From: a bacterium
GTDB taxonomy: Bacteria > Zhuqueibacterota > Zhuqueibacteria > Residuimicrobiales > Krinioviventaceae
DNA: 64,000 nt
Direction: 5' to 3'
Assembly: GCA_963693055.1 (NCBI GenBank)
Contig: OY843751.1
Coordinates: 1,718,252 to 1,782,251 of the forward strand
Shown: positions 1-64,000 of the stretch, one piece after another
Numbering within the stretch: position 1 is the stretch's first letter
How the letters are laid out: the number at the start of each line of letters is the position of its first letter
Translations under genes and position numbers: made by a program
The notes under the pieces: model-generated
What the model saw: only the letters and a program-made list of their open reading frames with translations
Databases searched by the model: none
Told to the model about the DNA's origin: nothing

Positions 1-587
1 TATGTTTCTTTTGTGCGAAAATCGTAACCCGCAGTAAATGCATGACATGTGTCTATACATACGCCAACCCGGGATTTATTTTCAACGTTGTCAATAATGT
101 ATGCCAAATGCTCAAAGCGGTGACCCACATGGTTTCCTTGTCCCGCGGTATTTTCAATCACGGCAATCACATTCTCTGTCTTATCAATCGCCATGTTGAT
201 AGATTCGGCAATATTATCCATAGCTTGTTCGTCGGTGATTTTTCCGAGACCGCTGCCGGGATGAAAATTGAGCAGGGTGAGCCCCAATTGTTCGCAACGC
301 TGCATTTCATCAAAAAATGCGTTACGGGATTTTTCAAGCGCTTCCGGATCGGGAGTGCCGAGGTTTATGAGGTAACTGTCGTGCGGCAGTATAAATTCAA
401 GATCATAGCCGGTTTCCTCACAATTGGCCTTGAATTTTTCTATATTTTCATCGGTCAGAGGTTTGGCGTTCCACTGACGTTGATTTTTGGTAAACAGGGC
501 AAATGCTTTTGCATCTATTTTCTGCGCGTTAAGGGGGGCGTTTTCAACACCGCCGGCTGCGCTTACATGTGCTCCCACTCGTTTCAT
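1..587 (-). CDS. nfo: Endonuclease IV (apurinic/apyrimidinic endonuclease), C-terminus cut by window edge
   Basis: Minus-strand translation from ATG at 585-587 reads [44 protein letters not shown]...[10 protein letters not shown]...[10 protein letters not shown]...CIDTCHAF, closely matching E. coli Nfo as I recall it; AAAGGA RBS upstream. Not in ORF track because it runs off the edge. Confidence 0.8.
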
Positions 588-627
588 TGTGTATCCTTTC
601 GTATATCCATAGGGATTTTCAAAACAA

Positions 628-1068
628 TCATCTTTTCCATCTTCCAACAATGCCGTACGCATATAATATTCCGATTATCAGTGCCACAAGGGAAAATACA
701 ATATCACGAATGGGCACAGATGCCGGATTTTGAAAATGCCAGATGGTCTGATGCAGTACGGCTAATCCGCGCAGAACAAAAATAGCGGCAATGGTGATGA
801 GTCCTGTGCGAAGCAGAGGGAGCTTGTGGATTAATTTAGCACCGGACAAAGCATAGAGACCCATTATTGTGAATATCAGCGTTACAAAAAGAGTAACCCA
901 AACCGGGTACAGCGAACCAGCCGCGGCCATGTTGGCCATTTTTTTCCCCGCACCAAAATAGATGTACCATGCCGGACCGCCAATGATAATGGCAATGTGC
1001 AGCGCGGCAATGGCGAACAGGCATATCGCCGCTATTTTGAGCGCTACAGCTTGTTTTTGTGAAGTCAT
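628..1068 (-). CDS. Small integral membrane protein, about 4 TM helices, unknown function
   Basis: 146-aa ORF with four hydrophobic stretches; no recognisable catalytic motif. Confidence 0.5.
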
Positions 1069-1393
1069 GTTACCCCTCGTTTTATAAAATTTGGAGTAAT
1101 GTGGGGATATTTTGCTAATTATGCAACAGGATTGTTTGGGGAGAGTAGTATCAAATTGGCAAGCGGAACAAGTTATAAAATATATACAGGTGGAAGTTCA
1201 TCCGGTACGCTGCTATATGATTTATATATCAATGTCACCTATTCCGGAAGTACGTTAAAGAAAATATTTACGCTGACAAGTAAAAGCCAGAACGTATCTT
1301 TTTAGAACGGAAAGTAACAAGAGTTTACAAACAGGTTGTATTGTGCTCCCCGATCATCGGTTTGGGGAGCAATAAAATCAGGTTTATGTGAAA

Positions 1394-1759
1394 TTACATA
1401 ACTGAATTGATTGCGGATTCCAATCTATTCAAATTGATTGGTTTCATAAAAAAAGCCAGGGGATTTATACTTGTTGCCCGACTTTTTAGTTCTTCGTTTC
1501 CATAACCTGTCATAAATATTATAGCCGGATGGTAAAAAGAAAGGATTTTTTCCGCTGCTTCAATTCCATCCATTTTCCCAGCCAGTTGAATATCCATGAT
1601 TATGATATCCGGTTTTATATTCTGTGCGCTCTGCACAACATCTTCCCCCGTGCAGATTTTATTATAAACTTTATATCCTCTATCAATTAAATTTTGTTCT
1701 AAATTCAAAGCAATTAAAATTTCATCTTCTGCAATCATAATTGTCGTTTTGTGTTTCAT
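1394..1759 (-). CDS. Single-domain response regulator (CheY-like receiver)
   Basis: MKHKTTIMIAEDEILIALNL...PDIIIMDIQL...MTGYG receiver motifs; start taken at MKHK inside ORF 1394..1807; directly downstream of the large kinase. Confidence 0.8.
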   Translation of the reverse strand: MKHKTTIMIAEDEILIALNLEQNLIDRGYKVYNKICTGEDVVQSAQNIKPDIIIMDIQLAGKMDGIEAAEKILSFYHPAIIFMTGYGNEELKSRATSINPLAFFMKPINLNRLESAINSVM

Positions 1760-1761
1760 TA

Positions 1762-4700
1762 TTATACCCTTTCCGTATAGAATGTATCCTTGTATCGTAT
1801 CACACATTTTACTCCATTTTCAGATTCAAATTTTATATTGCCTTTTAATTGGTTTTCAACAAGAACAAGAATAATCCGTAATCCTAAATGGCTATCAATA
1901 TCAAGATCAAAGTTTTTTGGGAAACCGATTCCGTTATCCGAAACACATAGCTCAATTTCTTCTTCTTTTTTGGCTAGATGGATGTGAATAGTTCCTTCTC
2001 TTTTATCCGGGAATGCATGCTTTAGAGAATTTGATATTAACTCATTCAGTACCAGGCCACAAGGGATTGCGGTATCAATTAAAACAGATACACTTTCTAA
2101 ATCAAAGTCGACAGTAATTCTGTTGGAATTTAAATCAAAACTATCAAACAGAATGTTACCCAGATCAGTTATATAATCTTTCAAGTCTATCCGTGAAAGA
2201 TTAAAAGATTTATATAATTTTTCATGTACTAATGCCATTGAGTGTATGCGATTTTCCATTTCTTTAAATATTGACAATACTTCTTTATTGGTGGTGTTAT
2301 GGGCTTCCATGTTAAGTAGGGATATAATTACATGCATATTGTTTTTTGTACGATGATAGAGTTCTCTTAATAGCGTTTCCTTTTCCACCAGGGTCCGTTT
2401 AATTTGTTCTTCTGCTTGTTTTTGTTCAGTAATGTCAAGTATCACACCTGTTACTTTTAGTGGATGGCCTGATTCGTCTCTCTCTATATCTGCCTTTGAT
2501 AATATCGTTTTTCTGGTTTTTGTATTATATGTAAGAATATCAAATTCTAAATTATATTCTTTATCATTTTCAATGAGATCAACCAATGCCTGGTGCACTC
2601 TATCTCTTTCCGGAATGCAACCCTCAACTTTTTCTGTTGAAAAAGAATCAATATCCTTTTCAAAACCGTAAATTTTTTTCGCTTCGTCCGATCCCCAGAA
2701 TTGTGTTGTCTGTATATTATATTCCCAGCTACCCACATGCCCAATTGCCTGGGCTTTTTCATAACGCTTCTCGCTCCCAATTAGAGCATCTTCCATCCGT
2801 TTGAGGTCAGTAATATCAGTAAAAGTTACAATAACCTGAGTAATATTTTTCTCATTATCAAAAACTGGATCCGCATTAACCAGGAGCCATATATCATTAT
2901 CTCTGGCAGGACGATGCACACCTACTATCAAGTTTCTTACAGGTTGGAGAGTTGTAATGACCTGATTAACCGGATATTCTTCAAGTGACAATTTTGTTCC
3001 ATCTTTGAGGAAAATGTACCATGAAGGATCAATGGCTTTTTTCCTCAGTATCTGGTCTTCTGTTAATCCTAGTAATTCCTGTGCTTTTTGATTAGCTATC
3101 AATATTTGAGTATCCGCTCCATGTACAACCACCGCCGTTTGTATTTTCTGAATCAATTCCCGGAATTTTTCTTCACTTTTTTTAAGCTCATTTTCCGCTT
3201 GTAACCGTTCTTTTTCCTGTTGATCTCTTTGCAATCTTGCATTCAAAATGGGTGAGATGTAATTGGTAATACTCTCCAAAATTTCTTTGTCTTGTTCAGT
3301 ATAACCGTTTTCATTATTAGCAACTGAAATTAAACCAATGGATTTATGTGAATAGACTATCGGTACAGATAGAAAATGTTTGATTGTAACATGTCCAGTT
3401 GGTGTATTAAAGGGGCCATCGGAATACAGTGCTTTTTTTTCTCTGATCGATCTTCCCCATAGGGTGTTTCCCCATGTATGCTGTGGGAAAATAATAGACT
3501 TGTCCGAAACCTGGCATTCTTCCCAAATTTCCCGTGTCATGCTTGGAATAACCAGGTCACCATTTTTCTCAATAAATCCAAATACGCCGTAATGGCTTTT
3601 CATCACTTGAAGTACTATCTCTAAAACTTTACTATACATCTCTTCATCGGTAAGAGAAAGAAAAATATTTGAAATTTGGTTCTGGATTGATTTGCGTTGT
3701 TCCGATTCTATGAGTTTCTCCTCTACCTGTTTTTGATCGGTAATGTCAATTCGGACACCTGTTAATCGGAGCGGCTTTCCCTCTTTATCTTTTTCAACAG
3801 TACTACCAATTACACTATGCCATCGGTACGAGCCATCAGCGTGTTTCATTCTGGTTTCATAACGATAATCACTGGCAGCACCGCTCAATACATCTTTAAT
3901 TTTTGTTACTACACATTCTCTATCATCAGGATGAATCCTGGTTACCCACAAGTCCCGATCAGAAAACCCTGCTACAGGTTCATATCCAAGCATTGTATAA
4001 TATGTAGGTGTTGTGTACCAGATATCATCTTTTAAAAGCCAGTTCCAGATACCAATTTTTGTGACTTCTGTTGCAACGCGTAACCGTTCTTCGCTTTCTC
4101 TAAGCGCTTTCTCTGCCTGTTTACGTTTAGTGATATCCTCTATTGTTCCTACCGAACGAACAGGTTTGTCATTTTCATAAATGGTTTCGCATTTCTCATG
4201 TACAAACTTGATTCTTCCTTCCCCAAAATCAAGGCGGTGTTCAATAGAATATGGAATTCGGGTTTTGAGTGAGTTGGTAAAGGCCCATTTGACTGCTTTG
4301 CGGTCATCCGGGTGGATAGCATCAAGTATTATTTTATAGGTTATATCAAGTTTTTCAGGATCGATCTCAAAAATACGATAGGATTCATCTGACAATGTAA
4401 TGGTATTTGTTTCCAATTCCAGTTCCCAGCTTCCAATGTGGGCCATTCGCTGTGCTTCGTTGAGACGCATGGCTGTATATCTGAGTTTATCTTCTATCCG
4501 TTTCTGTTCAGTTACATTGTGTTCCAGTACAGTTACTCCGATTATTTCACCCGTTTCAGTTTTGATAGGATAATGATATACCTGGAAATAGTGTTGTGTA
4601 TTGGACTCTTTTTCTGAATATGATTTATCAACCCGTTGTTCCCCGGCCAAGACACGGTCCAGGTTTTTCCTGATTATTTCGCGATTTTTTTGCAATGGAA

Positions 4701-5100
4701 TATACTCTAACATGCTATTACCGATTTCGATTTTTGCATTATAATTGGTTTGCATATACATTGCATGTGAGTGGTTAAAATTGATGTATCGATATTGCCG
4801 GTCTACTGAATAGACTTTGGTATTGCTACAGTCAAGAATATTGTATAATGCGGTTATCTGGCAATTCAGTGTTTTATCAAATTGTTTATTTTCATTAGTC
4901 TCTTTTTTTAAATTACCCGAATACATGATAACTTTGTTTTTTAAAGTAAACCATAGCAATAATGCTATTCCTGACAAAACTAACAATATCAATATTATTT
5001 GAAAATTGTTTATAAGATTGGTATAGAAGACTATCCCCTCAGTATCTACTGTTTTAGACTTTATTTGATGAATCAGGTTGTACAGTGTTGAGATTTTCAT
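1762..5100 (-). CDS. Multi-sensor histidine kinase: N-terminal TM segment, several PAS/PAC domains, GAF-like region, HisKA_2-type kinase core
   Basis: 1112-aa ORF; repeated PAS-like blocks; HRTKNNMHVIISLL H-box typical of HisKA_2; DNGIGFP ATPase motif near C-terminus. Confidence 0.85.
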   Translation of the reverse strand: MKISTLYNLIHQIKSKTVDTEGIVFYTNLINNFQIILILLVLSGIALLLWFTLKNKVIMYSGNLKKETNENKQFDKTLNCQITALYNILDCSNTKVYSVDRQYRYINFNHSHAMYMQTNYNAKIEIGNSMLEYIPLQKNREIIRKNLDRVLAGEQRVDKSYSEKESNTQHYFQVYHYPIKTETGEIIGVTVLEHNVTEQKRIEDKLRYTAMRLNEAQRMAHIGSWELELETNTITLSDESYRIFEIDPEKLDITYKIILDAIHPDDRKAVKWAFTNSLKTRIPYSIEHRLDFGEGRIKFVHEKCETIYENDKPVRSVGTIEDITKRKQAEKALRESEERLRVATEVTKIGIWNWLLKDDIWYTTPTYYTMLGYEPVAGFSDRDLWVTRIHPDDRECVVTKIKDVLSGAASDYRYETRMKHADGSYRWHSVIGSTVEKDKEGKPLRLTGVRIDITDQKQVEEKLIESEQRKSIQNQISNIFLSLTDEEMYSKVLEIVLQVMKSHYGVFGFIEKNGDLVIPSMTREIWEECQVSDKSIIFPQHTWGNTLWGRSIREKKALYSDGPFNTPTGHVTIKHFLSVPIVYSHKSIGLISVANNENGYTEQDKEILESITNYISPILNARLQRDQQEKERLQAENELKKSEEKFRELIQKIQTAVVVHGADTQILIANQKAQELLGLTEDQILRKKAIDPSWYIFLKDGTKLSLEEYPVNQVITTLQPVRNLIVGVHRPARDNDIWLLVNADPVFDNEKNITQVIVTFTDITDLKRMEDALIGSEKRYEKAQAIGHVGSWEYNIQTTQFWGSDEAKKIYGFEKDIDSFSTEKVEGCIPERDRVHQALVDLIENDKEYNLEFDILTYNTKTRKTILSKADIERDESGHPLKVTGVILDITEQKQAEEQIKRTLVEKETLLRELYHRTKNNMHVIISLLNMEAHNTTNKEVLSIFKEMENRIHSMALVHEKLYKSFNLSRIDLKDYITDLGNILFDSFDLNSNRITVDFDLESVSVLIDTAIPCGLVLNELISNSLKHAFPDKREGTIHIHLAKKEEEIELCVSDNGIGFPKNFDLDIDSHLGLRIILVLVENQLKGNIKFESENGVKCVIRYKDTFYTERV

Positions 5101-5323
5101 AATGCACTGTCCTATTTTTTCTCGTCTAAAGTAATAGATTACTTTTCTTCATAACAAAAAGCGTTAATAGTTGATTCAATTGCAATTGTTGATTTTTTAA
5201 ATTAGTTGATTGAAATATTCAAGTTATTCATCCTATATGGAGATTACTACGGTGCTTTAAGAAAGGTATATATATAAAATTAATGTATAATTTGATAAAC
5301 TTGCAAGATAATAATTAAAAAAA

Positions 5324-6067
5324 TCATCCATCTACCAACTTTCTGATCCTTTTCAGCATATTCTCATAATGTGAGCCGTGCCAGTAGACGTTGCCGCAAC
5401 CAGTGCATTGGTGAAATTCGTTGAAATATTGTTCGGTTTTGGGAGGGATGCGATCATGGATTTCGTGCTTGTCTACCGGTTCAAGCAGGCCGTTGCATTC
5501 AATACAGCGGCTGAACGGATTTGCCTGTCCCCGTAGGTCCAAACGATCCAGGATTTCTTTTAGCTGTTGTTCCGGTTCGGTATGATGCAGGTACGCGCCA
5601 TGAGTGACGCGACTGTTTTTTAGTATACCACGGTCCCGTGTGAGTATGATACGGTGCTCTTTGCGTGCAATATCAATAATCTCATCATCTTCGTAATCAT
5701 TGCGGTAGAGGGTGTCGAATCCGGCCATGCGTAAAAGTCGGGACAGCTTGCCGAGATGTACATCCAGAATGAATCTGGATTCCCGCAATGGTTTGGATCG
5801 TAAGCGGACGAGTGGGGAGATGTCCATACTTTCAAATACAGGATAGACCGCGATCCGGTCATTGTGCCGGAGTTTATATTCAAATCCCACCGAGACACTG
5901 TTCGCGAGAATGATTTCTACCTCGGTATGGGGTACACCGCAGGCTTCAATGGCATCCTTGATTCCCGGATTGCCATTAAAGGTGTATGTGAATATGGTTT
6001 TGCGTTGCACCGGCGGCAGGAAATCGTTCAGTTCTTCGTAAAATCGAAATTCGGCTGTATTGGACAT
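5324..6067 (-). CDS. Mut7-C RNase domain (DUF82) protein with N-terminal ubiquitin-like domain and C-terminal zinc ribbon
   Basis: 247 aa; PIN-like central region (ILTRDRG), C-terminal CIECNG...CTGCG zinc ribbon; 15 bp downstream of tryptophanase on the same strand. Confidence 0.65.
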   Translation of the reverse strand: MSNTAEFRFYEELNDFLPPVQRKTIFTYTFNGNPGIKDAIEACGVPHTEVEIILANSVSVGFEYKLRHNDRIAVYPVFESMDISPLVRLRSKPLRESRFILDVHLGKLSRLLRMAGFDTLYRNDYEDDEIIDIARKEHRIILTRDRGILKNSRVTHGAYLHHTEPEQQLKEILDRLDLRGQANPFSRCIECNGLLEPVDKHEIHDRIPPKTEQYFNEFHQCTGCGNVYWHGSHYENMLKRIRKLVDG

Positions 6068-6081
6068 GATTATCGTTAGCG

Positions 6082-7461
6082 TTATGATTTAACCAGTTCG
6101 AATTTTGCCGTAAAATGACGCAGGAACGGAGCCTGCTCGGTTATTTTTACTCCACGTATATTTTCTTTGGTGTCATTAACCTCCAGAATAGATTCCACAA
6201 CATAATCGATATGGCTTTGGGTATATACCCGACGCGGAATAGCGAGCCGCACCAGCTCCATAGGGGCGGGGAGTTCTGCTCCGGTTACCGGATCTTTGCG
6301 CGCAAACATGACTGAACCGATCTCGACCGTACGAATTCCCGCGGCAAGATACAACTCGATAGACAGTGCTTGTCCCGGATACTGCTCTACAGGTATGTGC
6401 GGTAGCATGGTTTTGGCATCGATATAGATTGCGTGTCCACCCGGTGGTTGTACAATGGGCACGCCGTAATCCGAGATATGCCTGCCCAGATACTGGGTGG
6501 AGGCAATACGATAGCGAAGGTAATCCTCATTCAGAATCTCTTTGAGCCCTATGGCTATGGCTTCCAGGTCACGGCCCGCGAGTCCGCCATAGGTTGGAAA
6601 TCCCTCGGTGAGGATGAGCAAGTCGCTTTCCTGGCGAGCCAGGTTATCGTCGTTAGTGCAAAGGAAACCACCTATGTTCACCAGCGCATCTTTTTTAGCG
6701 GACATGGTACAGCCGTCCGCATACGAGAACATTTCGTGCACAATCTCTTTGATGGTTTTGTTGGCGTATCCTGCTTCACGTTTTTTGATAAACCAGGCAT
6801 TCTCGGCAAAGCGGCAGGCGTCGAAATAAAAAGGGATTTTATGTTTGTGTGCAATGGCTGCCACAGAGCGTATGTTGGCCATTGATACGGGTTGTCCGCC
6901 ACCGGAATTGTTAGTGATGGTGAGCATGATGAGCGGAACGCGATCTACGCCCACCTCGTTGATGGTTTTGAGCAGTGCATCGGTATCCATATCGCCTTTA
7001 AAGGGCAGAGGATTTGCAGGATCGAGCGCTTCGGGTTTGAGTAAATCGCGGGCCTCGGCGCCTTGAAATTCAACATTGGCGCGGGTGGTGTCGAAATGGG
7101 TATTGTTGGGCACCACATCGCCTTTTTTACACAGGATAGAAAAGAGGATGCGCTCAGCCGCGCGGCCCTGGTGAGTGGGAATGACATGGTCGAATCCGAA
7201 TATATCCTGCACCGTCTCTTGCATGTGGTACCAGCTTTTACTGCAGGCATATGCTTCGTCTCCGCGCATAATACCCGCCCACTGCTCTGAGCTCATGGCG
7301 GACGTGCCACTGTCGGTGAGCAGGTCAATCAATACATCGTCACTATTGATCTGGAACAGATTATAGCCTGCTTTTTTCAGGATTTTTTCGCGCTCTTTGC
7401 GGGTGGTCATGCGGATAGGTTCAACGGATTTGATTTTAAACGGTTCTATGATAACGGTCAT
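6082..7461 (-). CDS. tnaA: Tryptophanase / tyrosine phenol-lyase family beta-eliminating lyase (PLP-dependent)
   Basis: 459 aa, alignable along its length to E. coli TnaA as recalled (DLLTDSGT, PTHQGR, SMSAKKD PLP-lysine region, FTAKF C-terminus); AGGAG RBS. Tryptophanase versus tyrosine phenol-lyase cannot be separated by eye. Confidence 0.9.
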   Translation of the reverse strand: MTVIIEPFKIKSVEPIRMTTRKEREKILKKAGYNLFQINSDDVLIDLLTDSGTSAMSSEQWAGIMRGDEAYACSKSWYHMQETVQDIFGFDHVIPTHQGRAAERILFSILCKKGDVVPNNTHFDTTRANVEFQGAEARDLLKPEALDPANPLPFKGDMDTDALLKTINEVGVDRVPLIMLTITNNSGGGQPVSMANIRSVAAIAHKHKIPFYFDACRFAENAWFIKKREAGYANKTIKEIVHEMFSYADGCTMSAKKDALVNIGGFLCTNDDNLARQESDLLILTEGFPTYGGLAGRDLEAIAIGLKEILNEDYLRYRIASTQYLGRHISDYGVPIVQPPGGHAIYIDAKTMLPHIPVEQYPGQALSIELYLAAGIRTVEIGSVMFARKDPVTGAELPAPMELVRLAIPRRVYTQSHIDYVVESILEVNDTKENIRGVKITEQAPFLRHFTAKFELVKS

Positions 7462-7545
7462 ATCCTACTCCTGTGGCTGAATGATTGGCTTTACTGAAAG
7501 GAGTAAAATTTTGAGCAGAGAGTCAAGGAAAAAAAGAGGCTAGTT

Positions 7546-7573
7546 GTCAGTAATCAGTATTCAGTAGTCAGAT
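7546..7573. repeat. Four tandem 7-bp direct repeats (consensus NTCAGTA) upstream of tnaA
   Basis: gtcagta atcagta ttcagta gtcagat, about 85-110 bp upstream of the tnaA start in the divergent intergenic region. Confidence 0.5.
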
Positions 7574-7720
7574 ATTGGATAAATGATTTGGGGATATATT
7601 GATAAAGTGATTGATTTGATGGATTTTTTTGTTAAGTTGGAATATTGCTATATTCAGGTATGAGGACAAGAACCTCCAGATTATTACATCGGTTTTTATT
7701 GTGAAAATTGTGGATTAATT

Positions 7721-8056
7721 ATGAAATACAATCATATCGGCATTCCGACAAGTGAGCGTTTTGAAGATGAAATTGAAATTCCACATTTGAAAATTACAGT
7801 AAGCGATCACAAAAACAATCCATTCGGAATACAATGGATGCGTTACCGGGACGATGCTCCGTATCCGGATGTCGTTAAATCCATTCCCCATGTGGCATTT
7901 GAAGTCGATGATCTTGATATTGCTTTAAAAGATCAGGAAATTATTATATCACCCAATAGTCCCACACCCGGGGTTATTGTCGCTATGATTTTGGTAAATG
8001 GTGCACCTGTAGAGTTGATGCAAATAAACAGAGCTGTTTACAGGGATGAAATTTAA
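7721..8056 (+). CDS. Small hypothetical protein, possibly glyoxalase/VOC-like
   Basis: 111-aa ORF divergent from tnaA; weak resemblance to VOC-fold proteins (HIGI...PHVAFEVDDLD). Confidence 0.45.
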   Translation: MKYNHIGIPTSERFEDEIEIPHLKITVSDHKNNPFGIQWMRYRDDAPYPDVVKSIPHVAFEVDDLDIALKDQEIIISPNSPTPGVIVAMILVNGAPVELMQINRAVYRDEI

Positions 8057-8138
8057 TGATGGAAATAAACTTGTAACCGATGTGAATTATAATAGTGAGT
8101 AAACCCCGGATGAGATGTCCGGGATTTATATAAAACAA

Positions 8139-9593
8139 TTATTTCATTTCTGCCCGTAAAACATAGCCATATTCTGAAATGCGTTTTGCCGGGAATTGGA
8201 TAGTAAGACCGTCTTTTGTCTGTTGCCAATCTATTTTTTGCTCACTTCCAAGCATGGAAATATTTTTAATTTCAGGAGCATAATCCATTTGATCAGATAG
8301 GGATTTGATGGTTACTGTACCATCATCCGGGCAGACCAGGGCCATAATGTACAAGTTGTTGTCTTTTTGGGTAAACCAGAAATCCTGTTCCTGAAAATCT
8401 GACCTGAATCCATCACGTTTACGTTGAGTCGTACTTTTTATTTCAATTTTTGTGGGACCTTCATGTGTTACATGCTAGGAATGTCTTCCATAAATGGCTT
8501 CGCTGTTGATGGACATCCATTTGCCAATTTCGTGCAACTGGTCGATACTTTCCTGGGGTATGGAACCATCACCTTTGGGACCAATATTGAGCCAATAATT
8601 CCCGCCCTTTCTGGCAATAGCCATAATCCAGTAAATCAATTCTTTGGTGGACTTCCAATCCACATCATAACTTTTATATCCCCAGATATTGTTCAGGGTA
8701 CCGGGAGCTTCCCAGTACACGTCACCGCCTTCTCTGTTATCCGGGATTTTATTGTCACCGGTGACCCAATAATCGCCCCAATCATTACCTACTAGGTTGT
8801 TGACAAGGCAGTTGGGTTGAATATCGTAAATCAGTTTGTAAAATTCAAAACTCTGTTCTTGTGTCATATGATTCGCCATATCGTACCAAATCTCGATGAG
8901 GTTAGGAAGCGTATTTAACAGTTCTACCATTTGCGGTTTGGATTTGACCTCGAGATATTCCTCGAAAGAAACCGGAGAGGGGTCCCACATGTTTGCAGGC
9001 CAGTCTGCCTATTTGCTCGTATCGTCCGGATTTTCCTTTAAATAATTGAGCACACCCGCATTGCCGCCATCCATCTAATCGGTAGAATGTGAATAATAAA
9101 TACCAAAGCGCAGTCCTTGTTTTTCACATTCCTGTGAGAGGGCTTTGATAGGATCGATGTCAAAGGGGGTACTGTCAATAATATCGTAATCCGTTACTTT
9201 TGAATCGTACATTGCAAATCCATCATGGTGCTTGGGCATTGCTATTTCATATCGCATACCTGCGTCTTTTGCCAGTTTGACCCAGGCTTTTGCATCAAAT
9301 TTAACCGGATTGAACTGGCTGCATAATTGTTTGTACTCGTCCCTGGGTATTTACGCGTGGTAAAATATCCATTCACCCAATCCCGGGATCTTTTCTCCCT
9401 GCCAAATACTGGCAGGCATGGAATAGACACCCCAGTGACTAAACATGCTAAATTTATAATCATTAAATTGTTCCAGTGCCTGGCTTTTTGTATCGTGCAT
9501 TGCCTGCCAATCCTGCAATAAAGAATCATCGGCATAAACAAAAGTGCATACAAGAAAGAGTACAAGTATTGCAAATCTTTTAATCATCAACAT
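8139..9593 (-). pseudogene. GH29 alpha-L-fucosidase interrupted by four in-frame stop codons, no frameshift
   Basis: ORF fragments 9351..9593, 9075..9257, 8475..8990, 8139..8354 share one frame; read-through gives a continuous GH29-like protein (signal peptide, [36 protein letters not shown]). Stops at 9351-9353 TAA, 9075-9077 TAG, 9009-9011 TAG, 8475-8477 TAG. Confidence 0.8.
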
Positions 9594-9867
9594 GTCTCCT
9601 GTAGAAGCGTTTGGTGTTCAAACTTTAAGTTGTGCTATTAATTTTATAAATATTTTCATTCTAATATAAATATATAATTGAAAATATTAAAATTTATTTG
9701 TTTTTACAATAAAGTTTACTATTTTTATTAGTATAGGAACCATTATTTAATTGCAGGGGTTTAAAAATAACCAGTAATTGATGCTCAATCTATCAATGGG
9801 GTAAATCCTATATTTGATAATTGCCTTTTATAAAACACCAAATTTTTAATTTTCTAGGAGGGAGAAA

Positions 9868-12201
9868 ATGTTTAAAAGAATCAGCTTGTTAATCTTGATC
9901 ATTAGCTGCAGTCTTTTAGCGACAACCATTGATGACAAAGTATTGTTTTTGGATGGGGATGGAGATTATCTTCACCTACCGCAACCTATTGTCAATTCCA
10001 GTGCATTTACAATCGAGGGATATGCATATATGAATGGATCCGGAGGAGGTGTCTGGAGCCAGAATCCGTTTTTCCAACAGAGAAGCCCATATCTGGGGGA
10101 TGTTGATAGATCAACTTTGATTTTTGTAACAGAAAACCAACATGGTGAAATCGGTATGGGGGTGGCGTCCATTGGTTATTCTTATCAAGATTATCAGTAT
10201 AATCCCAGAGCCGATTACGGTGAGTGGCACCATTATGCATATGTAATTACCGGAGACAATGTTTGTATTTATCTAGATGGAGTAAAAATATTAGAAGATG
10301 TATGCAATCAACATGGTGATTATACATCAGAGATATATTTCACTGATATTGGTCGTCATACTATGGTTGATACTGATTATGGATTTTTTAATGGAATGCT
10401 AAATGAAATGCGAATTTGGAACAGGGAACTGAGCCAAAGTGAGATCCAGGAATTGAATTTGGGCCCGATTGATCTGGATACATTTGATTCATCTGAAAAA
10501 GGTCTTGTTGCTTATTGGCGTTTTGATGAAATTAAATATCTGGGCACGGAAGATGGTATTGTTCGGAGAATTGCGGATTTATCCGGAAATAACAATACAG
10601 GTACGCTTGTAGATGATGCTGTTATTATTGGTAATACCGAATCGATTAGTGCGAATAAAATCAAAGTAGAATCTGTAATATACAATGAAAATGATGTTGC
10701 GTTTGTTCCAATAAATGTTGATTTTTCTGAAATAACAGGATTTAACACAATCACTTTTAGTATTGAAAAGTCTGACAAGCTGGAACTACTTCAGATCATT
10801 CCTAATTCTCAACTTTTATCCATACCCAATACTGATATTACTTTTGAAAGTGTTGAAAATTCAACGGTGATAACCGTACAATGTAGTGAGCCCATTTTAC
10901 CAAAAGGTCTGCTTGTATGGTTGAAAATGTCTGTTCTTGATAATAACAGTGATTTTATCAATGTTAACCTTGATGCCGCAGAGGTTGGGGGACTTGGTGA
11001 AGCTCCATTGAAAATTTCAGGAGCTGTAGTAAAATCAACTGTAACCAAATCCGGAGACGTATATTACGATGGCATTGTTGATATGAATGATTGCAAAACA
11101 ATACTTGAACATGTATTGGGAATGTATGAAATTGATCCGGATTTGTTTAATGCTGCAGATGTTAATCAGGATGGTTCTATAACATCTCTGGATGCCAGTA
11201 TTATTCTACAATATATTAATGGACTTATTGATAACCTACCGGTGCCTTATACAACCAATATGTACCCCAGCTCAGGTTCTATCAATTTAGGAGATCCCAT
11301 CCCAGGAGCCGGTCAACTTGTTTCGATTCCAATTGTTATGAATCAAGGGGATAATATCTTTTCATTGTTTTGTGAAATAAGCTTTGATAGTGAGAATTAC
11401 ACCTTTAATGGATTTAATATGATTTACAATATCGTTCAATTATATTCACGTGTATCTGACGGTTGTTTAAAATGGAGTTTTGCACTGGCTGAACCTCTTT
11501 CAGGAAATGCTATTTTGGGTTATATGCAATTCACAAAAAATAATGTTGATGCCGGTAGTGCTATACTTGCAAGTGATATTTGCTTGAATGAAATCAATAG
11601 TACCGTCCCGGTAGAAATGTCCTCCTTTACGGCTTATAATGAGGATGGTTGTGTTTTACTCCAGTGGACAACAAAGACAGAAACCAATAATTTGGGATTC
11701 CATTTATATCGGTCAAGTACCTCAGAAGGTCCATGGACAAAAATTAATTCATCTATAATCCCAGGTAATTGCACTTCGTTAATAGAAAATAAATATACAT
11801 TTGTAGACACTGATATTGAAAATTTTTCAAAAGTTTATTATAAAATAGAGCAATTGGATACGGATGGCAGTACAGTTTCTTTTGGCCCCGTGGAACTGGA
11901 AGTTGGAGATGGTACTGTACCTAGTCGTTTTGCATTAAAACAAAATTATCCGAATCCATTTAATTCAAATACAATTATAGAATATAATGTACCCAGATCC
12001 GCTTATGTTAATGTTTCCATTTTTAATACAAGGGGACAATTGGTTAGGGAACTTTTAAATGCCAATCAATCAGCAGGGAATCATGATCTCGTGTGGCATG
12101 GAACTGATCAATTTGGCAATGTGGTCTCTTCCGGTGTTTATTTGGTAAGAATGACCGCGGGGAATTATAATAATACATTAAAAATGCTTTATGTGAAATA
12201 A
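9868..12201 (+). CDS. Secreted T9SS cargo protein with LamG/concanavalin-like domain, dockerin-like repeats and C-terminal T9SS sorting domain
   Basis: 777 aa; signal peptide; LNEMRIWNRELSQSEI (LamG-like); DVNQDGSITSLDASIILQYINGL (dockerin-like); C-terminal LKQNYPNPFNSNTIIEYNVP...GVYLVRM (T9SS type A sorting domain). Confidence 0.8.
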   Translation: MFKRISLLILIISCSLLATTIDDKVLFLDGDGDYLHLPQPIVNSSAFTIEGYAYMNGSGGGVWSQNPFFQQRSPYLGDVDRSTLIFVTENQHGEIGMGVASIGYSYQDYQYNPRADYGEWHHYAYVITGDNVCIYLDGVKILEDVCNQHGDYTSEIYFTDIGRHTMVDTDYGFFNGMLNEMRIWNRELSQSEIQELNLGPIDLDTFDSSEKGLVAYWRFDEIKYLGTEDGIVRRIADLSGNNNTGTLVDDAVIIGNTESISANKIKVESVIYNENDVAFVPINVDFSEITGFNTITFSIEKSDKLELLQIIPNSQLLSIPNTDITFESVENSTVITVQCSEPILPKGLLVWLKMSVLDNNSDFINVNLDAAEVGGLGEAPLKISGAVVKSTVTKSGDVYYDGIVDMNDCKTILEHVLGMYEIDPDLFNAADVNQDGSITSLDASIILQYINGLIDNLPVPYTTNMYPSSGSINLGDPIPGAGQLVSIPIVMNQGDNIFSLFCEISFDSENYTFNGFNMIYNIVQLYSRVSDGCLKWSFALAEPLSGNAILGYMQFTKNNVDAGSAILASDICLNEINSTVPVEMSSFTAYNEDGCVLLQWTTKTETNNLGFHLYRSSTSEGPWTKINSSIIPGNCTSLIENKYTFVDTDIENFSKVYYKIEQLDTDGSTVSFGPVELEVGDGTVPSRFALKQNYPNPFNSNTIIEYNVPRSAYVNVSIFNTRGQLVRELLNANQSAGNHDLVWHGTDQFGNVVSSGVYLVRMTAGNYNNTLKMLYVK

Positions 12202-12211
12202 GGAAAATTTT

Positions 12212-12269
12212 CCGGTATTTACAAGATGCTTTTCAAAAAAAGCAGATACTATAAATACCGGATTTTTTT
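12212..12269 (+). terminator. Terminator-like hairpin after the T9SS cargo gene
   Basis: 10-bp inverted arms ccggtattta / taaataccgg around a structured loop, followed by a run of seven T. Confidence 0.5.
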
Positions 12270-12415
12270 ACAAATTTATTAAGGGCTAAACTACGACATA
12301 TCGGCGACAGCGTAAGAGGTAGTTGATTTAAATTTTTGACCTGTATTATTGAATCAGGAATTGTAAATTCAGGGGTTCATTTCCGAGCGATAGTTTATAA
12401 GCAATTTAATATAAA

Positions 12416-13135
12416 TTATTCATTCAACAAATTTGCAATTTCTTTACTTATTTCATCTGCCAGTTTGTTATAGCCATCCTGATTATAGTGTACATTACCC
12501 TTGGATGCACTATACTTTTCAAGCTCTGGTTCAATCAGGTTATACAAGTCAATAACCGGGATATTGTTTTCTTGCATGATCTTTTTTGCAATATTGTTTC
12601 TATCAATTACAACCTGGTTTTTTTTTGGATCTAACTTTAGATCAGGTTCATCTGACGGGAAGGGAGTTGTCTAGGAATAGACCAGTTTGCAATTTCTGGA
12701 TTTTTCAGATTTAAGAAATTTAACAAATTTTCTCAAGCTCTTTTCATATTGGCTATTGTCAAGATGCTAGCCATGAAGTCCATTATTAAAATGTATTAAT
12801 ACATGGTTTTAATTTGCCATAGCAATTTTTGATTCAATCATCAATGATGGATCTGCAATGGATCTGGATGTGGCGTATCGATCGCAATTGCCTTGCGGCA
12901 GCTTTTCTGAAACTGCTTTATAGTATCCTCTTGAAATAGAATCCCCAATAAACAATACACGGGGCTTTTCTGTATCGGGTTCATTTGCCCACCAGAAATC
13001 GCACCACTCGATTTTTTCACGAATTACTTGTGCTTTCGTGCAACCTGCTATAATAAAACCCGTTAATAATATAAAATAAAGTGTTTTTGAAGAAATTATC
13101 CTGTTCCATTGAAACCCGGGCATCGCGTTTTTCAT
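12416..13135 (-). pseudogene. SGNH/GDSL hydrolase (lipoprotein-type signal) interrupted by three in-frame stop codons, no frameshift
   Basis: N-terminal fragment 12809..13135 has lipobox and RVLFIGDSISRGY block I; reading on in the same frame through TAA (12809-12811), TAG (12767-12769) and TAG (12671-12673) gives ...HVLIHFNNGLHG*HLDN...KLVYS*TTPFP...NVHYNQDGYNKLADEI..., ending at 12416. Confidence 0.75.
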
Positions 13136-13529
13136 TACTTATTCCTTTTAATTGTTAATTTTTCAGTATGTTTAAAAAGGAATAAAATAATTTGATAAAA
13201 ATCAATATAATATTTCATTGAAAAATACAGATCCATTTCAATCAAAATATATATCATTGCATTTTTCCGGTATTTGTGATATACTTACTAGTCACATGAG
13301 ATAATATATGTAAAGGGGGGGTAAATTAATCAAAGACAATATTACTGCATTCTCTGATAAGGTAGTGTAAGGATGGAAATTTATAAATATTAATGCGGGA
13401 AAATTATGATCTGTCTATAAATATTCCGGTTTATACGTTTGAGGCATGAAATATTTTTTAATCAATATCAATGTTTTTAAAAAGATTTAAGAGTAAGTTG
13501 GAATAAAAGATAATAATTTAAGGTACAAT

Positions 13530-14033
13530 GTGACAAAAATTTTTATGTATATATGGATTTTTCTCCTATTAGTAAATTTTATACTTTTATTTGTAAAGAT
13601 GTTTTCTATTTCTGAAACCCATGTTAAATTTGGAATAGGAATTAAATTTCTTTTTTTACATTTTTTTGTTATCATGTCTTTAGGATATTATTTTTCTGTC
13701 ATTGAACCATTTTTTTTGAATGGAAAAGAACCTAATCTGAACGCTACTATTCTGTTGCTATTTTCCATTTTGGGAGTTTATGTTGGATTTAGCTTTCGAT
13801 TTCAATGTAAGGGAAAGTATTATATATGGTTCAACGGCCTATATATTCGAAAAGTATCTTCCGATACCATCAAATATATTATTTTCTATGTGAAAAAGGG
13901 ACAAACACAAAAAATTAAGTTTGTTAGAGATGGAAAGAATATTACTTTTCGATTTGGGAATTATTTTGAATATGTTATTTATAAATTTGCACATGAAAAC
14001 AAAATTCATATAAAAAGAAAAAAATATAGTTGA
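13530..14033 (+). CDS. Orphan hypothetical membrane protein in a very AT-rich island
   Basis: 167-aa ORF with two N-terminal hydrophobic helices and a Lys-rich C-terminal part; strongly AT-rich compared with flanks; followed by its own terminator; start uncertain (GTG 13530 or ATG about 13545). Confidence 0.4.
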   Translation: MTKIFMYIWIFLLLVNFILLFVKMFSISETHVKFGIGIKFLFLHFFVIMSLGYYFSVIEPFFLNGKEPNLNATILLLFSILGVYVGFSFRFQCKGKYYIWFNGLYIRKVSSDTIKYIIFYVKKGQTQKIKFVRDGKNITFRFGNYFEYVIYKFAHENKIHIKRKKYS

Positions 14034-14045
14034 ATTTTAGTATGT

Positions 14046-14073
14046 ATAGATGGCGATTTGTCCATCTTTTTTA
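14046..14073 (+). terminator. Rho-independent terminator after the AT-rich orphan ORF
   Basis: agatgg-cgatttgt-ccatct hairpin followed by a T-run. Confidence 0.55.
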
Positions 14074-14172
14074 GGAAGTGTAAAGATTTTTGTGTAAATC
14101 ATGAACAAGGGTTCAATAACCCGTAGGGTTATTGAATTTCGATCGCTGATTGATTTGCACACACTTTTCCAA

Positions 14173-15505
14173 GGGACTGTAAATTCGCTTGTGTTTTAAA
14201 AACAAATATTACATTTTATTAAATACAGGAGAATTTACCAATGAAACTTACACCTGAAATTATTAAACAACTTGAAAAAGATTTTGAAAATTGCAAGACA
14301 GCAGACGATCTGCTGGGCAAAAATGGTCTGGTCAAGAATTTGATTAAGGGCATATCAGACCAAATTATGGAAGCTGAAATGACCCAGCACTTGGGCTATG
14401 AGAGACATTCTTCAGAAGGTGATAACAGTGGCAATAGTAGAAACGGTCACAGCAGCAAAACAGTGAAGACAGATTTTGGTGAAATTGACATCAAAATCCC
14501 CCGTGATCGGAATGGAGAATTTGACCCGGTACTTGTCAAAAAGCACCAGCGTGATCTGGGCAAAATAGATGAAATTATCGTTGCCTTATATGCCAAAGGT
14601 CTGAGTACAAGAGACATCAAAGACCACCTGGAAACACTTTACGGCCTGGACGCTTCCCCAACATTTATTTCCAATGTTACCGAACGGGTACGCGAGCTTG
14701 TCGTTGAATGGCAGTCAAGACCGTTGGATAGCGTTTATCCTATTGTTTATTTGGATGCTATCCACTATAAGATACGTGACGAAGGGCGTATTATAAACAA
14801 GGCCGCCTATACTGTACTGGGAATCAATGGTGAAGGCTTTAAGGATTTACTTGGTATTTGGATCGACCAGTCCGAGGGCGCCAATTTCTGGCTGTCTGTT
14901 TTAACCGATATACGAAACCGTGGGGTTGAAGATATTCTGATTGCATGCGTAGATGGGCTGAAAGGCTTTCCGGATGCTATTGCCAGCATTTTTCCCGATA
15001 CTGAAGTCCAGCTTTGTATCATCCATCAAATCCGTAACTCGCTTCGTTATGTTGCATCAAAACATCAAAAAGAATTTATCAAAGATCTGAAGCTGGTTTA
15101 TCAAAGCACAACTAAAGAAAACGCTGAACTGCAACTGGATCGCCTTGAACAAAAATGGGGGGTCAAATATCCCATTGTTATCAATTCCTGGAGAAAAAAC
15201 TGGGACAACCTGTCCAACTATTTTAAATATCCCGAAGAAATTCGGCGAATGATCTATACCACAAATAGTGTAGAGGCTCTGCACCGACAGCTTCGCAAAG
15301 TCACTAAAACCAAATCTCTGTTCCCCCACGATGATGCGTTGAAAAAAATGCTGTTTCTGGCCTACAGGGATATTGCTAAAAAATGGTCGCAGCCCATCAG
15401 AAACTGGGCCTTTGTTGTTTCTCAATTTTCTATTATATTTAAAGACAGGATGAAAATCCAAATATAGCACTACTATTCATTTACACAAAAAAGTTTACAG
15501 TCTCC
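14173..15505 (+). mobile_element. IS256-family insertion sequence, about 1.33 kb, with imperfect terminal inverted repeats
   Basis: Left end gggactgtaaattcgcttgtgt (14173-14194) matches the reverse complement of the right end (15483-15505, ggagactgtaaacttttttgtgt); single transposase ORF inside. Boundaries are approximate to a few bp; no clear target-site duplication seen. Confidence 0.7.
14241..15467 (+). CDS. IS256-family (mutator-type) transposase
   Basis: 408 aa with the typical IS256 transposase layout (YLDAIHYKIR, CVDGLKGFPDAI, CIIHQIRNS); RBS aggag upstream. Confidence 0.9.
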   Translation: MKLTPEIIKQLEKDFENCKTADDLLGKNGLVKNLIKGISDQIMEAEMTQHLGYERHSSEGDNSGNSRNGHSSKTVKTDFGEIDIKIPRDRNGEFDPVLVKKHQRDLGKIDEIIVALYAKGLSTRDIKDHLETLYGLDASPTFISNVTERVRELVVEWQSRPLDSVYPIVYLDAIHYKIRDEGRIINKAAYTVLGINGEGFKDLLGIWIDQSEGANFWLSVLTDIRNRGVEDILIACVDGLKGFPDAIASIFPDTEVQLCIIHQIRNSLRYVASKHQKEFIKDLKLVYQSTTKENAELQLDRLEQKWGVKYPIVINSWRKNWDNLSNYFKYPEEIRRMIYTTNSVEALHRQLRKVTKTKSLFPHDDALKKMLFLAYRDIAKKWSQPIRNWAFVVSQFSIIFKDRMKIQI

Positions 15506-15633
15506 TTTTTTATTTTTCATTAATTAGTTATATTTGATTTTTGTTTGATTATAGATTTATTCTCATTCTCAATCCTGAATAATATTGTATTTTCAGGCGT
15601 TTGTGATATACTATTTAAAAGTATTGAGGAAAG

Positions 15634-17283
15634 ATGAATACCGGAGCTGTATTACTTATCCATAAAAATGATAATGTTGCAGTGGCTCTGCGGCCACTTG
15701 TGGCAGGGGAGCGTGTCAATGCTGGGGATAAATCTGTTATTATAAAAAATGATATTCCTGCCAAGCATTCTATTGCTTTGCGGGACATGCCTGCATCAAA
15801 TCCTATAATTATGCACGGTATTTTGGTTGGCGAGACGACTTGTCCTGTTAAATCCGGAGAGCGTTTAGGTACACATAATCTCGTGCACAAGACCGCAGGG
15901 TTCGAGTATCGCGGAGTTGTGCAGCAATGGACGCCACCGGATGTGTCTACTCTGCAGGATTTAACCTTTATAGGCTATATGCGTAAAAATGGTTCTGTGG
16001 GTACGGCTAATAACTGGATTGTGGCGCCGCTGGTGTTTTGTGAAAATGAAAATATCCTGAAACTGAAAACGGCTTTTGAGGCTATTAACGGACTGCACGG
16101 ACGATCCCGACACCGTCAGCTTGCAGACCAGTTGTCCCATGCCTGGAGCTCCGGTACGAGTGTGGATGAATTGACATCACTTGATTTTACCTACAGTGCA
16201 GAATCTAACCAGTCCCTTTTCCCGAATGTGGACGGTATCAAGTTTCTTACGCATGAATCCGGTTGCGGTGGAACACGTAAAGACGCACATGATTTGTGCG
16301 CTCTTTTGGCGGGATACATCACGCATCCCAATACCGCCGGGGCGACTATACTCAGCCTGGGCTGCCAGAACGCTCAGATACTGGACTTATATGAAGCAAT
16401 TCATGCGCATGATCCTCAATTCAACAAACCTTTGTATATACTGGACCAGCAGCAGTACGGAAGGAGTGAATATTTGCTGGATGACGCTGTGTGTAAAACG
16501 TTTGCGGGACTCGTTGAGGCGAACGAAGCAGAACGGCAACCTGTACCTGTCAACAAACTGGTGATTGGTGTAGAGTGTGGAGGCTCTGACGGATTTTCCG
16601 GTATAACCGCTAATCCATTAATGGGCCGTATTGCTGACAGGATTGTCGCTGTTGGGGGCAGCGTGATTCTGGGCGAATTTCCCGAGTTTGGAGGTGCAGA
16701 GCAATCCCTGATCGATCGCTGCATGGATAAAGAGACAGCAGAACGGTTTATTAAGTTGTATCGGGATTATGAAGCGCGAGCCCGTTCGGTAGGTGCGGGA
16801 TTCGATATGAATCCGTCACCAGGTAACATTCGAGAAGGATTAATCACTGACGCCATGAAATCCGCCGGAGCAGTAACAAAAGGCGGCACATCGCCGGTAA
16901 CAGATATTCTTGATTATCCGGAATATGTTACTAAAGAAGGACTCAGTTTGCTGTTGACCCCGGGCAACGATGTGGAATCCACAACCGCGCTGGTAGCTGC
17001 CGGGGCAAATGTAGTGCTGTTCTCAACAGGACTCGGAACGCCCACGGGGAACCCAATTGTACCAGTGATCAAGATTGCCAGTAACACGCAGACTGCGCGA
17101 CGTATGGCAGATATCATTGATTTTGACGCTGGCGGGTTAATTGACGGGGGAAAATCCATGGAAGCATTGGCAGATGAATTGATCCAAATGATTATCAATA
17201 CTGCCGGTGGAGAGTATAATCCCAAAGCTGTACAAAACCACCAGGATGATTTTATCCCATGGAAGCGGGATGTTTCGTTGTAA
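15634..17283 (+). CDS. uxaA: Altronate dehydratase / galactarate dehydratase family (SAF domain plus D-galactarate dehydratase/altronate hydrolase C-terminal domain)
   Basis: 549 aa; N-terminal SAF-like segment, central HESGCGG and C-terminal FSTGLGTPTGNPIVPVIKI motifs typical of UxaA/GarD. Confidence 0.8.
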   Translation: MNTGAVLLIHKNDNVAVALRPLVAGERVNAGDKSVIIKNDIPAKHSIALRDMPASNPIIMHGILVGETTCPVKSGERLGTHNLVHKTAGFEYRGVVQQWTPPDVSTLQDLTFIGYMRKNGSVGTANNWIVAPLVFCENENILKLKTAFEAINGLHGRSRHRQLADQLSHAWSSGTSVDELTSLDFTYSAESNQSLFPNVDGIKFLTHESGCGGTRKDAHDLCALLAGYITHPNTAGATILSLGCQNAQILDLYEAIHAHDPQFNKPLYILDQQQYGRSEYLLDDAVCKTFAGLVEANEAERQPVPVNKLVIGVECGGSDGFSGITANPLMGRIADRIVAVGGSVILGEFPEFGGAEQSLIDRCMDKETAERFIKLYRDYEARARSVGAGFDMNPSPGNIREGLITDAMKSAGAVTKGGTSPVTDILDYPEYVTKEGLSLLLTPGNDVESTTALVAAGANVVLFSTGLGTPTGNPIVPVIKIASNTQTARRMADIIDFDAGGLIDGGKSMEALADELIQMIINTAGGEYNPKAVQNHQDDFIPWKRDVSL

Positions 17284-17495
17284 AAAAAGAAATGATGTTG
17301 TGGTTTCAAAGAGTACGATAAATTTAATAAATAATGTAACAAATAAACCACAAATATATTCGCCAGTAGGCGAACACGCGCTGACGAAAACAGATTTAAA
17401 ATGAATTTTCCTTCGACGAAATTTTATTTCGAGCGCAGTAATTAATTGCAATAATCATGGTGATTCCAGTTGTTAAAATATTTTGAATTGATAGC

Positions 17496-17930
17496 ATGAT
17501 CACGAATATTGGAGATATGGAAATGTTGGAGAAAAAATACGGTTCTTGTCTTTGTGGAAAAGTAAAATTTGAAATAGATGGGGAATTTGAAAATTTTTAT
17601 CTATGTCATTGTAAGCGCTGTCGTAAAGATACAGGCTCTGCACATGCTGCTAATCTTTTTTCAACAACTGCGAGTATAACTTGGATATCTGGGAAAGACC
17701 TTGTGAAAGCATATACGGTACCCAATTCACAGCATAAAAAAGCTTTTTGTTCTGAATGTGGTTCCGCATTACCCAATCTTCAAATGGATGGTGAGCTTTT
17801 AGTAGTACCTGCAGGCTGTTTGGATAGTTATTTGCCCATAGTACCGGATGCACATATTTTTGTTACCAGTAGAGCTGAATGGGATAACGATCTGGAAAAA
17901 TTGTCCAAATTTGACCAATTGCCAGAATAA
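17496..17930 (+). CDS. GFA family protein (glutathione-dependent formaldehyde-activating / CENP-V-like zinc domain)
   Basis: GSCLCGKV...CHCKRCRK...CSECGS cysteine pattern; true start may be the internal Met at about 17517. Confidence 0.7.
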   Translation: MITNIGDMEMLEKKYGSCLCGKVKFEIDGEFENFYLCHCKRCRKDTGSAHAANLFSTTASITWISGKDLVKAYTVPNSQHKKAFCSECGSALPNLQMDGELLVVPAGCLDSYLPIVPDAHIFVTSRAEWDNDLEKLSKFDQLPE

Positions 17931-17988
17931 TGTTTCAGTTTTTTTATATTTTTTTAAAATTACCTCTGGTTAAAATAAAAAAAATATT

Positions 17989-18768
17989 ATGAAAATAAAA
18001 TTATATTCGCCATCACTGCCATTGGCAGCGTATATAAAATATTTTTGGGTATTAGAATCCTGTGGAGAGACACATTCCGAATTGGTATATCCTACCGGAA
18101 ATTTTCAATTACTCTTTCATTACAAAATTCCTTTTTGCAATGTGTTTGCAAACGGAACGAAAATACCGCAGGCACAGTTCCTGGTGTCGGGACAGAAATC
18201 CAGTTATTCCAATGTAATGACATATCAGCAGCATGGCGTTGTTGGTGTGGAGTTGTATCCTTTTGCTGCATTTGCATTTTTCCCGTTTCCGTTATCTGAA
18301 TTTTTAAATCAGGCTCCAGAGTTGTCAGATATTTACAGTGATTGGAATCATTATATATGGGAATTCCTGGATTGTGAGAACGCACAGGAACGTATTCAAA
18401 TAGTTGAATCCTTTCTGAACAGCAAATTGTATAAAAGTGATCAAAGGGATTTTAGACTGGTACAATCCTGTTTGGTTGAAATGGCGAAGGAAAATGGTCA
18501 GATTGCTATTCATCAACTTGGGCAACAATACAATTTATCTGAACGATCTCTTGAACGGTTGTTCAATCAACAGGTTGGGATTTCCCCAAAGAAATATAGT
18601 GAGATTTTGAAATTTAATAACGCAATGGATCTGATCAAATCACAAACTCATTTGTCGCTTACTGAGATAGGGTATCTGTCCGGATATTATGATCAGTCTC
18701 ATTTTATTAAAAGCTGTAAGCAATATAGCGGACAAACCCCATCATCCCTTCGCAAACTCTGTGCATAA
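17989..18768 (+). CDS. AraC-family transcriptional regulator
   Basis: 259 aa; C-terminal AraC-type helix-turn-helix (LSLTEIGYLSGYYDQSHFIKSCKQYSGQTPSSLRK). Confidence 0.8.
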   Translation: MKIKLYSPSLPLAAYIKYFWVLESCGETHSELVYPTGNFQLLFHYKIPFCNVFANGTKIPQAQFLVSGQKSSYSNVMTYQQHGVVGVELYPFAAFAFFPFPLSEFLNQAPELSDIYSDWNHYIWEFLDCENAQERIQIVESFLNSKLYKSDQRDFRLVQSCLVEMAKENGQIAIHQLGQQYNLSERSLERLFNQQVGISPKKYSEILKFNNAMDLIKSQTHLSLTEIGYLSGYYDQSHFIKSCKQYSGQTPSSLRKLCA

Positions 18769-18857
18769 AATATTTGATTCCTTTTGTCGGGTTTTTACAA
18801 TTTTTTTTAGTTCGTATTCCATAATTTTACTGATGTTAAAATGAGGAGAATTGGATT

Positions 18858-20066
18858 TTGAATAAATTAATCAAAACCACAGAGCACTATTTAGATACCT
18901 TGTGCAATATTATACCAAACCGGGCTGTTGGCAGTACTGGTAACAGAATGGCTACGGATTTTTTTCAACAGGAATTGAAAAAGTGGGATTGGAGCATGGA
19001 AACGCAGGAATTTGTAGCTATGGATTGGAAAACTGGAGGTGCAGAATTGTCTGTAAGCGGGCAGTCATTTCAAGTATTTTCTAGTCCCTATTCATTAGGA
19101 TGTGATGTCACTGCTCCCCTGGTTTGTGCTTCAAATGTTGATCAATTAGAGACCGTTAAAGCAAAAGGTAATATATTGTTGATGCATGGTGTACTTGCTA
19201 TGGAACAAATAATGCCGAAAAACTTTATTTTTTATAATCCTGATAATCATAAACGAATTGTATCATTATTAGAGAACAGTGGAGCAGCCGCTATCATAAC
19301 CGCCACAGGGCGCAATTCTGCTCTGGCTGGTGGCGCTTATCCTTTTCCATTAATTGAAGATGGTGATTTTAATATTCCATCCGTATATATGACGCATGAG
19401 GAAGGAGAACGACTGCTTTTCTTTACAGGCAATGAGGTGAACCTTGTTTTCAAAGCAGTCCGAATTCCTTCAAGTGGATCTAATGTGATTGGAAAAAGGG
19501 GCAAAGGACCCAAAAGAATTGTTGTTACCGCACATATAGATACGAAAAAGGGAACTCCCGGTGCTATAGATAATGCTACAGGAGTAATTGTTTTACTTTT
19601 ATTGTCTGAATTGCTCAAAGACTATCATGGAACAACACAAATAGAATTGACTGCGCTTAATGGTGAGGATTATTATGCTGTTCCCGGACAAATGGAATAT
19701 ATACGAAAAAATTCAGAAACTTTTAATGATATAATATTGAATGTCAATATTGATGGAGCGGGTTACAAGGGGAGTGATATCGCTTTTTCTTTTTTTGATG
19801 TTCCTGATAGATTTAAGCGTCCACTTTTAAATATAATGAGCAATTATTTAGATATTAAAGAAGGTGCTTTATGGCCTCAGGGAGATCACAGTATTTTTGT
19901 ACAATATGGATGCCCTGCTTTGGCAGTTACCTCGCTCTGGTTTATTGAAAATATGGAGACACAGGATGTAACCCATACATCAAAAGATAATCCTGCAATT
20001 GTTGATTGTAATAAAGTTGTTACTATTGCCAAAGCGATTACAGATTTTATTAATGAGATGGGTTAA
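18858..20066 (+). CDS. M28-family zinc peptidase
   Basis: VTAHIDTKKGTPGAIDNATG metal-binding motif; ORF track start is TTG. Confidence 0.75.
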   Translation: MNKLIKTTEHYLDTLCNIIPNRAVGSTGNRMATDFFQQELKKWDWSMETQEFVAMDWKTGGAELSVSGQSFQVFSSPYSLGCDVTAPLVCASNVDQLETVKAKGNILLMHGVLAMEQIMPKNFIFYNPDNHKRIVSLLENSGAAAIITATGRNSALAGGAYPFPLIEDGDFNIPSVYMTHEEGERLLFFTGNEVNLVFKAVRIPSSGSNVIGKRGKGPKRIVVTAHIDTKKGTPGAIDNATGVIVLLLLSELLKDYHGTTQIELTALNGEDYYAVPGQMEYIRKNSETFNDIILNVNIDGAGYKGSDIAFSFFDVPDRFKRPLLNIMSNYLDIKEGALWPQGDHSIFVQYGCPALAVTSLWFIENMETQDVTHTSKDNPAIVDCNKVVTIAKAITDFINEMG

Positions 20067-20073
20067 AACAAAA

Positions 20074-20106
20074 AAACCTCCAACAAGATTGACCTGCCGG
20101 AGGTTT
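20074..20106. terminator. Possible bidirectional terminator between convergent genes
   Basis: aaacctcc ... ggaggttt 8-bp arms with a 17-nt loop, A-run before and T-rich after; weak. Confidence 0.35.
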
Positions 20107-20130
20107 ATGTAGGAGAACAGGAGAGAAAAT

Positions 20131-20847
20131 CTAGTTTTTACCGCCTTTGCCTCTTGAAGGTGTTGAATCATCAGAGCGTCCAAAACCTACTGTGGTATTT
20201 GTTGCTCCACGTCCCAGACAATCTTCCGGGCGGACCCAATCAGAGTCCTGACCATTGGGGATACCGTCACTGTCATCATCCGGTGCATTGTCGTTGATTC
20301 CATCACCGTCTTCGTCAACAAATGCATGCATGCTGCGACCTTTGCCATTGCCAAAACCGCTTTTGCCGCCAGCTGCTACGTAATCAGCATCCTGACCATT
20401 TGGGATTCCATCACCATCAGCATCAGGTGCATTGTCATTATATCCGTCACCATCTTCGTCTACAAAACTATTTGCGCCTTGTTTCTGACCATTTCCTGCG
20501 GCACTACCCTGACCAGCTTGTGCTACATAATCTTCATCCATGCCATTGGGGATTCCATCGCCATCTGCATCCGGTGCATTGTCGTTATAGCCGTCACCAT
20601 CTTCGTCTACAAAGCCTTCACCGGAAATACCCTGACCATAGCCGGAACCTGTACGGACATAATCTTCATCCATACCATTGGGAATTCCATCGCCATCAGC
20701 GTCCGGGGCATTGTCATTGTAGCCATCACCATTGAGGTCCACAAATTTTACACCATGTTCAGCGGTTTGTGAAAATACAGAGGTACTTGCAAATGCTGTC
20801 ATTGCCAAAGCAAGAAGCAGAACGGATAATGTTTTTGATGTTTTCAT
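20131..20847 (-). CDS. Secreted protein built of four tandem thrombospondin type 3-like calcium-binding repeats
   Basis: Signal peptide, then four copies of FVDEDGDGYNDNAPDADGDGIPNG(M/Q)D(E/A)DYV separated by Gly-rich linkers. Confidence 0.7.
   Translation of the reverse strand: MKTSKTLSVLLLALAMTAFASTSVFSQTAEHGVKFVDLNGDGYNDNAPDADGDGIPNGMDEDYVRTGSGYGQGISGEGFVDEDGDGYNDNAPDADGDGIPNGMDEDYVAQAGQGSAAGNGQKQGANSFVDEDGDGYNDNAPDADGDGIPNGQDADYVAAGGKSGFGNGKGRSMHAFVDEDGDGINDNAPDDDSDGIPNGQDSDWVRPEDCLGRGATNTTVGFGRSDDSTPSRGKGGKN
20255..20770. repeat. Four tandem DNA repeats of about 130-150 bp encoding the calcium-binding repeat units
   Basis: Near-identical blocks (ggattccatcrccatcwgcatcmggtgcattgtcrttrtakccgtcaccatcttcgtctacaaa) recur at roughly 20260, 20400, 20550 and 20680. 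Confidence 0.7.
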
Positions 20848-21151
20848 GATGTAACTCCTTTTGTTATGTTAGTTGTTTGTCTGTTTCTGCTTCTGTTTAG
20901 GCAACTGGCGTGCCAGAAAAATTTTCCCTATTCAAGTTGCTGTAATTTAAGGGCTTGTCTGTGTAATGTTATTTTGCTAAAGTTGCATAATTTCGACGTT
21001 TTGGTCGAAATTGTCGCCGGTATTGTCAATTTTAAAAATGATTTTTTAAATAATTATTTGATTGTTTTGAATCTTTTTGCTACATTATGCGTAGCAAGCT
21101 ACAGATATAATAGTGATATTTCTTGCTTGTAAAGTAAAAGGAGAATTGTGA

Positions 21152-21952
21152 ATGAAGTATGAAAATGCAAAATTTGTTTATTTTTCACCAACCGGAACAA
21201 CCAGGTCAATTGTTCACTCGATAGCAAATGGAATGAAAATCCGTAATATAAAATTGATTGATATTTCCCAACCAGAAGCTCGATCTCAATCCATGAACAT
21301 ATTGGAAAATGAATTGTTACTTTTTGCAGTACCTGTTTATATGGGGCGAACACCCGCACTGTTGTACGATTTTATCAACTCAATCCATGCTAATAATACA
21401 CCTGCCGTTTGTGTTGTTGTATACGGAAATCGTGCTTTTGATGATGCATTGCTAGAGTTAAAAGATGCATTGGAGGTACGAGGTTGTATTCCATTTGCAG
21501 GTGCGGCATTTATTGGTGAACACTCTTTTTCCAGCAATGAATTACCAACAGCCCATGGGCGTCCTGATGAAAAAGATTTGAAATATGCTGAGGATTTTGG
21601 ACGTAAAATACAGCAAAAATTATTCTCACTTGATTCTATTGCTTACCTGGATTCTATTACCTTTCCTGGAAACAATCCATATGGTGGAGTTACAAAGATA
21701 TGGGATGTCGATTTTATCAAAGTTGGTAACGAATGTAATCAATGTGGTATCTGTGCGGACATGTGTCCTGTTGGTGCTATTGATTTGGAAAAAAGTGATT
21801 CGATTGATATAATAAAGTGCATTTCATGTTGTGCCTGCATTAAATATTGTCCACAAAAAGCCAGGTCAATTAAGGCAAGCCTTGTTAATGATGCTGCTCT
21901 GCGGTTACATACATTATATAGTGAACGTAAAGAACCCGAATTTTTTATATGA
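21152..21952 (+). CDS. Flavodoxin-like domain fused to a 4Fe-4S dicluster ferredoxin domain
   Basis: N-terminal flavodoxin-like fold (KFVYFSPTGTT); C-terminal CNQCGICADMCP and CISCCACIKYCP cluster motifs. Confidence 0.7.
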   Translation: MKYENAKFVYFSPTGTTRSIVHSIANGMKIRNIKLIDISQPEARSQSMNILENELLLFAVPVYMGRTPALLYDFINSIHANNTPAVCVVVYGNRAFDDALLELKDALEVRGCIPFAGAAFIGEHSFSSNELPTAHGRPDEKDLKYAEDFGRKIQQKLFSLDSIAYLDSITFPGNNPYGGVTKIWDVDFIKVGNECNQCGICADMCPVGAIDLEKSDSIDIIKCISCCACIKYCPQKARSIKASLVNDAALRLHTLYSERKEPEFFI

Positions 21953-21955
21953 AAA

Positions 21956-22330
21956 ATGGCTCAGGAGCTAATTAAAAAAAGTGAGGAGATGATGTCAATA
22001 CCAACTCCGGGACAACCGGTTAGAGGATCAAAAACCGGTATCCCTATAATGGCACTTTTTGATTTACTTGGCCGGCCCTGGGCCTTGGGAGTCATCTGGC
22101 AGTTGCAAAATGGTCCCTTTACATTCAGGGAACTCCAGGAAAGATGTGAATCCATTTCTCCTACAATATTAAACAGCAGGATCAAAGATTTACGTAATGC
22201 TGATATTGTAGAACGAACACTGGAAGGATATCAACTAACGGAACGTGGTAAAGAGCTGATTGCTATTATTCGTCCTTTTGGAAAGTGGTCATGGAAATGG
22301 GCAAGAGAAGTTTTTGATTATTCTGAATAA
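21956..22330 (+). CDS. HxlR-family winged-helix transcriptional regulator
   Basis: LLGRPWALGVIWQL...GPFTFRELQE...SPTILNSRIKDL signature; 4 bp after the upstream gene. Confidence 0.8.
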   Translation: MAQELIKKSEEMMSIPTPGQPVRGSKTGIPIMALFDLLGRPWALGVIWQLQNGPFTFRELQERCESISPTILNSRIKDLRNADIVERTLEGYQLTERGKELIAIIRPFGKWSWKWAREVFDYSE

Positions 22331-22339
22331 CATAAAAAT

Positions 22340-22774
22340 TTGGAGAACACAATGGATATTAAAAGTTGTATTGATTTTACAAACGAAAATAAAGTTTGTT
22401 ATTTGGCAACCACTGAAAATGGTGATCCACGGGTAAGGGCTTTGGGATTTTGGTTTGCGGATGAAACCGGTTTTTATTTTCAGACCGGTGCTATGAAATC
22501 ATTGTACAAACAATTATTGAGCAATCCGCAGGTAGAAGCATGTTTTTACAAGGCTGTAAGCATGACCGGAAAAATGTTAAGAATTGCAGGGGAAATTGAG
22601 TTTATGGAAGATCTGGAATTGAAGGAAAGAGTCATGCAAGAGAGACCCTTTTTAAAGAATTTTGGTCTCACTGCGCATGATCCTAATCTGATTGTTTTTC
22701 GGTTGGAACATGGCCATGCACATTTCTGGACAATGGAAGATAATTTAAAGCCCAAACAAATGATTGAATTTTAG
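22340..22774 (+). CDS. Pyridoxamine 5'-phosphate oxidase-like FMN-binding split-barrel protein
   Basis: 144 aa; general PNPOx-like pattern; operonic with the HxlR gene. Confidence 0.65.
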   Translation: MENTMDIKSCIDFTNENKVCYLATTENGDPRVRALGFWFADETGFYFQTGAMKSLYKQLLSNPQVEACFYKAVSMTGKMLRIAGEIEFMEDLELKERVMQERPFLKNFGLTAHDPNLIVFRLEHGHAHFWTMEDNLKPKQMIEF

Positions 22775-22805
22775 GGTTTGACTTTTATAATAAAATTGAA
22801 AATAG

Positions 22806-23654
22806 TTGGTTAAAATTATGATACAGGATATTTCACCACACAATCTGGATACCCTTTTTTTAGCTAATCGTAAAATTGAAAATGATGATATTATTTTCAG
22901 TTTTAAAGAAAATGCATTGTTGTTTAGGAAACGTGATGGCAGATTAGAGCTGCCCCGAAAAAAAGAGTTAAACGGTGTTTCAGATGAAACCGATAAAACA
23001 TTCCTGTTTACACTTGATAGTGTTCCCTGCTATCTTATATGGGATGAAATTCAAACAGAAAATACAGGATTTGATTATCTAAATTTGAATTTTTTCAGAG
23101 ATACAACACAGCAAGAGATAGCATGGGCCAGCCTTGTGGCTTTTCATCTAAAGAACTGGTATTTAAAAAACACGTATTGCGGTGAATGTGGAACAAAGAC
23201 AGTGCAAAAATCTGATGAAAGAGCAATCATTTGTCCAAATTGCAATAATACCGTATTTCCCAGGATTGCTCCGGCAGTTATTGCTGCCATTGTTTGTGGT
23301 GACAAAATATTGCTCGCACGGGGTGTCAATTTCCCTGGCAGGTGGTATTCGTTACTTGCAGGATATGTGGATATTGGAGAATCATTAGAAGAAGCATTGA
23401 TCCGTGAAGTCAAAGAAGAAGTGGGGATTAATATTTGGAATATCCGTTATTACAAAAGCCAACCCTGGCCTTTGTCTGGATCTTTGATGATAGGTTTTAT
23501 AGCAGAAGCGGATGCAACCCAACCGCTTGAGATTGACGCCAAAGAAATAGCCGATGCTGAATGGTACACCAGAGGAGAACTCCCTGAGCATGCTTTAAAA
23601 TTGAGTATTGCCGGTGAAATGATTGAAAAGTTTGAAAGAGGTGAGTTAGGATAG
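22806..23654 (+). CDS. nudC: NAD+ diphosphatase (NADH pyrophosphatase), Nudix family with zinc ribbon
   Basis: CGECGTKT...CPNC zinc ribbon followed by Nudix box GYVDIGESLEEALIREVKEEVGI. Confidence 0.85.
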   Translation: MVKIMIQDISPHNLDTLFLANRKIENDDIIFSFKENALLFRKRDGRLELPRKKELNGVSDETDKTFLFTLDSVPCYLIWDEIQTENTGFDYLNLNFFRDTTQQEIAWASLVAFHLKNWYLKNTYCGECGTKTVQKSDERAIICPNCNNTVFPRIAPAVIAAIVCGDKILLARGVNFPGRWYSLLAGYVDIGESLEEALIREVKEEVGINIWNIRYYKSQPWPLSGSLMIGFIAEADATQPLEIDAKEIADAEWYTRGELPEHALKLSIAGEMIEKFERGELG

Positions 23655-23686
23655 GTATTATATGTTTGCATAGTTATTTATGTTTT

Positions 23687-23726
23687 AAAAATCCCCGGTT
23701 GTAAATCTAACCGGGGATTTTTTTTA
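23687..23726. terminator. Bidirectional rho-independent terminator
   Basis: aaaatccccggtt-gtaaatct-aaccggggatttttttt between convergent nudC and GH28 genes. Confidence 0.8.
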
Positions 23727-23772
23727 GCATAACATATCTTACAAGATGAGGATATGGATAGAATTTTTGTAA

Positions 23773-25410
23773 TTATAGATTTTTTTGATCTGCCTGATCA
23801 ATTGTTGTATTTTCAATATTGCCCGAGTTGAAAATGGTTATGTTTTTTATATCTTTCATTTTAAATGTAGGAATTCCCTTTGCATTCTGTGCCTGGATGA
23901 AATTAAATTCAGAATTTTTAACATCGTCAAGTATGAATGCGGGGCGCATGTCTTCATTTTCGTATGAGACGTTTACATTATGCAGTTCAATGCCATCAAC
24001 ATGGCGCATATAAAATCCATAGGCCGGGATATCACCATACATGCGGGGATCCGGGTAACCATCTTCCATTTCAGGAACCTCAATGTTGCCTTGTTCTTTG
24101 GGAGCGCCGCCCTTGACATAAATCTGGATGTTGCTCATTTTTACGTCTGTAACATCATGGCCGGGAATGCCCATAATGAGCACGCCGTAACGGGGTTCAA
24201 CATTATGCACAATCACATTGCTGATATTGATACGTCTCATTGTTCCGATGGGAGTGTTCTCCGGAGCACGCATGCGTCTACCAACTCGCAGAAAAAAGGG
24301 AGCGTTGGTGATATTACGCATGGTGATATTGGAGATAGTTACATCTTCTAAAATACCACCATCAACGGTTTCAAGTGCCAGGCCGCGGCAGCGATCAAAT
24401 ACACAGTTGGATATGGAAATGTTTCTAAAGCCGCCATTTGATTCCGTACCCATTTTAATTCTTCCGGTCATTCCACCTTTGTCAGGTGCAAGTTCCTGAG
24501 TGGTTTGGAATGTACCATCCAGAAACGTACCGGGATCATAACCCATAACCTGGCAATTGGTAATGCTAAGGTTTTCTGTTGAACGAAACATGCCTAATGC
24601 AAATGTACTTTTCAATACAATTGCGTCATCATTTGGTGTATTGACGGTGCAATTGGAAATACGAACATTATGACAGCAGTCGATATTCAGACCATCGCGA
24701 TTTGTGTCAATTTTAACATTATCGATAGTCATATTGTCAATACCGGTTGCAAGAACGCAAAAGTGCCCACACAGTAGAAAGGATACATCTTTGATGATTA
24801 CATTTCTGCATTGTTTAAGAGCAATAGCCTTGTTTCCATAATCATTGTAACGACTGAGATCAACAGGCTGGTCTTCACGAGGACGTTCAGGTCTGGGTCG
24901 TTCTTCGCCCGGTTTTTGTTCTCTTTGCTGCTGTTCGCGTGGACTAAAAGGACGACCACCCCAACGTGAGAGCCCTTTGCTGCCATCAATAAGGCCGGGA
25001 CCTGTTATGGAAACATTGACCAGATTTTCTCCCCACATCAGACTGTTGCGCCAGTGACTGTGACCAAAATCCTGATATTTATGCACATCACCCCATTTAT
25101 TGGTCTCAGGATGATCATAGCCGGGTTGACCTTCGACAGTTTCTGCTGCCAAAAGAACAGATCCCTGGTCCAGATAAATGGTAATGTTGCTTTTTAAATG
25201 TATGGAATAGCTTTTATATGTGCCAGCCGGGAAAAAGACTGTACCGCCACCGGCTTTTGATGCCGATTCGATAGCCTTATTGATTGCAGGCGTATCCAGG
25301 GTTTGGCCGTCACCAACGGCCCCATAATCTTTGATATTATAAAATGCGGTACCCGCGTGCAGTGTAGTACAGAACAGGATAATCAGAAATGTAGATATAT
25401 ACTTTTTCAT
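23773..25410 (-). CDS. Glycoside hydrolase family 28 (polygalacturonase / rhamnogalacturonase-like), secreted
   Basis: Signal peptide; YGAVGDG N-terminal motif; right-handed beta-helix repeats (NxDG, CHN) typical of GH28. Confidence 0.8.
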   Translation of the reverse strand: MKKYISTFLIILFCTTLHAGTAFYNIKDYGAVGDGQTLDTPAINKAIESASKAGGGTVFFPAGTYKSYSIHLKSNITIYLDQGSVLLAAETVEGQPGYDHPETNKWGDVHKYQDFGHSHWRNSLMWGENLVNVSITGPGLIDGSKGLSRWGGRPFSPREQQQREQKPGEERPRPERPREDQPVDLSRYNDYGNKAIALKQCRNVIIKDVSFLLCGHFCVLATGIDNMTIDNVKIDTNRDGLNIDCCHNVRISNCTVNTPNDDAIVLKSTFALGMFRSTENLSITNCQVMGYDPGTFLDGTFQTTQELAPDKGGMTGRIKMGTESNGGFRNISISNCVFDRCRGLALETVDGGILEDVTISNITMRNITNAPFFLRVGRRMRAPENTPIGTMRRINISNVIVHNVEPRYGVLIMGIPGHDVTDVKMSNIQIYVKGGAPKEQGNIEVPEMEDGYPDPRMYGDIPAYGFYMRHVDGIELHNVNVSYENEDMRPAFILDDVKNSEFNFIQAQNAKGIPTFKMKDIKNITIFNSGNIENTTIDQADQKNL

Positions 25411-25435
25411 TTTATTACCTTTCCAAAATAAATCT

Positions 25436-26557
25436 TTATTTTACAAATACATCCCAAACCTTGGACATTCGAGATTCACCGGTGGGACCTTGAACATTTA
25501 AAACAACAACATATTGTCCCGGTTTTTCATATGTATGACTGGGATTTTGTTCATTCGATTCGGTCCCATCACCAAAATCCCAATGCCATGATGTGATTTT
25601 ACCAATGGATTCATCTTTGAACAACACCAGTCGTTTGTTCATATCATAAACCAAATGTGACCAATCTGCCTGGAGTTCTTTGGTATATTGCTTTTCCAAA
25701 GGCATCAGTTTGAATGCCGCAAGTTGTGATGCATGTCCGTACATGGTGTGCTGACGTGAAAGGTTCCAGAACCCATTATTACGATGATTGTTTACGTCAT
25801 CATAGTCAATAATGGCAAAGCAGAGACCGATGATTTTATCTTCCCACAATTCAGATTCTATTGCCCGTTGTGGGCCTTCCGGGCCGGCATAATCGAATGG
25901 TGTAATCCAGAATTCCAGCACCAGTTTACCGGACTCGCCGGGTTTGAAATCATATTTGACACATGCATTTGACCAGGGGAGATCCTTGATCCAGGGTTGT
26001 ACACCCCAGGCCAGGGTCCAGTCTTTACCTTCAGCAGGTGTAAAAATGTGATAATTTTGTGCATGTACACCATGCACCGCCCAATTTGATTCGCCTTCAC
26101 TGATACGATCGTCCTTAATTGCGGCTGCTCCTACCTTTTCGGTTATATACATTTCACGATGTTCTTTGTCGATGAGGGGGCCGCCGGAAGCATCTGCATC
26201 TATAACAATCTCGAACGTGTCATTATGCAGGCCCGGTTGCGCAAAATCCCAGTAATCGTCATAGGCTTCATAGAGAAAATAGAGTTTGTTCATGCCTTTG
26301 ACCCAGCCAACTTTGACTTTAATGTCGAGAGTTGAGGGATCAGGGTTTGGGTATTTTCCGTTATCATCCACAAGCTGTTGCGTGTCAATGATATAAGATG
26401 CGGGTACCATATCCCAATCCGAGATATCACCATCAATACGTGGAATCATATTGGGCGGGAATTGAAAAACCTGAAATGTGGTATCTTGTCTTTCTAATCC
26501 CAATACCAGATTGAAGGAAATGAGAGCCAGAATAGATAAAATTTTAATAAATTTCAT
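25436..26557 (-). CDS. Secreted protein with CBM9-like domain and C-terminal PKD domain
   Basis: IPRIDGDISDWDMVP CBM9-like start; C-terminal WDFGDGTESNEQNPSHTYEKPGQYVVVLNV PKD motif. Confidence 0.6.
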   Translation of the reverse strand: MKFIKILSILALISFNLVLGLERQDTTFQVFQFPPNMIPRIDGDISDWDMVPASYIIDTQQLVDDNGKYPNPDPSTLDIKVKVGWVKGMNKLYFLYEAYDDYWDFAQPGLHNDTFEIVIDADASGGPLIDKEHREMYITEKVGAAAIKDDRISEGESNWAVHGVHAQNYHIFTPAEGKDWTLAWGVQPWIKDLPWSNACVKYDFKPGESGKLVLEFWITPFDYAGPEGPQRAIESELWEDKIIGLCFAIIDYDDVNNHRNNGFWNLSRQHTMYGHASQLAAFKLMPLEKQYTKELQADWSHLVYDMNKRLVLFKDESIGKITSWHWDFGDGTESNEQNPSHTYEKPGQYVVVLNVQGPTGESRMSKVWDVFVK

Positions 26558-26577
26558 TTCTTTTCCCAGATTTATTA

Positions 26578-28245
26578 TTATTCAAATCGATACAATTTGA
26601 CTTTTTGGATTGATGGAACAGCCTGAAATTTTAGACCCGTACCGGTTCTGTTTTCAGCGGCTCTTGCACCAAGATCATAATCAACCATAATGGCATCACC
26701 ATTTAAACGGCGTCCGGCAATCCATTTTCCGTTTTCAAAAACACCTTCTTCAACGCAATCAAGGCCTGCAACTGCCGGTCCTTGAGATGCGGGTAAAAAT
26801 GTGATATGTACATTTGATCCTGCAGCAAAAAACTCGTCTTTACCGGAAGCTATGATCAATCCATATCCGCTTTCAACAGCTTCGCCTGAACGCCAGTTGC
26901 TTGCCAGGGCTATTGTAACCATGTATCCGCCGAGAGTAATGGATTGTTTGGGATTGGCACTGTTGAGGATTACACTGGAGATATTTCCACTGCTTTGGGC
27001 CCTAAGAATGCTGGGTTGTAATTGTGTCAGTACCTTGTATGCTTGCGCAAATGGATTATCGGATGTATTGTTCATTCTACCATCAATGCCAAAAGGAGAG
27101 TAACCTATTGCACTACATGCTCCCACGGCATAAAAAGCGTTAGCGGCACCCGCATAACCGGAAAATGATTCAGGTATAAACAATGGTGTGCCTGAGCGCA
27201 TATATTGCGCGCAAATATCTGTAAACTCGGGTAGATAAATGTCAGGGGCAAGAATGTCTATATGTTCTGCGGCTGCTTTCCAAACATCGTGAACATGGGC
27301 CTGTGGTCCACCACTTGGATAATCGCCGGGGCGCTTGTCTTGGGGTTGAACGATCCATGCGTTTACAAACATGGGGAGTGGATATTCTTTTTTACCCATT
27401 TCCGCAAGTTTATCTATGAATGAGGCATAATTCCAGGCCATGAACAGTTCTTCTACAGCGGGACCGCCACCAAAAACATCACTCCAGCTTCCTTTGGTTT
27501 TATAACCGGTTGTTGACCAGGTCTTGATTAATTCGGGAGCCAGGTTGTTTTTATTTTTTGATAAATAATTCATCAATTTAGTGGGTACAGGTGCGGTAAA
27601 ACTTTTTTCAGCTTCCGGAGAATAATCACGTGTTTCTCCAATAATGCCAACTTCATTTTGTACCTGTACCATAATAACAGTATTTTCCTGAGAATCAATT
27701 TCTTTGATATGTTTCATGAATGCAGTAAAAGCTTTGAGGTCTGCCTGTAAGGTATTTTCACTCACGGGAGTCAGGATCTCTAACGCTTTACCACTCGCTG
27801 TTTTTACATGCGGAAAACGTTTGTAATCTGCTTTTACCCAATCCGGGATATAATGTGATTGTCCATTTTTCCAGCTTCCAAACCAGAGCAGTACAAGCTT
27901 TAAATCATTTTCTCTTGCCTGTTTGATCATACCATCCATTAATGTATAATCGTATTGACCTTCAACCGGCTCAAACTGGTCCCATGATACAACTGCGAGT
28001 ACCGTGTTCAGGTTCATGGCTTTTAATTGCGGGAAAATAGGTGCATGGTAGTCTAGGTTTGAAGCAGATGAGTTATGTAATTCGCCCCCCAATACAAGCC
28101 AGGGTTGATCATTTACGATCAATTGAACGGCTTGCCCTCTTTTTTCAAGGCGGGGTATAGTTTGAGCATTTGCAAAGATACCTGCTAAAACGAGAAACAA
28201 GAATATGGTTTGAAACTTGAATTTTATAAAATTGTACTTTTTCAT
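26578..28245 (-). CDS. Secreted glycoside hydrolase, GH-A clan TIM barrel (beta-galactosidase-like)
   Basis: 555 aa; signal peptide; SWDQFEPVEGQYDY and NEVG motifs typical of GH35/GH42-like enzymes; exact family not resolved. Confidence 0.6.
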   Translation of the reverse strand: MKKYNFIKFKFQTIFLFLVLAGIFANAQTIPRLEKRGQAVQLIVNDQPWLVLGGELHNSSASNLDYHAPIFPQLKAMNLNTVLAVVSWDQFEPVEGQYDYTLMDGMIKQARENDLKLVLLWFGSWKNGQSHYIPDWVKADYKRFPHVKTASGKALEILTPVSENTLQADLKAFTAFMKHIKEIDSQENTVIMVQVQNEVGIIGETRDYSPEAEKSFTAPVPTKLMNYLSKNKNNLAPELIKTWSTTGYKTKGSWSDVFGGGPAVEELFMAWNYASFIDKLAEMGKKEYPLPMFVNAWIVQPQDKRPGDYPSGGPQAHVHDVWKAAAEHIDILAPDIYLPEFTDICAQYMRSGTPLFIPESFSGYAGAANAFYAVGACSAIGYSPFGIDGRMNNTSDNPFAQAYKVLTQLQPSILRAQSSGNISSVILNSANPKQSITLGGYMVTIALASNWRSGEAVESGYGLIIASGKDEFFAAGSNVHITFLPASQGPAVAGLDCVEEGVFENGKWIAGRRLNGDAIMVDYDLGARAAENRTGTGLKFQAVPSIQKVKLYRFE

Positions 28246-28308
28246 TTCTCAGGTCCTCCAAAAGTAAAATTTAACGGGGTGGAGAAATCCACCCCAAAGA
28301 TTTAATCA

Positions 28309-29919
28309 TTAAAAGGGACTGATTTGAGATTCAGGTTTGCCGGATTGTAAAAATTTTCCGCTTTCATGGATTTTAATGATATTCCAATCTCTTCCATTGC
28401 GTGTTGCAAATGTATATATACTGCCATCATCAGATATTTCTTCAAACGCTCTTGCAACCTGAACAGTATTGATCTGTTCTTTTAATGTTTGCAATACAGC
28501 ATCCGGTACCATATTTTCTTCAACGCCGGTAAATTCTTTACCATTGATTTTTGTATTTGAAGCATTAATTCGTTTTACATTGATGAAACGATTGCCATTG
28601 GCTGCGTTATTAAAGGTACAGTTGTTCAAGGTAATATCAGTCACTGGTGAATTGGGGTATCCCATCAAGAGTAAGCCAAAATTGCTTTTTTCGCAGGTTA
28701 CGTCGCTGACTTTAATGTTTTTGACAGAAGGAGTAAACTCGCCCGCATCTCCATTTTCATAGTAAAAGTTGACTCGGACCACTGCATCAGAAACCTGGCC
28801 GACACGAACATTGCGGAAATAGATATTTTCTACATTACCGCCTCGTAAAGAGTTGGTTTTGATACGCAGCGCGCGTTCCAGATTGGGACTGTCCATTTCA
28901 CAATTTTCAGCAAAAATATTAATTGCTCCACCGGTAATTTCGCTGCCAATTACAACACCACCGTGTCCGTCTTTCATTGTACAATTGCGAACAATTATGT
29001 TTTCGCAAGGTATATTGATTCTGCGTCCATCAGCATTTCGTCCGGATTTTAAAGCGATACAGTCATCACCCGTATCAAAAAAACAGTCTTCTATTAAAAC
29101 ATTTTTACATGATTCAGGGTCACAACCATCGTTGTTTGGACCGTGGCTGTTGATATGAACTCCGCGAACGATAACATTTTCACACAGAACAGGGTGCAGT
29201 TCCCACATGGGAGAGTTGACAATAGTAATACCTTCTATTAATACATTTTTACATCGGTAAGGTTGAACAAATTGTGGACGAAGAAAAGATCCTTTAGGAA
29301 ATACACGTTCAACTACTGGTACATTGTTTTCCGCCCACTGGAACAATATGGAGCGGGTTTCGCGCTGTGAATGTATTCCATCTTTCCAGCCGTAATGAGG
29401 TGCTCCACACATGGGCCACCAATTTTCTTTGTTCGCTTGTCCATTCAGAGTACCTTTACCGGTAATTGCAATATTTTCCTGCTCAAACGCATAAACAAAT
29501 GGGGAATAGTTCATGACTTCAACACCTTCCCAGCGACTGTGCACAACCGGCAGGTATTTTTTAACATCCGGGCTAAAGAGGAGGGTGGCATTCTCTTCAA
29601 GATGCAGATTGACATTGCTTTTCAAGTGAACAGGTCCTGTGAGGTAATCTCCCGCAGGTACCAATACACGTCCGCCGCCAGCGGCATTACATTCGGTTAT
29701 TGCTTTAGATATTGCGTCTGAACAATCGGTTTTGCCATCACCAATTGCGCCAAATTCTGTGATATTGAAATTCTTGTCCTGAAAAACCGGTTCTTTAATC
29801 TGCTCAAGAATTTCCGGCAAAAGGTCCCAGCCGGTTTTGACTTGAGGTTGACAAGAAATCAGCAATCCTGAAATTAGTGTTAATACCAGGATTGTCAATA
29901 ACGGTTTGAGGGTTTTCAT
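28309..29919 (-). CDS. Glycoside hydrolase family 28 exo-polygalacturonase-like, lipoprotein-type signal
   Basis: FGAIGDGKTDCSDAISKAI N-terminal motif, NDGCDPESC and GHGG blocks of GH28. Confidence 0.85.
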   Translation of the reverse strand: MKTLKPLLTILVLTLISGLLISCQPQVKTGWDLLPEILEQIKEPVFQDKNFNITEFGAIGDGKTDCSDAISKAITECNAAGGGRVLVPAGDYLTGPVHLKSNVNLHLEENATLLFSPDVKKYLPVVHSRWEGVEVMNYSPFVYAFEQENIAITGKGTLNGQANKENWWPMCGAPHYGWKDGIHSQRETRSILFQWAENNVPVVERVFPKGSFLRPQFVQPYRCKNVLIEGITIVNSPMWELHPVLCENVIVRGVHINSHGPNNDGCDPESCKNVLIEDCFFDTGDDCIALKSGRNADGRRINIPCENIIVRNCTMKDGHGGVVIGSEITGGAINIFAENCEMDSPNLERALRIKTNSLRGGNVENIYFRNVRVGQVSDAVVRVNFYYENGDAGEFTPSVKNIKVSDVTCEKSNFGLLLMGYPNSPVTDITLNNCTFNNAANGNRFINVKRINASNTKINGKEFTGVEENMVPDAVLQTLKEQINTVQVARAFEEISDDGSIYTFATRNGRDWNIIKIHESGKFLQSGKPESQISPF

Positions 29920-29934
29920 GTTTACTACTCCTTT

Positions 29935-31665
29935 TTAAGATTTAATCTCGCATTTACGCCATTTACGAACCGAGTTTATCAAAAATAATTCTTTGGCTTG
30001 AATTACATCCGATTGATACAAGATCCGCTCTTTTATTTCACCCTTTTTTAACAAATGCTCCCGAAAGGTCCCTGCCAATAATCCGCAAGAAACCGGTGGG
30101 GTATAAAGTATATCGTTTATATTTACTACCAGATTGTGCATGCTGGTTTCTGTAATTTCCCCTTTGTGATTATAAAGCAAAACGTCATCATATTCCTGGT
30201 GTAAATTAATGTATGTATCATAGATTTTTCGGTTTGTCGTTTTGTGGTATAACCAAACCGATGATTTATCAACAGGTTCATTTGCAAAGCAAATACGGGC
30301 CATAGTGTTTGGATCTGCTTCTATCATGAATGATTGTATTTCTACATTACCGACGGAATCAACCAGCAAGCGCACACGTGTAGAATTTTTAAATGATTTA
30401 GCTGATTGGTTCAGCTTTTCAAGTATATATTGGTTGTTGATCTTGAAACCAAAGTAACGGGCAGATTGACGTAAACGTTTAAGGTGTATGTCAAGAAGAA
30501 AAAAGCCCATATGAGGTTGCCATAACAGGGTTTCTAATAAGCGAAAAGGTTCATATTTGTGATTTAATATTTTTGCTTTTAATAGGGATTCTTGAAATTC
30601 ATCATGTGGTTTGGAATCCCAGACAATACCGCTGCCTATATTATAAACGGCTTTACCTGTACTTTTGTTCTGAATTAATGTGCGAATTGCTACATTAAAT
30701 TGTGCTTTTTTATCCGGAGATACATAACCGATGCTTCCGGTATAGATACCACGCGGATAATTTTCCAGTTGATTTATAATGTGCATTGTACTGACTTTGG
30801 GGGCCCCAGTAATGGATGCGCAAGGGAATAGGGCTTTAAATATATCGCTCACTGGTGCAAGCGTTCTAGATTGAACGGTAGATGTCATTTGCCAGACTGT
30901 AGGATACTGTTCTATACTGTAAAGTTTAGGTACGGAAACACTATTTAATTCAGCAATGCGTCCCATATCGTTTCTGATCATATCTACAATCATAACATTT
31001 TCAGCGCGGTTTTTGGTACTGTATTTTAAATTGCGTTTACTTTGAGCATCTTTTAAAGAGTATTTACCACGAGGTGCGGTGCCTTTCATAGGCTTGGAAT
31101 AGAGTCTGGTTCCATCCAGTTTAAAAAATAATTCAGGAGAAGCTGAGCATATTATATGTGTTTCGGTTTCAACCAGCGCTGCATAGGGTGCTTTTTGTGC
31201 ATGGACCATGTGATGGAACAGGGAATAATAACTCCCTTTAAATGTTGAATATAACGGGAATGTAAAATTAACCTGATATGTATTACCCTGTTGAATTTGC
31301 TGTTTTATGGTGTCTATTGCGGAATAATATTGCGATTCGTAAATAGCCGATTGCCATGCTGTGAAAGAATATTCCTTGGTTCCATCAAAAGGTAATTCAG
31401 CAAGTTCCCGGGGTTGTTTAAATAAGCCAAATGTCATTAATGGATATTCAGAAAGTGAATGGACTTTTAAGTGTGGATCAAATGCAGAAGACGCTTCATA
31501 ACCAAGAAAACCCGCAGCCCAAAGGTTTCCATCTTTGATTCGTTTTTCGATATAACAAAGCTGGTCTATTATTGTATTGCTATCAAATGATGAAACTATC
31601 TCGACAGGATCATCAAAAATAAGCCACTTGTTATCAGTATTATTATAAAGATGAATTTTTAACAT
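29935..31665 (-). CDS. pabB: Aminodeoxychorismate synthase component I fused to aminodeoxychorismate lyase (class IV aminotransferase fold)
   Basis: 576 aa; chorismate-binding region (PKGTAPRG, IVDMIRNDMGRI, SITGAPK) followed by a class IV aminotransferase-like C-terminal domain. Confidence 0.8.
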   Translation of the reverse strand: MLKIHLYNNTDNKWLIFDDPVEIVSSFDSNTIIDQLCYIEKRIKDGNLWAAGFLGYEASSAFDPHLKVHSLSEYPLMTFGLFKQPRELAELPFDGTKEYSFTAWQSAIYESQYYSAIDTIKQQIQQGNTYQVNFTFPLYSTFKGSYYSLFHHMVHAQKAPYAALVETETHIICSASPELFFKLDGTRLYSKPMKGTAPRGKYSLKDAQSKRNLKYSTKNRAENVMIVDMIRNDMGRIAELNSVSVPKLYSIEQYPTVWQMTSTVQSRTLAPVSDIFKALFPCASITGAPKVSTMHIINQLENYPRGIYTGSIGYVSPDKKAQFNVAIRTLIQNKSTGKAVYNIGSGIVWDSKPHDEFQESLLKAKILNHKYEPFRLLETLLWQPHMGFFLLDIHLKRLRQSARYFGFKINNQYILEKLNQSAKSFKNSTRVRLLVDSVGNVEIQSFMIEADPNTMARICFANEPVDKSSVWLYHKTTNRKIYDTYINLHQEYDDVLLYNHKGEITETSMHNLVVNINDILYTPPVSCGLLAGTFREHLLKKGEIKERILYQSDVIQAKELFLINSVRKWRKCEIKS

Positions 31666-31675
31666 AAATCAGTGT

Positions 31676-32548
31676 TTGTTTTTAACTCTAATTTTGTTAT
31701 TTTCCATACCCAAAGAAAGGTGTGTTATGGAATTTAAATATAATAAAAAATCTCGTGAAAAACTCATATATAATAACCCGGAAAAATTAAAAATAGCCCG
31801 GGATATGTTGGAACGTTATACCGGTGGTAATCTGTCTGACTTTAAAAAACACATTATTTTAACCAATTTCAACAAATATATGCACGTTTTTGCAGAACGT
31901 TTCAATGCAGAAATTCATACAGGATCAGTAATGTCAGTCATTCATGCTGAAGATGTGAATGTGAGTATGGTGGATTTCAAGATTGGCGCTCCTACTGCTG
32001 CATTGATTATTGAATTGTTGGCCGTACTCGATCCGCAAGCCGTTTTGTTTTTGGGCATGTGTGGCGGATTGCATCCTTCACTTAAGGTTGGTGATTTTAT
32101 TTTACCAATGGCCGCAATACGTGATGAAGGTGTATCTCAGAATTTCATACCCAAGCAAGTACCCAGTTTACCAACCTTTAAAATACAAAAATTTGTAAGT
32201 CAAATGCTGGTAGATGATGGTTATGATTATCGTACCGGTGTGGTCCATACAACAGATTATCGTTTTTGGGAATTTGACCATCGTTTTAAAAAGAAGCTTT
32301 ATGAGGAACGTGCAATTGCAATTGACATGGAATGTGCTGCATTATTTTCGGTTGGCTTTGTAAGCAAAGTACCTATTGGTGCGCTTTTACTGGTGTCTGA
32401 TATGCCTTTAAAAGAGGGCGGGATCAAGACCAAAGCCTCGTCAAAGCAGGTTTTTCATGATTTTACTCAAATCCATATTGATGTGGGTATACGTTCCATG
32501 GTTGATATTCAGGATCGTGGAGAGCATATTCGTCATTATCGCTGGTAG
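31676..32548 (+). CDS. Nucleoside phosphorylase family protein (AMP nucleosidase-like)
   Basis: PNP/UDP-type phosphorylase pattern (GMCGGL, AIDMECAALF); real start probably the internal Met near 31727. Confidence 0.65.
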   Translation: MFLTLILLFSIPKERCVMEFKYNKKSREKLIYNNPEKLKIARDMLERYTGGNLSDFKKHIILTNFNKYMHVFAERFNAEIHTGSVMSVIHAEDVNVSMVDFKIGAPTAALIIELLAVLDPQAVLFLGMCGGLHPSLKVGDFILPMAAIRDEGVSQNFIPKQVPSLPTFKIQKFVSQMLVDDGYDYRTGVVHTTDYRFWEFDHRFKKKLYEERAIAIDMECAALFSVGFVSKVPIGALLLVSDMPLKEGGIKTKASSKQVFHDFTQIHIDVGIRSMVDIQDRGEHIRHYRW

Positions 32549-32550
32549 TT

Positions 32551-33045
32551 TTAATTGTTAGAAATACGACCGCTCATTTGGGTGATATTTACTTTTATAA
32601 TGCATGTTTTTTCCAAAGGACCTTCTTTATAAGTAAAAGGAGGCTCAGTGTATTGTGACATGATTATGTCGAGTGCTTTGATTTTATCCTCTCGATCTGT
32701 AATTAATTCTGCAGCTCCATATCCTACAACACTTTTATAAAAAGATGACCAGCCACAGGCATGATCTGAAGGTAATAGTTCTACATCGCAATCCATTTCA
32801 AAACTCACATTCGAATTTTGATTCAATAAATCAATTTTTTTACCATAATGACCTGTATGAAAATAGAGAGCATTGTCTTTATAGCCAAAATTTAATGGAA
32901 CAATATAAGGGCGATTGTCAACACTCATTGCCAGTCTGCATAGCTGACATTTGCGAATAATTGATTCAATTTCCTGAATATCCTTGACTTCTTTTTCCTT
33001 TTTTCTCATATTAATAATACCTAAAGTTTGTGGTGTTGATTTCAA
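32551..33045 (-). CDS. Pyridoxamine 5'-phosphate oxidase-like family protein
   Basis: 164-aa ORF with PNPOx-like split-barrel pattern; start possibly the internal Met (MRKKEKEV). Confidence 0.65.
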   Translation of the reverse strand: MKSTPQTLGIINMRKKEKEVKDIQEIESIIRKCQLCRLAMSVDNRPYIVPLNFGYKDNALYFHTGHYGKKIDLLNQNSNVSFEMDCDVELLPSDHACGWSSFYKSVVGYGAAELITDREDKIKALDIIMSQYTEPPFTYKEGPLEKTCIIKVNITQMSGRISNN

Positions 33046-33089
33046 GATCTGGGTTTATTTAGGGGTTATTATCATAATTTTATTTTGTT

Positions 33090-33566
33090 TTGAAAAATAG
33101 TGATAAATGTATGGCCAATCAAGAGGAAAGTATAAATCTGCAAAAAAGATTGCTGTTAAACCGGATTCTGACATTGCTGGATGAGTACAAAAAAGAAGGT
33201 AATAAACAAAATATTGCCCTGGTGCTGGAGGTGTGTGGAAGACAATGCGCACAAACCGGTGCTATTCAACTGGCAAATGAATGTGACGGAGATTTGGAAA
33301 AGTTTTTAATAAATCTGGGGCATGTGATTGGTGAAAACAATATTGTGAAATCTGAAAATTGTATTACAATACGCTATGATGAGTGTTATTGTACACTGGT
33401 TGTAGAAAATACCGGATTACCGGAAATCTTGTGTGAATGTTCCTGTGGCTGGGTAAAGGAAATGTTTGAAACAGTCTTGAAAAGGCCAGTCATGGTTGAA
33501 GGAATAGGCTCTATTATACGGGGAGATCCGCAATGTGAATTCAAGATTCACATTGAGAATCAGTAA
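33090..33566 (+). CDS. Cysteine-rich hypothetical protein (possible metal/redox-binding sensor accessory)
   Basis: 158 aa with CGRQC, ECYC and CECSC clusters; 3' end overlaps the convergent PAS kinase gene by 26 bp. Confidence 0.5.
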   Translation: MKNSDKCMANQEESINLQKRLLLNRILTLLDEYKKEGNKQNIALVLEVCGRQCAQTGAIQLANECDGDLEKFLINLGHVIGENNIVKSENCITIRYDECYCTLVVENTGLPEILCECSCGWVKEMFETVLKRPVMVEGIGSIIRGDPQCEFKIHIENQ

Positions 33567-34713
33567 TTGGGAAACCTATTGTTATAATTGTACCCTCGTT
33601 TACCTTACTATCCAATTTAATATATCCATTATGCTCATCAAGAATATTTTTAACAATGGGTAGGCCCAAACCAGTACCTTTTCCTTCTGATTTGGTGGTA
33701 AAGAAGGGATTGAAAATTTTATCTTTAATCTCGTCGGGTATACCCGAGCCTGTATCTGAAAAAGTTATTTCAAAATAACTATTATTATTGCTTTTTTGTG
33801 TGGTAATGGAGAGTTTACCACCGCTTGACATGGCGTGTGCGGCATTGATTTCGAGATTACGAATAACTTGCTCTATAAGATTGCGATCTCCACATACATA
33901 CTGGGTTTCATCATCCAATTGAATGTCAACCTGTACATATTTTAAAACTCCACTCATGATCAAGGTGTCAGTGGTTTGGCTGACAATTTGATTGAGGTCA
34001 AGCGGTTGGAGCCTGGGCTTTGATGGCTTGCTCAAAGATAGCAGGTTTTTACCGTGAAGGGCGACTTTTTCAAGATTGGTTAAAATATATTCGTTGATTT
34101 CTTTAATCTTGTCCGGTTTGTCATAATTTTCCTGCAGCAATTTAGAGTGGATCAGCATGCCGCCAACAAGGTTGTTTAACTCGTGTCCAATGGTTCCTGC
34201 AATAATACCCAGGGTTGCCTGTTTTTCAGTCTGAACTAGTTGGTTGTGGGCTTGTTTTAGTTCTGAAATATCTTTATACATGAGAGATACAGCATCTACT
34301 TTTTTGTTATCATCAAAAATGGGGGATGCTGAAAGCAGTACATTTTTTGGGGTACCTGATTTTGTATAACGAATGGCTTCGAGACTGCGAATGGATTCAC
34401 CATTGAGAACGCGAATTGATAGATTTTCCGCTTCATCCCGAACACTTTCCTGAACCACCAGTATATCAATGTCTTTACCCAGTACTTCTTCTTCAGTGTA
34501 ACCAAAAATATTTGTGGCGCCCATATTCCAGGAAGTAATTTTTTTATCCGGATTGATTGATATAATTGCATCCGCTGCAAATTCAACAATTGATCTGTAG
34601 CGTTGTTCTGATTCGCGAAGATCATTTATCATTTCCCAAACCAGTTTTTCCAAAGTACCGGAAATTGTCTTGATCTGGGATGCGTATTTTATTGCTTTTT
34701 CTTTCTTTTTCAT
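33541..34713 (-). CDS. PAS-domain sensor histidine kinase
   Basis: PAS block, H-box (GTIGHELNNLVGGM) and HATPase motifs (DTGSGIP, GTGLGL). Confidence 0.85.
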   Translation of the reverse strand: MKKKEKAIKYASQIKTISGTLEKLVWEMINDLRESEQRYRSIVEFAADAIISINPDKKITSWNMGATNIFGYTEEEVLGKDIDILVVQESVRDEAENLSIRVLNGESIRSLEAIRYTKSGTPKNVLLSASPIFDDNKKVDAVSLMYKDISELKQAHNQLVQTEKQATLGIIAGTIGHELNNLVGGMLIHSKLLQENYDKPDKIKEINEYILTNLEKVALHGKNLLSLSKPSKPRLQPLDLNQIVSQTTDTLIMSGVLKYVQVDIQLDDETQYVCGDRNLIEQVIRNLEINAAHAMSSGGKLSITTQKSNNNSYFEITFSDTGSGIPDEIKDKIFNPFFTTKSEGKGTGLGLPIVKNILDEHNGYIKLDSKVNEGTIITIGFPITDSQCES

Positions 34714-34949
34714 ATTTCTTTCTTGTAATTCATAGAGTTTTTAATTTAGTGATTTTTATAATTAAATCAAACAATCAACTTTTGTACCTGACAATCCATT
34801 CGTTGTACCCAGAGGTACATTGGGCAGTTTTTAAAGTATGTGATATTTTCTTTAATTTATTGTTTTTATTGTGTTTGGGTCTATCGTTGTGCTTTTGGCA
34901 CCGCTGTTGCTTGATTTATAGTAGAAATCAAAACAAAGGAGATAGAGTC

Positions 34950-35261
34950 ATGAAAAAGATGAATGCGATATTATTGATAACCATGTTTGTATTGGGAATG
35001 GGATTGTTTGCAACATCCACTGCGGCTGTTGTTTATGTACGTAAAGCCCCACCTGCACGAAAGACTGTAATAGTAAAACCTGCCAGGCCTCACCATAATT
35101 CTGTATGGGTTAGCGGACATTGGGGATGGAGAAATGGAGTGCATATATGGGTTGATGGTAAATGGATCAGCTCAAAGAAAGACCATGTTTGGATTGATGG
35201 ACATTGGAAGAAAACCGCCAAAGGGTGGATCTGGGTTGATGGTCATTGGAAAAAAAGATAA
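34950..35261 (+). CDS. Small secreted protein with four WxxGxW repeats
   Basis: Signal peptide then WVSGHW, WVDGKW, WIDGHW, WVDGHW; start set at internal ATG with AAGGAG RBS rather than the ORF-track start at 34680. Confidence 0.65.
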   Translation: MKKMNAILLITMFVLGMGLFATSTAAVVYVRKAPPARKTVIVKPARPHHNSVWVSGHWGWRNGVHIWVDGKWISSKKDHVWIDGHWKKTAKGWIWVDGHWKKR

Positions 35262-35270
35262 TTCTTTATA

Positions 35271-35300
35271 AAAAGCCGCATAGTAAATGCGGCTTTTTTA
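35271..35300. terminator. Bidirectional rho-independent terminator
   Basis: aaaagccgcat-agtaa-atgcggctttttt between convergent WxxGxW and ROK genes. Confidence 0.8.
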
Positions 35301-35303
35301 TGT

Positions 35304-36284
35304 TTATGAATCCAGTGCCTGCCATCCCAAAAATGAAGCTCCAAGTATGGCAGAATCATCTTTGAGTTCAGCAGCAACAATTCGGACATTTCGTGAAGCA
35401 ATATCGAAAGCGTTTTCCTGAGCAACCTTACGAACGTTTTTTACATAGTTTTCACCAAAAGCTTCAACAATACCGCCGCCCAAGACGACAACTTCGGGAT
35501 TGAAAATATTCAATAATGAACCCGTTGCTAATCCAATATAGTGAGACGATCTATCCAAAGCTTCTCTAACTACAGGATCGTTTTCAGAATAGCTTTTAAA
35601 TAACGAACTGCTGCGTATTTTTTCTTTTCTTTTGGGTAATAATTCAAAAATAGAAGATTCTCGTCCGTTAATTTCTTCAATTCTAATATATTTTTCTATG
35701 GCTGTACGGCTTGCAAATGCTTCCAGGCAACCTCTGTTGCCACAACCACACAAGGGTCCATTGGGATCCATGATCATGTGACCCAGTTCACCGGCATTTT
35801 CATTAAATCCATGAAGCAGATTGCCATTGATAATAACGCCTCCGCCAATACCTGTTCCTACAAACAGACCAACCATATGTTTGGCGCCATGACCGGCACC
35901 ATATGCATATTCGCCCAGCAAGCCAACATTACCATCATTATCAATTTTTACCGGTTTTTTTAATGTTTTTTCTAAACGGGATTTTAGCGGTGCATCTTTC
36001 CAGCCCAGGTTTGGTGTCTCAATTACTTTACCCTCAGTTAAATCCAATGGGCCAGGGGAGCCGAGACCAATAGCTCCGATTTGAGATAGTGAAAGCCCCG
36101 CATTTTTGATTGCTTCCATAACGCAGTCAAATATTCTATCTACAACTGTGTTGAATCCTAATTCCCCTTTGGTTCTTGTTTTAGCAGTACTAATAATTTT
36201 TCCTTTTTTGTCAATTACAGCAGAGAAAATTTTAGTAGCGCCCAGATCTACTCCTACAACATATTTGTACTTTTTTGCATCCAT
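35304..36284 (-). CDS. ROK-family sugar kinase (glucokinase / N-acetylglucosamine kinase-like)
   Basis: VGVDLGATK N-terminal ATP motif and CGCGNRGCLE zinc motif of ROK kinases. Confidence 0.85.
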   Translation of the reverse strand: MDAKKYKYVVGVDLGATKIFSAVIDKKGKIISTAKTRTKGELGFNTVVDRIFDCVMEAIKNAGLSLSQIGAIGLGSPGPLDLTEGKVIETPNLGWKDAPLKSRLEKTLKKPVKIDNDGNVGLLGEYAYGAGHGAKHMVGLFVGTGIGGGVIINGNLLHGFNENAGELGHMIMDPNGPLCGCGNRGCLEAFASRTAIEKYIRIEEINGRESSIFELLPKRKEKIRSSSLFKSYSENDPVVREALDRSSHYIGLATGSLLNIFNPEVVVLGGGIVEAFGENYVKNVRKVAQENAFDIASRNVRIVAAELKDDSAILGASFLGWQALDS

Positions 36285-36513
36285 ACATCTGTCCCTGTGT
36301 TGTTTTCAAGTGTCTTAATATAATAAATAAACTCAATATACTCAAACATTTAATATTGAAAAATCTTATGTGCAGAATTGTATATCTATATTATCGGCAT
36401 TTTAACGTAAAATTTATAAAAAAATGGCCTAAAAGTCTAAAAAAAATGAATTAAATAATGATTTTACTTGACATTAGTTCTTTTATAAACTATCTTAAAA
36501 TGAAGTGGTGACT

Positions 36514-36548
36514 TTAGGTGATTGTAGGCATTTTAGCGCTATTTTAGG
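36514..36548 (+). promoter_or_regulatory. Candidate MraZ operator: four direct repeats of TTAGG/GTAGG at about 10-bp spacing just upstream of mraZ
   Basis: actTTAGGtgattGTAGGcatttTAGCgctatttTAGGc ending about 18 bp before the mraZ start; periodic direct repeats are the known MraZ operator layout in E. coli (TGGGN repeats). Confidence 0.4.
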
Positions 36549-36565
36549 CAAAAAAACAAGCAAGA

Positions 36566-37018
36566 GTGGCAATGGCAGGTTTAATTGGAAAATATTCTGT
36601 TTCGCTGGATCCGAAAGGCAGACTGGCAATTCCGTCCAGGCATCGTAGTGCCTTTCCGGAATCGCAGCAAGACAAGATTGTTGTCACTCGAGGACTGCAT
36701 AATTGTGTTACAGGATATTATCAGGAAAGATGGGATGAGTTGATCGAGAACATTGAATCTGCTGATAGGACTTATGCAGAAAAACTTGCAATGCGCCGTG
36801 CGTTTGTTGGTAGTTCTGTTGAAACAGCATTTGATAAGCAGGGGCGAATTACCCTGCCGTCACATTTGATAGAGTTTGCTGGTATGCAGGATTGTTCAGA
36901 GGTTATTGTGATGGGGTGTACCAATTATCTTGAAATCTGGAATCCAAAGGTCTTTGAAGAATATGAAGAGCAGAATGAGCAGTTGTTGCATAAAGTTTTA
37001 AATGAAATAAATATGTAG
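36566..37018 (+). CDS. mraZ: Transcriptional regulator MraZ
   Basis: Two MraZ/SpoVT-AbrB halves (LDPKGRLAIPSRHR ... DKQGRITLPSHL); first gene of the dcw cluster. Confidence 0.9.
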   Translation: MAMAGLIGKYSVSLDPKGRLAIPSRHRSAFPESQQDKIVVTRGLHNCVTGYYQERWDELIENIESADRTYAEKLAMRRAFVGSSVETAFDKQGRITLPSHLIEFAGMQDCSEVIVMGCTNYLEIWNPKVFEEYEEQNEQLLHKVLNEINM

Positions 37019-37028
37019 ATGATGCAAA

Positions 37029-37955
37029 GTGATGGTTGAATATCATATACCGGTACTAGTAGATAAGGTTGTTGAGGCACTTGATGCAGGTAACGCTGAA
37101 ACAATAGTTGATGCTACATTAGGTGATGCCGGATATTTTTTGAAAATTATTGAAAAAATGCCCGGAACGGGTAAGGTAATCGGATTTGATCGGGATACAG
37201 AAGCAATAAATAGAGTTGAGGCCCGGTTAGGTTCTTTGATAAACAGGTTGATGATTGTGCAGGATAATTTTAGGAATATTGGTCCTGCGTTAGACATGCT
37301 TGATGTAGGCAAGGTGGATGGTGTTGTTGCGGATCTGGGTGTTTCCCGGTTGCAGATCAGTGATCCTGAGCGTGGATTTATGTATATGGCTTCCGGCCCT
37401 TTGAAGATGACAATGAATCCTGATGCTGGTTTGGATGCAGAGCAGGTTGTGAATACTTTTGAGCTGAGAGATCTCACCCGGATTTTTAGAGAGTTTGGTG
37501 AAGAGCGGGAGGCGTTTCGTATTGCAAAAGCTATAGTGAGGCAGCGTGAGGGTAAAGTGATCAGGACGACTGATGAGCTGCGAAATGTTATTCAGCGGGT
37601 GGTTGGCAGAAAGTATGAGATTAAGTCGTTTGCCAGAATTTTTCAAGCAATCCGTATCTATGTGAATGATGAGCTGGCAAGTTTGAACGAGTTTTTACCA
37701 GCTGCAACGGATGCATTAAAGAGCGGTGGCAGGTTGGTTATTGTCAGTTATCACAGCCTTGAGGATCGTATAGTGAAACAGTTTATACGTAAACAAGCTG
37801 ATCCTTGCGAGTGTCCCAAAGAGTTACCGCATTGTGTTTGTGGTAAAAGGCCTGTTTTGAAACCTATTGGTAAATTGCTGAAAGCTGATGATGCTGAGAT
37901 TAGATTGAATCCTAGTGCCCGTTCAGCAAGATTGAGAATTGCGGAAAAAATGTGA
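37029..37955 (+). CDS. rsmH: 16S rRNA (cytosine1402-N4)-methyltransferase RsmH (MraW)
   Basis: HIPVLVDKVVEAL...DATLGDAG...SYHSLEDRIVKQF signature. Confidence 0.9.
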   Translation: MMVEYHIPVLVDKVVEALDAGNAETIVDATLGDAGYFLKIIEKMPGTGKVIGFDRDTEAINRVEARLGSLINRLMIVQDNFRNIGPALDMLDVGKVDGVVADLGVSRLQISDPERGFMYMASGPLKMTMNPDAGLDAEQVVNTFELRDLTRIFREFGEEREAFRIAKAIVRQREGKVIRTTDELRNVIQRVVGRKYEIKSFARIFQAIRIYVNDELASLNEFLPAATDALKSGGRLVIVSYHSLEDRIVKQFIRKQADPCECPKELPHCVCGKRPVLKPIGKLLKADDAEIRLNPSARSARLRIAEKM

Positions 37956-37960
37956 GATAG

Positions 37961-38269
37961 ATGGCTGTTACCATAAAAAATAGTGTTAGACGTAAAAGGT
38001 TAATGAAAAAGTATGTAATACATGCTTTTATTGCTTTTTCCGTTTTTAGCCTGGTGAAGGTTTGGCAGAATGTAAGTGTGGGGCAGCTGAATAGACGTAA
38101 TGTTAAAATGAGTCGTGAATTGCAGCAATTGGAATATGAAAAAGCTGTTTTGACAGATAAAGTAGAGACATTGACCCATGTTGACCGGATTGAAAGAATT
38201 GCCAAAGAAAAGTTGGGTTTTGTTCCTGCTGAAAAGATTAATATGAAATTAAATGATGAAGAAAATTAA
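37961..38269 (+). CDS. ftsL: Cell division protein FtsL-like (single TM plus coiled coil)
   Basis: 102 aa, one TM helix then coiled-coil; position between rsmH and ftsI. Confidence 0.7.
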   Translation: MAVTIKNSVRRKRLMKKYVIHAFIAFSVFSLVKVWQNVSVGQLNRRNVKMSRELQQLEYEKAVLTDKVETLTHVDRIERIAKEKLGFVPAEKINMKLNDEEN

Positions 38270-38275
38270 TAATAT

Positions 38276-40399
38276 ATGAATCGATCCGGTGAAAATTTTT
38301 GGAGATATAATTTTTTCCGTTATAGCGCGCTTTTGTTCATGTTTTTGCTCGTTGGGCGGTTGTTACAGATCCAATTCTCTGAAATGGAGGGTGTGATGGA
38401 AAATGTAGAAAATCCATGGACCAAAAAAGTTGTGATTCCACCAGAACGCGGCAAGATTGTAGACAGGAATATAAAGTTGTTGGCTTTTAATATTCCAACA
38501 ATAACCGTTGTAGCTGATCCGCATATTGTTGAAAATAAACCGGATGCTGCATCAAAGCTGTCATTGATTCTGGGTGCAACCAAGCGCGAACTGTTGAAAA
38601 TGATGAATGAAAGCGGCAAGTATGTAGTTTTGGCGCGCAAACAACCTTTTGAGGTAAGAGAGAGAATTGAAAAGCTGAATTTAGCGGGAGTTAAGTGCGA
38701 AATTGCAATGACCCGCAAGTATCCTCAAAAAAATATTGCCAGCCAGTTGTTAGGATTCACAGATGTTGATGGAGTGGGGATTAGTGGTCTTGAAAAATCT
38801 CTGGATTATTCATTGCGTGGTGTACCGGGCAAGATGCTGTACCAGAAAACCGCTACAAATGATTTTTTTAATCATCCGGATTACCCAATCATTCCGCCGG
38901 AAAATGGGCAGGATGTGGTTTTGTCTATAGATTATCGATATCAGCATATTGCGGAAGAAGAGTTGTTGACAACAATTAATACACACAAGGCTGAAGGTGG
39001 TGTAGCCGTAATTATGAATCCCAAGACTGGAGAAGTGCTGGCTATGGCATCGGAACCGGGATTTGATCCCAATCATGCGAATCAATATGATGCCAGCTGC
39101 TGGAGATTACGTCCAATTACTGACGCTTTTGAACCCGGCTCTACTTTCAAGCTTGTTTTAATGTCTGCGGTATTGAATGAAGGTTTGCATACACCCGATG
39201 ATTTGGTGTTCTGTGAAAATGGAAAATATGAATTGATGGATGTGAGAATTCCAGATACTTCACCACATGCCTGGTTGACATTGCGTGAGGTTTTGGTATA
39301 CTCTTCGAATATTGGTGTTGCCAAATTGGCAATGGATATTGATAAACGAACCTTGTATGAATATGCAAGGGCATATGGTTTTGGTAATCGTTATGATTTT
39401 GATATTATAGGTGAAAGGGAAGGCATTTTAAAACCGGTTAAAGACTGGTCTGGTGTTACTCCTGCATTTATGTCAATTGGTCATGAAATTACAGCCACTT
39501 CATTGCAAATGTGCAATATGTTTTGTGCTGTTGCAAATGGCGGATATTTATTAAGTCCTTCAATTATTAAAGAGATCCGTAAGGATGGTCAGACACTGGT
39601 AAAAACAAAGCCAAAAGTAATTCGTAAGGTGATTTCCAGTACAACTGCTGATACTTTGAAAAATATTATGCGTGATGTGGTAATTAAAGGTACGGGTACC
39701 AATGCACAGATAGCGGGTATGAATATTTGTGGTAAAACCGGTACCGCCCAAATGGCATATACTACTGGAAATCGTGTTGGATATCAAAAAAATAATTATA
39801 TTGCCAGTTTTGGAGGCTTTTTCCCTGAAGAAGATCCAAAGCTTGTTATTTTTGTAATGGTTGAAAAACCCCGTGTGGGTTATTATGGTGGAACTATTTC
39901 GGCACCATGTTTCAAAAGAATTGCTGAACGTATTATAGATATTGAAGGTCGTGATTATTTTATAAAGTCTGATGATGATTTGGAAAACAGTAAGAATGAT
40001 GGCCCTGTGGTTGTTCCTAATTTGGTGGGAACAACCAGAGATTATGTGAATGATATGGTAGTGGATGAGCATTTTATTGCAAATATATCTGGTTCAGGTG
40101 ATGTGATTCTCTCTCAGGACCCAAAACCGGGTACCGAGCTTCAGGAAGCAAAAGAGTTGTTTCTTTCAGCAACTGATACAAAAGTTGAGAATGATTCAAC
40201 GGTGCCTGATGTAACCGGTCTTCCATTGCGTAATGCATTGAATGTTTTGTCTTTAAATGGGATATCGGTAGTTGTTGAGGGCTCTGGTAAAGTGGTTAAG
40301 CAAACCCCTAAAGCGGGCAGTACATTGAAAAACAAGGAACAAGTTTTACTGCATTGTGAAACCGCTATAAATTTAAAAGATTTGATTGTAATGAATTAG
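38276..40399 (+). CDS. ftsI: Penicillin-binding protein (FtsI/PBP3-type transpeptidase) with C-terminal PASTA domain
   Basis: PBP dimerisation and transpeptidase motifs (STFK, SSN, KTGT); C-terminal PASTA-like segment. Confidence 0.9.
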   Translation: MNRSGENFWRYNFFRYSALLFMFLLVGRLLQIQFSEMEGVMENVENPWTKKVVIPPERGKIVDRNIKLLAFNIPTITVVADPHIVENKPDAASKLSLILGATKRELLKMMNESGKYVVLARKQPFEVRERIEKLNLAGVKCEIAMTRKYPQKNIASQLLGFTDVDGVGISGLEKSLDYSLRGVPGKMLYQKTATNDFFNHPDYPIIPPENGQDVVLSIDYRYQHIAEEELLTTINTHKAEGGVAVIMNPKTGEVLAMASEPGFDPNHANQYDASCWRLRPITDAFEPGSTFKLVLMSAVLNEGLHTPDDLVFCENGKYELMDVRIPDTSPHAWLTLREVLVYSSNIGVAKLAMDIDKRTLYEYARAYGFGNRYDFDIIGEREGILKPVKDWSGVTPAFMSIGHEITATSLQMCNMFCAVANGGYLLSPSIIKEIRKDGQTLVKTKPKVIRKVISSTTADTLKNIMRDVVIKGTGTNAQIAGMNICGKTGTAQMAYTTGNRVGYQKNNYIASFGGFFPEEDPKLVIFVMVEKPRVGYYGGTISAPCFKRIAERIIDIEGRDYFIKSDDDLENSKNDGPVVVPNLVGTTRDYVNDMVVDEHFIANISGSGDVILSQDPKPGTELQEAKELFLSATDTKVENDSTVPDVTGLPLRNALNVLSLNGISVVVEGSGKVVKQTPKAGSTLKNKEQVLLHCETAINLKDLIVMN

Positions 40400-40406
40400 G
40401 ATTGAT

Positions 40407-41810
40407 GTGAGTAGCTTGAATTTAACAATATCAGAAATACTTTTAATTGATGCCATTTCAATTGCCTGGAAAGGTAATGTATCTGTTCCTGATGGTAACA
40501 TACGGCAAATCAGCACCGATTCAAGAAGCCTTGAAGCAGGTGATGTGTTTGTGGCAATTGAAGGTGAACGGTTTAATGGTCATGATTTTGTAAAGCAAGC
40601 TGTAGAAGCTAAAGTTTCGGCTTGTGTTGTTTCTGAAAAATGGTACAGTATGAATTCAGGGGCTTTTGAGAATTCTGGTTTTCTTGTTGTACAGGATACT
40701 TTAGAAGCATATCAGGAAATTGCACGATTTTATAGAATGAAATTTGATATTCCTGTTGTGGCTATTACAGGAAGTAGTGGTAAAACCACAACAAAGGAAT
40801 TTGTTGCGAGCGTTTTATCGCAAAAATATAATGTGTTGAGCAATATTAAATCCTTTAATAATCACATCGGTGTTCCGGCAACTTTGCTGAACCTGAGACC
40901 CGAACATGAAATTCTGGTTACAGAGCTGGGTACCAATCATTTTGGTGAGCTGGACCGACTCAGCTACCTGGTTGAACCATCTGTTTGTCTTTTTACCAAT
41001 ATCGGCTATGCACATTTGGAGTTTTTTAAGGATAAGCAGGGTGTTGCAAGAGCCAAAATGGAAATGCTCAACAGTATGCAAGCTAATGGTTTGATTATTT
41101 ATAATGCTGATGATCCGATTTTGGCAGATGTGACTTTTCCTTCTGAGAATCTGGTTTCATTTGGGACAAGTCAGGGAGCTGATGTATCAGGGCAAATATT
41201 ATATTGTGATGCTCTTGCAAAATATAGATTTGATTTTTCTGGTACCCTGGTGCAGTTGTCCGTACCCGGAAGTCATAATGTTTCGAACGCATTGGCTGCA
41301 ACGGCGGTGGCAAAACATTTTAACGTTGAAAATCAAAAAATTAAAGACGGAATTGAGTCTTTTAATTTTGTAGAAAAACGCATGCATGTGGTTGAGCATG
41401 GATCCATACGAATTATAGACGATACATATAATTCAAATCCCGGCAGCTGTATGGCTGCAATAGATACTTTGAAAGATATAAAAACCGGATTAAATGGACG
41501 TCGCATTGCTATTCTTGCAGATATGAAAGAATTGGGACAATTTTCTATTGATGAACATGTGAACATTTTTAAATATGCGGGAAGCAAGGAAATTGATGCA
41601 TTATTTCTGTTCGGTAGCGAGATGGAAAAGGCTTTCGAATTGGTTGATAAACATTGTTTTGATTTTCTCGGACATTTTCAGGACAAATCCGGTTTATTTG
41701 ATACATTGAAACAATATGTGGCTTCCCAAGATGTTTTACTTGTCAAGGGATCACGTTCCATGCATATGGAAGAAATTGTTGAAAATTTAAAATCCATAGA
41801 GGAAATGTAA
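40407..41810 (+). CDS. murF: UDP-N-acetylmuramoyl-tripeptide--D-alanyl-D-alanine ligase
   Basis: Matches E. coli MurF as recalled (GDVFVAIEGERFNGHDF, AITGSSGKTTTKEF, NNHIGVPATLLNL, GSRSMHMEE); MurF rather than MurE. Confidence 0.85.
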   Translation: MSSLNLTISEILLIDAISIAWKGNVSVPDGNIRQISTDSRSLEAGDVFVAIEGERFNGHDFVKQAVEAKVSACVVSEKWYSMNSGAFENSGFLVVQDTLEAYQEIARFYRMKFDIPVVAITGSSGKTTTKEFVASVLSQKYNVLSNIKSFNNHIGVPATLLNLRPEHEILVTELGTNHFGELDRLSYLVEPSVCLFTNIGYAHLEFFKDKQGVARAKMEMLNSMQANGLIIYNADDPILADVTFPSENLVSFGTSQGADVSGQILYCDALAKYRFDFSGTLVQLSVPGSHNVSNALAATAVAKHFNVENQKIKDGIESFNFVEKRMHVVEHGSIRIIDDTYNSNPGSCMAAIDTLKDIKTGLNGRRIAILADMKELGQFSIDEHVNIFKYAGSKEIDALFLFGSEMEKAFELVDKHCFDFLGHFQDKSGLFDTLKQYVASQDVLLVKGSRSMHMEEIVENLKSIEEM

Positions 41811-42896
41811 ATGCTGTATTATTTACTAACACCTTTACGCGATCAATTTATTGGCTTTAATCTGTTCCGGTATATTTCTTTCCGGGCCGCATTGAGTGTG
41901 TTTTTTGCGTTTTTAATAAGTGTGCTGTTGGGTCCTGTCATTATTCGTATGTTGAAAAAGCACCAGATTGGTGAAGAAATAAGAAATGACGGGCCGGAAT
42001 CTCATTTAAGTAAGCGCGGTACTCCCAGTATGGGCGGTTTGATCATTATTATAAGTGTTTTGATACCCACATTGTTATTTGCCAAGTATATGGAAATGTA
42101 TGTTTGGTTAATATTGCTGGTAACGCTGGTATTGACAGCTATTGGTTTTATGGACGATTATTTGAAAATTGTAAAAAAAGAACCCAAAGGTTTAATTGCC
42201 CGTAAGAAATTATTATTTCAGATATTGTTAGGCCTTGTTGTGGGTGTCCTTTTATACTTTTTCCCTCCTGTTGAAAATGCAAGAGCGGTTTCAACGGTAC
42301 CGTTTTTCAAAGATTATGAATTTAATTTTGGTATTTTCTATATACCCTTTATTGCTTTTATTATCACCGCTACATCGAACAGTTCGAATCTTACTGACGG
42401 ATTAGACGGATTGCTTGCAGGATTAAGTGCTGTGGCGGCTTTGGCTTTTGGTGCCATTGCTTATGTTTCGGGCCGTGTGGATTTTACAGATTATCTAAAT
42501 ATTATCTATTTACCAGGTGCGGGAGAAATTGCTATTTTTTGTGCTGCTTTGTTTGGCGCCTGTCTTGGATTTCTCTGGTACAATACGTATCCCGCACAGG
42601 TTTTTATGGGCGACACCGGCTCTTTGGCGCTAGGTGGTTCTATAGCTGCCATTTCAATTCTGGTTAAAAAAGAATTTTGGTTGTTGTTCATCTGTGCCAT
42701 TTTTGTTATAGAGAGTTTGTCTGTAATTATTCAGGTAGCATATTTTAAAAGAACAGGTAAACGAGTATTTAGAATGGCTCCCATTCACCATCACTTTGAA
42801 TTGAAACCTCTGGCAGAACCCAAAGTTGTTGTACGGTTCTGGATTGTAGGAATTTTGCTGGCATTATTAACACTTGCAACTTTTAAGATAAGATAA
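41811..42896 (+). CDS. mraY: Phospho-N-acetylmuramoyl-pentapeptide transferase
   Basis: Polytopic membrane protein with MraY motifs ([23 protein letters not shown]). Confidence 0.9.
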
Positions 42897-42901
42897 AAAG
42901 C

Positions 42902-44158
42902 ATGTTGGATTTGTTTAAAAAAATAGATTTTTCTAGAGTAGATTATATCCTGTTATCCAGTGTCATGTTTTTACTGGTATTGGGTGCGGCTATTGTTTTT
43001 TCTTCGAGCTCTTATCGTGCTGACCAGTTAACAGGTGACAGTGCTTATTATTTTAAAAATCATATGATAAAAGTTATAATTGGCTTGATATTTTTAGCTG
43101 TTTTGATATTGGTGGATTACAGGGTATGGTTAAATATATCTCCAATATTGTATTTGGGAGCTATTGTATTGTTGGTCACTCTTTTTTTGCCATTGCCAAT
43201 TGTGATCAGTAAAAATGAAGCTTCTCGTTGGTTGGGATTGGGACCATTTACATTTCAACCTTCAGATTTTGCCAGATATGTTCTAGTGTTTCTGATGGCA
43301 AGGCTATTATTTGAGAATAAAGAATATCTTGAAACCTGGAAGGGATTTCTTGTACATATATTTGTTGCTGGTGTCATAATCGTATTGATTGCTGCTGAAA
43401 AAGATTTGGGTACAGCAATCATGGTCACTATTATTGTATTTAGTATGTTCTTTCTCGCTGAAGTGAAATTTATCTATATTTTGTCGTTGGGAATGACAGC
43501 AATTACAGCTGGTTTAGCGTACCTTGTGCGTAATCCTTATATGTTGAAACGTGTTTATTCCTATATCGATGTATCTATCAATAATAATTTTAGCGATTAC
43601 CAATTACAGCAGTCGATAAATGCTTTTCGTTTTGGAGGTATCTTTGGACGTGGTATTGGTAACAGTATTCAAAAATACGAGTTTTTACCAGAAGCCCATA
43701 AAGATTTTATTTTTTCGGTAATTGGTGAAGAATTGGGTATGATTGGCGCAATAGCGGTTCTGGTTTTGTTTTTTGTTGTCATGTACCGTGGATTTCAGAT
43801 CGCTAAAACAGCACCTGATGGTTATGGGAAATTGCTTGCTGGCGGTATTACCATTTGTATTGGTTTGTATGCTTTTTTCAATGCTGCTGTAACTTTGGCA
43901 ATTTTACCCACAACGGGTATTCCTATGCCGTTTATCAGTTATGGTGGATCTGCAATGGTAACACACCTTGCAGCGGTTGGTGTGTTGATCAATATATCGT
44001 CACAGAGTCGGAAATCGTTTATGAATTATCCGAGTCGTTCAACATATCAAAGTCGTATCAATCGGTTGAATGTGAATGCTTCAAAAGCAACACCCAAGCC
44101 CAAGAAACGGAAAAAATATAAAAGACGTCCTGCACCACAGTACAAGGTTGGTTTGTAA
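42902..44158 (+). CDS. ftsW: SEDS-family peptidoglycan glycosyltransferase FtsW, with basic C-terminal tail
   Basis: Ten-TM SEDS protein (LPTTGIPMPFISYGGS); lysine-rich C-terminal extension. Confidence 0.85.
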   Translation: MLDLFKKIDFSRVDYILLSSVMFLLVLGAAIVFSSSSYRADQLTGDSAYYFKNHMIKVIIGLIFLAVLILVDYRVWLNISPILYLGAIVLLVTLFLPLPIVISKNEASRWLGLGPFTFQPSDFARYVLVFLMARLLFENKEYLETWKGFLVHIFVAGVIIVLIAAEKDLGTAIMVTIIVFSMFFLAEVKFIYILSLGMTAITAGLAYLVRNPYMLKRVYSYIDVSINNNFSDYQLQQSINAFRFGGIFGRGIGNSIQKYEFLPEAHKDFIFSVIGEELGMIGAIAVLVLFFVVMYRGFQIAKTAPDGYGKLLAGGITICIGLYAFFNAAVTLAILPTTGIPMPFISYGGSAMVTHLAAVGVLINISSQSRKSFMNYPSRSTYQSRINRLNVNASKATPKPKKRKKYKRRPAPQYKVGL

Positions 44159-45279
44159 TGAATGATGGCGCTTTTAAAAAAACTTATATTTTTGCCGGTG
44201 GTGGAACAGGTGGCCATTTGTATCCTGCTATTGCCATAGGGCAGCGGCTGTTGGAGTTGGAGCTGGAAGCGCAGATTCATTTTATTGGTACTGAAAAAGG
44301 TTTGGAAAACCGGGTAATACCTGAAATAGGCTATCCTTTGCATAAAATTGCGGTTCGTGGTTTTTCAAGAAAGAATCTCTTTTCAAATGTTGGCGTTATT
44401 TTCCGATTGATATACAGTTTATTTCAATGTGTAGAACTCTTGAAGAAAATTAAACCCCTGGCAGTGATTGGTACCGGTGGTTACGTAAGCGGCCCTATGT
44501 TATTTATAGCTAATTTAATGGGATACCCAACACTTATACAGGAACAGAACAGTTACCCAGGTGTAACGACCCGTTTATTGGCTAAAAAAGTTGATCAAGT
44601 GCACCTGAGTTTTAAAGAATCTTTTAAATATTTTAAAAGTCAAAAGAATTTGCATTTGACCGGAAACCCTGTCAGAAAATTTGATATGAATATTGGCACT
44701 GAAAAGGCCAGAACTTTTTTTAACCTGGATCCTGATAAGGTAACCGTGTTGATCTTTGGTGGTAGTCAGGGTGCTTTGGCAATCAATAAAGCATTTGCAA
44801 ATTCAATTAGTCGGGTGTTGGCTGAAACCGATGCTCAGTTTATTTGGCTCAGCGGTAAATATAGCTATGAAATGGCTAAAAAAAGTTCAGCGGGACATGA
44901 ACCCCGAATTTACGTGACGGATTATCTGGATAATATGAGTATGGCTTATAATGCATCTGATCTTGCTGCCAGCCGTGCAGGAGCTATTGCATTATCTGAA
45001 TTGGCGATATGTGGTTTACCATCGGTTTTAATTCCATATCCATTTGCGGCAGCTGACCATCAATCGTTTAACGCAAAAACATTTGAAAATGCCGGTGCTG
45101 CTCTGATATTAACAGAAAATGAAATTGCCAATAATTCTGAATTATTTACAGACACAATTATTGATTTTGTTAACAATAAAGAAAAACGTATGAAAATGAG
45201 CCGGGCGGCAAAAAAGATGTCTTTTCCTAATTCGGTAGATAAACTGGCAGAGTCAATTACGTTAATTAGTAAAAAATGA
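44158..45279 (+). CDS. murG: UDP-N-acetylglucosamine--N-acetylmuramyl-(pentapeptide) pyrophosphoryl-undecaprenol GlcNAc transferase
   Basis: IFAGGGTGGHLYPAIAI N-terminal motif; start overlaps the ftsW stop. Confidence 0.9.
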   Translation: MNDGAFKKTYIFAGGGTGGHLYPAIAIGQRLLELELEAQIHFIGTEKGLENRVIPEIGYPLHKIAVRGFSRKNLFSNVGVIFRLIYSLFQCVELLKKIKPLAVIGTGGYVSGPMLFIANLMGYPTLIQEQNSYPGVTTRLLAKKVDQVHLSFKESFKYFKSQKNLHLTGNPVRKFDMNIGTEKARTFFNLDPDKVTVLIFGGSQGALAINKAFANSISRVLAETDAQFIWLSGKYSYEMAKKSSAGHEPRIYVTDYLDNMSMAYNASDLAASRAGAIALSELAICGLPSVLIPYPFAAADHQSFNAKTFENAGAALILTENEIANNSELFTDTIIDFVNNKEKRMKMSRAAKKMSFPNSVDKLAESITLISKK

Positions 45280-45292
45280 AGCAGGTGTAGTT

Positions 45293-46015
45293 ATGGATTT
45301 TATGTTTCTCGGTAAAAAAGTATTGTTTTTCAGCCTGGCCCTGCTAACCGGTTTGTTTATTACACAGGCCATTATAGAAGCACATTCACCAGAACCCGAA
45401 AGTTTTGATGATGTTGTATTAATTGAAAATAATATGGAAACAGTGGAGGATAAAGAATCCGTTAATACCTTGATCAGGTCAAGTATTCAGGAATGGGTGG
45501 GTGAAACAGAAGATAATATGGTATCCATAAATTCCCCCATAATATCAACTGTTCTTGAATCCAGAAATGAAAAAGGGACTCCTTTTGCCTATGTATCTGC
45601 AAACAGAATTTTTATTGTAGACCACAAAGGTAAATTGCTGGCCCCGGCTGACTCGCTTGGATTTCATGATTTACCCATTATTTCAGGTGATTCGCTAAAA
45701 ATTTATTCGTCAACTTTTCGACTAGCCGGTGACGGTGTTAGTGATGCGTTAAATCTGATCAAAAATGCACAAAAACAAGGTACTATTGTATACAGTAATC
45801 TTTCGGAAATCAACATTCAACCAAAATTGGGATTGGTTGTTTATAGTAATATTTCCAAGGGATTGCCATTAATTGTAGGAAGTGGAAGCATAGAAAAAAA
45901 GATTCGGAACTTGAGAACATTTATCCAGGAATTTGGAGATTCAAAGTTACTGACCCAAACCCGTTATCTGGATTTACGTCTGGATGGACAAATTATTCTT
46001 AAAAAACGGGTGTAA
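45293..46015 (+). CDS. ftsQ: Cell division protein FtsQ/DivIB-like (TM plus POTRA)
   Basis: N-terminal TM helix, POTRA-like region; position between murG and ftsA. Confidence 0.65.
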   Translation: MDFMFLGKKVLFFSLALLTGLFITQAIIEAHSPEPESFDDVVLIENNMETVEDKESVNTLIRSSIQEWVGETEDNMVSINSPIISTVLESRNEKGTPFAYVSANRIFIVDHKGKLLAPADSLGFHDLPIISGDSLKIYSSTFRLAGDGVSDALNLIKNAQKQGTIVYSNLSEINIQPKLGLVVYSNISKGLPLIVGSGSIEKKIRNLRTFIQEFGDSKLLTQTRYLDLRLDGQIILKKRV

Positions 46016-46052
46016 AAAATCTATGTCAAGAACAACGTAGTGGGGTAACATT

Positions 46053-47297
46053 ATGGAAGCTATGGATATAATTACCGGTCTTGATATCGGTACAACAAAA
46101 ATTGGTTGTTTTATAGCAGAAATCGGGCCAACCGGTCGATTGAAAATCATCGGTGTGAGCACTGTACCTTCTGATGGTTTGCGATATGGAGTAGTAGTGG
46201 ATATTGATAAAACCGTCGTGTCAATCCGTAATGCCATTAAAAAAGCTGAAGAAATGGCAGGAATTGAGGTAGATCTGGTTTTTGCGGGTATTGCGGGAGA
46301 TCATATTCGCAGTATTAATGGAAGAGGTGTAGTTGCAATATCCGGAGAAAATGGAGAAGTATCATCAGATGATGTTCGCCGGGTAATAGATGCTGCAAAA
46401 GCAGTTGCGCTGCCTATAGACAGAGAGATAATTCATATTTTACCGCAGGAATTTATCGTTGACGATCAGCGTGGAATTCGTGACCCGGTCGGTATGAAAG
46501 GTGTTCGTCTTGAAGCCGAAGTTCACATTGTTACCGGTGCAATTGCATCGGCGCAGAACATTCATCGCTGTATTGAGCGTGCGGGTTATGGCGTTGCAGA
46601 TCTTGTATTGGAACCGTTAGCTTCAAGTTTTTCTGTCTTGACCGATGATGAGAAAGAGTTGGGTGTAATTCTTATTGATATTGGTGGCGGAACAAGTGAT
46701 ATAGCCATGTTTTATGAGGGTTGTATTCGTCATACCTCTGTTGTGGCTTTGGGCGGCAGGAATGTAACCAATGATCTTGCAATTGTGTTAAGAACACCAC
46801 TAGACGCGGCAGAAAAATTAAAGATAAATCACAGCAGTGTACTTCACGAAGAAGATGATAAAGATAAAATTGTTGAAGTTGCAGGTGTAAACAATAGAGC
46901 ACCTCGCAAGATTTCTAAAGGACTGTTGGTTGACATTGTTCAACCTCGTCTGGTAGAGATATTGACACTGTGTTATGAAGAAGTACGCAAATCAGATTAT
47001 ATTAATTTAATGACTACAGGACTGGTACTTACTGGTGGTGGTTCGATGATACCAGGAACAGTAGAGCTTGCAGAAGATATTTTTAATATGCCTGTAAAAA
47101 TTGGCATTCCACAGGGTTTCTCTGGTCTTGTAGAAGAGGCCCAGAATCCCAAATTTGCAACAGGTGTAGGACTGGTTCAATATGGTTATTTGCACCATGG
47201 AGAAATATTTGAAGCATTGGAAGGTGAAGAAGGAATTTTTGATTCGATCAAAAAACGTTTTCGCCGTTGGTTTGGTAGCGTAACCACTATGTATTAA
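46053..47297 (+). CDS. ftsA: Cell division protein FtsA (actin-like ATPase)
   Basis: GLDIGTTKIGCFIAE, DIGGGTSDIAMF actin-fold motifs. Confidence 0.9.
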   Translation: MEAMDIITGLDIGTTKIGCFIAEIGPTGRLKIIGVSTVPSDGLRYGVVVDIDKTVVSIRNAIKKAEEMAGIEVDLVFAGIAGDHIRSINGRGVVAISGENGEVSSDDVRRVIDAAKAVALPIDREIIHILPQEFIVDDQRGIRDPVGMKGVRLEAEVHIVTGAIASAQNIHRCIERAGYGVADLVLEPLASSFSVLTDDEKELGVILIDIGGGTSDIAMFYEGCIRHTSVVALGGRNVTNDLAIVLRTPLDAAEKLKINHSSVLHEEDDKDKIVEVAGVNNRAPRKISKGLLVDIVQPRLVEILTLCYEEVRKSDYINLMTTGLVLTGGGSMIPGTVELAEDIFNMPVKIGIPQGFSGLVEEAQNPKFATGVGLVQYGYLHHGEIFEALEGEEGIFDSIKKRFRRWFGSVTTMY

Positions 47298-47311
47298 AAT
47301 TGAGGTTTATT

Positions 47312-47518
47312 ATGAATTTTACCGAATTTGAATCTTTTGAAAATGTAACAATTCCTATGAGCTTGATTGAAGATACGCTCGAATTGCTATTGAATCCTAA
47401 ACGCATCATTTCGGATTCAAATGAAATTGTTTTGGATTGGAATAAACGGACCGAGGTTTATAACCGTTTATTTGATGTGATGAAAAAGTGCAGCAGTACA
47501 GAACTTTTGAATAGTTAA
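47312..47518 (+). CDS. Small acidic hypothetical protein between ftsA and ftsZ
   Basis: 68-aa ORF from ATG at 47312 (ORF-track alternative start 47300) with GAGG RBS, starting 15 bp after ftsA; no recognisable family. Confidence 0.4.
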   Translation: MNFTEFESFENVTIPMSLIEDTLELLLNPKRIISDSNEIVLDWNKRTEVYNRLFDVMKKCSSTELLNS

Positions 47519-47602
47519 TTAATACCCTAATGATTGAAATTTTCGGTTTAGGCTGGTGTTGGGTCCAGCCATGTCCGTATAATTAAATAAAAGGAGTGGG
47601 CT

Positions 47603-48994
47603 ATGAGTAATATGACATTTGATTTTGATGATAGCCGCCAGAATGGCGCTATACTTAAAGTTGTTGGTGTTGGTGGTGCCGGAGGTAACGCAATTAACCG
47701 TATGATTGCCGAAGGTCTTGCAGGTGTAGAGTTTATTGGTATTAATACTGATGAACAGGCACTGAACCTTTGTAAAGCACCTGGTAAAGTATATGTTGGT
47801 ACCAAATCTACACAAGGATTGGGTGCCGGCGCTGATCCGGAAAAAGGTAAACGCGCGGTAGAAGAAGACCGTAATGCCGTATATGATTATCTTTCTGATG
47901 CAGATATGGTATTCATTGCTGCAGGAATGGGTGGTGGTACCGGAACAGGAGCCTCGCCTATTGTTGCAGAAATTGCCAAAGATATTGGTGCTTTAACCGT
48001 AGGTATTGTTACAACTCCATTTATTTTTGAAGGCCCAAAACGCATCCAACGAGCAGAAGAAGGAATAAATGAACTTAAAGAACGTGTAGACACCTTGATT
48101 GTTATTCCAAATCAGCGCTTGCTTACTATAGTTCCTAAAAATACACCACTAGATGCTGGTTTTAGATATGCTGATGAGATCCTGTTTAATGCAACAAAAG
48201 GTATTTCTGATTTGATCACAATACCCGGTTTGATTAACCTTGACTTTGCCGATGTTCGCACAATCATGAGTGAAATGGGAGACGCTCTGATGGGTTGCGG
48301 TCAGGCTTCCGGAGAAGACCGTGCAAAAATTGCTGCACAACAGGCAATTAATAGTCCATTGTTGGAAGATGTTAGCATTTCAGGTGCATTGGGAGTACTT
48401 GTAAATATTACCGGTGGTTCAGAAATGAGTTTGCATGAAGTAAATGAAGCTGCCAGTATTATATCGGAAGAAGCAGGACCAAAAGCGAATGTTATTTTTG
48501 GTTCAGTTATTGATAATACTTTGGACGAAGAGATTCGCATCACTGTAATTGCAACCGGATTAGCATCGCAACGTGGGAAAAAACGTTTTGGTATGTATGG
48601 TCAATTAAACCGCCCAAAATATGAAACACATAGCCCCTCAGGCTCAGAAAATATTGATCCTCGTGAGATTCCGGCATATGATAGAATTGAAAAAATAAAT
48701 GAAAAAATGAACCAGAGTGCTAATATAGATATGCAATCTGTGAATCAGGCTAAAAAAATGAATCAACCTCGATATGAAGAGCCTAAACCAGAACCAACAC
48801 CAAAACCCGAATCCCGTTTTGAGCACGTAGATCATACCAGTAATATGAATCATGATAATGGTTCAAATGGGTACGGAAGTTCTTCAAACGGTTCTAATGG
48901 ATATGACAAGCCTGCGAATGGATATACTAATGATGATTATCAAATCCCGGCATATAAACGTAAAAAATGGAATATGTTTGGTGATTTGGATTAA
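47603..48994 (+). CDS. ftsZ: Cell division GTPase FtsZ with long C-terminal linker
   Basis: [15 protein letters not shown] tubulin signature, GTGTGASP T7 loop, extended disordered C-terminus. Confidence 0.95.
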
Positions 48995-49085
48995 GTTGAA
49001 AACCCCACTCCCATGGCGCTCGACATCCCAACTCGTACAATTGGTTTAACCAATTGTTGAGCGAGCTGCCTATAAAACAAAAAAA

Positions 49086-49112
49086 GGCCCCAAATTACGG
49101 GGCCTTTTTTTT
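49086..49112. terminator. Bidirectional rho-independent terminator between ftsZ and rpmB
   Basis: aaaaaaa-ggcccc-aaattac-ggggcc-tttttttt. Confidence 0.85.
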
Positions 49113-49179
49113 ATTCACTAGAAATGAAAAAAGCTTCTGTAAACAGAAGCTTTATAAATAAATAGAAGAAATTTTGGAA

Positions 49180-49371
49180 TTACAGGGCCTTTTCAACCTT
49201 ACCAGAACGAAGGCAACGTGTGCAGACATATGCATTTTTAACCGAACCTTCATGGCGAATTCTCAATTTCTTGAGATTTGGCATCCAACGACGTTTCGAT
49301 AGATTGTGTGCGTGACTAACATTGTTACCTACTAATGGCCCTTTTCCACATATGCTACATTTCTTTGCCAT
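49180..49371 (-). CDS. rpmB: 50S ribosomal protein L28
   Basis: 63 aa; [33 protein letters not shown] matches the L28 family. Confidence 0.9.
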
Positions 49372-49575
49372 TTTTAACTCCTGTATGGAAATTTATTCTA
49401 TATTTCAACAATAAAGCTTATCAATATATACAATTTAACCTTTAAAATCAAGTTTAAAATTAAAAATTATAGATATTTGTGCTTTTTCTGTAATTTTTTT
49501 GTAATAAAAATCCAATATTGTATTTAAATATTAAATACATTACATTCTTTATTATAATATTTTGAGGCCTGTGGT

Positions 49576-50751
49576 ATGCGTTACATAATAACAATCTTAA
49601 TCGTGATGGTTTTATTTGCAATATCATATTCAGATACAAACCCACTTTATGTAAAAGCAAACAAAAGTGATTTTGACCAAAATCCTGCTTTGCTTGAACG
49701 TATTATAGATTCACCTCATGGATATTTTAGATTTATTAATATAGAATTTAGTCAATATATTTGCGAGCATTTTAAAGATATCGTTGAACAGGCCCCATCT
49801 TTAAATCTGCATGGTGATGCGCATCTTGAACAATATGCTGTAACTGATCTGGGTAGAGGTTTGACAGACTTTGATGATTCTTCTACCGGCCCCGGAATAA
49901 TTGATTTAATGCGTTTTATAGTTTCTCTCCGCTTAACCTGTTTTCAGCTTGGGTGGGAGGAAAGGACTGAAGAGTTGGTTGACGAGTTTATTTTAGGTTA
50001 TATTAATTCGCTTGATAAGCCTGAATTGGTTCCACAGGAACCGGATATAGCCAAACACATCAGAACAGAATTCAAACACGACAGAGATGCGTATTTTGAT
50101 TGGATTGATTCAATAATGCTCCCCATGCCACAGACAGAAAAAGACTCTATAATTGTTGCTATGGGCTTTTATGTTGAAACATCATTGATGGATAATCCTG
50201 ATTTGAACAGAGATTTTTATGATGTTATCGATATGGGTTATCTCAAAATGGGAATTGGAAGTGCTCTTGATTTAAAATATGTTGTTCGTGTTAATGGCAG
50301 TACAGATGAACCTGATGATGATATTGTGCTCGAAATAAAACAGGTCAGGGATCTTACCGGAATAGATTGTATTCAAACCGGGCAAAAACAGGATCCTTTC
50401 AGAATCCTTGTTGGGCAGTCTCGCATAGCATATGAGCCTTTTCATCATTTGGGTTATTTTCGTTTCAGGAATATGAATTTCTGGGTACATTCATGGGTAG
50501 ACAATTATAAAGAATTATCAATAGATAAAAGCTATACATATCCTTCAGAGTTAAAGCAGGTTATTTATGATGTAGGTGTTCAATTAGGTAAAGGTCATGT
50601 TAAGCATATAGCAGCCCCTTTTGATCTGCATGTTAGACTTGAACAGATTAATCTGGTAGCAAAAAACAAAGAGAGAATTCTACGCGAAAGTAAAATTCTC
50701 TCTCAAAATGTGATAGACGCCTGGAGATTATTTAAAAGATCTATAGAGTGA
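49576..50751 (+). CDS. Hypothetical secreted protein (DUF2252-like)
   Basis: 391 aa with signal peptide; HGDAHLEQY...TDFDDS resembles DUF2252; function unknown. Confidence 0.5.
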   Translation: MRYIITILIVMVLFAISYSDTNPLYVKANKSDFDQNPALLERIIDSPHGYFRFINIEFSQYICEHFKDIVEQAPSLNLHGDAHLEQYAVTDLGRGLTDFDDSSTGPGIIDLMRFIVSLRLTCFQLGWEERTEELVDEFILGYINSLDKPELVPQEPDIAKHIRTEFKHDRDAYFDWIDSIMLPMPQTEKDSIIVAMGFYVETSLMDNPDLNRDFYDVIDMGYLKMGIGSALDLKYVVRVNGSTDEPDDDIVLEIKQVRDLTGIDCIQTGQKQDPFRILVGQSRIAYEPFHHLGYFRFRNMNFWVHSWVDNYKELSIDKSYTYPSELKQVIYDVGVQLGKGHVKHIAAPFDLHVRLEQINLVAKNKERILRESKILSQNVIDAWRLFKRSIE

Positions 50752-51829
50752 AATTTACTCCTCGTTTTTCTGCAATTTCACCCAGTGTTTTAAATACCGT
50801 ATCTTGAATGGGTATACCTTTACTCATATATTCATCGTGCTTGTTATATTCTTTTTCACCATGAATATAAATATGGGGTTCATCTTTTGCTTTAGCCGAG
50901 TTGGTTATTCTTTCAACCAGATCATCCATATTCGTTGTAAATGTATCAAAGTCAACAAAACAGTTAACATCAATTGCCCAAAAAAAGTGACTAACATTTG
51001 CCGGAGCGGGTTTGCCGTCTTTGGGTTTGTTGACCAGGTTTGCATACGCTCCACCCGAAAGCACACCACTAAGCACGTCAACCAAGACTGCCATTCCATA
51101 TCCTTTATAGCCGCTGTATAGTTCACCAGCACCTCCCAGTGGTAGGATCCCACCTCCTAATCTTTGCAATACATTGTTTAAAACTGTTCCGGGATCAGTC
51201 ATAACCAATCCTTCGGTATCAACTGCCCAACCTTCAGGCATTTGCTTGTGTTCGCGATTATAGACTTCCAGCTTTCCCCTGGGAACAACAGATGTTGCCA
51301 TATCCAGAACAAAGGGGCGCTTTTTCTTAGTAGGTACAGCAAAACTGATTGGATTGGTACCAATTACCATCTCTTTTCCAAAAGTAGGTACTACCAGAGG
51401 TGCAGAGTTGGTCATTGAAATACCAATCATATTTTCTTTGAGAATCATCATGCTGTAATAGCCGGCTATACCGTAATGGTTCGAGTTTTTTACAGTAACC
51501 ATGCCAATGCATGATGTTTTGGCTTTTTGAATAGCAAGTTTTGTTGCAAAATAGCCATTGAGTTGCCCTAATCCCGCATTGCCTTCAATTGCAGCTGTTA
51601 CGGGATTTTCTTTGATTATTTCAGGCTTTGCTTGTGGAAAAATGGTACCATTTTCCATTCCGTCAACATATCGTTTCAACCTGGCGACACCGTGTGAAGG
51701 TATGCCACGAAGATCTGACATGACCAGAATATCAGCACAAACCCCCGCGTCCTGACTTGACAGATTAAATGTTGAAAAGATATTTTGAGTAAATTCTTTT
51801 AGATCTTCAAATTTAACCGTCGGCATCAC
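50741..51829 (-). CDS. Ldh_2 family oxidoreductase (malate/L-lactate dehydrogenase type 2)
   Basis: 362 aa; GIPSHGVARL, NSNHYGIAGYY motifs of the Ldh_2 family. Confidence 0.8.
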   Translation of the reverse strand: MMPTVKFEDLKEFTQNIFSTFNLSSQDAGVCADILVMSDLRGIPSHGVARLKRYVDGMENGTIFPQAKPEIIKENPVTAAIEGNAGLGQLNGYFATKLAIQKAKTSCIGMVTVKNSNHYGIAGYYSMMILKENMIGISMTNSAPLVVPTFGKEMVIGTNPISFAVPTKKKRPFVLDMATSVVPRGKLEVYNREHKQMPEGWAVDTEGLVMTDPGTVLNNVLQRLGGGILPLGGAGELYSGYKGYGMAVLVDVLSGVLSGGAYANLVNKPKDGKPAPANVSHFFWAIDVNCFVDFDTFTTNMDDLVERITNSAKAKDEPHIYIHGEKEYNKHDEYMSKGIPIQDTVFKTLGEIAEKRGVNFTL

Positions 51830-51852
51830 TACACCTCATATGTTTGATGAAT

Positions 51853-54555
51853 TTATTTTAACATATCACGCAGAACGGTTTGTAAAATACCTCCCTGACG
51901 GTAATATGTGATTTCAACAGGTGTATCCAGGCGCAGTGTTACAGTGAATGATGTTGTTTTACCGGTCTCGTCTACTGCATTAACATTAATTCCCTGCATG
52001 GGTTGCAAATCGTTTGTCAGTTGAATGGAATACTGTTCATAACCTGTAAGGCCCAAAGATTTTGCCGATTCGTTTTCATTGAATTGTAGTGGGAGAACTC
52101 CCATTCCTACCAGGTTACTCCGATGGATACGTTCAAAACTTTCAGCAATTACTGTTTTTACTCCCAGCAACAAGGTCCCTTTGGCAGCCCAATCTCTTGA
52201 ACTTCCCGTGCCATATTCTTTGCCAGCCAAAACAACCAGGGGAGTATTTTCTTTTTTATACATTTCTGCGGCATCATATATCCACATTTGCTGCTTTTCC
52301 GGCAAGTGTAATGTTACGCCACCTTCAGTGCCCGGAGCCAGGAGGTTTTTTAAACGAATATTGCCAAACGTGCCCCGTACCATAATTCTGTCGTTTCCGC
52401 GTCTTGATCCATAAGAGTTGAAATCTTGAGGTTCTATTCCCATTGATTTAAGGTATGTAGCCGCAGGACTGTCTTCAGGAATGGCCCCGGCAGGAGAAAT
52501 ATGGTCTGTAGTTACAGAATCACCCAATAACGCGAGAACACGTGCATTGTAGATTGAAGAAATGGGTTCGGGATTGGGTTGCATATCGATGAAAAAGGGC
52601 GGTTCCTGAATGTAACTGGAATCTGCCTGCCATTGATATAATGCTGAAGTAGTAACAGGGATATCATTCCATTGCTGGCTATAAGAATTGACATCAGCAT
52701 ACATTTTTTTAAATACTTTAGCGTCAGCAGCTTTTTCTACATAAGAAAGGATTTCTTTTTGTGTTGGCCAAATATCTTTGAGATAAACGGATTCACCAGA
52801 AGACGTTTTACCCAGTGGTTCGTTTTCAAGATCCACATCTACGGTACCGGCAATTGCATAGGCAACAACCAACGGAGGAGATGCAAGATAATTTGCTTTT
52901 GTATAGGGATTAACCCTGCCTTCAAAATTACGGTTACCACTCAAAACAGAAGCTGCAACCAGATCCTGTTCTTTGATAGCGGATGAAACTGCTTCTGGCA
53001 ATGGACCACTGTTGCCTATACAGGTTGCGCAACCATAACCCACCGTGTGAAATCCGAGTTTTTCGAGGTATTCAGTCAGTCCTGCTTTGTCCAGATAATC
53101 TGTAACAACTCTAGAACCAGGAGCCAGGCTGGTTTTAACGTAACCCGGGACTTTTAATCCTTTTTCTACTGCTTTTTTGGCCAAAAGACCTGCCCCCAGC
53201 ATGACTGATGGATTGCTGGTATTTGTACAACTGGTAATGGATGCAATTACCACCGAACCGTGTTTTAATTCATAGCCACCATTCATGTCAAGAGATGCTT
53301 TACGTGTAAGGTCTTTGTCTTCCAGACTAAATCCACGTTTTTCAGCGGGAGCTGTTAAAATATCTTGAAATGTTTTTTTCATATCGGAAAGGTTGATACG
53401 ATCCTGAGGGCGTTTGGGACCGGCAAGACTGGGCACAACATCACCCAGATCCAATTCTATGGTATCTGAGAATTCAGGATCAGGTGTTTGGTCTGTACGG
53501 AATAATCCCTGTTCTTTTGTATAGCGTTCTACAAGATCAACAAGATCATCTGAACGACCAGTGCGACGTAAAAAGTTGAGGCTTTCGTTATCCATTGGGA
53601 AAAATCCCATGGTTGCACCATATTCTGGTGCCATATTGGCTATTGTTGCCCGGTCTGGTAAACTCATGCTGCCTACACCCGGACCATAAAATTCTACAAA
53701 TTTGCCTACAACGCCTTTTTGTCTCAACATTTCTACAACTTTGAGTGCAATATCAGTTGCGGTTGCACCTTGTGGAACAGCACCGGATAGTTTGAATCCT
53801 ACCACTTGCGGTGCGAGCATATAAAGGGGTTGGCCCAGCATAACTGCTTCTGCTTCAATTCCACCAACACCCCAACCCACAATACCCAAGCCGTTGATCA
53901 TGGTTGTATGTGAATCGGTTCCTACAAGACTGTCCGGATAGACCAGTGTTTCAGTTCCTGAATTGTCTGTAAATACGCCTCTGGCAAAATATTCCAGGTT
54001 TACCTGATGAATAATACCAACACCGGGAGGGACAACACCAAATTTTTTGAATGCCTGTTGACCCCATTTGAGGAATTCGTAACGTTCGCGGTTACGTTTA
54101 AATTCTAAATCCATATTAAATACGAGAGAACGTGCTTCGCCAAAACTGTCTATCTGTACAGAATGATCAATTACCAGATCGCAGGGGATGAGGGGTTCGA
54201 TCTTTTGTGGATCTCCGCCCAGTCGCTTCATTGCTGAGCGCATTGCAGCCAGGTCAACCAGAGAGGGTACACCGGTAAAATCCTGCAGAATGACTCGTGC
54301 TGGTTTAAAAGGAACTTCTTTTAAAGAAGGATTAGATGCCTGCCATTGCGCAAGGTTGAGAACATCCTGCTCATTTATTATGGAATTGTCACAATTACGT
54401 AAAACAGATTCCAGTAATATTTTAATACTGAAAGGAAGTTTGGAAACTGCAATACCACTTTTATTTTCCAATGCTTGTAACGCGTACATGTACGCGGTGC
54501 CCCCGGCTGTTTTAATGGGAGATTTTGCGTCAAAAGAATTTTGTTTTAAAGACAT
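51853..54555 (-). CDS. acnA: Aconitate hydratase A
   Basis: 900-aa aconitase with swivel and catalytic domains ([22 protein letters not shown]). Confidence 0.95.
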
Positions 54556-54571
54556 GTTTAATCTTTCATGT

Positions 54572-55240
54572 TTAAGATTCTAACCAATAAACTGTTAATT
54601 TACGTGGGCCATGAGCACCCAAAATTAATATTTTTTCTATATCCGCTGTGCGGCTGGGCCCCGTAATAAAAAGCATATTTTTTTTCTTTTCATCCGGAAT
54701 GATTTCCATGAGTTCAAACATATTGGCAACAAGTTGATCGGGCTTGACAATCACATAGATACTGTCAGGTAAAAAGTGAGGATATAAGCTGGGTATATTG
54801 TCAAGCAATACAACCAGTGAAGCAACATCTGCAATTGCATAATCTACACTTACCAACGATGCCTGTATATTTGCCAGTGTTGATTTTCTGTCCTGTTCAG
54901 GAATGTCAACAGTATTTGTACATTGAATGTCTGATAAATTTGACATTTGTGAAAAAATGCTATCTGTGCCCATAAATGCAATTGTACTATTGTTTCCTGC
55001 AAGCAAGTCTCTATAAAGATGCTCAACCAGTATTTTTTCACTGGAAACAGTTACAAACTCTGCTGAAACTGCTTGCAGTTCTTTTTCAAACTGTTCTTTT
55101 AATCCTTTATCATCCAAGGGTGTTATGGCTGTTAATTTGGATTCAATCTTTTTTTCAACATATTCCGGTTTATCCGGCAAATGGGATGAGGTTTTAACTG
55201 CCTTTTTTATGGCATTCAAGATTTTCTCTCTACTTGGCAT
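54572..55240 (-). CDS. lutC: Lactate utilization protein C (LUD-domain protein)
   Basis: LUD-domain pattern ending [24 protein letters not shown]; start set at internal Met (MPSREK). Confidence 0.75.
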
Positions 55241-55338
55241 TATCGGTTTCCAAATTTTTGTTAATATTCTGAGATTAAACAACGAAAAACACAAAAGGTA
55301 CGAAAAAGACCTTGAGGTTCGATTAATTTATCAAGCAA

Positions 55339-56733
55339 TTATTTATTTTTCATTTCTAAAAAGCGTTTTCTGAACCCTTTATTATCAAATTTGCCAAGGG
55401 CACGTTCTTTGGTATATCCGGGAGCAGGAAATGACTGTCCTTTGGGTAATAACATTTGAATTTTTCCCGGGAACCATGTTGCAAATCTATAAAGTTTTGG
55501 GTGTCTGGCAAGAAATGCCCAAATGTCCATGCCTATTTTTTCAATTTTCATAGAATATCCCTTTTCCACTACATTATTGCGGAGCTTTAACAGATGGTGA
55601 GGGATATTGATTCTAACCGGACAGATTTCGAAACAGGCTCCACATAAACTAGACAGGTAGGGAGAATATTTGCCTTCTTTTTCTCCGAGATATTGGGGAA
55701 TCAAAGTAATACCTATGGGGCCCATATACACCCAACCATACGCGTGGCCACCTATTTGTTGATAAATGGGGCATACGTTAAGGCATGCTCCACACCGAAT
55801 GCAAAAAAGGGATTCGCGCAGTTCAGGATCAGCTAGCATTTTGGACCGGCCATTGTCCAAGAGAACTATATGCATGTCTTCCGGACCTTCTTTTAATTTA
55901 GGAAAAGCAGGGCCGCCAACAATATTTACATAAACAGAAGCTTTTTGTCCTGTTGCGCTGGGACCTAATAGCTTGAGGAAAACGGCCAGATCATTCATAT
56001 TGGGAATGATCTTTTCAATTCCCATAACCGCTATATGTGTTTTGGGGACACCAACAGTCAGACGGGCATTTGCTTCATTTTCAACGACAACTACCGAGCC
56101 AGAATCTGCAACAGCGAAATTTACACCTGAAATGCCAATATCTGCATTGAGAAATTTTTCTCTTAGTGTGTTTCTGGCTATGGTAAGCAATTCGTTAGGA
56201 TCTTCAGTATAATCAATACCTAATTTTTCATGAAAAACCTTGCCAATATCCTGCCGGTTTAAGTGTAATGCCGGAGCTGTAAGGTGAGAAGGAATTTGAC
56301 CCAACAATTGTACAATATATTCACCTAAATCTGTCTCTAGCGTCTCGAGATCATTTTCAATAAGAAAATCATTGAGGTGCAATTCTTCGGTGGTAAGAGA
56401 TTTTGATTTTACAATGGTTTTGGCGTGTTTTTCGCGAGCAATGTTTAATATAATCTGTCGGGCTTCTTTGGCATTTGCTGCCCAATGAACATGAATACCA
56501 TTGGAAATACATTTTTTTTCAAATGTTTCCAGATAGGTATCCAAATGCTCCATAACATCTCGTTTAATGGAGTGGGCTTTGTAACGTAATTCCTCCCAAT
56601 AGGGAATTTGTTCTTTTTTGTCGTTACGTTTTGCTAATGATGTTTGTGTTGCTTTATCTACAGATGCTCTTAATCGACTGTCTAGCAGTGCTTCTTTGAC
56701 ATATGTTTTTGTTTTTGTAGGTGAAAGATTCAT
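55339..56733 (-). CDS. lutB: Lactate utilization protein B (iron-sulfur LUD-domain protein)
   Basis: CIRCGACLNVCPIYQ 4Fe-4S motif plus LUD/DUF162 domain. Confidence 0.85.
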   Translation of the reverse strand: MNLSPTKTKTYVKEALLDSRLRASVDKATQTSLAKRNDKKEQIPYWEELRYKAHSIKRDVMEHLDTYLETFEKKCISNGIHVHWAANAKEARQIILNIAREKHAKTIVKSKSLTTEELHLNDFLIENDLETLETDLGEYIVQLLGQIPSHLTAPALHLNRQDIGKVFHEKLGIDYTEDPNELLTIARNTLREKFLNADIGISGVNFAVADSGSVVVVENEANARLTVGVPKTHIAVMGIEKIIPNMNDLAVFLKLLGPSATGQKASVYVNIVGGPAFPKLKEGPEDMHIVLLDNGRSKMLADPELRESLFCIRCGACLNVCPIYQQIGGHAYGWVYMGPIGITLIPQYLGEKEGKYSPYLSSLCGACFEICPVRINIPHHLLKLRNNVVEKGYSMKIEKIGMDIWAFLARHPKLYRFATWFPGKIQMLLPKGQSFPAPGYTKERALGKFDNKGFRKRFLEMKNK

Positions 56734-56746
56734 AATAAACCTGCTG

Positions 56747-57472
56747 TTATAAATTCATGCTCTGGGCTAAAATATCTGCAATGTGTATTGCTCTGGCTTT
56801 CATATTGTGTTTTCGTAGGTAGCCATCAATATTCATTAAACAACTTGAATCTGTACTTGTCACATAATCTGCACCGCTTTCATCTATATATTTACATTTT
56901 CTTGCAACCATGGAAATTGACATGTCTGCGTATTTATAAGAAAAGGTGCCACCAAATCCACAACAGGTATCTGATTTTTCCATTTCAACAAAATCAATTC
57001 CTTTGATGGATTTTAATAATTTGCGAGGTTGTTCTTTGATGCCTAATTCACGAAGAGCATGACAAGAGTCGTGATATGTTACTTTATGGCTGAATGTGCC
57101 ATCCACTTTATCCATATTCACAACTTTGATTAGAAACTCTGTAAATTCAAAGATTTTGCTACTTAGTTCGTCTCTTGCTGAATGCAATTGTGGATTAATA
57201 TCAAGTTCGTGATAGAATTTCCTTACCATGGTTACACAGGAACCAGAAGGGGAGACAACATATTCTTTGCCCTGAAAGAGTTTAATGAATCTTTCAGCTA
57301 CAGGTACAACTTGTTTACGATATCCGGAATTAAAAGCGGGTTGTCCGCAGCAGGTTTGATCATTTACATATTCTATTTCAGCGCCAATGTGCTCAAGAAC
57401 TTTGACCATAGAAATAGCCGATTCCGGGTATAAATGTTCGGATAAACATGGAATAAAAAGGGCGACTTTCAT
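56747..57472 (-). CDS. lutA: Lactate utilization protein A ((Fe-S)-binding CCG-domain oxidoreductase)
   Basis: Two CCG motifs (DQTCCGQP, DTCCGFGG); start set at MKVALF rather than the ORF-track upstream extension. Confidence 0.85.
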   Translation of the reverse strand: MKVALFIPCLSEHLYPESAISMVKVLEHIGAEIEYVNDQTCCGQPAFNSGYRKQVVPVAERFIKLFQGKEYVVSPSGSCVTMVRKFYHELDINPQLHSARDELSSKIFEFTEFLIKVVNMDKVDGTFSHKVTYHDSCHALRELGIKEQPRKLLKSIKGIDFVEMEKSDTCCGFGGTFSYKYADMSISMVARKCKYIDESGADYVTSTDSSCLMNIDGYLRKHNMKARAIHIADILAQSMNL

Positions 57473-57711
57473 CAGAATTCTCACTTTAAGTCTTGTAATT
57501 GTAATGGTTAAGAACTTGGTAGAAAAGAACCTATAATTTAAAATAATTAATTTTCTCTGAAAATCAATTAAATAATGTAAATTTGTTTCCTGTTGTATGA
57601 TTTTGATGTGTACTGCAAACAGGTTGAGATAAATCAACTCATACGCAACCCAGGGGAAATATGAGCCCCGGTATATATTATATAAAATGACTATTGATCA
57701 TTTTAAAAATC

Positions 57712-57743
57712 ACATCCGGCCAGCGTATATTCTGACCGGATGT
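57712..57743 (-). terminator. Terminator-like hairpin downstream of the isocitrate dehydrogenase-family gene
   Basis: acatccggccag-cgtatatt-ctgaccggatgt (one mismatch), followed on the minus strand by a T-run. Confidence 0.5.
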
Positions 57744-57761
57744 TTGTAAGCTTTATTTTAA

Positions 57762-58958
57762 TCAAGCAGTATATTGTTTGTATTTTTCGTCTAGATCAGG
57801 CAGTTGAACTGTTTCCAGGATGTAATCGCAGAATTCACGTCCGGTTACGCCATTGTCACGACCAGTAATGATCATTTTTTTCTCAAATTGCTGGCATATT
57901 TCAAGAGCTTTGCCAAGTTGATCAGCTTTTTCAATGTATCCGATATGTTCAAGCATCATTGCTGCGGCACGGATCAGGCTTGAAGGATCTGCATATTTCC
58001 CGCGTCCTTCTTTAATCATACGAGGAGCTGAACCATGAATTGCTTCAAACATTGCATAACGTTTACCAATATTAGCGCTTCCCGCGGTACCAACGCCACC
58101 CTGGAATTCAGCAGCTTCGTCAGTTAAAATGTCACCATAGAGGTTGGGAAGAACCATAACCTTAAACTGGGTGCGGCGTTTGGGGTCAACCAGCTTGGCG
58201 GTCATAATGTCAATATACCAACCTTCCCATTTAACATTGGGATAATCTTTAGCTACGCGCTCAGCAGTTTCAAGGAAAAGACCGTCAGTTGTTTTTACAA
58301 CATTGGCTTTGGTTACAACAGTAACGTCATTCAGGCCTGTTTTATGTGCGTAATCAAATGCCATACGAATGATACGCTCTGCACCTTGTTTGGAAATAAC
58401 CTTAAAGTCCATTGCAAGGTCATCAGTTACCATAAGGCCTTTACTACCTAGCACATAGGCACCTTCAGTGTTTTCACGAAAGAAAGTCCAGTTCAAGCCT
58501 TCTTTTGGAACTTTGACCGGGCGAACATTGGCAAACAGGTCCAGTTCACGACGCATAGCAACATTTGCGCTTTCAATGTTGGGGTAGGGCCCGCCTTTTT
58601 CCGGAGTTGTTGTTGGCGCTTTAAGGATGACGTGACATGCTTTGAGCTCTTTCAGAACATCATCTGGAATTGCTTTCATATGCTCAACACGATTTTCAAT
58701 GGTCAAACCTTCAATGGGTGTGAATTCAAGTTTGCCTTTGGCAATTTCATCTTTGAGAAGAATCTCTAAAAGGCGTTGGGTTTCCTGAGAAATGATGGGA
58801 CCTATGCCATCTCCCCAGCAGAAACCGATTTTGATTGGTGATAATTTACTATAATCAATCCAGTCTTCAGCTTGTTTCATCTTTTCTACGCGTTCAAGCT
58901 GTTCCGCAATCAGTGTTCCTAGATGTTCTTTTGCTTTTTCAATTGCTTTTTCACTCAT
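57762..58958 (-). CDS. Isocitrate/isopropylmalate dehydrogenase family protein, likely isocitrate dehydrogenase
   Basis: 398 aa; NLYGDILTDEAA and IHGSAP motifs; same strand as aconitase and the citrate synthase candidate. Confidence 0.75.
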   Translation of the reverse strand: MSEKAIEKAKEHLGTLIAEQLERVEKMKQAEDWIDYSKLSPIKIGFCWGDGIGPIISQETQRLLEILLKDEIAKGKLEFTPIEGLTIENRVEHMKAIPDDVLKELKACHVILKAPTTTPEKGGPYPNIESANVAMRRELDLFANVRPVKVPKEGLNWTFFRENTEGAYVLGSKGLMVTDDLAMDFKVISKQGAERIIRMAFDYAHKTGLNDVTVVTKANVVKTTDGLFLETAERVAKDYPNVKWEGWYIDIMTAKLVDPKRRTQFKVMVLPNLYGDILTDEAAEFQGGVGTAGSANIGKRYAMFEAIHGSAPRMIKEGRGKYADPSSLIRAAAMMLEHIGYIEKADQLGKALEICQQFEKKMIITGRDNGVTGREFCDYILETVQLPDLDEKYKQYTA

Positions 58959-58990
58959 AATAACTCCTGTGTTGATTGGGGTCCCATGTT

Positions 58991-59503
58991 TTAATAAACA
59001 TTTTGGTCATCGGAAAAATCTTTGCGATCTTTTTTATATATATAAAAACGCTCTTTTAAGGTATTTAATTCATTTTGAATATCCAAAGTTTTAGAAACAT
59101 AATATTTGGCAAAGTTGTCTCTTGCGACAGCAAATGCCCTGTTACATTCCGTTAATAATTCCACCAGTTCTTCAGATAAAGGATAGCAAGTGGTAAGCAT
59201 ACTCCAGAATTCATTCTCAAATATACGGATGGCTTTTTGTACTTCTTCCAATGTATAGCCTTCATTTGAGCGTTTGTTTGCAAGATTTTCCATATATTGA
59301 ATTAATGGTTTGTCATCACAATCGGCAATTACTTTGAGCATTATATCAAGAAATTCTTCTTCGCGTTCCTGATGACGTTCAAAGTCAATAATCTCATAAT
59401 GTGATTCTGACATTTTTTGCAGTTTATTACAAATTCTGTTTATCAGATCATCGCGGTGTTCTTTGATGACACGTTTGAGATTACTGTTTGTGCAGTGTGT
59501 CAT
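58991..59503 (-). CDS. Hypothetical protein
   Basis: 170 aa, no recognisable motif; 23-bp overlap with the upstream gene end suggests co-transcription. Confidence 0.45.
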   Translation of the reverse strand: MTHCTNSNLKRVIKEHRDDLINRICNKLQKMSESHYEIIDFERHQEREEEFLDIMLKVIADCDDKPLIQYMENLANKRSNEGYTLEEVQKAIRIFENEFWSMLTTCYPLSEELVELLTECNRAFAVARDNFAKYYVSKTLDIQNELNTLKERFYIYKKDRKDFSDDQNVY

Positions 59504-61373
59504 GCTTTTTGATTCTCCTGTTTCTCCGTTTCAGTTGCTCTTCAATTCTGCCAATGATACGCTGCGAATATTTACTGTATTCTTTGCCCATGCTTTCAGA
59601 CTCTTTTTCCAATCCTTTTTCTATTGTAGTTATAAAGTCTTCAATGCTTTTTGCGGAAACGGGTTTGGGCTTGTCGGCCCATTTAAAAAGCATTGCTTCT
59701 ATGGGTTCAAAATAATCCGGTTTTGGTAAAGTGTTACAAGATTTAAATGGATATGGATTTAATTCTTGCTGAAATCCCTTTAACGCCATGATTAAAGGCT
59801 GATAATCATATTCATAAAACAATCTGGAAAATTGGTATTCTACAACAGGAGTCCATTTGTTATCATCTGGTACTGTATGGTGTTTGTTTAATCGCGAAAA
59901 ATTGAGCCCGGTTTCTTCGTGATCAATTTCCCGTTGATGAATACGCATTTCCCTCAAAATACCATTCCTATCTTCACGCAAGTCACCACCAAGTAAAAGG
60001 AGACAGAGGAAATAATCCGGATTATCAATTTCTTTAAATTCTTGATTTGGAGGTAACTGTATACTGAGATGCAGGCTGTGCGGTTTGATGTCTAAGTATC
60101 TAACCGCCAAATCAATCATTTGGGAAAGTACCCAGGGGTCCTGGGTTGCGGGTTTGGATACATCTCCCAGTAATTTATACCTTCCAAAAGCTAGTTCAAG
60201 AAAGCCACGGGTTCTGACGTTTGATGATGTCAGGAATCCATGATCATCCACATGTGCACCAAGTTTCCACCCTCTGCGCATGATATCAAATTTATAGAAA
60301 TAATAAAAAGAGTCGTAAAGCGGATCTTCACCTTCTTTGGAATTTACAGCACGATAACCGATATTGGAAAATTCCAGTTCTGCTCCCAATGGTAGGGAGC
60401 CAATGTGACGATTCTTTTTAAGCCATTTTACTATTTCGTCTGCTTTGGTGGGGTCATACAATTCTTCTGCAATGATTATTGCGGCAGCAGCATAGTCTGT
60501 ATATAAAATATCAGGATTGTATCTGTCTACTTCCAGGTGAGAAATAGCACTGGATAAATGTTGCTTTTGATTGACCAGTAGCTTTAGCGCCATTGTAGCA
60601 GAAAGGGTGTGGATGTAAAACTCGTCTGCAACATTTACCTGGCCCCTGTAATCATTCCTGAATTTTTCTTCAAGTTGATTAAATATCATGAAATTGAGTG
60701 CAAGCTTCATGTAATTGTCTGCATACTTTATTGCTTTTCTGTCGGTCTTTAACCAATTCAAGCGGGGAATGCTAGCTTTTTCTATTTCATGTTTGATAAT
60801 AAATGCAGGAATACCTGTGTCTTGAAAATATTGGCGTAAAATGCTATGCACTTCTTCAGAAAGCAATTCTCTTGTTACTTTGAGCGGAAGAGATTCTCGA
60901 TCATAATTGAGCAGCATGTCTGCTTTTTGTTCAACATAGCGGTTTACATTGCTTTCAACAAATTCTTCAATACGGTCCCGTTCCTGGAATCCTTTGTCGA
61001 TATATGGCTTTATAGATCTGGGCTTGCCAATATATACAAAAGAATCAATTACTTTATCATTAACTTGAATTTGGGCAACTTTGCGTTTATACAAACTGCC
61101 TTCGGCCTCGTAAGCATCGAGTTTTTCTAGTATATCTGGTGTTACATTGTACAGAACCCTGCCCTCAATGCTGTATCCTTTCCAGGGAAGCGCAAAGGTA
61201 AAGCTGTTTTCCGGTTGAACACGACGGTGATTAATTAACAAACCTTTTTCACTCAACAGTTTGGTACCCGTCAGCAATTCCAGATAATAATCATTATTCA
61301 GAGAACCATAAACAAATACTTTGTCTATGGTTTTCCAATCAATCTTTTCTGTTTTCTTATCTTTTGCGCTCAC
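59481..61373 (-). CDS. Uncharacterised protein with N-terminal gamma-glutamyl cyclotransferase-like (AIG2/GGCT) domain and a C-terminal region of about 500 aa of unknown function
   Basis: 630 aa; VFVYGSLNNDYYL...EGRVL...LDAYEAEGSLYKR GGCT-like start; start codon overlaps the stop of the upstream HMGL-family gene by 4 bp. Confidence 0.55.
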   Translation of the reverse strand: MSAKDKKTEKIDWKTIDKVFVYGSLNNDYYLELLTGTKLLSEKGLLINHRRVQPENSFTFALPWKGYSIEGRVLYNVTPDILEKLDAYEAEGSLYKRKVAQIQVNDKVIDSFVYIGKPRSIKPYIDKGFQERDRIEEFVESNVNRYVEQKADMLLNYDRESLPLKVTRELLSEEVHSILRQYFQDTGIPAFIIKHEIEKASIPRLNWLKTDRKAIKYADNYMKLALNFMIFNQLEEKFRNDYRGQVNVADEFYIHTLSATMALKLLVNQKQHLSSAISHLEVDRYNPDILYTDYAAAAIIIAEELYDPTKADEIVKWLKKNRHIGSLPLGAELEFSNIGYRAVNSKEGEDPLYDSFYYFYKFDIMRRGWKLGAHVDDHGFLTSSNVRTRGFLELAFGRYKLLGDVSKPATQDPWVLSQMIDLAVRYLDIKPHSLHLSIQLPPNQEFKEIDNPDYFLCLLLLGGDLREDRNGILREMRIHQREIDHEETGLNFSRLNKHHTVPDDNKWTPVVEYQFSRLFYEYDYQPLIMALKGFQQELNPYPFKSCNTLPKPDYFEPIEAMLFKWADKPKPVSAKSIEDFITTIEKGLEKESESMGKEYSKYSQRIIGRIEEQLKRRNRRIKKHDTLHKQ

Positions 61374-62737
61374 TCTACCTTGTCTGCGAAATAGAGTTCA
61401 AACTGCTTCATCATTTCCTCAGGAGAAATTGAAGTTACCCGACCATTTTCATATTGCTCTTCAACCCATTCAAATATCTTTGCAACCTGAGGATTTCTCT
61501 TGTCTACAGGAGGTAAACCACGTTTTTTAAGTTCACGGTTTACCCAAAAACCTACGCCTGCTATTCCGGAACGATTGGTAAGATTTACACCAATTGGCCG
61601 ATTTAATACTTTATCCGTATCAAAAATGTTATAAATTTCTTCATTTTTAATCACACCATCGGCGTGAATTCCTGCCATTGTAACATTAAAGCGTTCACCT
61701 ACAAAGGGATAGTTGTTGGGTATTACAGTACCTATCTCTTTGAGGTATTCTGCAATTTCAGTGATAGCGGTAAGATCCATTCCGTTAGTGCCGCCTGTTA
61801 GAGAGGCATATTCTACTGCCAGTGCTTCTACCGGAGAGTTACCAGTCCTTTCACCGAATCCAAGAATTGTACCATTTACTCCTGAAACACCGGACAACCA
61901 TGCCGTGACTGAATTTGCATGAACTTTATGAAAGTCATTGTGTCCATGCCATTCGAGGTTCTCTGAGGTGATGCCTACTTCACGCTGTAAAAAGTATGCA
62001 ATCTTGCGAATAGAGCGCGGAAGTGCTACACCGGGATAGGGGAGTCCGTAACCCATTGTATCGCATAAGCGGATTTTTATCTTTAATCCCGACTTTGCTG
62101 AAAAGTTCATTAATTCTTCTGCAAAGGGAACAACCGTACCCCAGAAATCGGCACGGGTAATATCTTCAAAATGGCATCTGATGGCTTCCAGACCTGCATC
62201 AGCGGCTGCCTGAACAACACCCATAAAAGCATCCAATACCTGGCGACGTGTTTTTTTAAATTTCATAAAAATGTGATAATCGGATATAGATGTCAACATA
62301 CCGGTTTCTTTAATGCCCACACTTTTCACAAGTTCAAAATCAGCAGGATTAGCGCGAATCCACGAGGTAACCTGTGGAAATTCCAACCCTTTGTTGCGAA
62401 CTTCTTCAAGAATTTCTCTATCCATTTCCGAATAAATAAAGAACTCGGATTGTCGAATTACACCTTTGGGTCCCGAAAGTTTGCTGATAAGATCAAACAG
62501 CTTTGATACTTGCTCGGGTGTATAGGGGGGACGCGCCTGTTGTCCGTCTCTAAAAGTTGTGTCCGTAATCCAGATATCTTTAGCAGGCTTGGCGTCTACT
62601 ATTTCACCGTCAAATACGGTTTTGGGAATCTCGGAATAGGGAAATATATCACGCATCAAGTTTGGTTCTTGAACATCGATCAAAGGATGTTTTTGTTGTT
62701 TTGATAAAATTCTCCAGTCAGAATTCACTTCAGCCAT
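61370..62737 (-). CDS. HMGL-like (homocitrate/isopropylmalate synthase family) enzyme; Re-citrate synthase candidate
   Basis: 455 aa; ITDTTFRDGQQ, HGHNDFH and GFGERTGN motifs of the DRE-TIM metallolyase family; genomic context with aconitase and an IDH-family gene. Confidence 0.7.
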   Translation of the reverse strand: MAEVNSDWRILSKQQKHPLIDVQEPNLMRDIFPYSEIPKTVFDGEIVDAKPAKDIWITDTTFRDGQQARPPYTPEQVSKLFDLISKLSGPKGVIRQSEFFIYSEMDREILEEVRNKGLEFPQVTSWIRANPADFELVKSVGIKETGMLTSISDYHIFMKFKKTRRQVLDAFMGVVQAAADAGLEAIRCHFEDITRADFWGTVVPFAEELMNFSAKSGLKIKIRLCDTMGYGLPYPGVALPRSIRKIAYFLQREVGITSENLEWHGHNDFHKVHANSVTAWLSGVSGVNGTILGFGERTGNSPVEALAVEYASLTGGTNGMDLTAITEIAEYLKEIGTVIPNNYPFVGERFNVTMAGIHADGVIKNEEIYNIFDTDKVLNRPIGVNLTNRSGIAGVGFWVNRELKKRGLPPVDKRNPQVAKIFEWVEEQYENGRVTSISPEEMMKQFELYFADKVE

Positions 62738-62850
62738 GATCCCTCCTTGTTTGTATAGTTAAAAAATTTTTACTAAATATACGAAATCCCTATTATTGCC
62801 AGTGGATGGCAATTAAAGCCAGGGATTGTCAGAATTGTAAAATTTGAGAG

Positions 62851-63555
62851 TTACGGTTCTTGAACTTCGGTCAGATATTGTAACGCATCAATAATTTTGC
62901 TATTATTGGGGCTGAGTTCGAGACCATGTTTGTATGCGTTAATCGCTTCAGGAATACGTCTTAGACGGTAATAGACGTTTCCAAGATGATAGTAAACACG
63001 TGAATCTTCACTACCAATCTTTAATAACTCTTCAAGATGTTCCAAAGCGCAGTGGTAGCATTGTTCTTCAATGCAGGATAATGCAGCATGATAATGTGCC
63101 ATGGGTGAATCTGCTTTTTTCTCAAGCAATGTTTCAAAAGCCTTGCGGGCTTTGTGATATTTGCCAAGATGCCAGTATGTCATGCCCAACCAGTAATATG
63201 CCATTAGCATTTCAGGAGCTAATTCAATTACTTTTTTTAGAGCATTTTTTGCATCCCAGAGCTTTAGTTGGCGATAATGAGAAACACCTAGATAGTAATA
63301 TGCGTAGGGGAGTTCCGGATTAACTATAATGGCTTTTTCAAAGACTTCAATTGCGGATGAAATCTTGCCTCGTAAATAATAGCCATTTCCCAGCATTAAT
63401 AAAGATCGTATGTCTTGTTCATCAGTATTGACTGTTTGTTCAAGCTGTTTCATTAATTCATCCAACTGGGATGAATTCATCATGTCCATCGATTCCGGCA
63501 GATTAATATCAGATGTAGTCATATCGTTATGCTCCCATATATCTTTATAATCCAC
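62851..63555 (-). CDS. Tetratricopeptide repeat protein
   Basis: Several 34-residue TPR-like repeats (AxxYYxLGxxYxxxGxxxxA). Confidence 0.75.
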   Translation of the reverse strand: MDYKDIWEHNDMTTSDINLPESMDMMNSSQLDELMKQLEQTVNTDEQDIRSLLMLGNGYYLRGKISSAIEVFEKAIIVNPELPYAYYYLGVSHYRQLKLWDAKNALKKVIELAPEMLMAYYWLGMTYWHLGKYHKARKAFETLLEKKADSPMAHYHAALSCIEEQCYHCALEHLEELLKIGSEDSRVYYHLGNVYYRLRRIPEAINAYKHGLELSPNNSKIIDALQYLTEVQEP

Positions 63556-63705
63556 TGCTTAATATAATAATGTGTTTCTGAATTAATGTCAAGTACTATT
63601 TGTGTTGAAAACAAAATCGATAGTTTTATATTGATTTTTAACAGTCAAATGAATACATTTATTGCCAAAATAGTTTAATTTTTTTAAAAATTTACAGGAT
63701 TATTT

Positions 63706-64000
63706 ATGTTTTATAAAGCTAAATTGTATGTTGTTTTATTTGCGGGAATTCTCATGGTTGCAGGGTGTGCATCAACACCAAAGACCGTTGCAGTAGTACC
63801 AGATGAAAAAAAAACTAAAGTGGTAATGAATGAAGATTTCAATCCATTAACATTAAATGATTACTCTTTACCTGTTGAACAAAAGTCTTCCGTTACAACA
63901 TACAAGTTGGATCAATTTATGAAAGAGGATAAAGTAGACTCTACTAATTCCGACGAGATGGTTCCCGGGTATCGGGTTCAGTTAATATCAACCCGATATG
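63706..64000 (+). CDS. Lipoprotein, partial (3' end beyond window), possibly SPOR-domain
   Basis: ATG at 63706; signal peptide with lipobox (LMVAGCAS); runs to window edge. Confidence 0.45.
   Translation, partial: MFYKAKLYVVLFAGILMVAGCASTPKTVAVVPDEKKTKVVMNEDFNPLTLNDYSLPVEQKSSVTTYKLDQFMKEDKVDSTNSDEMVPGYRVQLISTRY

Follow-up and report, generated by a model that had tools for sequence, protein, structure and literature searches.

Bacterial unitary pseudogenes, the kind that NCBI PGAP reports as 'internal stop', combine an intact syntenic ortholog with single-base nonsense changes, an excess of damaging replacements, AT drift and intact flanks, and the GH29 alpha-L-fucosidase locus described here resembles them in all these respects. 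It lies in a window of 64 kb (the whole stretch of DNA that was analysed), about 3 kb from a second relic, a GDSL/SGNH esterase gene. Four plus three stops in neighbouring genes without a frameshift set this pair apart from typical internal-stop pseudogenes, at the less common end of their range, and the esterase relic differs from decaying unitary pseudogenes in lacking missense decay. Other known systems also come to mind. TAG at a conserved Trp is a hallmark of the UAG>UGG A-to-I editing of fungal 'pseudogenes' and of the TGG>TAG hypermutation of retroviruses by APOBEC3G-type enzymes; the present genes are unlike both: neither an editing motif nor a significant context bias was found, their other stops come from Gln, Tyr and Leu by other substitutions, and the GH29 gene is degenerate beyond its stops. 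In-frame TAG and TAA codons in collinear frames free of frameshifts likewise recall stop codon reassignment or suppression (phage TAG>Gln under code 15, pyrrolysine at TAG, ochre suppressors), but here two genes only are affected, four residues are involved, the same codons terminate the neighbours and there is no suppressor tRNA or Pyl machinery in the window. Among solved GH29 structures the closest is PDB 9s0x (E 1.5e-157); others are AlfC (6o18), BT2970 (2wvv) and the enzymes of Bifidobacterium asteroides (8p1s) and Thermotoga maritima (1hl8). As in these, the catalytic domain and the C-terminal beta-sandwich are full length and the HH, YYS, GEW and W-x-D motifs are kept; in contrast to them, the frame is broken four times, the Arg of NSR has become Leu, and replacements affect seven more positions that do not vary among close homologs.

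Translated in one frame, the minus strand from 9593 to 8139 gives 484 codons interrupted by four in-frame stops and by nothing else. The read-through product matches Pfam Alpha_L_fucos (PF01120, E 7.6e-68, 229.9 bits where the gathering cut-off is 25.2) and Fucosidase_C (PF16757, E 1.7e-12, 48.1 bits), and by origin this is a gene for a secreted enzyme. The only close relative in a scan of GTDB species representatives, MAG CAXXMD01, carries an intact ortholog of 482 aa (P0001, L001:10001-11449) with 91% aa identity to the window copy, and the alignment to it, as well as to a 76% paralog (P0002), is gapless at both the protein and the DNA level. The initial annotation had described a GH29 gene interrupted by in-frame stops only and had proposed a search for an intact orthologous copy in related genomes; the four stops and the absence of any gap against either homolog bear out the description, and the search was run and yielded P0001, intact and syntenic. 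Its extent of 8139-9593 is sound as to the frame, less so as to the start: the ATG at 9587 lines up with the start of the ortholog and has better spacing from an AGGAGA, and is probably to be preferred over 9593. The native stop codon is the TAA at 8139-8141. All features are collected in Table 1.

Table 1. Location of the two broken genes, their lesions and the neighbouring features within the 64-kb window.
Feature	Position	Strand	Remarks
GC-rich hairpin CCCGGA...TCCGGG	8105..8123	.	directly 3' of the GH29 stop; stem arms conserved in L001
GH29 alpha-L-fucosidase pseudogene	8139..9593	-	Pfam PF01120 + PF16757; gapless alignment to intact syntenic ortholog
GH29 in-frame TAG from TGG (Trp W173)	9075..9077	-	G>A at 9076; invariant in 14 homologs; motif YYSHSTDW
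GH29 in-frame TAG from TGG (Trp W195)	9009..9011	-	G>A at 9010; W in every homolog having the column
GH29 in-frame TAG from TGG (Trp W373)	8475..8477	-	G>A at 8476; invariant Trp after AIYG; ancestral CCTGG
GH29 in-frame TAA from CAA (Gln)	9351..9353	-	C>T at base 9353; variable Q/R/K column
Codons AAC CTA (Asn-Leu) for the invariant Ser-Arg of NSRVGN	8790..8795	-	S266N, R267L
777-aa secreted LamG/dockerin protein, T9SS C-terminal sorting domain, intact	9868..12201	+	between the two pseudogenes; Pfam; internal control
Second pseudogene, GDSL/SGNH esterase	12416..13135	-	3 in-frame stops, no indel; Pfam Lipase_GDSL_2
GDSL in-frame TAA from TAT (Tyr)	12809..12811	-	Tyr invariant in 14 homologs
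GDSL in-frame TAG from TGG	12767..12769	-	invariant Trp
GDSL in-frame TAG from TTG	12671..12673	-	invariant Leu
IS256/Mutator-family IS	14079..15499	+	transposase 14241-15467; inside 2.3-kb insertion (~13286-15590)

Each of the four GH29 stops is a single transition away from the corresponding P0001 codon (CAA>TAA once, TGG>TAG three times), so that the origin of the TAGs from TGG by G>A, earlier only presumed, can be read directly from the ortholog. The stops at 9075 and 8475 do sit at conserved Trp positions as had been claimed, although the count of two was too low, W195 being the third. The Asp just before the TAG at 9075, in HSTD, was mistaken for the nucleophile: the true one, located 66 residues downstream, is the Asp of W-x-D (here EIWYD); in AlfC this is D200 of W198-x-D200 (PMC7718225).

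Damage to the GH29 gene goes well beyond the stops. There are 17 derived amino acid changes in the window copy against 3 in the ortholog, and at the 173 columns invariant in 14 homologs the window copy differs at 10 and the ortholog at 0, with eight missense changes falling at such columns. By these comparisons the copy is demonstrably relaxed in its constraint and decaying, and its inactivation seems to be recent since the overall dN/dS against the ortholog is still 0.087. The nucleophile motif EIWYD is kept, aligned with WFD of 8p1s, 9rzy and 9rzx. Where all 14 homologs have the NSR motif, the window copy reads NNL. The lost R267 is probably the essential active-site Arg (AlfC R229, BT2970 R262; nucleophile + 29), an equivalence drawn from spacing and not from superposition, and the D+29 spacing of the NSR Arg is confirmed on the 8p1s alignment. 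The R229A mutant of AlfC is inactive (PMC7718225). Read-through would not rescue the GH29 protein, because this probable essential Arg is gone (NSR>NNL), and the copy is likely dead even if translated through its stops.

The GDSL gene presents a different picture. It aligns without gaps in tblastn to L001:6441-7160 (92%), where the copy is intact, and its three stops fall inside 138 nt. At 85 invariant columns no missense change was found, and the stops are the sole differences there (p ~0.002-0.004 for stops without missense, ~0.01-0.02 given the first stop). Unlike GH29, the frame looks otherwise intact, with no relaxation of constraint apparent from its sequence, and this pattern is left as a small unexplained residue.

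The surroundings of both relics are in good order. In L001/L003 the GH29 gene has the same flanks as in the window, namely a Beta_elim_lyase gene, the GDSL gene and the gene of the 777-aa LamG protein, and the LamG protein of the window has a full-length gapless ortholog match with a dN/dS of 0.13. The adjacent 459-aa gene shows 3 non-synonymous differences over 1060 non-synonymous sites (99.3% aa identity to its ortholog), and for ten further orthologs in L001 the match is free of stops and covers the full length or nearly so, which dismisses sequencing error across the window. Values of dS between adjacent genes go from 0.14 to 0.98, with a sharp identity step at 12810. Some 150 bp upstream of the GDSL gene lies the 2.3-kb insertion, which is absent from L001. 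No second GH29 or GDSL copy that could act as gene-conversion donor was seen in the window; exact-protein matches sought for three window products gave none, a 32-nt pattern across a stop had no match in metagenome contigs, and the neighbouring lyase, with a best identity of 84% in metagenomes, had no linked GH29 or GDSL gene. Of 44 intact ORFs, which cover 53.5 kb, 28 terminate with TAA, 8 with TAG and 8 with TGA, and none has an internal stop. The contrast of seven in-frame stops in the 2.2 kb of the two relics with none in these 53.5 kb marks the lesions as local and as real features of the window sequence.

The position of the stops is easily understood. They fall on conserved Trp because GC>AT transitions turn such codons into stops and the protein is rich in conserved Trp: there are 21 TGG codons in the GH29 gene, and if the spectrum is biased to GC>AT, Trp accounts for ~38% of the nonsense routes, with nonsense representing 0.067-0.095 of non-synonymous mutations. 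Polarised nucleotide changes in GH29 amount to 47 on the window branch and 24 on the ortholog branch; GC>AT transitions make up 22 of the 47, against a single one on the ortholog branch. The unpolarised excess of GC>AT in GH29 (66:45) is matched by intact neighbours such as Fer4 (33:21) and GFA (24:15) and hence reflects genome-wide AT drift. A Dcm-type 5-methylcytosine hot spot, considered for W373 (CCTGG>CCTAG), was rejected, given that inner-C transitions affect 5 of 32 CCWGG sites, against a background expectation of 5.6. Trp losses over both genes all gave TAG (4/4, p = 0.06).

How unusual stops without indels are depends on the indel rate. Some 30-40 neutral substitutions in GH29 fit both the eight invariant-column missense hits and the four stops, and P(>=4 stops) is then 0.08-0.28. 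With the local indel:substitution ratio of 0.065, estimated from spacers, the probability of no indel in GH29 is ~0.11-0.17, and at a ratio of 0.1 it is ~0.03-0.05. Vibrio mutation-accumulation lines have a ratio nearer 0.2 (PMC5854121), at which it would be improbable (<1e-3) for both genes to be free of indels; for bacterial pseudogenes no figure of indels per substitution is given in PMC6054270. Stops without indels are therefore mildly unusual, or weakly improbable, under neutral decay. The initial annotation had regarded the lack of frameshifts as an anomaly for a pseudogene with four nonsense codons; with P(no indel) at ~0.03-0.17, a conserved-Trp pattern that is to be expected from the Trp content and the mutational bias, and a copy that is decaying by the counts given above, this claim is not supported. 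Over the two genes nonsense makes up 7 of ~30 lineage-specific replacements. It is somewhat over-represented (P ~0.004-0.04 unconditioned), but the excess is weak when one initial hit per gene is taken as given (P ~0.04-0.19).

We consider it quite probable that the GH29 gene is a unitary pseudogene, a recent loss of function followed by decay through ordinary point mutation. Selection on the gene would have been lost and decay would have set in, with inactivation falling within roughly the most recent 10% of the interval after the split from the nearest sequenced relative. After that, the ~30-40 neutral substitutions may have accumulated, among them the one that removed the probable essential Arg, and small indels would simply not have occurred so far. 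The neighbouring GDSL/SGNH esterase would have been inactivated likewise, by three nonsense codons and no indel. All seven lesions can be seen as ordinary pseudogene mutations, with no need for recoding or other unusual biology. As two neighbouring genes are broken alike, the lineage has probably given up a small glycan-trimming function encoded here.

An alternative that we regard as unlikely, if the least unlikely of those considered, is adaptive loss, in which inactivation of fucosidase and esterase was favoured and independent nonsense alleles were recombined onto one haplotype, giving more stops than neutral decay. Both genes encode functionally related secreted enzymes and flank a single intact gene, nonsense exceeds missense, most clearly in the GDSL gene, and the spread of dS and the identity step suggest that recombination with relatives is active in this region. 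Under such a process, however, frameshift alleles should also rise and there are none, the many damaging missense changes of GH29 are explained by simple relaxed selection, and the statistical excess of nonsense is weak given the first hit per gene.

Clearly less probable is that base-calling, polishing or strain-mixture errors produced the stops in an assembly or consensus of genes that are intact in the organism, even if 'pseudogenes' with internal stops are often assembly artefacts (PMC11017572). Errors of this kind are blind to the reading frame and no enrichment for stops would be expected from them, nor would they leave the neighbours so clean, with the 459-aa gene nearly identical to its counterpart and no stop in any other ortholog compared. 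The coherent decay of GH29, with its AT drift and eight invariant missense changes, would need ~40 errors within 1.4 kb. A motif common to the seven stop sites, of the type left by methylation or base-calling, was looked for and none was seen, and the mutation rate of CCWGG sites is that of the background. The stops are probably present in the organism and not just in the assembly.

Slightly further down in credibility, and in our opinion very improbable, comes the idea that the stops are tolerated, with an amber/ochre-reading suppressor tRNA, leaky read-through or UAG>UGG A-to-I editing of the mRNA preserving some function in at least the esterase and perhaps in both genes. If true, it would explain the maintained-looking esterase, the absence of TGA, the four of five TAGs at Trp positions and the unshifted frames: the seven stops are all TAG or TAA, the pair read by an ochre-type suppressor, the GDSL frame looks under purifying selection apart from its stops, and neither gene has a frameshift. 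On the other side, GH29 has lost family-invariant residues, the probable essential Arg included, and would be dead even if translated. The residues aligned to the stops are inconsistent, TAG standing for W four times and for L once, and TAA for Q and Y. The genetic code is standard, and an alternative code or recoding was rejected with two genes only affected, four different residues involved and TAG or TAA ending 36 of the 44 intact ORFs, while the other genes carry no in-frame stops. Neither a tRNA nor any Rfam family was found in the 64 kb. The edited A of bacterial TadA lies in the context TACG. This context is absent at the TAG stops, where G follows A in every case.

Least credible of all is a mutational burst, caused by error-prone repair of a patch of DNA or by a strand-specific cytosine deaminase, which might be an APOBEC3G-like GG>AG enzyme or an interbacterial deaminase toxin. 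A burst would suit the four TGG>TAG changes beside no TGG>TGA, the GG context of 7 of the 14 G>A changes that arose in the window copy of GH29 (31% background), the lineage imbalance of GC>AT transitions and the clustering of the GDSL stops. Against it, the GG enrichment does not reach significance (p = 0.10), intact neighbours such as Fer4 and GFA match the GC>AT excess, the LamG gene between the relics has no asymmetry, and the seven stops include two T>A transversions and one C>T change on the opposite strand.

With recent loss and ordinary decay as the preferred reading, both loci should be annotated as pseudogenes instead of a series of short ORFs, and neither the corresponding fucosidase nor the esterase activity should be attributed to the strain. 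The case may also serve as a calibration example, as TAG at conserved Trp without frameshifts is to be expected in a young pseudogene of a Trp-rich enzyme under AT-biased mutation. Should the residual anomaly be real (three stops in an otherwise undamaged esterase gene, and no TGA), it would point to nonsense suppression or selected loss in an uncultivated glycan degrader. Elsewhere in the window, the same-frame ORFs at 21953-22771, which might have been taken for another broken gene, are actually two separate genes. The hairpin adjacent to the GH29 relic is a probable terminator common to this gene and a convergent 111-aa ORF.

Read through its stops, the GH29 alpha-L-fucosidase gene translates as 484 codons in a single frame, interrupted by nothing other than four in-frame stops, and the product matches both the GH29 catalytic domain PF01120 (E 7.6e-68) and the fucosidase C-terminal domain PF16757 full length in Pfam, the nearest solved structure being 9s0x (E 1.5e-157). 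The initial annotation had thus located and described correctly a gene broken solely by stops. An intact orthologous copy in a related genome, which it had suggested looking for, does exist: a protein search recovered P0001 (482 aa, 91% identity to the read-through product), located on a 390-kb contig (L001/L003) of the MAG CAXXMD01 in the same gene neighborhood, i.e., HxlR, flavodoxin/Fer4, M28 peptidase, AraC, GFA, altronate-dehydratase-like, GDSL esterase, a 777-aa LamG/dockerin/T9SS protein, GH29, tryptophanase-like lyase and Mut7-C. The second match, P0002 (76% identity), is a paralog on another contig of the same MAG (3.64 Mb; L002/L004), where it sits within a large CAZyme cluster. The MAG carries two GH29 genes of the same subfamily; if the genome of the window also retains a P0002-like paralog, redundancy could explain the loss. 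DNA identity between the window and L001, its only close comparator in the collections searched, is 85–91%, and they are related species rather than one strain. The nearest named GH29 relatives are MAGs of candidate division KSB1, Phycisphaerae, and Bacteroidales.

Features of the two relics and their surroundings (window coordinates)
Feature	Position	Strand	Detail
GH29 relic	9593..8139	-	
In-frame stop, GH29	TAA 9351-9353	-	CAA>TAA (Gln) vs ortholog
In-frame stop, GH29	TAG 9075-9077	-	TGG>TAG (Trp) vs ortholog
In-frame stop, GH29	TAG 9009-9011	-	TGG>TAG (Trp) vs ortholog
In-frame stop, GH29	TAG 8475-8477	-	TGG>TAG (Trp) vs ortholog
GH29 missense at invariant columns			G49S, G62S, S266N, R267L, T303I, L334W, T370R, W421C
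GDSL/SGNH esterase relic	13135..12416	-	
In-frame stop, esterase	TAA 12809-12811	-	TAT>TAA, Y109
In-frame stop, esterase	TAG 12767-12769	-	TGG>TAG, W123
In-frame stop, esterase	TAG 12671-12673	-	TTG>TAG, L155
2.3-kb insertion	about 13286-15590		absent from L001; starts about 150 bp upstream of esterase relic
167-aa ORF, unknown	13530-14033	+	inside 2.3-kb insertion
IS256/Mutator-family IS	14079-15499		transposase intact, 14241-15467 (+); 21-nt imperfect terminal inverted repeats
Beta_elim_lyase (tryptophanase-like)	6082-7461	-	
Segment lacking homology to L001	7594-8100		
111-aa ORF	7721-8056	+	no Pfam match
238-aa conserved hypothetical gene	20131-20847	-	

The DNA alignment of the GH29 relic with L001 is gap-free across the entire coding region, and each stop is a single-base change from the ortholog codon, with TGG opposite each TAG, as had been proposed for two of them. 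The placement of stops at conserved Trp also stands, although not the count of two: in an alignment with 14 homologs two of the Trp columns never vary and the third holds Trp in every sequence that has it, which makes three. The Gln column holds Q, R, or K. The first TAG had been placed after the putative nucleophile Asp, which proved mistaken, since the nucleophile lies in EIWYD, 66 residues downstream of HSTDW. The W-F-D of solved GH29 enzymes aligns on this motif; in AlfC, the nucleophile is D200 (W198-x-D200) and the Tyr in YYS corresponds to Y131 (PMC7718225).

It is evident how the window copy has decayed in comparison to its ortholog. Polarization with 13 outgroups assigns 17 derived amino-acid changes to the window copy and 3 to the ortholog. 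Of the 173 columns that do not vary among the 14 other sequences, the window copy deviates at 10 (8 missense changes and two of the stops) and the ortholog at none. Polarizable nucleotide changes are 47 and 24, respectively, with GC>AT transitions accounting for 22 of the former and one of the latter. Still, dN/dS against L001 is 0.087 (dS 0.50), so the gene stayed under normal constraint through most of the time since the split and was probably lost only recently. It is very probably a dead gene and not one read through its stops, i.e., a young pseudogene, real and ordinary, of a kind already known. One of the lost residues is R267 of the invariant NSR motif. It follows the nucleophile by 29 residues, as do R227 in 8p1s and R229 in AlfC, and changing the latter to Ala (R229A) leaves AlfC with no detectable activity (PMC7718225). 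Judged by spacing and invariance rather than superposition, R267 is probably the equivalent of R229, in which case the protein would be inactive even with all stops read through.

A systematic comparison with L001 revealed that a second gene on this strand, encoding a GDSL/SGNH esterase and located 3 kb from the GH29 relic, likewise has in-frame stops as its sole interruptions, without any indel relative to L001. Its three stops fall at residues invariant in 14 homologs and are its sole deviations at 85 invariant columns, none of which carries a missense change, so that apart from the stops it resembles a functional gene. This has p of about 0.002–0.004 under a neutral model, or about 0.01–0.02 by hand calculation with the same parameters once the first, inactivating stop is given. 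The LamG gene between the relics is intact (dN/dS 0.13). Identity to L001 drops from about 98% (13285-12811) to about 92% from base 12810, exactly at the first esterase stop, and the dS of neighboring orthologous genes (window 1-22100) ranges from 0.14 to 0.98, which suggests a mosaic formed by recombination with related lineages. There is no TGA among the seven stops, all four Trp losses being to TAG (p = 0.06). The esterase pattern, the absence of TGA and the identity step are post hoc oddities at the 1–10% level, unexplained, and not evidence for a mechanism.

Is a pseudogene with stops and no frameshifts anomalous, as the initial annotation argued? Considering all single-base changes of an ancestral-like GH29 sequence, nonsense makes up 6.7% of non-synonymous mutations if the spectrum is uniform and 9.5% if it is biased toward GC>AT, in which case Trp (21 TGG codons) provides 38% of nonsense routes; stops at conserved Trp are therefore expected and carry no special signal. 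The eight missense changes at invariant columns and four stops are compatible with about 30–40 neutral substitutions, with a probability of 0.08–0.28 for four or more stops. The local indel:substitution ratio is 8/124 (0.065) in the four alignable spacers of the locus, where homopolymer runs are 2–3.5 times more numerous than in the relics, and gives a probability of no indel in GH29 of 0.11–0.17 (0.025–0.05 at a ratio of 0.1). Wild-type Vibrio mutation-accumulation lines show 0.16–0.27, mostly in simple repeats (PMC5854121), and such a ratio, applied undiluted, would make the absence of indels improbable. The argument has some force without being compelling, and the pattern is only mildly abnormal.

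A plausible, if not very likely, variant of recent gene death would be adaptive loss, with several nonsense alleles joined by recombination. There is a small probability that a local assembly or sequence artefact created the stops, as can happen with internal-stop pseudogenes (PMC11017572), but frame-blind errors would not enrich stops and the decay of GH29 is coherent. These points, together with clean neighbors, exclude window-wide sequencing error; the adjoining lyase gene differs from its L001 counterpart at 3 of 1060 non-synonymous sites. Stops tolerated by suppression or UAG>UGG editing are very improbable, being contradicted in GH29 by the lost invariant residues, although for the esterase this reading keeps a small probability; TACG, the context of TadA-type editing, is absent at the stops. 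Deaminase-type hypermutation is not supported either, since the GC>AT excess of GH29 (66:45) is equalled in intact neighbors, the LamG gene between the relics has no such excess, enrichment of GG context falls short of significance, and T>A changes produced two of the seven stops. Nor is a Dcm-type hot spot (5 of 32 CCWGG sites, 5.6 expected). An altered genetic code is rejected: the 44 intact window ORFs (53.5 kb; terminators TAA 28, TAG 8, TGA 8) have no internal stops, nine other L001 orthologs align from end to end with neither gap nor stop (for a tenth, Mut7-C, the match covers 245 of 248 residues), and the seven stops align to four residues (W, L, Q, Y). Neither tRNA genes nor Rfam families were found in the 64-kb window.

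The source of the window is a polysaccharide degrader that has a type IX secretion system, and the DNA itself is ordinary chromosomal sequence, including intact genes for two GH28, a GH35/42-like enzyme, aconitase, a PKD protein, a PAS/GAF histidine kinase, and a division/cell-wall cluster with PBP and FtsZ. Across the window, CTAG occurs about six times less often than expected (38 observed against 224) and CCWGG twice as often (109 against 55); CTAG is newly formed at three of the stops. No other gene of the region is nearly as constrained as the lyase (99.3% amino-acid identity to its L001 ortholog, dN/dS 0.007, dS 0.43). In the segment lacking homology, L001 has a different ORF of 187 aa, also with no Pfam match. 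The 238-aa gene shows off-diagonal blastn matches every 130–150 nt or so, which indicates internal tandem repeats.

Follow-up and report, generated by a model that had tools for sequence, protein, structure and literature searches.

Two neighbouring genes for predicted exported enzymes, a GH29 alpha-L-fucosidase and an SGNH/GDSL esterase, are most probably (we put the probability at roughly 80%) ordinary, fairly recent pseudogenes that decay by mixed point mutations under relaxed selection. They lie in a 64-kb stretch of DNA, here called the window, from a large-genome (about 6.5 Mb), free-living and uncultured bacterium that degrades polysaccharides. The two interrupted reading frames and their stops are as follows.

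8139–9593, minus strand: GH29 alpha-L-fucosidase pseudogene of 484 codons, with four in-frame stops and approximately 10 damaging missense changes, without an indel
9351–9353, minus strand: GH29 stop 1, TAA at codon 81; ancestral CAA (Gln), changed by C>T on the coding strand
9075–9077, minus strand: GH29 stop 2, TAG at codon 173; ancestral TGG, with Trp in 100% of 117 homologues
9009–9011, minus strand: GH29 stop 3, TAG at codon 195; ancestral TGG (Trp)
8475–8477, minus strand: GH29 stop 4, TAG at codon 373; ancestral TGG, the plus strand changing from CCAGG to CTAGG
12416–13135, minus strand: SGNH/GDSL esterase lipoprotein pseudogene of 239 codons, with three in-frame stops inside 141 bp, without an indel
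12809–12811, minus strand: SGNH stop 1, TAA at codon 109; ancestral TAT (Tyr, 100% conserved), changed by a T>A transversion
12767–12769, minus strand: SGNH stop 2, TAG at codon 123; ancestral TGG (Trp)
12671–12673, minus strand: SGNH stop 3, TAG at codon 155; ancestral TTG (Leu), changed by a T>A transversion

Translated in a single frame on the minus strand, positions 9593 to 8139 yield a full-length GH29 fucosidase with four internal stops, covered end to end by Pfam matches to the catalytic and C-terminal domains (PF01120, E = 7.6e-68; PF16757, E = 1.7e-12). Positions 13135 to 12416 on the same strand yield a full-length SGNH esterase with three internal stops, in which the match to PF13472 (GDSL_2) covers the domain end to end. 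Export signals can be read straight off both products, GH29 having a signal peptide and SGNH a lipobox-like ..IIAGC, in agreement with the original prediction that these are two secreted enzymes. The closest genome obtainable, at approximately 86% DNA identity, is the MAG CAXXMD01, in which intact, syntenic orthologues of both genes (P0001 and P0121) are found in the same gene order on one 390-kb contig. Their alignments with the fucosidase (91.5% amino acid identity to P0001) and the esterase (92.5% to P0121) are ungapped, and together with the translations they confirm that the two genes carry seven in-frame stops and zero indels. Each of the seven is a single base away from its ancestral sense codon (CAA, TGG in four cases, TAT and TTG), and both genes are shown, on sequence grounds, to have been functional in the common ancestor with this relative. 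The expectation that at least two TAGs replaced TGG was borne out, the true figure being four.

Stops are not the only damage, and the label nonsense-only in the original prediction is wrong for the fucosidase. Approximately 10 missense changes derived in the window lineage fall at positions where at least 90% of the 117 homologues agree, compared with none in the relative, and a relative-rate test counts 20 unique changes on the window lineage versus 4 on that of the relative (P = 0.0015). This missense load, together with the faster protein change on the window lineage, is in sequence terms the classic picture of relaxed selection. The esterase, with its changes polarised against homologues, contains no clear damaging missense change and none at conserved sites; it has 4–7 unique changes, three of which are the stops themselves, versus 0–2 in the relative. 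The dN/dS values of the two pseudogenes against the relative (0.077 and 0.206) are similar to those of neighbouring genes, indicating that most of the divergence is older than inactivation.

An intact gene separates the two pseudogenes, and a mobile element has been inserted upstream of the esterase.

9868–12201, plus strand: intact gene for a LamG/dockerin/T9SS-sorted protein of 777 aa, between the pseudogenes; dN/dS 0.13 versus the relative
13286–15589, unstranded: 2.3-kb insertion that the relative lacks, situated 150 bp upstream of the SGNH start codon
14079–14099 and 15479–15499: inverted repeats of an IS256/Mutator-family IS, with its transposase at 14241–15467

Besides this IS, the 2.3-kb insertion contains an AT-rich 167-aa ORF. 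The fucosidase lost its constraint on the window lineage long enough ago to have collected roughly 40 point substitutions unfiltered by selection, including the approximately 10 hits at near-invariant positions and the four stops. The esterase would have been released later than the fucosidase, perhaps with the involvement of the IS-bearing insertion, which may have disrupted SGNH expression. The earlier suggestion of very recent inactivation comes near to this. Most of the stops are TGG>TAG or CAA>TAA because the fucosidase is unusually rich in Trp (21 of 482 residues) and because an AT-rich genome acquires G:C>A:T changes more often than any other kind. The lack of indels probably reflects, in the main, how few would arise during a short neutral period in approximately 2.2 kb of coding DNA that is poor in homopolymers.

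The locus resembles bacterial pseudogenes under relaxed selection (for example, PMC6054270) in its full-length family homology, in the intact syntenic orthologues of the relative, in its lineage-specific radical substitutions and one-base stops, and in the IS and remnants nearby. It differs from the published sets, which are rich in indels, in having no small indels and a somewhat high share of stops; the Burkholderia set was chosen for at least three indels per pseudogene (PMC6054270).

The excess of stops and the missing indels are two leftover oddities, both weak. In a neutral simulation on the ancestral sequences, nonsense changes made up 5–8% of all mutations and stops 17–25% of the sum of stops and conserved-site missense changes. 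The observed 7 stops versus 10 conserved-site missense changes give P = 0.015–0.10, according to the mutation spectrum assumed, and P = 0.09–0.36 when ascertainment is allowed for by leaving one stop of each gene out of the count. The esterase taken alone, with three stops and no conserved-site missense change, reaches a nominal P of about 0.003–0.02. For zero indels, P ranges from about 0.007 to 0.4 with the assumed indel rate. At the indel:substitution ratio of 0.095 measured in local intergenic DNA, about 4–5 indels would accompany 40–55 neutral substitutions where none was seen (P about 0.007–0.02), and this ratio is probably too high for GH29 because homopolymers of at least 6 nt are approximately ninefold scarcer there than in intergenic DNA. 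Since these statistics are borderline, the original judgement that the pattern is unlikely under ordinary neutral decay was overstated.

We consider it improbable that the stops reflect miscalled bases or consensus errors in genes that are really intact. Assembly error frequently gives rise to spurious internal-stop pseudogenes (Cooley & Wright 2024, PMC11017572), and the present pair resembles such artefacts in that both genes look intact but for their internal stops and show no frameshift, the esterase showing no fault at all except its three stops. It differs from them in that the lesions are limited to two genes, the fucosidase carries signs of relaxed constraint and the rest is clean. Errors would have been needed at least 17 times in two separate genes while sparing the middle gene and approximately 50 long ORFs in 64 kb. 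The count of in-frame stops in otherwise intact genes that had been proposed as a check found, within the window, these two only among approximately 53 genes, and the approximately 50 other long ORFs, including three other glycoside hydrolases, are unbroken. The TnaA protein, encoded 0.7 kb away from the fucosidase, shares 99.3% identity with that of the relative, and the sequence contains no N characters. Because the source contig runs to 6.5 Mb in one piece, it is a long-read assembly, and typical errors of such assemblies are indels, not substitutions.

A variant of ordinary decay, about as improbable as assembly error, adds weak selection for earlier truncation, in which upstream stops shorten a useless exported enzyme that is costly or jamming, and so enrich stops over missense changes. 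The mild excess of stops and the predicted export of both products are in line with it, but that excess is statistically weak, and upstream frameshifts would be equally favoured under such selection, yet none is seen. We consider it slightly less probable again that decay here truly favours nonsense and avoids indels, whether through selected upstream stops or through TAG/TAA read-through in the esterase, and that the three-stops-only pattern of SGNH is biology and not chance.

Local cytosine deamination is very improbable as the origin of the stops, be it spontaneous, at Dcm-type 5-methylcytosine in CCWGG, or the work of a DNA deaminase toxin or an APOBEC-like enzyme on this 5-kb stretch. Five of the seven stop-creating changes are G:C>A:T transitions, as deamination would produce, but the other two are T>A transversions. 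Deamination of 5-methylcytosine at Dcm CCWGG sites underlies the classic hot spots of amber mutation in the lacI gene of E. coli, and the stop at 8475–8477 reproduces them exactly, with C>T at the inner cytosine of an ancestral CCAGG creating TAG. It is the only one of the seven born within CCAGG; the other six lie outside CCWGG. The original prediction derived two plus-strand CTAGG motifs from CCAGG, and both motifs are present. The derivation holds for 8475–8479 and fails for 12671–12675, which comes from CAAGG by A>T and belongs to one of the two transversions. Across approximately 15 kb of synteny, an inner C>T is found at 1 of the 33 CCWGG sites of the relative, that of GH29 stop 4, and CCWGG decay is otherwise absent. 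The proposed count of CTAGG against CCAGG, run on the window, gave no enrichment of CTAGG plus CCTAG (12 observed versus 14 expected) and a CCWGG number that is barely depleted (109 observed versus approximately 132 expected).

The TGG>TAG and CAA>TAA stops also recall those that are hallmarks of APOBEC3G in retroviruses, DddA-type interbacterial toxins and fungal RIP. All four Trp codons became TAG and none TGA (4:0; P about 0.06–0.13, not significant), which corresponds to a 5'-CC context on the complementary strand, although it is the TGG and GGN codons themselves that dictate the CC/CpA context at the changes. Deaminase hypermutation consists almost entirely of C>T changes that are dense and strand-coordinated, and it also hits synonymous sites and adjoining DNA. 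Here, by contrast, the spectrum is mixed, with 9 C:G>T:A among the 24 base changes counted over the 18 affected codons, and both strands are hit. The ratio of G>A to A>G between window and relative is 32/23 in the two pseudogenes and 208/171 in nine flanking intact genes, with matching matrices, so that the asymmetry of G>A and C>T is no greater than in the flanks. Synonymous divergence is normal (dS of 0.14 and 0.51 in the two pseudogenes, not elevated), the 2.3-kb gene between them is untouched and without a stop, and no dcm, vsr or deaminase gene was found among the approximately 55 ORFs of the 64-kb window. The localized deaminase or Dcm-type signature of the original prediction finds no support in these observations.

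Least credible is tolerance of the stops by read-through, suppression or fragment reassembly with the genes, or at least the esterase, still working: this would explain the absent frameshifts, the use of TAG and TAA and never TGA (0 of the 7 new stops; P about 0.08–0.16, not significant) and an esterase free of other damaging changes, but TAA and TAG end 41 of 51 ordinary ORFs in the window in a normal termination pattern (TAA 32, TAG 9, TGA 10), the four different ancestral residues (W in four cases, Q, Y and L) follow no single decoding rule, the fucosidase has its approximately 10 near-invariant substitutions and accelerated evolution, no tRNA gene lies within the 64 kb, and only 2 of approximately 53 genes are affected.

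Under the preferred reading of ordinary decay under relaxed selection, the biological weight of the locus is small: the lineage, which may be KSB1-like to judge by named lower-ranking hits of GH29 and TnaA, has lost one fucosidase/esterase pair, next to an IS insertion and the loss of other genes in the vicinity. Its value is methodological in that a cluster of in-frame stops can mimic a special mutational signature when one sequence is read alone, whereas comparison with an orthologue exposes the hidden missense load and the true ancestral codons, and shows that a CTAGG motif may have a source other than CCAGG. Should the slight surplus of stops and the missing indels hold genome-wide, they would bear on how pseudogenes of exported proteins are silenced. 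A gene remnant at 1144–1302 marks further structural gene loss nearby, in addition to the IS insertion.

Two genes for exported enzymes on the minus strand are interrupted by in-frame stop codons, four in a fucosidase gene and three in an esterase gene:

9593 to 8139, minus strand: GH29 alpha-L-fucosidase, 484 codons, with a signal peptide (single-frame translation)
9351-9353, minus strand: fucosidase stop TAA (translation)
9075-9077, minus strand: fucosidase stop TAG (translation)
9009-9011, minus strand: fucosidase stop TAG (translation)
8475-8477, minus strand: fucosidase stop TAG (translation)
13135 to 12416, minus strand: SGNH/GDSL esterase, 239 codons, with a lipoprotein-type N-terminus (translation and domain match)
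12809-12811, minus strand: esterase stop TAA (translation)
12767-12769, minus strand: esterase stop TAG (translation)
12671-12673, minus strand: esterase stop TAG (translation)

The fucosidase matches the GH29 catalytic domain end to end (E=7.6e-68), plus a C-terminal domain. Both genes align to their homologues without frameshift or gap, which bears out the original prediction of seven stops and zero indels; the sole blastn gap near the pair, at 8140, falls within the terminal stop codon or beyond it. A mechanical six-frame scan of the window found no other stop-interrupted gene.

The best homologues, P0001 for the fucosidase (91% identity) and P0121 for the esterase (92% identity), sit together on one 390-kb contig of the metagenome-assembled genome CAXXMD01 (the relative), which is syntenic with window positions 1-22 kb at 84.5-91% DNA identity. 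There both genes are intact and flank the same 777-aa LamG/dockerin/T9SS gene in unchanged order. Exact look-ups of the LamG protein and of the flanking TnaA returned no same-species match, a scan of GTDB representative genomes yielded only the 86%-identity relative, and in JGI metagenomes the LamG protein had matches at only 30% identity, none from the same species. In the window's LamG gene, which is intact, the blastn alignment to the orthologue has a deletion and an insertion of 1 nt each, separated by 11 nt (11260-11271). They reflect either an artefact of the alignment or a frameshift that is compensated after about 4 codons.

At the fucosidase stops the relative carries CAA, TGG, TGG and TGG, and at the esterase stops TAT, TGG and TTG; across 61-117 further homologues, the residues at the seven sites show 62-100% conservation. 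Each stop is thus a one-base change on the window lineage, by a G:C>A:T transition in five cases and by a T>A transversion in two. TGG to TAG changes, expected behind at least two TAGs, number four by the relative's codons.

The damage is not confined to nonsense mutations, contrary to what had been proposed. Polarisation of the fucosidase amino-acid differences with 117 outgroups identified window-derived changes at positions at least 90% conserved (G49S, I52S, G62S, S266N, R267L, T303I, S328R, L334W and T370R), together with W421C and with V116E (Ile in 94% of homologues), and found no comparable conserved-site change in P0001. Because the only outgroups share at most 76% amino-acid identity, polarisation covers amino-acid and not silent changes. 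When P0002, the relative's second GH29 paralogue, serves as outgroup, 20 residues are unique to the window and 4 to the relative (P=0.0015), which marks a period in which the gene evolved without constraint. The only altered conserved positions in the esterase are its three stops, which suggests a more recent release from selection. Pairwise dN/dS of the two genes (0.077 and 0.206) is similar to that of neighbouring genes, so most of the divergence from the relative is older than the inactivation. Codons 266-267 of the fucosidase (8793-8797) show four base changes in five nucleotides (AGT CGC > AAC CTA), a clustered multi-nucleotide change striking two near-invariant residues, and several further damaged codons have two adjacent changes.

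We consider it likely (probability roughly 0.8) that two dispensable exported enzymes became pseudogenes here in an ordinary way and fairly recently, through mixed point mutations that would have produced both the stops and the fucosidase missense damage. To gauge the excess of stops under such decay, every possible one-base mutation of the relative's sequences, taken as ancestral, was enumerated with four mutation spectra. Stops account for 5.3-8.2% of these mutations, a share raised by the 21 Trp codons of the fucosidase, and conserved-position missense changes for 25-27%. At least seven stops among 17 events of these two kinds has P=0.015 under a uniform spectrum and 0.10 under a strongly AT-biased one, or P=0.09-0.36 once one ascertaining stop per gene is discounted; the esterase alone (three stops, no conserved-site missense) gives a nominal P of ~0.003-0.02. 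Neither the fact that no new stop is TGA (P=0.08-0.16) nor the 4:0 ratio of TAG to TGA at Trp codons (P ~0.06-0.13) is significant.

The implied number of neutral substitutions is ~40-55. Since the indel counts for bacterial pseudogenes in PMC6054270 come without a per-substitution ratio, we took the ratio from intergenic DNA of the same block, aligned over 1.65 kb (24:253, or 0.095), which predicts 4-5 indels and gives zero a probability of ~0.007-0.02. The true expectation is probably nearer 1, because this intergenic DNA is far richer in homopolymers of at least 6 nt than the fucosidase (6.4 versus 0.7 per kb). The residual anomaly is weak once the post-hoc choice of pattern is allowed for.

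Internal-stop pseudogenes can be artefacts (PMC11017572), and assembly error could in principle have created the stops; such an origin is unlikely because the lesions are so gene-specific. A frameshift-corrected assembly might likewise explain the zero indels, against which no N characters are present.

A localized Dcm or deaminase process, one of the explanations originally offered, fits one stop of seven and fails every regional test. Both predicted CTAGG motifs, at 8475 and 12671, are present; only the stop at 8475-8477 descends from an ancestral CCAGG, whereas the CTAGG at 12671-12675 derives from CAAGG. The two genes show the same base-change matrix as nine intact genes that flank them: between window and relative, G>A/A>G counts are 32/23 in the pseudogenes and 208/171 in the flanks, and C>T/T>C counts 26/17 and 185/187. 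Third codon positions hold 70% of the differences, and synonymous divergence is not raised (dS 0.51 in the fucosidase, 0.14 in the esterase). In the 18 affected codons, 9 of 24 base changes are C>T, with both strands represented and contexts set by the TGG and GGN codons themselves, and the 2.3-kb gene separating the pseudogenes is intact. The relative's 33 CCWGG sites in aligned synteny comprise 18 kept, 14 otherwise changed and a single inner C>T, the 8475 stop. The proposed motif count, made across the window, shows CCWGG barely depleted (109 observed, ~132 expected) and CTAGG plus CCTAG at expectation (12 versus 14); no dcm, vsr, deaminase or tRNA gene lies within it. Ancestral codons, base-change matrix, sequence contexts and CCWGG fates thus lead us to reject this process. 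Parallels with amber hot spots in lacI and with APOBEC3G, DddA and RIP are analogies only. Read-through of the stops by a changed genetic code or a suppressor, conditional or otherwise, is contradicted by normal terminator usage (TAA 32, TAG 9 and TGA 10 in 51 ordinary window ORFs), by the absence of a tRNA gene from the window and by the fucosidase missense damage.

A 2.3-kb insertion (13286-15589), which may have silenced the esterase, is located 150 bp upstream of that gene's start codon. The relative lacks it and has a divergent intergenic region of 170 bp at this site. The insertion contains:

13530-14033: AT-rich 167-aa ORF with no Pfam match
14079-14099 and 15479-15499: 21-nt inverted repeats of an IS256/Mutator-family insertion sequence, transposase 14241-15467

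The insertion is edged by an imperfect 23-bp direct repeat (13263-13285 and 15590-15612), well beyond the usual length of an IS256 target duplication. At 1144-1302 on the plus strand lies a 53-codon C-terminal remnant (70% amino-acid identity) of the relative's 779-aa Cthe_2159-family secreted protein; in the window (1394-5100), the rest of the gene and a neighbouring T9SS protein have given way to a 1112-aa PAS/GAF histidine kinase and a response regulator. Downstream of the fucosidase (7640-8100), the window has a 111-aa ORF (7721-8056) with no Pfam match and the relative an unrelated 187-aa gene, the DNA not being alignable. The remnant and the swapped small gene are further signs of local gene turnover. 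The remaining window is ordinary chromosome, with a dcw cell-division cluster, TCA-cycle genes and intact GH28 and GH35/42-like genes.

P0002 (76% identity) lies on another contig of CAXXMD01, in a large glycoside-hydrolase cluster; the best 120 GH29 matches include no intact counterpart from the window's own genome. At silent sites the esterase (12416-13135) differs unusually little from the relative (dS 0.14, 94.8% nucleotide identity). Most other genes of the block have a far higher dS (0.33-0.98), and only hyp238 is comparable (0.18), which hints at recent recombination between the two lineages. A 238-aa ORF with no Pfam match (20131-20847, minus strand) is unusually conserved (96% amino-acid identity) and contains internal repeats ~130-150 bp apart, seen as off-diagonal blastn matches to the relative.

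Follow-up and report, generated by a model that had tools for sequence, protein, structure and literature searches.

Probable recent inactivation by point mutation of an SGNH hydrolase gene and a nearby α-L-fucosidase gene carrying in-frame stop codons in an uncultured bacterium

The Locus and Its Neighbourhood

The window, by which we mean the whole 64-kb stretch of DNA of an uncultured bacterium that was analysed, has a coding share of 88%, and the nearest named homologues come from KSB1 and Bacteroidota. The genes considered here (Table 1) lie in a neighbourhood devoted to pectin, uronate and fucose utilisation, which comprises a β-helix pectate-lyase-like protein, an altronate dehydratase, a cargo protein, a fucosidase and an esterase. 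In-frame stop codons, seven in total, are confined to two of the approximately 52 genes of the window, those for the fucosidase and for the SGNH/GDSL hydrolase, and both adjoin lineage-specific structural changes. The T9SS cargo gene that separates the two, originally described as intact, is indeed uninterrupted. No tRNA gene and no Rfam element was found in the 64-kb window, and a search around the SGNH gene for RNA elements, tRNAs and promoter or terminator signals gave nothing over background. The GC skew of the plus strand is persistently positive between 10000 and 50000 (its cumulative value climbs from 0 to ~2.1 and is flat after ~48 kb), a profile that fits a leading-strand role for the plus strand across most of the window.

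Table 1. Coordinates of the features discussed (positions in the window).
Feature	Position	Strand	Description
GH29 α-L-fucosidase, probable pseudogene	8139..9587	minus	four in-frame stops, ~10 missense changes at conserved columns
T9SS cargo gene, intact	9868..12201	plus	777 aa (Laminin_G_3, dockerin, Por_Secre_tail); between both probable pseudogenes; control
SGNH/GDSL hydrolase lipoprotein, probable pseudogene	12416..13135	minus	translation; Pfam PF13472 and PF00657; 92% identity to P0001; gapless DNA alignment
In-frame TAG, codon 155	12671..12673	minus	sister TTG (Leu, 98% conserved)
In-frame TAG, codon 123	12767..12769	minus	sister TGG (Trp, 95% conserved); context T[G]GCA
In-frame TAA, codon 109	12809..12811	minus	sister TAT (Tyr); Tyr in 100% of 62 outgroup homologues
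Codon 13, ATA	13097..13099	minus	sister ATG; homologue N-termini at alignment columns 13-16
Insertion of ~2.3 kb	13286..15589	plus	absent from sister; 150 nt upstream of SGNH start
Altronate dehydratase gene, intact	15634..17283	plus	relative-rate control

The first of the structural changes, the insertion upstream of the SGNH gene, contains a transposase gene of the IS256 family at 14241-15467 (Pfam E 2e-120, NCBIfam E 1.6e-128), and the inverted repeats of the element are found at 14079-14099 and 15479-15499. The whole insertion is flanked by an imperfect direct repeat of 23 nt (13263-13285 and 15590-15612), much longer than the target duplication of 8-9 bp that is typical of IS256. It also holds a partial extra IS left end at ~13544-13604 and an AT-rich ORF of 167 aa (13530-14033) that matches no family. 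The second change lies 3' of the fucosidase, where 460 nt of window sequence (7639-8101) stand in place of an unrelated segment of the sister locus described below (L001 15050-16070). Neither the 111-aa ORF of the window segment (7721-8056, plus strand) nor the 187-aa gene of the sister segment has a match in Pfam or NCBIfam.

A Syntenic Sister Genome

A scan of a genome collection returned a single close relative, a bacterial MAG referred to here as the sister, whose contig CAXXMD010000001.1 holds the DNA encoding the closest SGNH homologue, P0001 (locus L001, the same contig as L002); a metagenome scan yielded relatives at 37-38% identity only. Window and sister are syntenic over ~20 kb at ~86% nucleotide identity, and in the sister both the SGNH and the fucosidase genes are present in the same context and intact. 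None of the seven stops has a counterpart in this MAG, the sole close relative found, which has sense codons at all seven orthologous positions.

Divergence from the sister is uneven along the locus. The SGNH gene together with 150 nt upstream (12416-13285) is 93-97% identical to the sister, while its surroundings are 74-90% identical, and the dS of the gene is 0.14, compared with 0.33-0.98 for most neighbours. These values hint at a fairly recent recombination between the two lineages, limited to this segment; if such an exchange took place, the three SGNH stops would therefore be younger still. Elsewhere, the hypothetical gene at 20131-20847 encodes 238 aa for which the sister annotation lists no Pfam hit. 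Its dS is likewise unusually low (0.18), its nucleotide identity to the sister reaches 95%, and blastn aligns it internally a second time (75.8% over 389 nt), which suggests an internal repeat.

The SGNH Hydrolase Frame

Translated on the minus strand, positions 13135 to 12416 form a frame of 240 codons, including the terminal TAA at 12416-12418. When its stops are masked, the product matches Pfam PF13472 (Lipase_GDSL_2) with 35.1 bits, above the gathering score of 32.9, and it also matches PF00657. It has 74 database homologues, the best of which (P0001, E 4e-147) is an intact protein of 239 aa that is 92% identical to the masked product. The DNA alignment with the sister (L001 10001-10720) covers 720 nt with zero gaps and 38 mismatches, distributed 8/8/22 over the three codon positions. 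The homology E-values and this codon-position pattern place the frame far from chance. Thus, the original prediction was right that a single minus-strand frame spells out a complete SGNH hydrolase, and right also that it has no frameshift, the C-terminal part included. Hidden or compensated frameshifts are excluded by the gapless alignments of 720 nt here and 1449 nt in the fucosidase and by the 92% amino-acid identity, which extends from end to end; the gaps that blastn places in the fucosidase are alignment artefacts and not real indels.

The predicted lipoprotein start was also found: the signal ends in IIAGC, with Cys32 as the lipoprotein cysteine. Alignment of the homologues revealed invariant columns at S66 (within FIGDSIS), N117/N118 (HFNNG) and H216 (GNVHY), which we take to be the catalytic Ser of the GDS block, the Asn of block III and the His of block V, respectively, and all of them are kept in the window copy. 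Nevertheless, no uninterrupted ORF covers the whole SGNH domain, since the frame is broken at codons 109, 123 and 155, by the very TAA and two TAG codons that had been predicted (Table 1), and the longest ORF has 108 aa.

Each of these stops is one base away from the sister codon (TAT>TAA, TGG>TAG and TTG>TAG). The original prediction had raised the question of whether they replace Trp or Gln codons; in the homologue alignment, in which the conservation of the three columns was calculated from 62 more distant homologues, they stand at Tyr109, Trp123 and Leu155, that is, at three different residues. A fourth lesion may be the change of ATG to ATA at codon 13, by which the native start codon would have been lost, as most homologues begin near Met13. 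Beyond the three stops, the amino-acid changes derived in the window lineage are V82G, K147R and K228E, against one sister-derived change. The window copy has no missense change at any of the 98 conserved columns of the protein, and 3' of the last stop the codon differences from the sister are mostly synonymous (12 versus 4 non-synonymous).

The Fucosidase Gene

The fucosidase frame, 3 kb away, had been said to show the same pattern, and it does contain four in-frame stops and no indel in the 1449 nt aligned with the sister. One is a TAA at 9351-9353, derived from CAA (Gln79), and the others are TAG codons at 9075-9077, 9009-9011 and 8475-8477, derived from TGG and replacing Trp171, Trp193 and Trp371. 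Consequently, all seven stops of the locus are single-nucleotide changes from sister sense codons, and they replace Tyr, Trp, Leu and Gln.

Polarisation of the differences assigned 20 changes to the window lineage and 2 to the sister. At the columns conserved to at least 90% in 59 outgroups, 12 states are window-derived and none sister-derived. The changes at conserved columns are G47S, I50S, G60S, S264N, R265L, T301I, S326R, L332W, T368R and W419C, together with three of the stops, the fourth (Gln79) falling in a column that is 58% conserved. The notion of a special "nonsense-only" phenomenon finds no support in view of these ~10 lineage-specific missense changes at highly conserved positions, the phrase being true with respect to frameshifts only. 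Similarly, the statement that the stops are the only defects stands insofar as there is no frameshift, and fails in view of the SGNH change at codon 13 and of the conserved-site substitutions of the fucosidase.

Selection Tests and Their Controls

Pairwise dN/dS was calculated by the Nei-Gojobori method between window and sister, with stop codons left out. The values were 0.21 for SGNH and 0.08 for the fucosidase, both inside the range of thirteen intact neighbours (0.007-0.21), so any neutral phase would have been short; by themselves they would point to continuing selection on both genes. Pairwise dN/dS averages both lineages and the whole divergence time, and a relative-rate test was also carried out, in which the amino-acid differences between window and sister were polarised by outgroup homologues and intact neighbours served as controls. 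The altronate dehydratase gave 9 window-derived and 12 sister-derived changes, and the cargo protein 12 and 17; the latter was split into its N- and C-terminal parts because its outgroups are only up to 38% identical.

The pooled controls (21:29) are therefore symmetric, and the 20:2 of the fucosidase differs from them with a Fisher p of 9e-5 (7e-4 for missense only). Because of this asymmetry against symmetric control genes, the fucosidase has been evolving without constraint in the window lineage, that is, under lineage-specific relaxed selection, and is not a maintained gene with tolerated stops. For SGNH, the corresponding figures are 6:1 with the stops included (p=0.045) and 3:1 for missense only (p=0.31), and the case for decay of this gene by itself would rest mainly on the stops. 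A generally fast-evolving or degrading genome can be dismissed, considering the coding share of the window, its 50 intact genes and the symmetry of the two controls. As a caution on method, pairwise dN/dS missed the decay, while the polarised test on conserved columns with neighbour controls exposed it clearly in the fucosidase.

Mutation Spectrum and the Excess of Stops

Polarisation assigned 34 base changes to the window lineage, 14 of them G:C>A:T. With 21 TGG codons and 26 CAA, CAG or CGA codons in the fucosidase, the share of nonsense among non-synonymous GC>AT hits would be 15.6% in that gene and 10.2% in SGNH, as against 6.7-6.8% under a flat spectrum. Weighted by the observed missense spectrum, the expected ratio of nonsense to missense is 0.10 for the fucosidase and 0.08 for SGNH. 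The fucosidase, with 4 nonsense changes among 15 damaging hits (nonsense plus missense at conserved columns), is unremarkable in this respect (P=0.33). SGNH, with 3 nonsense and 0 conserved-column missense changes, gives a conditional P of ~0.005, and the two genes jointly a P of 0.035, both values being post hoc, as the locus was picked for its many stops. The SGNH excess is counted as mild because these P values were obtained post hoc on a stop-selected locus; it is a mild residual and not evidence for another mechanism. GC>AT-biased mutation acting on a sequence rich in Trp and Gln codons probably explains most of the "nonsense-only" appearance.

All four changes from Trp to stop produced TAG and none TGA (two-sided p=0.125). 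There is no indel in either frame (2.17 kb), while the aligned non-coding DNA shows ~0.2 gap events per substitution, a ratio inflated by AT-rich homopolymers and by the gap placement of blastn (50 gap openings within equal-length genes); the absence of indels is somewhat low if that ratio is applied. Among the polarised non-synonymous changes, G>A outnumbers C>T by 12 to 2. Strand-specific hypermutation was considered and discarded: over all sites of the fucosidase, C>T (24) and G>A (20, both in plus-strand terms) are balanced, and neighbours are similar. Therefore, the 12:2 asymmetry reflects codon structure.

Interpretation and Alternatives

Taken together, the SGNH and fucosidase frames are very probably recently inactivated pseudogenes, disabled by ordinary point mutation, with their stops read as stops. 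In the model proposed, an esterase and a fucosidase, both accessory enzymes of glycan degradation, would no longer be needed, or no longer be expressed, in this lineage; purifying selection would have lapsed, and ordinary point mutations with a G:C>A:T skew would have built up. As codons a single step away from a stop (TGG, CAA/CAG, TAT and TTG) abound in both genes, about one nonsense mutation per ten missense mutations would be generated. The longest SGNH product would then be an N-terminal fragment of 108 residues, predicted to be inactive because the Asn of block III and the His of block V are missing. SGNH may be decaying for the same reason as the fucosidase, a shift in niche or substrate may have preceded the loss of function, and the IS256-family insertion may belong to the same episode of local erosion.

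A change in the meaning of the stop codons does not account for the data. The code in the window is standard, because its 50 non-overlapping intact genes end in TAA (31), TAG (10) or TGA (9), TAA and TAG thus closing 41 of the 50. Codon reassignment can be discarded, as both TAA and TAG are involved, TAG aligning with Trp (four times) and Leu and TAA with Tyr and Gln, so that four amino acids are replaced in just two genes while termination is normal elsewhere. Another possibility is that the SGNH gene is still functional, its stops limiting or gating expression and being decoded with the help of a suppressor tRNA, through near-cognate read-through or through some conditional factor, for instance one supplied by a recoded phage; it would then be a "pseudo-pseudogene". 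Belinky et al. (2021, PMC7918605) have argued that purifying selection preserves some in-frame stops of bacteria, with carbohydrate metabolism among the categories richest in them, and, according to Feng et al. (2022, PMC9122581), pseudogenes can give low-level protein. The SGNH copy would fit in that it keeps every invariant residue save at the stops, lacks conserved-column missense, differs mostly synonymously 3' of the last stop and shows the post hoc nonsense excess mentioned above. However, the penalties of read-through would be multiplied in a gene with three stops of two kinds, and these stops replace three different residues; the same codons terminate most neighbouring genes, and no suppressor tRNA is encoded within the window. 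Moreover, the case for function made by Belinky et al. rests on orthologous stops shared between species, and those found here are not common to the sister; and the fucosidase, with a like pattern, has suffered ~10 damaging conserved-site substitutions and is clearly not maintained. Continued function by read-through is, in our judgement, extremely improbable. The stops could otherwise be errors of sequencing or assembly in genes that are really intact, as poor assemblies are a documented source of internal-stop "pseudogenes" (PMC11017572) and the lack of indels fits errors of the substitution type. Random errors would be scattered, but here seven stops fall within 2.17 kb while the 50 genes that make up the other ~54 kb of coding sequence have no interruption; the fucosidase also has an excess of lineage-specific missense with a biological spectrum (GC>AT), and the neighbours diverge normally and symmetrically. 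An artefact is thus highly unlikely, only marginally less so than read-through.

A further alternative retains the pseudogene interpretation and adds that deamination of methylated C at 5'-TGC[C]A-3' raised the share of nonsense by converting TGG-CAx into amber codons. Classical precedent exists in the E. coli lacI gene, in which 5-methylcytosines at CCAGG sites are amber hotspots. At this locus, the two interrupted genes contain 8 sites of the motif T[G]GCA, which was chosen post hoc, and 3 of these have become TAGCA (SGNH W123*, fucosidase W371* and fucosidase G47S at ~9447-9449); by comparison, ~5.5% of the other G sites in these genes have changed, and 0 of the 23 T[G]GCA sites in the rest of the 17-kb alignment of window and sister. 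In addition, a G[G] context is shared by 9 of the 12 non-synonymous G>A changes derived in the window, compared with a baseline of 28.5% (P=0.001; for missense changes by themselves, 5 of 8, P=0.047). Against this proposal, the numbers are tiny, 4 of the 12 G>A events are the very stops for which the locus was selected, and the two stops due to T>A are left unexplained. Besides, the synonymous sites of the intact neighbours show no hotspot in GG/CC context, nor do all differences pooled, and a general hotspot of that kind is unsupported. A contribution of such a hotspot is unlikely, although less so than the two alternatives above. The stronger claim, either that the SGNH gene is conditionally expressed via UAA/UAG suppression, for instance in the presence of a supplied suppressor tRNA, or that its stops were written by sequence-specific cytosine deamination at TGC[C]A / C[C], due to a hotspot of methylation or to a deaminase, with a preference for turning Trp into amber, is very hard to credit.

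Recent pseudogenisation by ordinary point mutation thus being the preferred reading, both frames should be annotated as pseudogenes and not as evidence for recoding. They would represent a recent, lineage-specific loss of predicted esterase and fucosidase activities in an uncultured bacterium. The case would acquire wider interest only if the lack of conserved-site missense in SGNH were meaningful and the T[G]GCA hotspot real.

Comparison with Known Systems

Several known systems resemble this locus to different degrees. Stop-codon reassignment, which occurs in recoded phages and some bacteria in forms such as code 15 (TAG>Gln) and code 4 (TGA>Trp), likewise yields several in-frame stops in an otherwise well-conserved frame. 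It differs in that two stop types and four amino acids are affected here, in 2 of ~52 genes, and in that the same codons terminate genes across the window. The lacI 5-methylcytosine hotspots are alike in the G:C>A:T changes that create TAG, with T[G]GCA recurring here at 3 of 12 G>A events; T[G]GCA, however, is no known Dcm site, and it is a candidate motif with post hoc statistics. "Pseudo-pseudogenes", as described by Belinky et al. (PMC7918605) and Feng et al. (PMC9122581), also combine in-frame stops with a remaining sequence that still looks selected, but in those accounts they usually have one stop, whose conservation across species is the ground for proposing a function, in contrast with the three or four per gene found here, none of them in the sister.

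The closest counterpart is provided by ordinary nonsense pseudogenes under AT-biased mutation, with which the locus shares single-base, lineage-specific stops, accessory carbohydrate genes, a nearby IS and, in the fucosidase, an excess of non-synonymous changes at conserved sites. It departs from them in that neither gene has a frameshift and in that the nonsense to missense ratio of SGNH is somewhat above expectation, both of which small numbers and case selection can produce. In sum, the two genes add one more example to a familiar class of feature.

Follow-up and report, generated by a model that had tools for sequence, protein, structure and literature searches.

A probably acquired AT-rich islet carrying an orphan gene for a putative membrane immunity protein, with a nested IS256-family element

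Introduction

The immunity proteins of pore-forming colicins (Cei, Cia) are small inner-membrane proteins with 3-4 transmembrane (TM) helices that neutralise the pore domain within the membrane. Among Rhs proteins, Tse5-CT, from Tse5 (RhsP1) of Pseudomonas aeruginosa, is a pore-forming toxin, and the cognate immunity protein, Tsi5, is a 2-TM protein of the cytoplasmic membrane (PMC9637101). The Rhs shell of Tse5 frees a hydrophobic C-terminal domain, and insertion of this domain in the cytoplasmic membrane depolarises the cell; the gene for Tsi5, a small integral cytoplasmic-membrane protein, lies directly downstream of that for Tse5 (PMC9637101; PMC10684867). In Staphylococcus aureus, the glycine-zipper toxin EsxX depolarises membranes, and the polytopic membrane proteins ExiCD protect against it; orphan copies of these immunity genes are also found in the genomes of non-producers (PMC12744356). 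More generally, the immunity genes of Rhs, CDI and T6SS loci are found directly downstream, and the known chaperones and adaptors upstream (PMC4436062).

Here we describe a 167-aa gene, ORF167, in a 64-kb stretch (hereafter, the window) of a 6.5-Mb bacterial genome. An earlier, sequence-only reading had noticed an AT-rich island with this gene next to an insertion sequence (IS) and had guessed at IS-associated cargo, such as an immunity or abortive-infection-like protein. We think it probable that ORF167 is a horizontally acquired orphan whose product, a membrane protein, gives immunity to a pore-forming Rhs toxin of competitors, and that the IS inserted beside it later.

Results

A compositionally distinct gene in an AT-rich spacer

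The features of the region, with their coordinates in the window, are as follows.

12416-13135, minus strand: SGNH/GDSL hydrolase pseudogene with three in-frame stops (Y109 TAA, W123 TAG, L155 TAG)
13136-13285, no strand: apparently ancestral AT-rich divergent spacer, from the SGNH gene (minus strand) to the former position of uxaA; outside the acquired DNA
13273-13285, plus strand: left copy of the 13-mer TTTGTGATATACT, an exact direct repeat on either side of the insertion
13286-13529, plus strand: putatively acquired non-coding leader 5' of the ORF, absent from the relative L095; GC 0.262
13530-14033, plus strand: 167-aa gene with a GTG start, read from the gene neighbourhood of its homologues as coding for an orphan immunity protein
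14048-14073, plus strand: terminator-like hairpin of the ORF (14048-14067), then a T-run, the first part of the T-tract
14074-15504, plus strand: IS256-family insertion sequence of 1431 bp (PF00872; limits set by homology with the IS copies L001 and L002)
14112-14136, plus strand: perfect 11-bp inverted repeat, TTCAATAACCC-GTA-GGGTTATTGAA, inside the IS
14173-14238, plus strand: IS-internal direct repeat of the outer inverted repeat (GGGACTGTAAATTCGCTTGTGT), earlier taken for the end of the IS, and the hairpin that follows it
15513-15589, plus strand: right-hand remainder of the islet, 3' of the IS, unaligned to L095; GC 0.182
15600-15612, plus strand: right copy of that 13-mer; the start codon of uxaA (15634) follows 21 bp further on

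The 938 bp at 13136-14073 have the lowest GC (0.244) of any stretch of that length in the window, where the mean is 0.387 (sd 0.039) and less than 1% of windows have a GC of 0.27 or below. To this extent the stretch is the AT-rich island described in the sequence-only reading, far below its flanking genes. Its non-coding part (13136-13529, GC 0.236) nevertheless falls inside the 0.217-0.363 spanned by the window's other intergenic spacers, and the comparison along the 64 kb left the 167-aa gene itself as the sole compositional outlier. At a GC of 0.248 it is the lowest of the 48 genes in the window (mean 0.394); among the 46 other host genes, which do not include the IS transposase gene (GC 0.415), the lowest value is 0.327. 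The segment 13136-13285 is identical at 145 of 150 positions to 9831-9979 of the relative L095, and appears to be ordinary ancestral spacer. No Rfam match was found in window positions 12000-16000.

ORF167 is a genuine gene. The stop-free run at this position extends over 178 codons in DNA of 24% GC, whereas 2000 shuffles gave a mean of 59 and a maximum of 126, and GC falls from the first to the second and to the third codon position. Sigma-70-like hexamers at 13487-13514 are weak matches to consensus only, and fewer were found than in shuffled sequence. The terminator that had been ascribed to the gene exists as a terminator-like hairpin (14048-14067) with a T-run behind it, but is weak (dG -6.4, z -1.35).

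An empty site in a close relative

In L095 (about 86% nucleotide identity), the SGNH gene and uxaA are separated by a spacer of 170 bp with neither the ORF nor the IS. This empty site suggests that 13286-15589, with the IS nested inside, is an insertion; the indel could instead be a deletion in L095. Without the IS, the islet amounts to 865 bp (13286-14073 and 15513-15589) and holds this one gene and no other. About 85 bp of islet DNA lie beyond the far side of the IS, and no sequence resembling the IS inverted repeats was found at the left edge of the islet. Within the window, the exact 13-mer TTTGTGATATACT occurs only as the two copies that flank the insertion, and it resembles an extended -10 element (TGnTATAcT). 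An imperfect repeat reaches left to about 13234, the extended local alignment scoring 36 against 21.2 +/- 3.2 in shuffles, and positions 9957-9979 of L095 align to both 13-bp copies. Because the gene is a compositional outlier and the site is empty in a relative of about 86% identity, horizontal acquisition, as first proposed from the sequence, is supported.

The start codon of the SGNH pseudogene is 150 bp from the insertion point, and its orthologue in L095 is intact (239 aa). Stop-codon reassignment was considered for the in-frame stops of the neighbouring genes and rejected, since each of TAG, TAA and TGA serves as the stop of normal genes in the window. The ORF is intact and has kept all the residues that are invariant in its family, while neighbouring genes have gathered stop codons. 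The nearest named homologues of uxaA, from candidate division KSB1 and Bacteroidota, are 55-59% identical.

The IS and its structured leader

The transposase gene (14241-15467, plus strand) codes for a protein that matches PF00872 Transposase_mut (Mutator-type DDE) over model positions 5-378 of 379 (E 2.2e-120). The IS copies L001 and L002 are homologous to the window from exactly 14074 to exactly 15504, and the flanks of the three copies are unrelated. The terminal inverted repeats, GGAAGTGTAAAGATTTTTGTGTAAAT at the left (IRL) and, as the reverse complement of the right (IRR), GAGACTGTAAACTTTTTTGTGTAAAT, are imperfect, matching at 21 of 26 positions. The element is flanked by an 8-bp target duplication, CTTTTTTA, at 14066-14073 and 15505-15512; the duplication at L001 is TGCAAAAT, and none was seen at L002. 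Together with the length of 1431 bp, the Mutator-type transposase, imperfect repeats and 8-bp duplication place the element in the IS256 family, whose members have duplications of 8-9 bp and lengths of about 1.2-1.5 kb. Contigs of 1452 and 1527 bp that carry transposases at least 90% identical also fit an element of 1431 bp. The target was the T-tract of the ORF terminator: with the IS removed, the hairpin is followed by TTTTTTATTTTTC.

These limits correct the left boundary of the IS by 99 bp, from about 14172 to 14074. The perfect hairpin that had been placed about 35 bp before the left end of the IS does exist at 14112-14136, but it lies 39 bp inside the element; rather than a feature of the island abutting the IS, it is a conserved part of the IS's own structured leader. 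It is one of only four perfect hairpins of at least 11 bp in the 64 kb (chance expectation 0.17), and it forms the apex of a stem-loop of about 97 nt in which IRL pairs with an inverted partial copy at 14143-14170. Both L001 and L002 have kept it, with one G-T (G-U) change. As RNA, the 11-bp hairpin has a dG of -15.6 (z -4.1) and the whole leader a dG of -47.7 (z -4.9). The hairpin that follows the internal repeat pairs GUAAAUUC with GAAUUUAC and covers the Shine-Dalgarno sequence of the transposase gene (AGGAG, 14228-14232), and this fold is conserved in L001. IS relatives of about 50% identity were also searched for a conserved leader hairpin, and none was found.

ORF167 defines a small family of membrane proteins

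A word-indexed homology search returned only ORF167 itself, and neither this nor an exhaustive phmmer search found a homologue above 36% identity in public genomes. The phmmer search, against 1.84 billion representatives, did recover 20 further proteins, most of 155-168 aa, that aligned near full length (best E 4e-14); the sensitive search proposed earlier for the 167-aa protein thus yields about 20 distant relatives and no close one. The N-terminus of ORF167 aligns with those of its homologues, and the alignment has invariant Y84, W100, N102 and G103 as well as a WFNG motif. The sequence-only reading had itself named ordinary intergenic DNA with an unconserved ORF as what would speak against it; the spacer GC is indeed ordinary, but the ORF is conserved in these full-length relatives.

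Where two TM helices had been counted in the 167-aa ORF, we find three hydrophobic helices (residues 2-22, 36-64 and 70-88), followed by a basic C-terminal domain (89-167) that is PH-like in the AlphaFold (AF2) model. The model, built from 17 sequences, has a pLDDT of 93.6 and a pTM of 0.79. The PH-like domain is probably cytoplasmic. No Pfam match was found even at E up to 10, save a chance one to Claudin (E 0.97), nor was there any match in NCBIfam, or in PADLOC and PHROGs at E up to 10. ORF167 matched no catalogued immunity family (Pfam Imm/SUKH and similar, NCBIfam), and tblastn gave no match in 50,697 phage or 72,556 plasmid records. The family is small and, to judge from these curated models, uncatalogued.

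Most ORF167 homologues examined follow Rhs genes

At six of eight homologue loci, the family member has the orientation of a gene for an Rhs protein or tip with a TIGR03696 core and follows it at a distance of -1 to 108 bp.

L085: family member 39 bp after an Rhs protein of more than 968 aa (TIGR03696 core, E 6e-20)
L081: family member 108 bp after a 293-aa Rhs tip
L087: upstream stop codon 1 nt before the start of the family member
L090: Rhs protein of at least 2020 aa, then a gap of 50 bp to the family member
L091: 1196-aa Rhs protein, the stop of which overlaps the start codon of the family member
L093: family member 3 bp after a 304-aa tip

At L081 and L093, tip and family member form modules without an Rhs body. 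The other two loci, L083 and L089, have no toxin upstream, and the unrelated genes upstream at L083 lack the Rhs C-terminal domain. The homologues at the toxin-linked loci are only 27-36% identical to ORF167. In all seven of the seven homologue loci compared, six of them with Rhs as the upstream gene, the GC of the family member is below that of the gene upstream. One of the eight loci, L081, is flanked by AbiEi/AbiEii modules.

The six C-terminal domains upstream (196-232 aa) are mutually homologous (35-49% identity, E 1e-7 to 1e-59), so that the family co-varies with one family of toxin domains. Each consists of 30-39% Gly+Ala and has 7-9 glycine-zipper motifs, and searches of Pfam, NCBIfam, PADLOC and PHROGs gave no match to the domain. 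A PDB search with the tip sequence returned only Rhs cores and mosquito SGS proteins and no Tse5, which argues against homology of the tip with Tse5.

The copy in the window, in contrast to those at the six loci, does not follow a toxin-tip gene. When three of the toxin domains were used in tblastn against the 64-kb window, no toxin or remnant was found (best E about 0.6, and none in the islet). ORF167 therefore appears to be an orphan within this window of the 6.5-Mb genome.

Discussion

Because its homologues directly follow Rhs toxins that share one C-terminal domain, the ORF167 family is best read as that of a cognate immunity protein, and the earlier guess at an immunity function fits these distant relatives. 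We propose that an 865-bp islet with a single gene entered the AT-rich spacer between the SGNH hydrolase gene and uxaA. The product of this gene (167 aa) would lie in the inner membrane, with three TM helices followed by a basic PH-like domain. We infer that the Gly/Ala-rich Rhs C-terminal domain may be a membrane-inserting toxin, depolarising or pore-forming, which the immunity protein would block inside the membrane through helix-helix contacts. The orphan in the window would then shield the cell from toxin delivered by competitors. Later, the 1431-bp IS256-family element transposed into the terminator of the gene, at the T-tract, and thereby duplicated CTTTTTTA.

The evidence for immunity is positional only, and it seems possible to read the family as an accessory of the Rhs toxin instead (for example a co-toxin, a chaperone in the membrane, or a helper of export or insertion), with the copy in the window a functionless relic. 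Hydrophobic effectors are known to require helper proteins, such as the Eag-type chaperones of T6SS, and genes next to the window copy are decaying. We regard this as unlikely: immunity genes are canonically small, follow directly on the toxin gene or overlap it, and co-vary with its tip, as the family does; the modules of tip and family member without an Rhs body (L081, L093) are like orphan toxin-immunity modules, and the ORF is intact with its invariant residues while its neighbours gained stops. As a small membrane protein from an AT-rich gene within an acquired islet, ORF167 could also be a phage-defence or abortive-infection effector, or a remnant of a prophage or plasmid, and the AbiE modules around L081 would suit the former. 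Neither the PADLOC and PHROG models nor the phage and plasmid records gave a match, the recurring partner is an Rhs toxin and not a defence sensor, and the islet has no other gene; the abortive-infection guess thus found no support, and we consider this origin distinctly improbable.

The idea of cargo moving with the IS draws on the adjacency of gene and IS and on the absence of both from the empty site in L095. The IS copies L001 and L002 share only 14074-15504 with the window, their flanks being unrelated, so that the islet is not seen to travel with the element; the IS has a perfect 8-bp duplication of its own inside the islet, some 85 bp of which lie beyond it, and the left edge of the islet has nothing like an inverted repeat. 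The contigs of 1452 and 1527 bp with near-identical transposases suit the element without cargo, and the IS is absent from all six toxin-linked loci. We find this explanation scarcely tenable. As for a chance open frame in an ordinary spacer, the non-coding part does share the GC of other spacers in the window, and the word-indexed search returned just the protein itself. Set against the 178-codon frame, longer than any in 2000 shuffles, the full-length homologues with conserved motifs and aligned N-termini, the confident AF2 model and the absence of the stretch from L095, this reading has next to no credibility. We retain the reading of ORF167 as a putative orphan immunity gene.

If this reading is correct, an uncatalogued toxin/immunity pair would be added to the few Rhs effectors on record that target membranes, for which Tse5/Tsi5 serves as the studied example. 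Its source would be poorly known, uncultured bacteria, and its immunity protein would have a distinctive architecture, with three TM helices and a PH-like domain. The locus would also be a clean case of orphan immunity (a single gene, exact insertion boundaries and an empty site in a close relative), with a bearing on how bacteria gain resistance to the weapons of competitors. More speculatively, and with considerable doubt on our part, the ORF167 family and the Rhs domain could be an undescribed pair of pore-forming toxin and immunity protein in uncultured lineages, the latter with a new architecture, and possibly the immunity gene is carried on a recombinase-less cassette of about 0.9 kb that integrates site-specifically at the 13-bp promoter core. 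Such a cassette would be a minimal mobile unit of acquired defence between bacteria.

The IS resembles other IS256-family elements in its Mutator-type transposase, length, imperfect inverted repeats of about 26 bp and 8-bp duplication. It differs in having an extra palindromic leader of about 97 nt at its left end, with the 11-bp hairpin at the apex, and an internal direct repeat of the inverted repeat; the hairpin is missing from relatives of about 50% identity. The colicin immunity proteins, to which a search of Pfam detected no sequence relationship of ORF167, belong to plasmid-borne colicin operons and are without a PH-like domain. EsxX is an LXG/T7SS toxin of Firmicutes, whereas the partners here are Rhs proteins, and ExiCD are a protein pair encoded in "antitoxin islands", unlike the one gene of this single-gene islet. 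The ORF167 family and its Rhs partners share their gene layout with Tse5/Tsi5. Against the two TM segments predicted for Tsi5, ORF167 has three, as well as a PH-like domain of about 80 aa, and the copy in the window is without a toxin partner. Compared with these systems, ORF167 is best read as belonging to an immunity family that is new and uncatalogued but of a kind already well known.

Composition and coding capacity of the AT-rich stretch

The segment 13136-14073 has a GC content of 24.4%, the lowest of all 938-bp windows in the 64 kb (mean 0.387, sd 0.039) and well under the 38.7% of the window as a whole, which bears out the AT-richness that the sequence-only reading had claimed. The features of this region, including the 167-aa ORF, terminator and perfect 11-bp inverted repeat that it had announced, are as follows.

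Features of the region (window coordinates)
12416-13135 (-), SGNH/GDSL hydrolase gene, interrupted
13273-13285 and 15600-15612, exact 13-bp direct repeat TTTGTGATATACT, bounding the putatively acquired DNA
13530..14033 (+), ORF167, 167 aa, GTG start
14048-14067, terminator-like hairpin with T-run, though weak (dG -6.4 kcal/mol, z -1.35)
14066-14073 and 15505-15512, 8-bp direct repeat CTTTTTTA
14074-15504, IS256-family element
14112-14136, perfect inverted repeat TTCAATAACCC-GTA-GGGTTATTGAA
14241-15467, transposase gene, Mutator/IS256-type (PF00872, E 2e-120)
15634-17283, uxaA

The composition is unusual for ORF167 itself, the GC content of which (0.248) is under that of every other host gene (n = 46; mean 0.394, sd 0.039, minimum 0.327), but not for the non-coding DNA upstream of it (0.236), which is inside the range of the window's other spacers (0.217-0.363). 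ORF167 retains the GC1 > GC2 > GC3 pattern of coding DNA. Its stop-free run of 178 codons compares with a mean of 59 (sd 13, maximum 126) in 2000 shuffles of DNA with 24% GC; ORF167 is too long for a chance open frame.

Limits of the IS256-family element

Two sequences resemble the right terminal repeat of the element, at 14074 (GGAAGTGTAAAGATTTTTGTGTAAAT) and at 14173 (GGGACTGTAAATTCGCTTGTGT). The latter had been taken for the left end, a choice that we reject on three observations. Loci L001 and L002 of another genome each carry a related IS copy (85% and 84% amino acid identity, differing flanks), and both align with the window exactly over 14074-15504 and nothing beyond. The repeat CTTTTTTA flanks exactly these ends, and the L001 copy has an 8-bp duplication of its own, TGCAAAAT. 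Moreover, transposases at least 90% identical were found on contigs of 1452 and 1527 bp, which fits an element of 1431 bp. Thus, the IS spans 14074-15504, and the 11-bp hairpin, thought to precede its left end, is 39 bp within it.

Perfect hairpins of at least 11 bp number four in the window, against 0.17 expected, and 14112-14136 is one of them. It is kept in L001 and L002, where a single change preserves a G-U pair, and is not shared by IS relatives at about 50% identity. RNA folding places it at the apex of a stem-loop of about 97 nt, formed by base-pairing between the left IR and a partial inverted copy (14143-14170). A second leader hairpin (14179-14238), also found in L001, is formed by GUAAAUUC and GAAUUUAC and masks the Shine-Dalgarno sequence of the transposase gene, and a direct repeat of the IR lies internally at 14173-14196. 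The stem-loop, the internal repeat and the Shine-Dalgarno-covering hairpin are all kept in L001 and L002; the whole leader (14074-14250) folds with a dG of -47.7 (z -4.9). Insertion sequences are well known to sequester their ribosome-binding site in transcripts that read through from outside, and we therefore read both leader structures as probable IS housekeeping and no part of the island. The first 99 bp of the IS may have been added, in the manner of a MITE, to a left end that already existed. A second transposase variant (at least 90% identical, P0030) is recorded from the same 6.5-Mb contig outside the window, so that the source genome has two or more copies of the IS.

An empty site in a close relative

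The close relative L095 (a 390-kb contig; uxaA protein 89% identical, DNA about 86% identical) shares the window's gene order around the site, with a 777-aa T9SS protein, the SGNH hydrolase and uxaA, and an SGNH-uxaA spacer of only 170 bp. By blastn, L095 4781-9979 corresponds to window 8101-13285 and L095 9957-11653 to window 15590-17286; therefore 13286-15589 is absent from L095. Of this segment, 865 bp belong to the islet and 1431 bp to the IS, the other 8 bp being the IS duplication. The same 23 bp of L095 (9957-9979) align at both edges of the gap. The 13-mer TTTGTGATATACT is found nowhere in the window but at its two sites, and is similar to an extended -10 element in the uxaA promoter. 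The right copy precedes the uxaA start codon (15634) by 21 bp, and the left copy now faces into the islet, toward ORF167. The segment 13136-13285, previously counted in the island, is identical to the L095 spacer at 145 of 150 positions and is thus ordinary intergenic DNA of ancestral origin.

An indel of this kind could also reflect a deletion in L095 between the two repeats. L095 matches the left repeat copy at 97%, but the DNA adjoining the right copy on its left at only about 70%. Horizontal acquisition of the islet is supported by the empty site, by the low GC of the family (below that of the upstream gene in 7/7 loci compared, an Rhs gene in 6) and by the lack of a close homologue, none above 36% identity being found in public genomes including L095. 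The earlier suggestion of horizontally acquired DNA thus holds for the ORF167 gene, on composition and the empty site. Given the unequal similarity of the two repeat edges to L095, the junctions seem to fit an attL/attR type better than a fresh target duplication; no recombinase was found near the islet.

ORF167 had also been proposed to be cargo of the IS. This is contradicted by the L001 and L002 homology, which stops at the IS ends, and by the nesting of the IS, with its own duplication, in the islet. This duplication has no mismatch and is situated within the islet, in the T-tract after the ORF167 terminator hairpin; the islet therefore predates the IS256-family element, which entered the T-tract afterwards. 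Removal of the IS in silico restores the hairpin followed by TTTTTTATTTTTC.

Neighbouring genes

The SGNH/GDSL hydrolase gene has three in-frame stops (Y109 TAT>TAA, W123 TGG>TAG, L155 TTG>TAG) and no frameshift, and its protein retains 92% identity to the intact L095 orthologue (239 aa). The islet insertion point is 150 bp upstream of its start codon, and loss of promoter context may have preceded its decay. The orthologue of the 482-aa L095 alpha-L-fucosidase (8142-9587, -; 91% identical) likewise has four in-frame stops (Q79 CAA>TAA; W171, W193 and W371 TGG>TAG) and no frameshift, so that nonsense mutations exceed indels in the two broken genes. TAG accounts for 5/7 of the stops, four of these from TGG. 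Stop-codon recoding is an unlikely cause, since TAG terminates 9/48 normal window genes.

At a second indel (window 7639-8101, L095 3761-4781), about 1 kb of L095, including a gene for a 187-aa hypothetical protein, is replaced by about 460 bp of unrelated window sequence. An ORF of 238 aa (20131-20847, -) contains four diverged tandem 93-nt units (20230-20745, spaced 132-147 nt), also present in L095; the unit resembles protein repeats of the Asp-rich, calcium-binding type. The window also encodes T9SS-type sorting domains. Beyond L095, the best homologues of uxaA, from candidate division KSB1 and Bacteroidota, reach only 55-59% identity. The source probably belongs to a sparsely sampled, uncultured lineage.

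The ORF167 family and its predicted fold

A word-indexed homology search with ORF167 matched only itself, and Pfam, NCBIfam, PADLOC and PHROG models gave no match. An exhaustive phmmer search of 1.84 billion representatives, however, returned 20 further proteins (26-37% identity, E down to 4e-14), mostly 155-168 aa long and with alignments that cover almost the whole protein. Their N-termini line up, supporting the GTG start, and Y84, W100, N102 and G103 are invariant, within a WFNG motif. An AlphaFold2 model built on the family alignment (pLDDT 93.6, pTM 0.79) has helices at 2-22, 36-64 and 70-88, then a beta-sandwich and a C-terminal helix. Three hydrophobic segments, rather than the two TM helices first proposed, are likewise seen in the Kyte-Doolittle hydropathy profile. 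The C-terminal domain is predicted to be PH-like: top Foldseek matches were all PH domains (best E 1.7e-3, none reaching 0.001). With 19 Lys+Arg against 4 Asp+Glu, this basic domain should be cytoplasmic by the positive-inside rule. That ORF167 is a chance ORF is contradicted by its open-frame length, its homologues and the fold prediction.

Association with Rhs toxins and a likely immunity role

We examined the genes around eight homologues. At six independent loci, an Rhs protein or Rhs tip is encoded immediately upstream of the family member.

Genes directly upstream of family members
L085: Rhs protein >968 aa, TIGR03696 core (E 6e-20); gap 39 bp
L081: 293-aa Rhs tip, starting inside the core motif; gap 108 bp
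L087: fragment with Rhs core end; stop 1 nt ahead of the family start
L090: Rhs protein of at least 2020 aa; gap 50 bp
L091/L092: 1196-aa Rhs protein; stop/start overlap
L093/L094: 304-aa tip; gap 3 bp

In 6/6, the core motif DPL...SPY.Y..NNP...D.DGK is followed by a C-terminal domain of 196-232 aa. These domains are mutually homologous (35-49% identity), have 30-39% Gly+Ala and carry 7-9 small-xxx-small glycine-zipper runs each, such as the conserved GG.AGGLAG(L/I)TMG. The domain family (L081 6012-6893, L085, L087, L090, L091, L093) has no Pfam match. A PDB sequence search with the tip found only Rhs cores, except for mosquito salivary SGS1 and SGS4, where the alignment runs on into their hydrophobic C-terminal region. 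No toxin was found at the remaining two loci: in L083 the family member is among small genes, including an RraB-like one, and in L089 it is preceded by 90 bp of non-coding DNA and followed by an IS3-type transposase. Nor did tblastn of three toxin domains find any in the window (best E about 0.6, with no hit near ORF167), and the window copy appears to be an orphan within the 64 kb.

A position directly downstream of an Rhs variable tip, together with co-variation with that tip, is what typically marks a small gene as an immunity gene (PMC4436062). On position, tip co-variation and published precedents, we assign to the family the role of immunity partner to an Rhs toxin that acts on the membrane; the toxin activity, the mode of neutralization and the other functions proposed here we infer from gene neighbourhood. 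The family could instead be an accessory or chaperone factor of the toxin, but its location downstream of the toxin gene, with overlap, speaks for immunity, as do the modules made up of a tip and its partner. The sequence-only reading had offered an immunity or abortive-infection-like protein. The Rhs-linked homologues favour the former; a phage-defence or Abi role finds no support, as PADLOC and PHROG, and tblastn of phages and plasmids, gave no match and AbiE modules are near the family member in only 1/8 loci.

ORF167 thus represents a new, uncatalogued family of a well-known kind, that of polymorphic Rhs toxin/immunity pairs and orphan immunity genes, set apart by a clean single-gene islet with an empty site and by a predicted 3-TM plus PH-like architecture. 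There are two published precedents for a hydrophobic glycine-zipper tip with a membrane protein. One is the glycine-zipper toxin EsxX, countered by the polytopic membrane immunity proteins ExiCD, which are known as orphan immunity genes too (PMC12744356). The other is Tse5-CT, an Rhs pore-forming toxin, the immunity protein of which, Tsi5, has two TM segments and resides in the cytoplasmic membrane (PMC9637101).

Follow-up and report, generated by a model that had tools for sequence, protein, structure and literature searches.

A complete IS256-family insertion sequence with an internal copy of its left terminal repeat, upstream of uxaA

What mobile element lies upstream of the putative altronate dehydratase gene uxaA at this locus, where are its ends, and has it taken over the control of its neighbor? 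A preliminary description had placed an IS256-family element of 1333 bp at 14173-15505, with an intact transposase gene and imperfect inverted repeats at its ends, and had proposed that the native uxaA promoter might have been displaced by it or replaced. We investigated these questions in the window (namely, the entire 64,000-nt stretch of DNA that was analyzed) and in related loci from other genomes and metagenomes.

The family of the element follows from its transposase gene (14241-15467, plus strand), which is intact and encodes 408 amino acids. The protein matches Pfam PF00872 (Transposase_mut) from end to end (402.5 bits; cutoff, 21), as well as the NCBIfam IS256 equivalog NF033543 (428.4 bits; cutoff, 150), and its residues 6-403 align with the ISCth4 transposase TnpA (PDB 6XG8) with 407 bits and 43% identity. 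In this alignment, the DDE triad (Asp172, Asp238, and Glu345) and the CxxH residues (Cys259 and His262) of the C/DxxH motif in the helical insertion domain correspond, with a constant offset, to ISCth4 Asp175, Asp241, Glu348, Cys262, and His265, respectively; among 12 aligned homologs, with identities that reach down to 51%, none of the five varies. IS256-family elements are ∼1.2-1.5 kb long and contain a single ORF, a range that fits the 1431 bp and one ORF found here, with relatives measured at 1317-1432 bp. The family is further marked by imperfect inverted repeats of ∼25-30 bp and by target duplications of 8-9 bp, and the values for this element (26 and 8 bp) agree with both. A subterminal TGTAAA motif, which is a feature of the IS256 family (PMC7780238), is likewise present. 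Thus, the profile, the DDE and CxxH residues, the single ORF, the terminal inverted repeats (TIRs), the target duplication, and the occurrence in multiple copies, which are the defining IS256 features that a sequence can reveal, were all found, and at this level the family assignment is secure. While the IS256 family itself is well known, this element is unnamed: among the species-representative genomes, the closest transposases show at most 85% amino acid identity, and a few unannotated metagenome proteins are 95-100% identical to it.

The ends of the element were defined by comparison with its relatives. Eight related copies on other contigs (L001, L002, and L082-L087) align to 14074-15504 (plus strand) and diverge outside of this block, with different flanks in each. 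Because the similarity of the related copies stops at 14074, we place the left end there rather than at 14173, i.e., 99 bp further out, and the element is 1431 bp, not 1333 bp, in length. L087 is 97.6% identical to the window over exactly 14074-15504 and has an unrelated left flank; L082 is 84% identical to the window element, and L001, L002, L084, L085, and L086 are ∼78% identical. L001 and L002 are two copies within one metagenome-assembled genome (CAXXFV01), with transposases 85% identical to that of the window in amino acid sequence, and their mutual identity is 98.7% over 1432 bp. At the right, the earlier boundary was off by a single base, since the element ends at 15504 and the target duplication starts at 15505. 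A ninth, left-truncated copy, which was the single match in a metagenome scan with the right TIR, supports the right boundary only, and a search of metagenomes for the exact left TIR gave no match. In one of the eight copies, L083 (1391-2825), the right end is replaced ∼37 bp before the terminus by another transposase gene (DDE_Tnp_1_4), which is a nested or abutting insertion sequence.

These ends coincide with the marks of transposition. The 8-bp sequence CTTTTTTA abuts the copy-defined left end at 14066-14073 and is repeated perfectly at 15505-15512; the 8-bp target duplications that the preliminary description had suggested looking for are therefore present, but at the outer boundaries only. 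The predicted uninterrupted target site reads ...CCATCTTTTTTATTTTTCATT... (also as ...GATTTGTCCATCTTTTTTATTTTTCATTAATTAG...). L001 is also flanked by an 8-bp duplication, TGCAAAAT. Unlike L001, L002 (2330-3761) of the same genome lacks a target duplication, perhaps because copies have recombined with one another or because adjacent sequence was deleted. Among seven distant IS256 relatives measured in multicopy genomes (1317-1414 bp, with ends of the form G(A/G)G..TGTAAA), six are flanked by duplications of 8 bp, and no matching flanks are seen for L003, the seventh.

The element starts with GGAAGTGTAAAG and ends with CAGTCTC. Its left TIR, GGAAGTGTAAAGATTTTTGTGTAAAT (14074-14099, plus strand), carries TGTAAA at bp 6-11, is kept in all eight copies, and matches the right end at 21 of 26 positions; most relatives have GTGTCCAAAG within this repeat, where the window has GTGTAAAGA. 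The right TIR (15479-15504, minus strand) reads GAGACTGTAAACTTTTTTGTGTAAAT inward and presents an outward −35-like TTTACA at 15494-15499, i.e., at its bp 6-11. This outer pair is the best in the window and the sole TIR-like pair above the background (≤18/26); an inverted-repeat scan also recovered it as 14079-14099 versus 15479-15499, at 90%. A possible solo TIR at 13361-13374 (12 of 14 positions matching the left TIR) was attributed to chance, as it scored below 17/26 in the TIR scan and had no fitting target duplication.

What, then, is the repeat at 14173 that was previously taken as the left end? An inverted pair does exist there, since 16 of 20 positions are complementary between 14175-14194 and 15483-15502, but its left member is internal. 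This internal copy, GGGACTGTAAATTCGCTTGTGTTTTA (14173-14198, plus strand), begins with GGGACTGTAAATTC 100 bp inside the element, matches the right TIR at 17 of 24 positions, and retains both the GxGAC tip and TGTAAA at bp 6-11. Its pairing with the right end (17/26, versus 21/26 for the outer pair) is only weakly above chance, as several unrelated 17/26 matches occur in the window; in a shuffle test of the 320-nt leader region, 12 of 5000 shuffles equaled its match to the right end. It is, moreover, near-invariant in the eight copies, which are otherwise 78-98% identical.

That resemblance (16/20; 17/24), with the tip and motif intact, would be in keeping with a 1333-bp element at 14173-15505 that has the inner repeat as its left terminus, as would its size, because ∼1.33 kb and a 68-nt leader are typical of the distant relatives of 1317-1414 bp. 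However, the additional 99 bp are present in all eight relatives, whose similarity ends at 14074, and the 8-bp duplication flanks 14074, with none found around 14173; we consider the shorter element very improbable. Another reading holds that two units are juxtaposed, namely a ∼99-bp MITE-like unit (14074-14172), or a relic of a tandem dimer, followed by a 1332-bp insertion sequence whose inner end is usable. The 99-bp segment indeed opens with a TIR, its end is partly TIR-complementary in several copies (ACACTTTTCC in the window and ACATTTCC in L084-L086), the inner repeat is strongly conserved with all recognizable TIR features, and the extension is absent from the distant relatives. Yet leader nucleotides 70-100 are its least conserved part, no stand-alone copy of the segment or of its hairpin occurs in 88 loci, and the unit sits in the same place in copies that are 78% identical, which indicates that it moves as one element today; a juxtaposition is therefore unlikely. 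The stretch 14145-14172 was also considered as a decayed right TIR, an idea that found no support because this is the least conserved part of the leader. Taken together, we assign a probability of roughly 0.85 to the reading that 14074-15504 is one complete, unnamed IS256-family insertion sequence with a single DDE transposase gene, 26-bp TIRs, and an 8-bp target duplication.

Within this single 1431-bp element, the internal repeat is probably, from its sequence, the ancestral left TIR, to which this clade would have added a 99-bp leftward extension bearing a new TIR. A search for an internal copy in the seven distant IS256 elements gave none, with best matches of 11-14/24 in leaders that are shorter.

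The 167-nt leader between the left end and the transposase gene has further distinctive features, and it folds better than its shuffled versions (z = −5.06). Firstly, a hairpin at 14109-14139 (plus strand) has a perfectly palindromic core at 14112-14136, TTCAATAACCC-GTA-GGGTTATTGAA, with an RNA folding energy of −15.6 kcal/mol (z = −4.1); it is near-invariant in the eight copies, which otherwise differ by as much as their 78-98% identity allows, and was found solely inside copies of the insertion sequence. Secondly, the internal repeat (14179-14202) pairs with the Shine-Dalgarno region (14215-14238; AGGAG at 14227-14231) in a stem-loop at 14179-14238 (plus strand; −15.6 kcal/mol, z = −4.1), of which 16/16 pairs are kept in the eight copies with wobble changes only. 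We found no covariation or compensatory changes in these leader helices among the eight near-invariant copies and, given this near-invariance, an RNA structure here is indistinguishable from a DNA or protein site. An Rfam search of the window returned no RNA family.

The internal repeat may also serve in transcription, as its bp 8-13 (14180-14185) read TAAATT, which resembles a −10 element. In a relaxed scan, the leader's sole promoter candidate had its −10 inside this repeat, with the proviso that the consensus may not be that of the host. The parts of a circle-junction promoter are TTTACA as the −35 at bp 6-11 of the right TIR and TAAAGA at the −10 position of the outer left TIR; the latter matches at three of six positions and lacks the final T, and relatives read TCCAAA there. 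Judging by these hexamers, the junction promoter that is typical of the IS256 family may not form in this element.

In IS10 and IS50, sequence close to the end pairs with the ribosome-binding site (RBS) of the transposase only in transcripts that were started externally. A similar scheme can be sketched for the window element, which would move by copy-out/paste-in through a circular intermediate if it behaves like ISCth4 and the IS256 family. Transcripts from an internal promoter would lack the 5′ arm of the RBS stem and would be translatable; in transcripts entering from outside, the internal repeat would pair with the RBS, such that translation of read-through RNA would be blocked. The hairpin at 14109-14139, upstream of the internal repeat, could pose an additional barrier or be bound by a protein. 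We tentatively propose, as a possibility that falls well short of even odds, that the element has two nested left ends: a new outer TIR used for transposition, and an ancestral TIR that is retained as a transposase-binding site, a −10 element, and an RBS-sequestering partner, guarded by the palindrome. If this holds, the nested left ends would make expression of the transposase independent of the usual circle-junction promoter.

Whether the element can still move was assessed from its integrity and copy number. The window contains one copy only. However, a second transposase variant, identical at 405 of 408 positions, is recorded on the same 6,535,007-bp contig as other proteins of the window, namely the transposase itself, the products of uxaA and ORF167, and two neighbors, and because of this variant the genome holds at least two copies according to the protein records. 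L087, from another metagenome sample, is 97.6% identical and lies at a different site. It could be argued that the element is an immobile relic, intact in sequence yet having lost transposition, in view of the single copy in 64 kb and the poor −10 that its outer left TIR offers to a junction promoter. The perfect target duplication, the 405/408 variant in the genome, and the 97.6% copy elsewhere argue for recent activity instead and, with the intact ORF and all of its catalytic residues, make a relic improbable. The earlier suggestion of a complete and possibly active element is thus upheld, and its sequence is probably that of a complete, still mobile one.

The second claim of interest concerned the neighboring gene. 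uxaA (15634-17283) lies in the same orientation as the element and encodes a 549-amino-acid protein of SAF, GD_AH_second, and GD_AH_C architecture. Homologs with 55-59% identity bear the name altronate dehydratase in their source records, and the protein scores 245 against the NCBIfam galactarate dehydratase model, below the cutoff of 731; on this sequence evidence the assignment to the UxaA family is sound, and altronate is a putative substrate. GH28 pectinase genes occur near uxaA, which has a GC content of ∼48-50% among neighbors of 25-35% (window mean, 38.7%). The element was correctly described as lying upstream of uxaA, with a gap that measures 129 bp, rather than 128 bp, between its end and the ATG at 15634.

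The closest relative of the uxaA product (P0001; 89% amino acid identity) is encoded in a syntenic locus, L081, that is free of the insertion sequence, where a 170-bp spacer separates uxaA from a divergent GDSL-lipase gene. Within this spacer, TTGCAT-17-TGaTATACT precedes the ATG by 21 nt. The window has a matching promoter-like block, TTGTAT-16-TGaTATACT (15585-15612, plus strand), which is likewise 21 nt upstream of the ATG and lies in the flanking DNA between the element and uxaA, 80 bp past the end of the element. The block is duplicated in the window, with copy A at 13234-13285 and copy B at 15564-15612. Copy A is the continuation of a segment (13100-13285) with 97% identity to L081; the other, copy B, 21 nt before the uxaA ATG, has diverged except for a 13-mer, TTTGTGATATACT, which is identical in L081 and in copies A and B and occurs in the window at 13273 and 15600 only. 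Since copy B is 80 bp downstream of its end, the insertion sequence has left the core promoter-like element in place, and as this block is shared with a relative lacking the insertion, the proposed displacement or replacement of the uxaA promoter is not supported.

Could the element nonetheless control uxaA, by a hybrid promoter or by read-through from the transposase gene, and so replace the native regulation? Its outward TTTACA (15494-15499) is 5 bp from the end, as in ISCth4, and the formation of hybrid promoters by members of the IS256 family is documented (PMC3281130; PMC6702299); in addition, the element and uxaA share one orientation, with no convincing terminator between the transposase stop codon and uxaA. 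On the other hand, none of the hexamers 16-21 bp past TTTACA combines A as its second base with T as its sixth, and since this −35 thus lacks an acceptable −10, no hybrid promoter is evident. A search at the right end yielded no outward or hybrid promoter, and a strict σ70 scan gave no plus-strand promoter near the element or uxaA, although the consensus may not be that of the host; promoter candidates come from the relaxed scan only, and the promoter rules of the host may differ from the consensus used. With the conserved promoter-like block nearer to uxaA and 129 bp separating the element from the ATG, control of uxaA by the insertion sequence has a low probability. We infer that its effect on uxaA is small and consists, at most, of read-through from the transposase gene or the loss of far-upstream regulatory sites.

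The upstream region of uxaA has nevertheless been displaced, by other means. A 2.3-kb, lineage-specific insert lies between promoter-block copies A and B, and it comprises a cassette (13286-14073; 24-28% GC) that is absent from L081 and carries an orphan gene, ORF167, and a terminator-like hairpin. The 2.3-kb displacement of the orthologous upstream region is due to this cassette, and the insertion sequence is a later, nested insertion. ORF167 (13530-14033) is AT-rich and hydrophobic; its product has no Pfam or PADLOC match and, among 5.8 billion proteins, matches only itself. Behind ORF167, on the plus strand of the flanking DNA, the hairpin (14048-14067) is followed by a T-tract (together, 14048-14073), into which the element inserted by simple transposition.

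Other features of the surrounding region are of separate interest. The segment 12000-13285 is 92-100% identical to L081, except for a dip to 64-72% at ∼12300-12450, whereas the rest of the locus is ∼86% identical; the end of this high-identity patch coincides with the cassette junction (13285/13286), a sign that it may be a recombination tract. Within it, a GDSL-lipase homolog (12416-13135, minus strand) has three in-frame nonsense codons (TAA at 12809-12811, TAG at 12767-12769, and TAG at 12671-12673) and no frameshift, with 222 of 240 aligned positions, the terminal stop included, identical to the intact gene of L081; from its sequence, it looks like a recent pseudogene. An α-L-fucosidase homolog (∼8100-9600, minus strand) contains several in-frame stops, and its L081 ortholog (482 amino acids) is intact. 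Finally, a 238-amino-acid ORF devoid of Pfam domains (20131-20847, minus strand) shows ∼145-bp internal repeats relative to its L081 ortholog, as seen from staggered BLAST hits.

The main value of these results is for annotation: the element is to be recorded with 1431 bp, and not with 1333 bp, and a rewiring of uxaA is not to be credited to it. Of minor interest for transposon biology is an IS256 sub-lineage that possesses a second, internal left end and an invariant palindrome. In addition, the locus is an example of local plasticity in the 6.5-Mb genome of an uncultured bacterium, as seen in the orphan cassette, the duplication of the promoter block, and two glycan genes riddled with nonsense codons.

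Compared with known systems, the window element is nearest to the metagenome copies of its own clade, i.e., L087 (ENA k119_1961627), L082, L001, L002, and L084-L086, which have the same architecture end to end and an identical right end. The outer TIR, hairpin, internal TIR, RBS stem, and 408-amino-acid transposase are common to all of these, whereas their insertion sites are different and their nucleotide identity to the window is 78-98%. IS10 and IS50, which belong to the IS4 family, are similar in the RBS pairing of transcripts started outside, a pairing that is only predicted in the window element, where the partner, in contrast, is an internal TIR copy. IS256 itself, the family prototype, from Staphylococcus and Enterococcus, resembles the window element in encoding one DDE transposase, and also in its imperfect TIRs (∼26 bp) and the length of its target duplication (8 bp). 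Nevertheless, it is distant: even the ISCth4 transposase is only 26% identical to that of IS256 (PMC7780238). In IS256, the −35 occupies bp 1-6 of the right end; and while IS256 is reported to affect neighboring genes through hybrid promoters (PMC6702299; PMC7780238), none is evident in the window. A further comparison is with ISCth4, an IS256-family element of Clostridium thermocellum with known transposase structures (6XG8, 6XGW, and 6XGX; PMC7780238). The two transposases, of 410 amino acids in ISCth4 and 408 in the window, are 43% identical with aligned DDE and CxxH residues; both elements have 8-bp target duplications, and in either TIR of each, bp 6-11 read TGTAAA, so that the outward TTTACA occupies the same position of the right TIR. 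They differ in that the 167-nt leader of the window element additionally contains an internal copy of the TIR and the invariant hairpin, and in that the −10 of ISCth4 (TAAAAT, bp 8-13 of its left TIR) corresponds to a poor TAAAGA in the outer repeat and a good TAAATT in the inner one. The solved ISCth4 transpososome thus offers a framework for probing the internal end and the palindrome.
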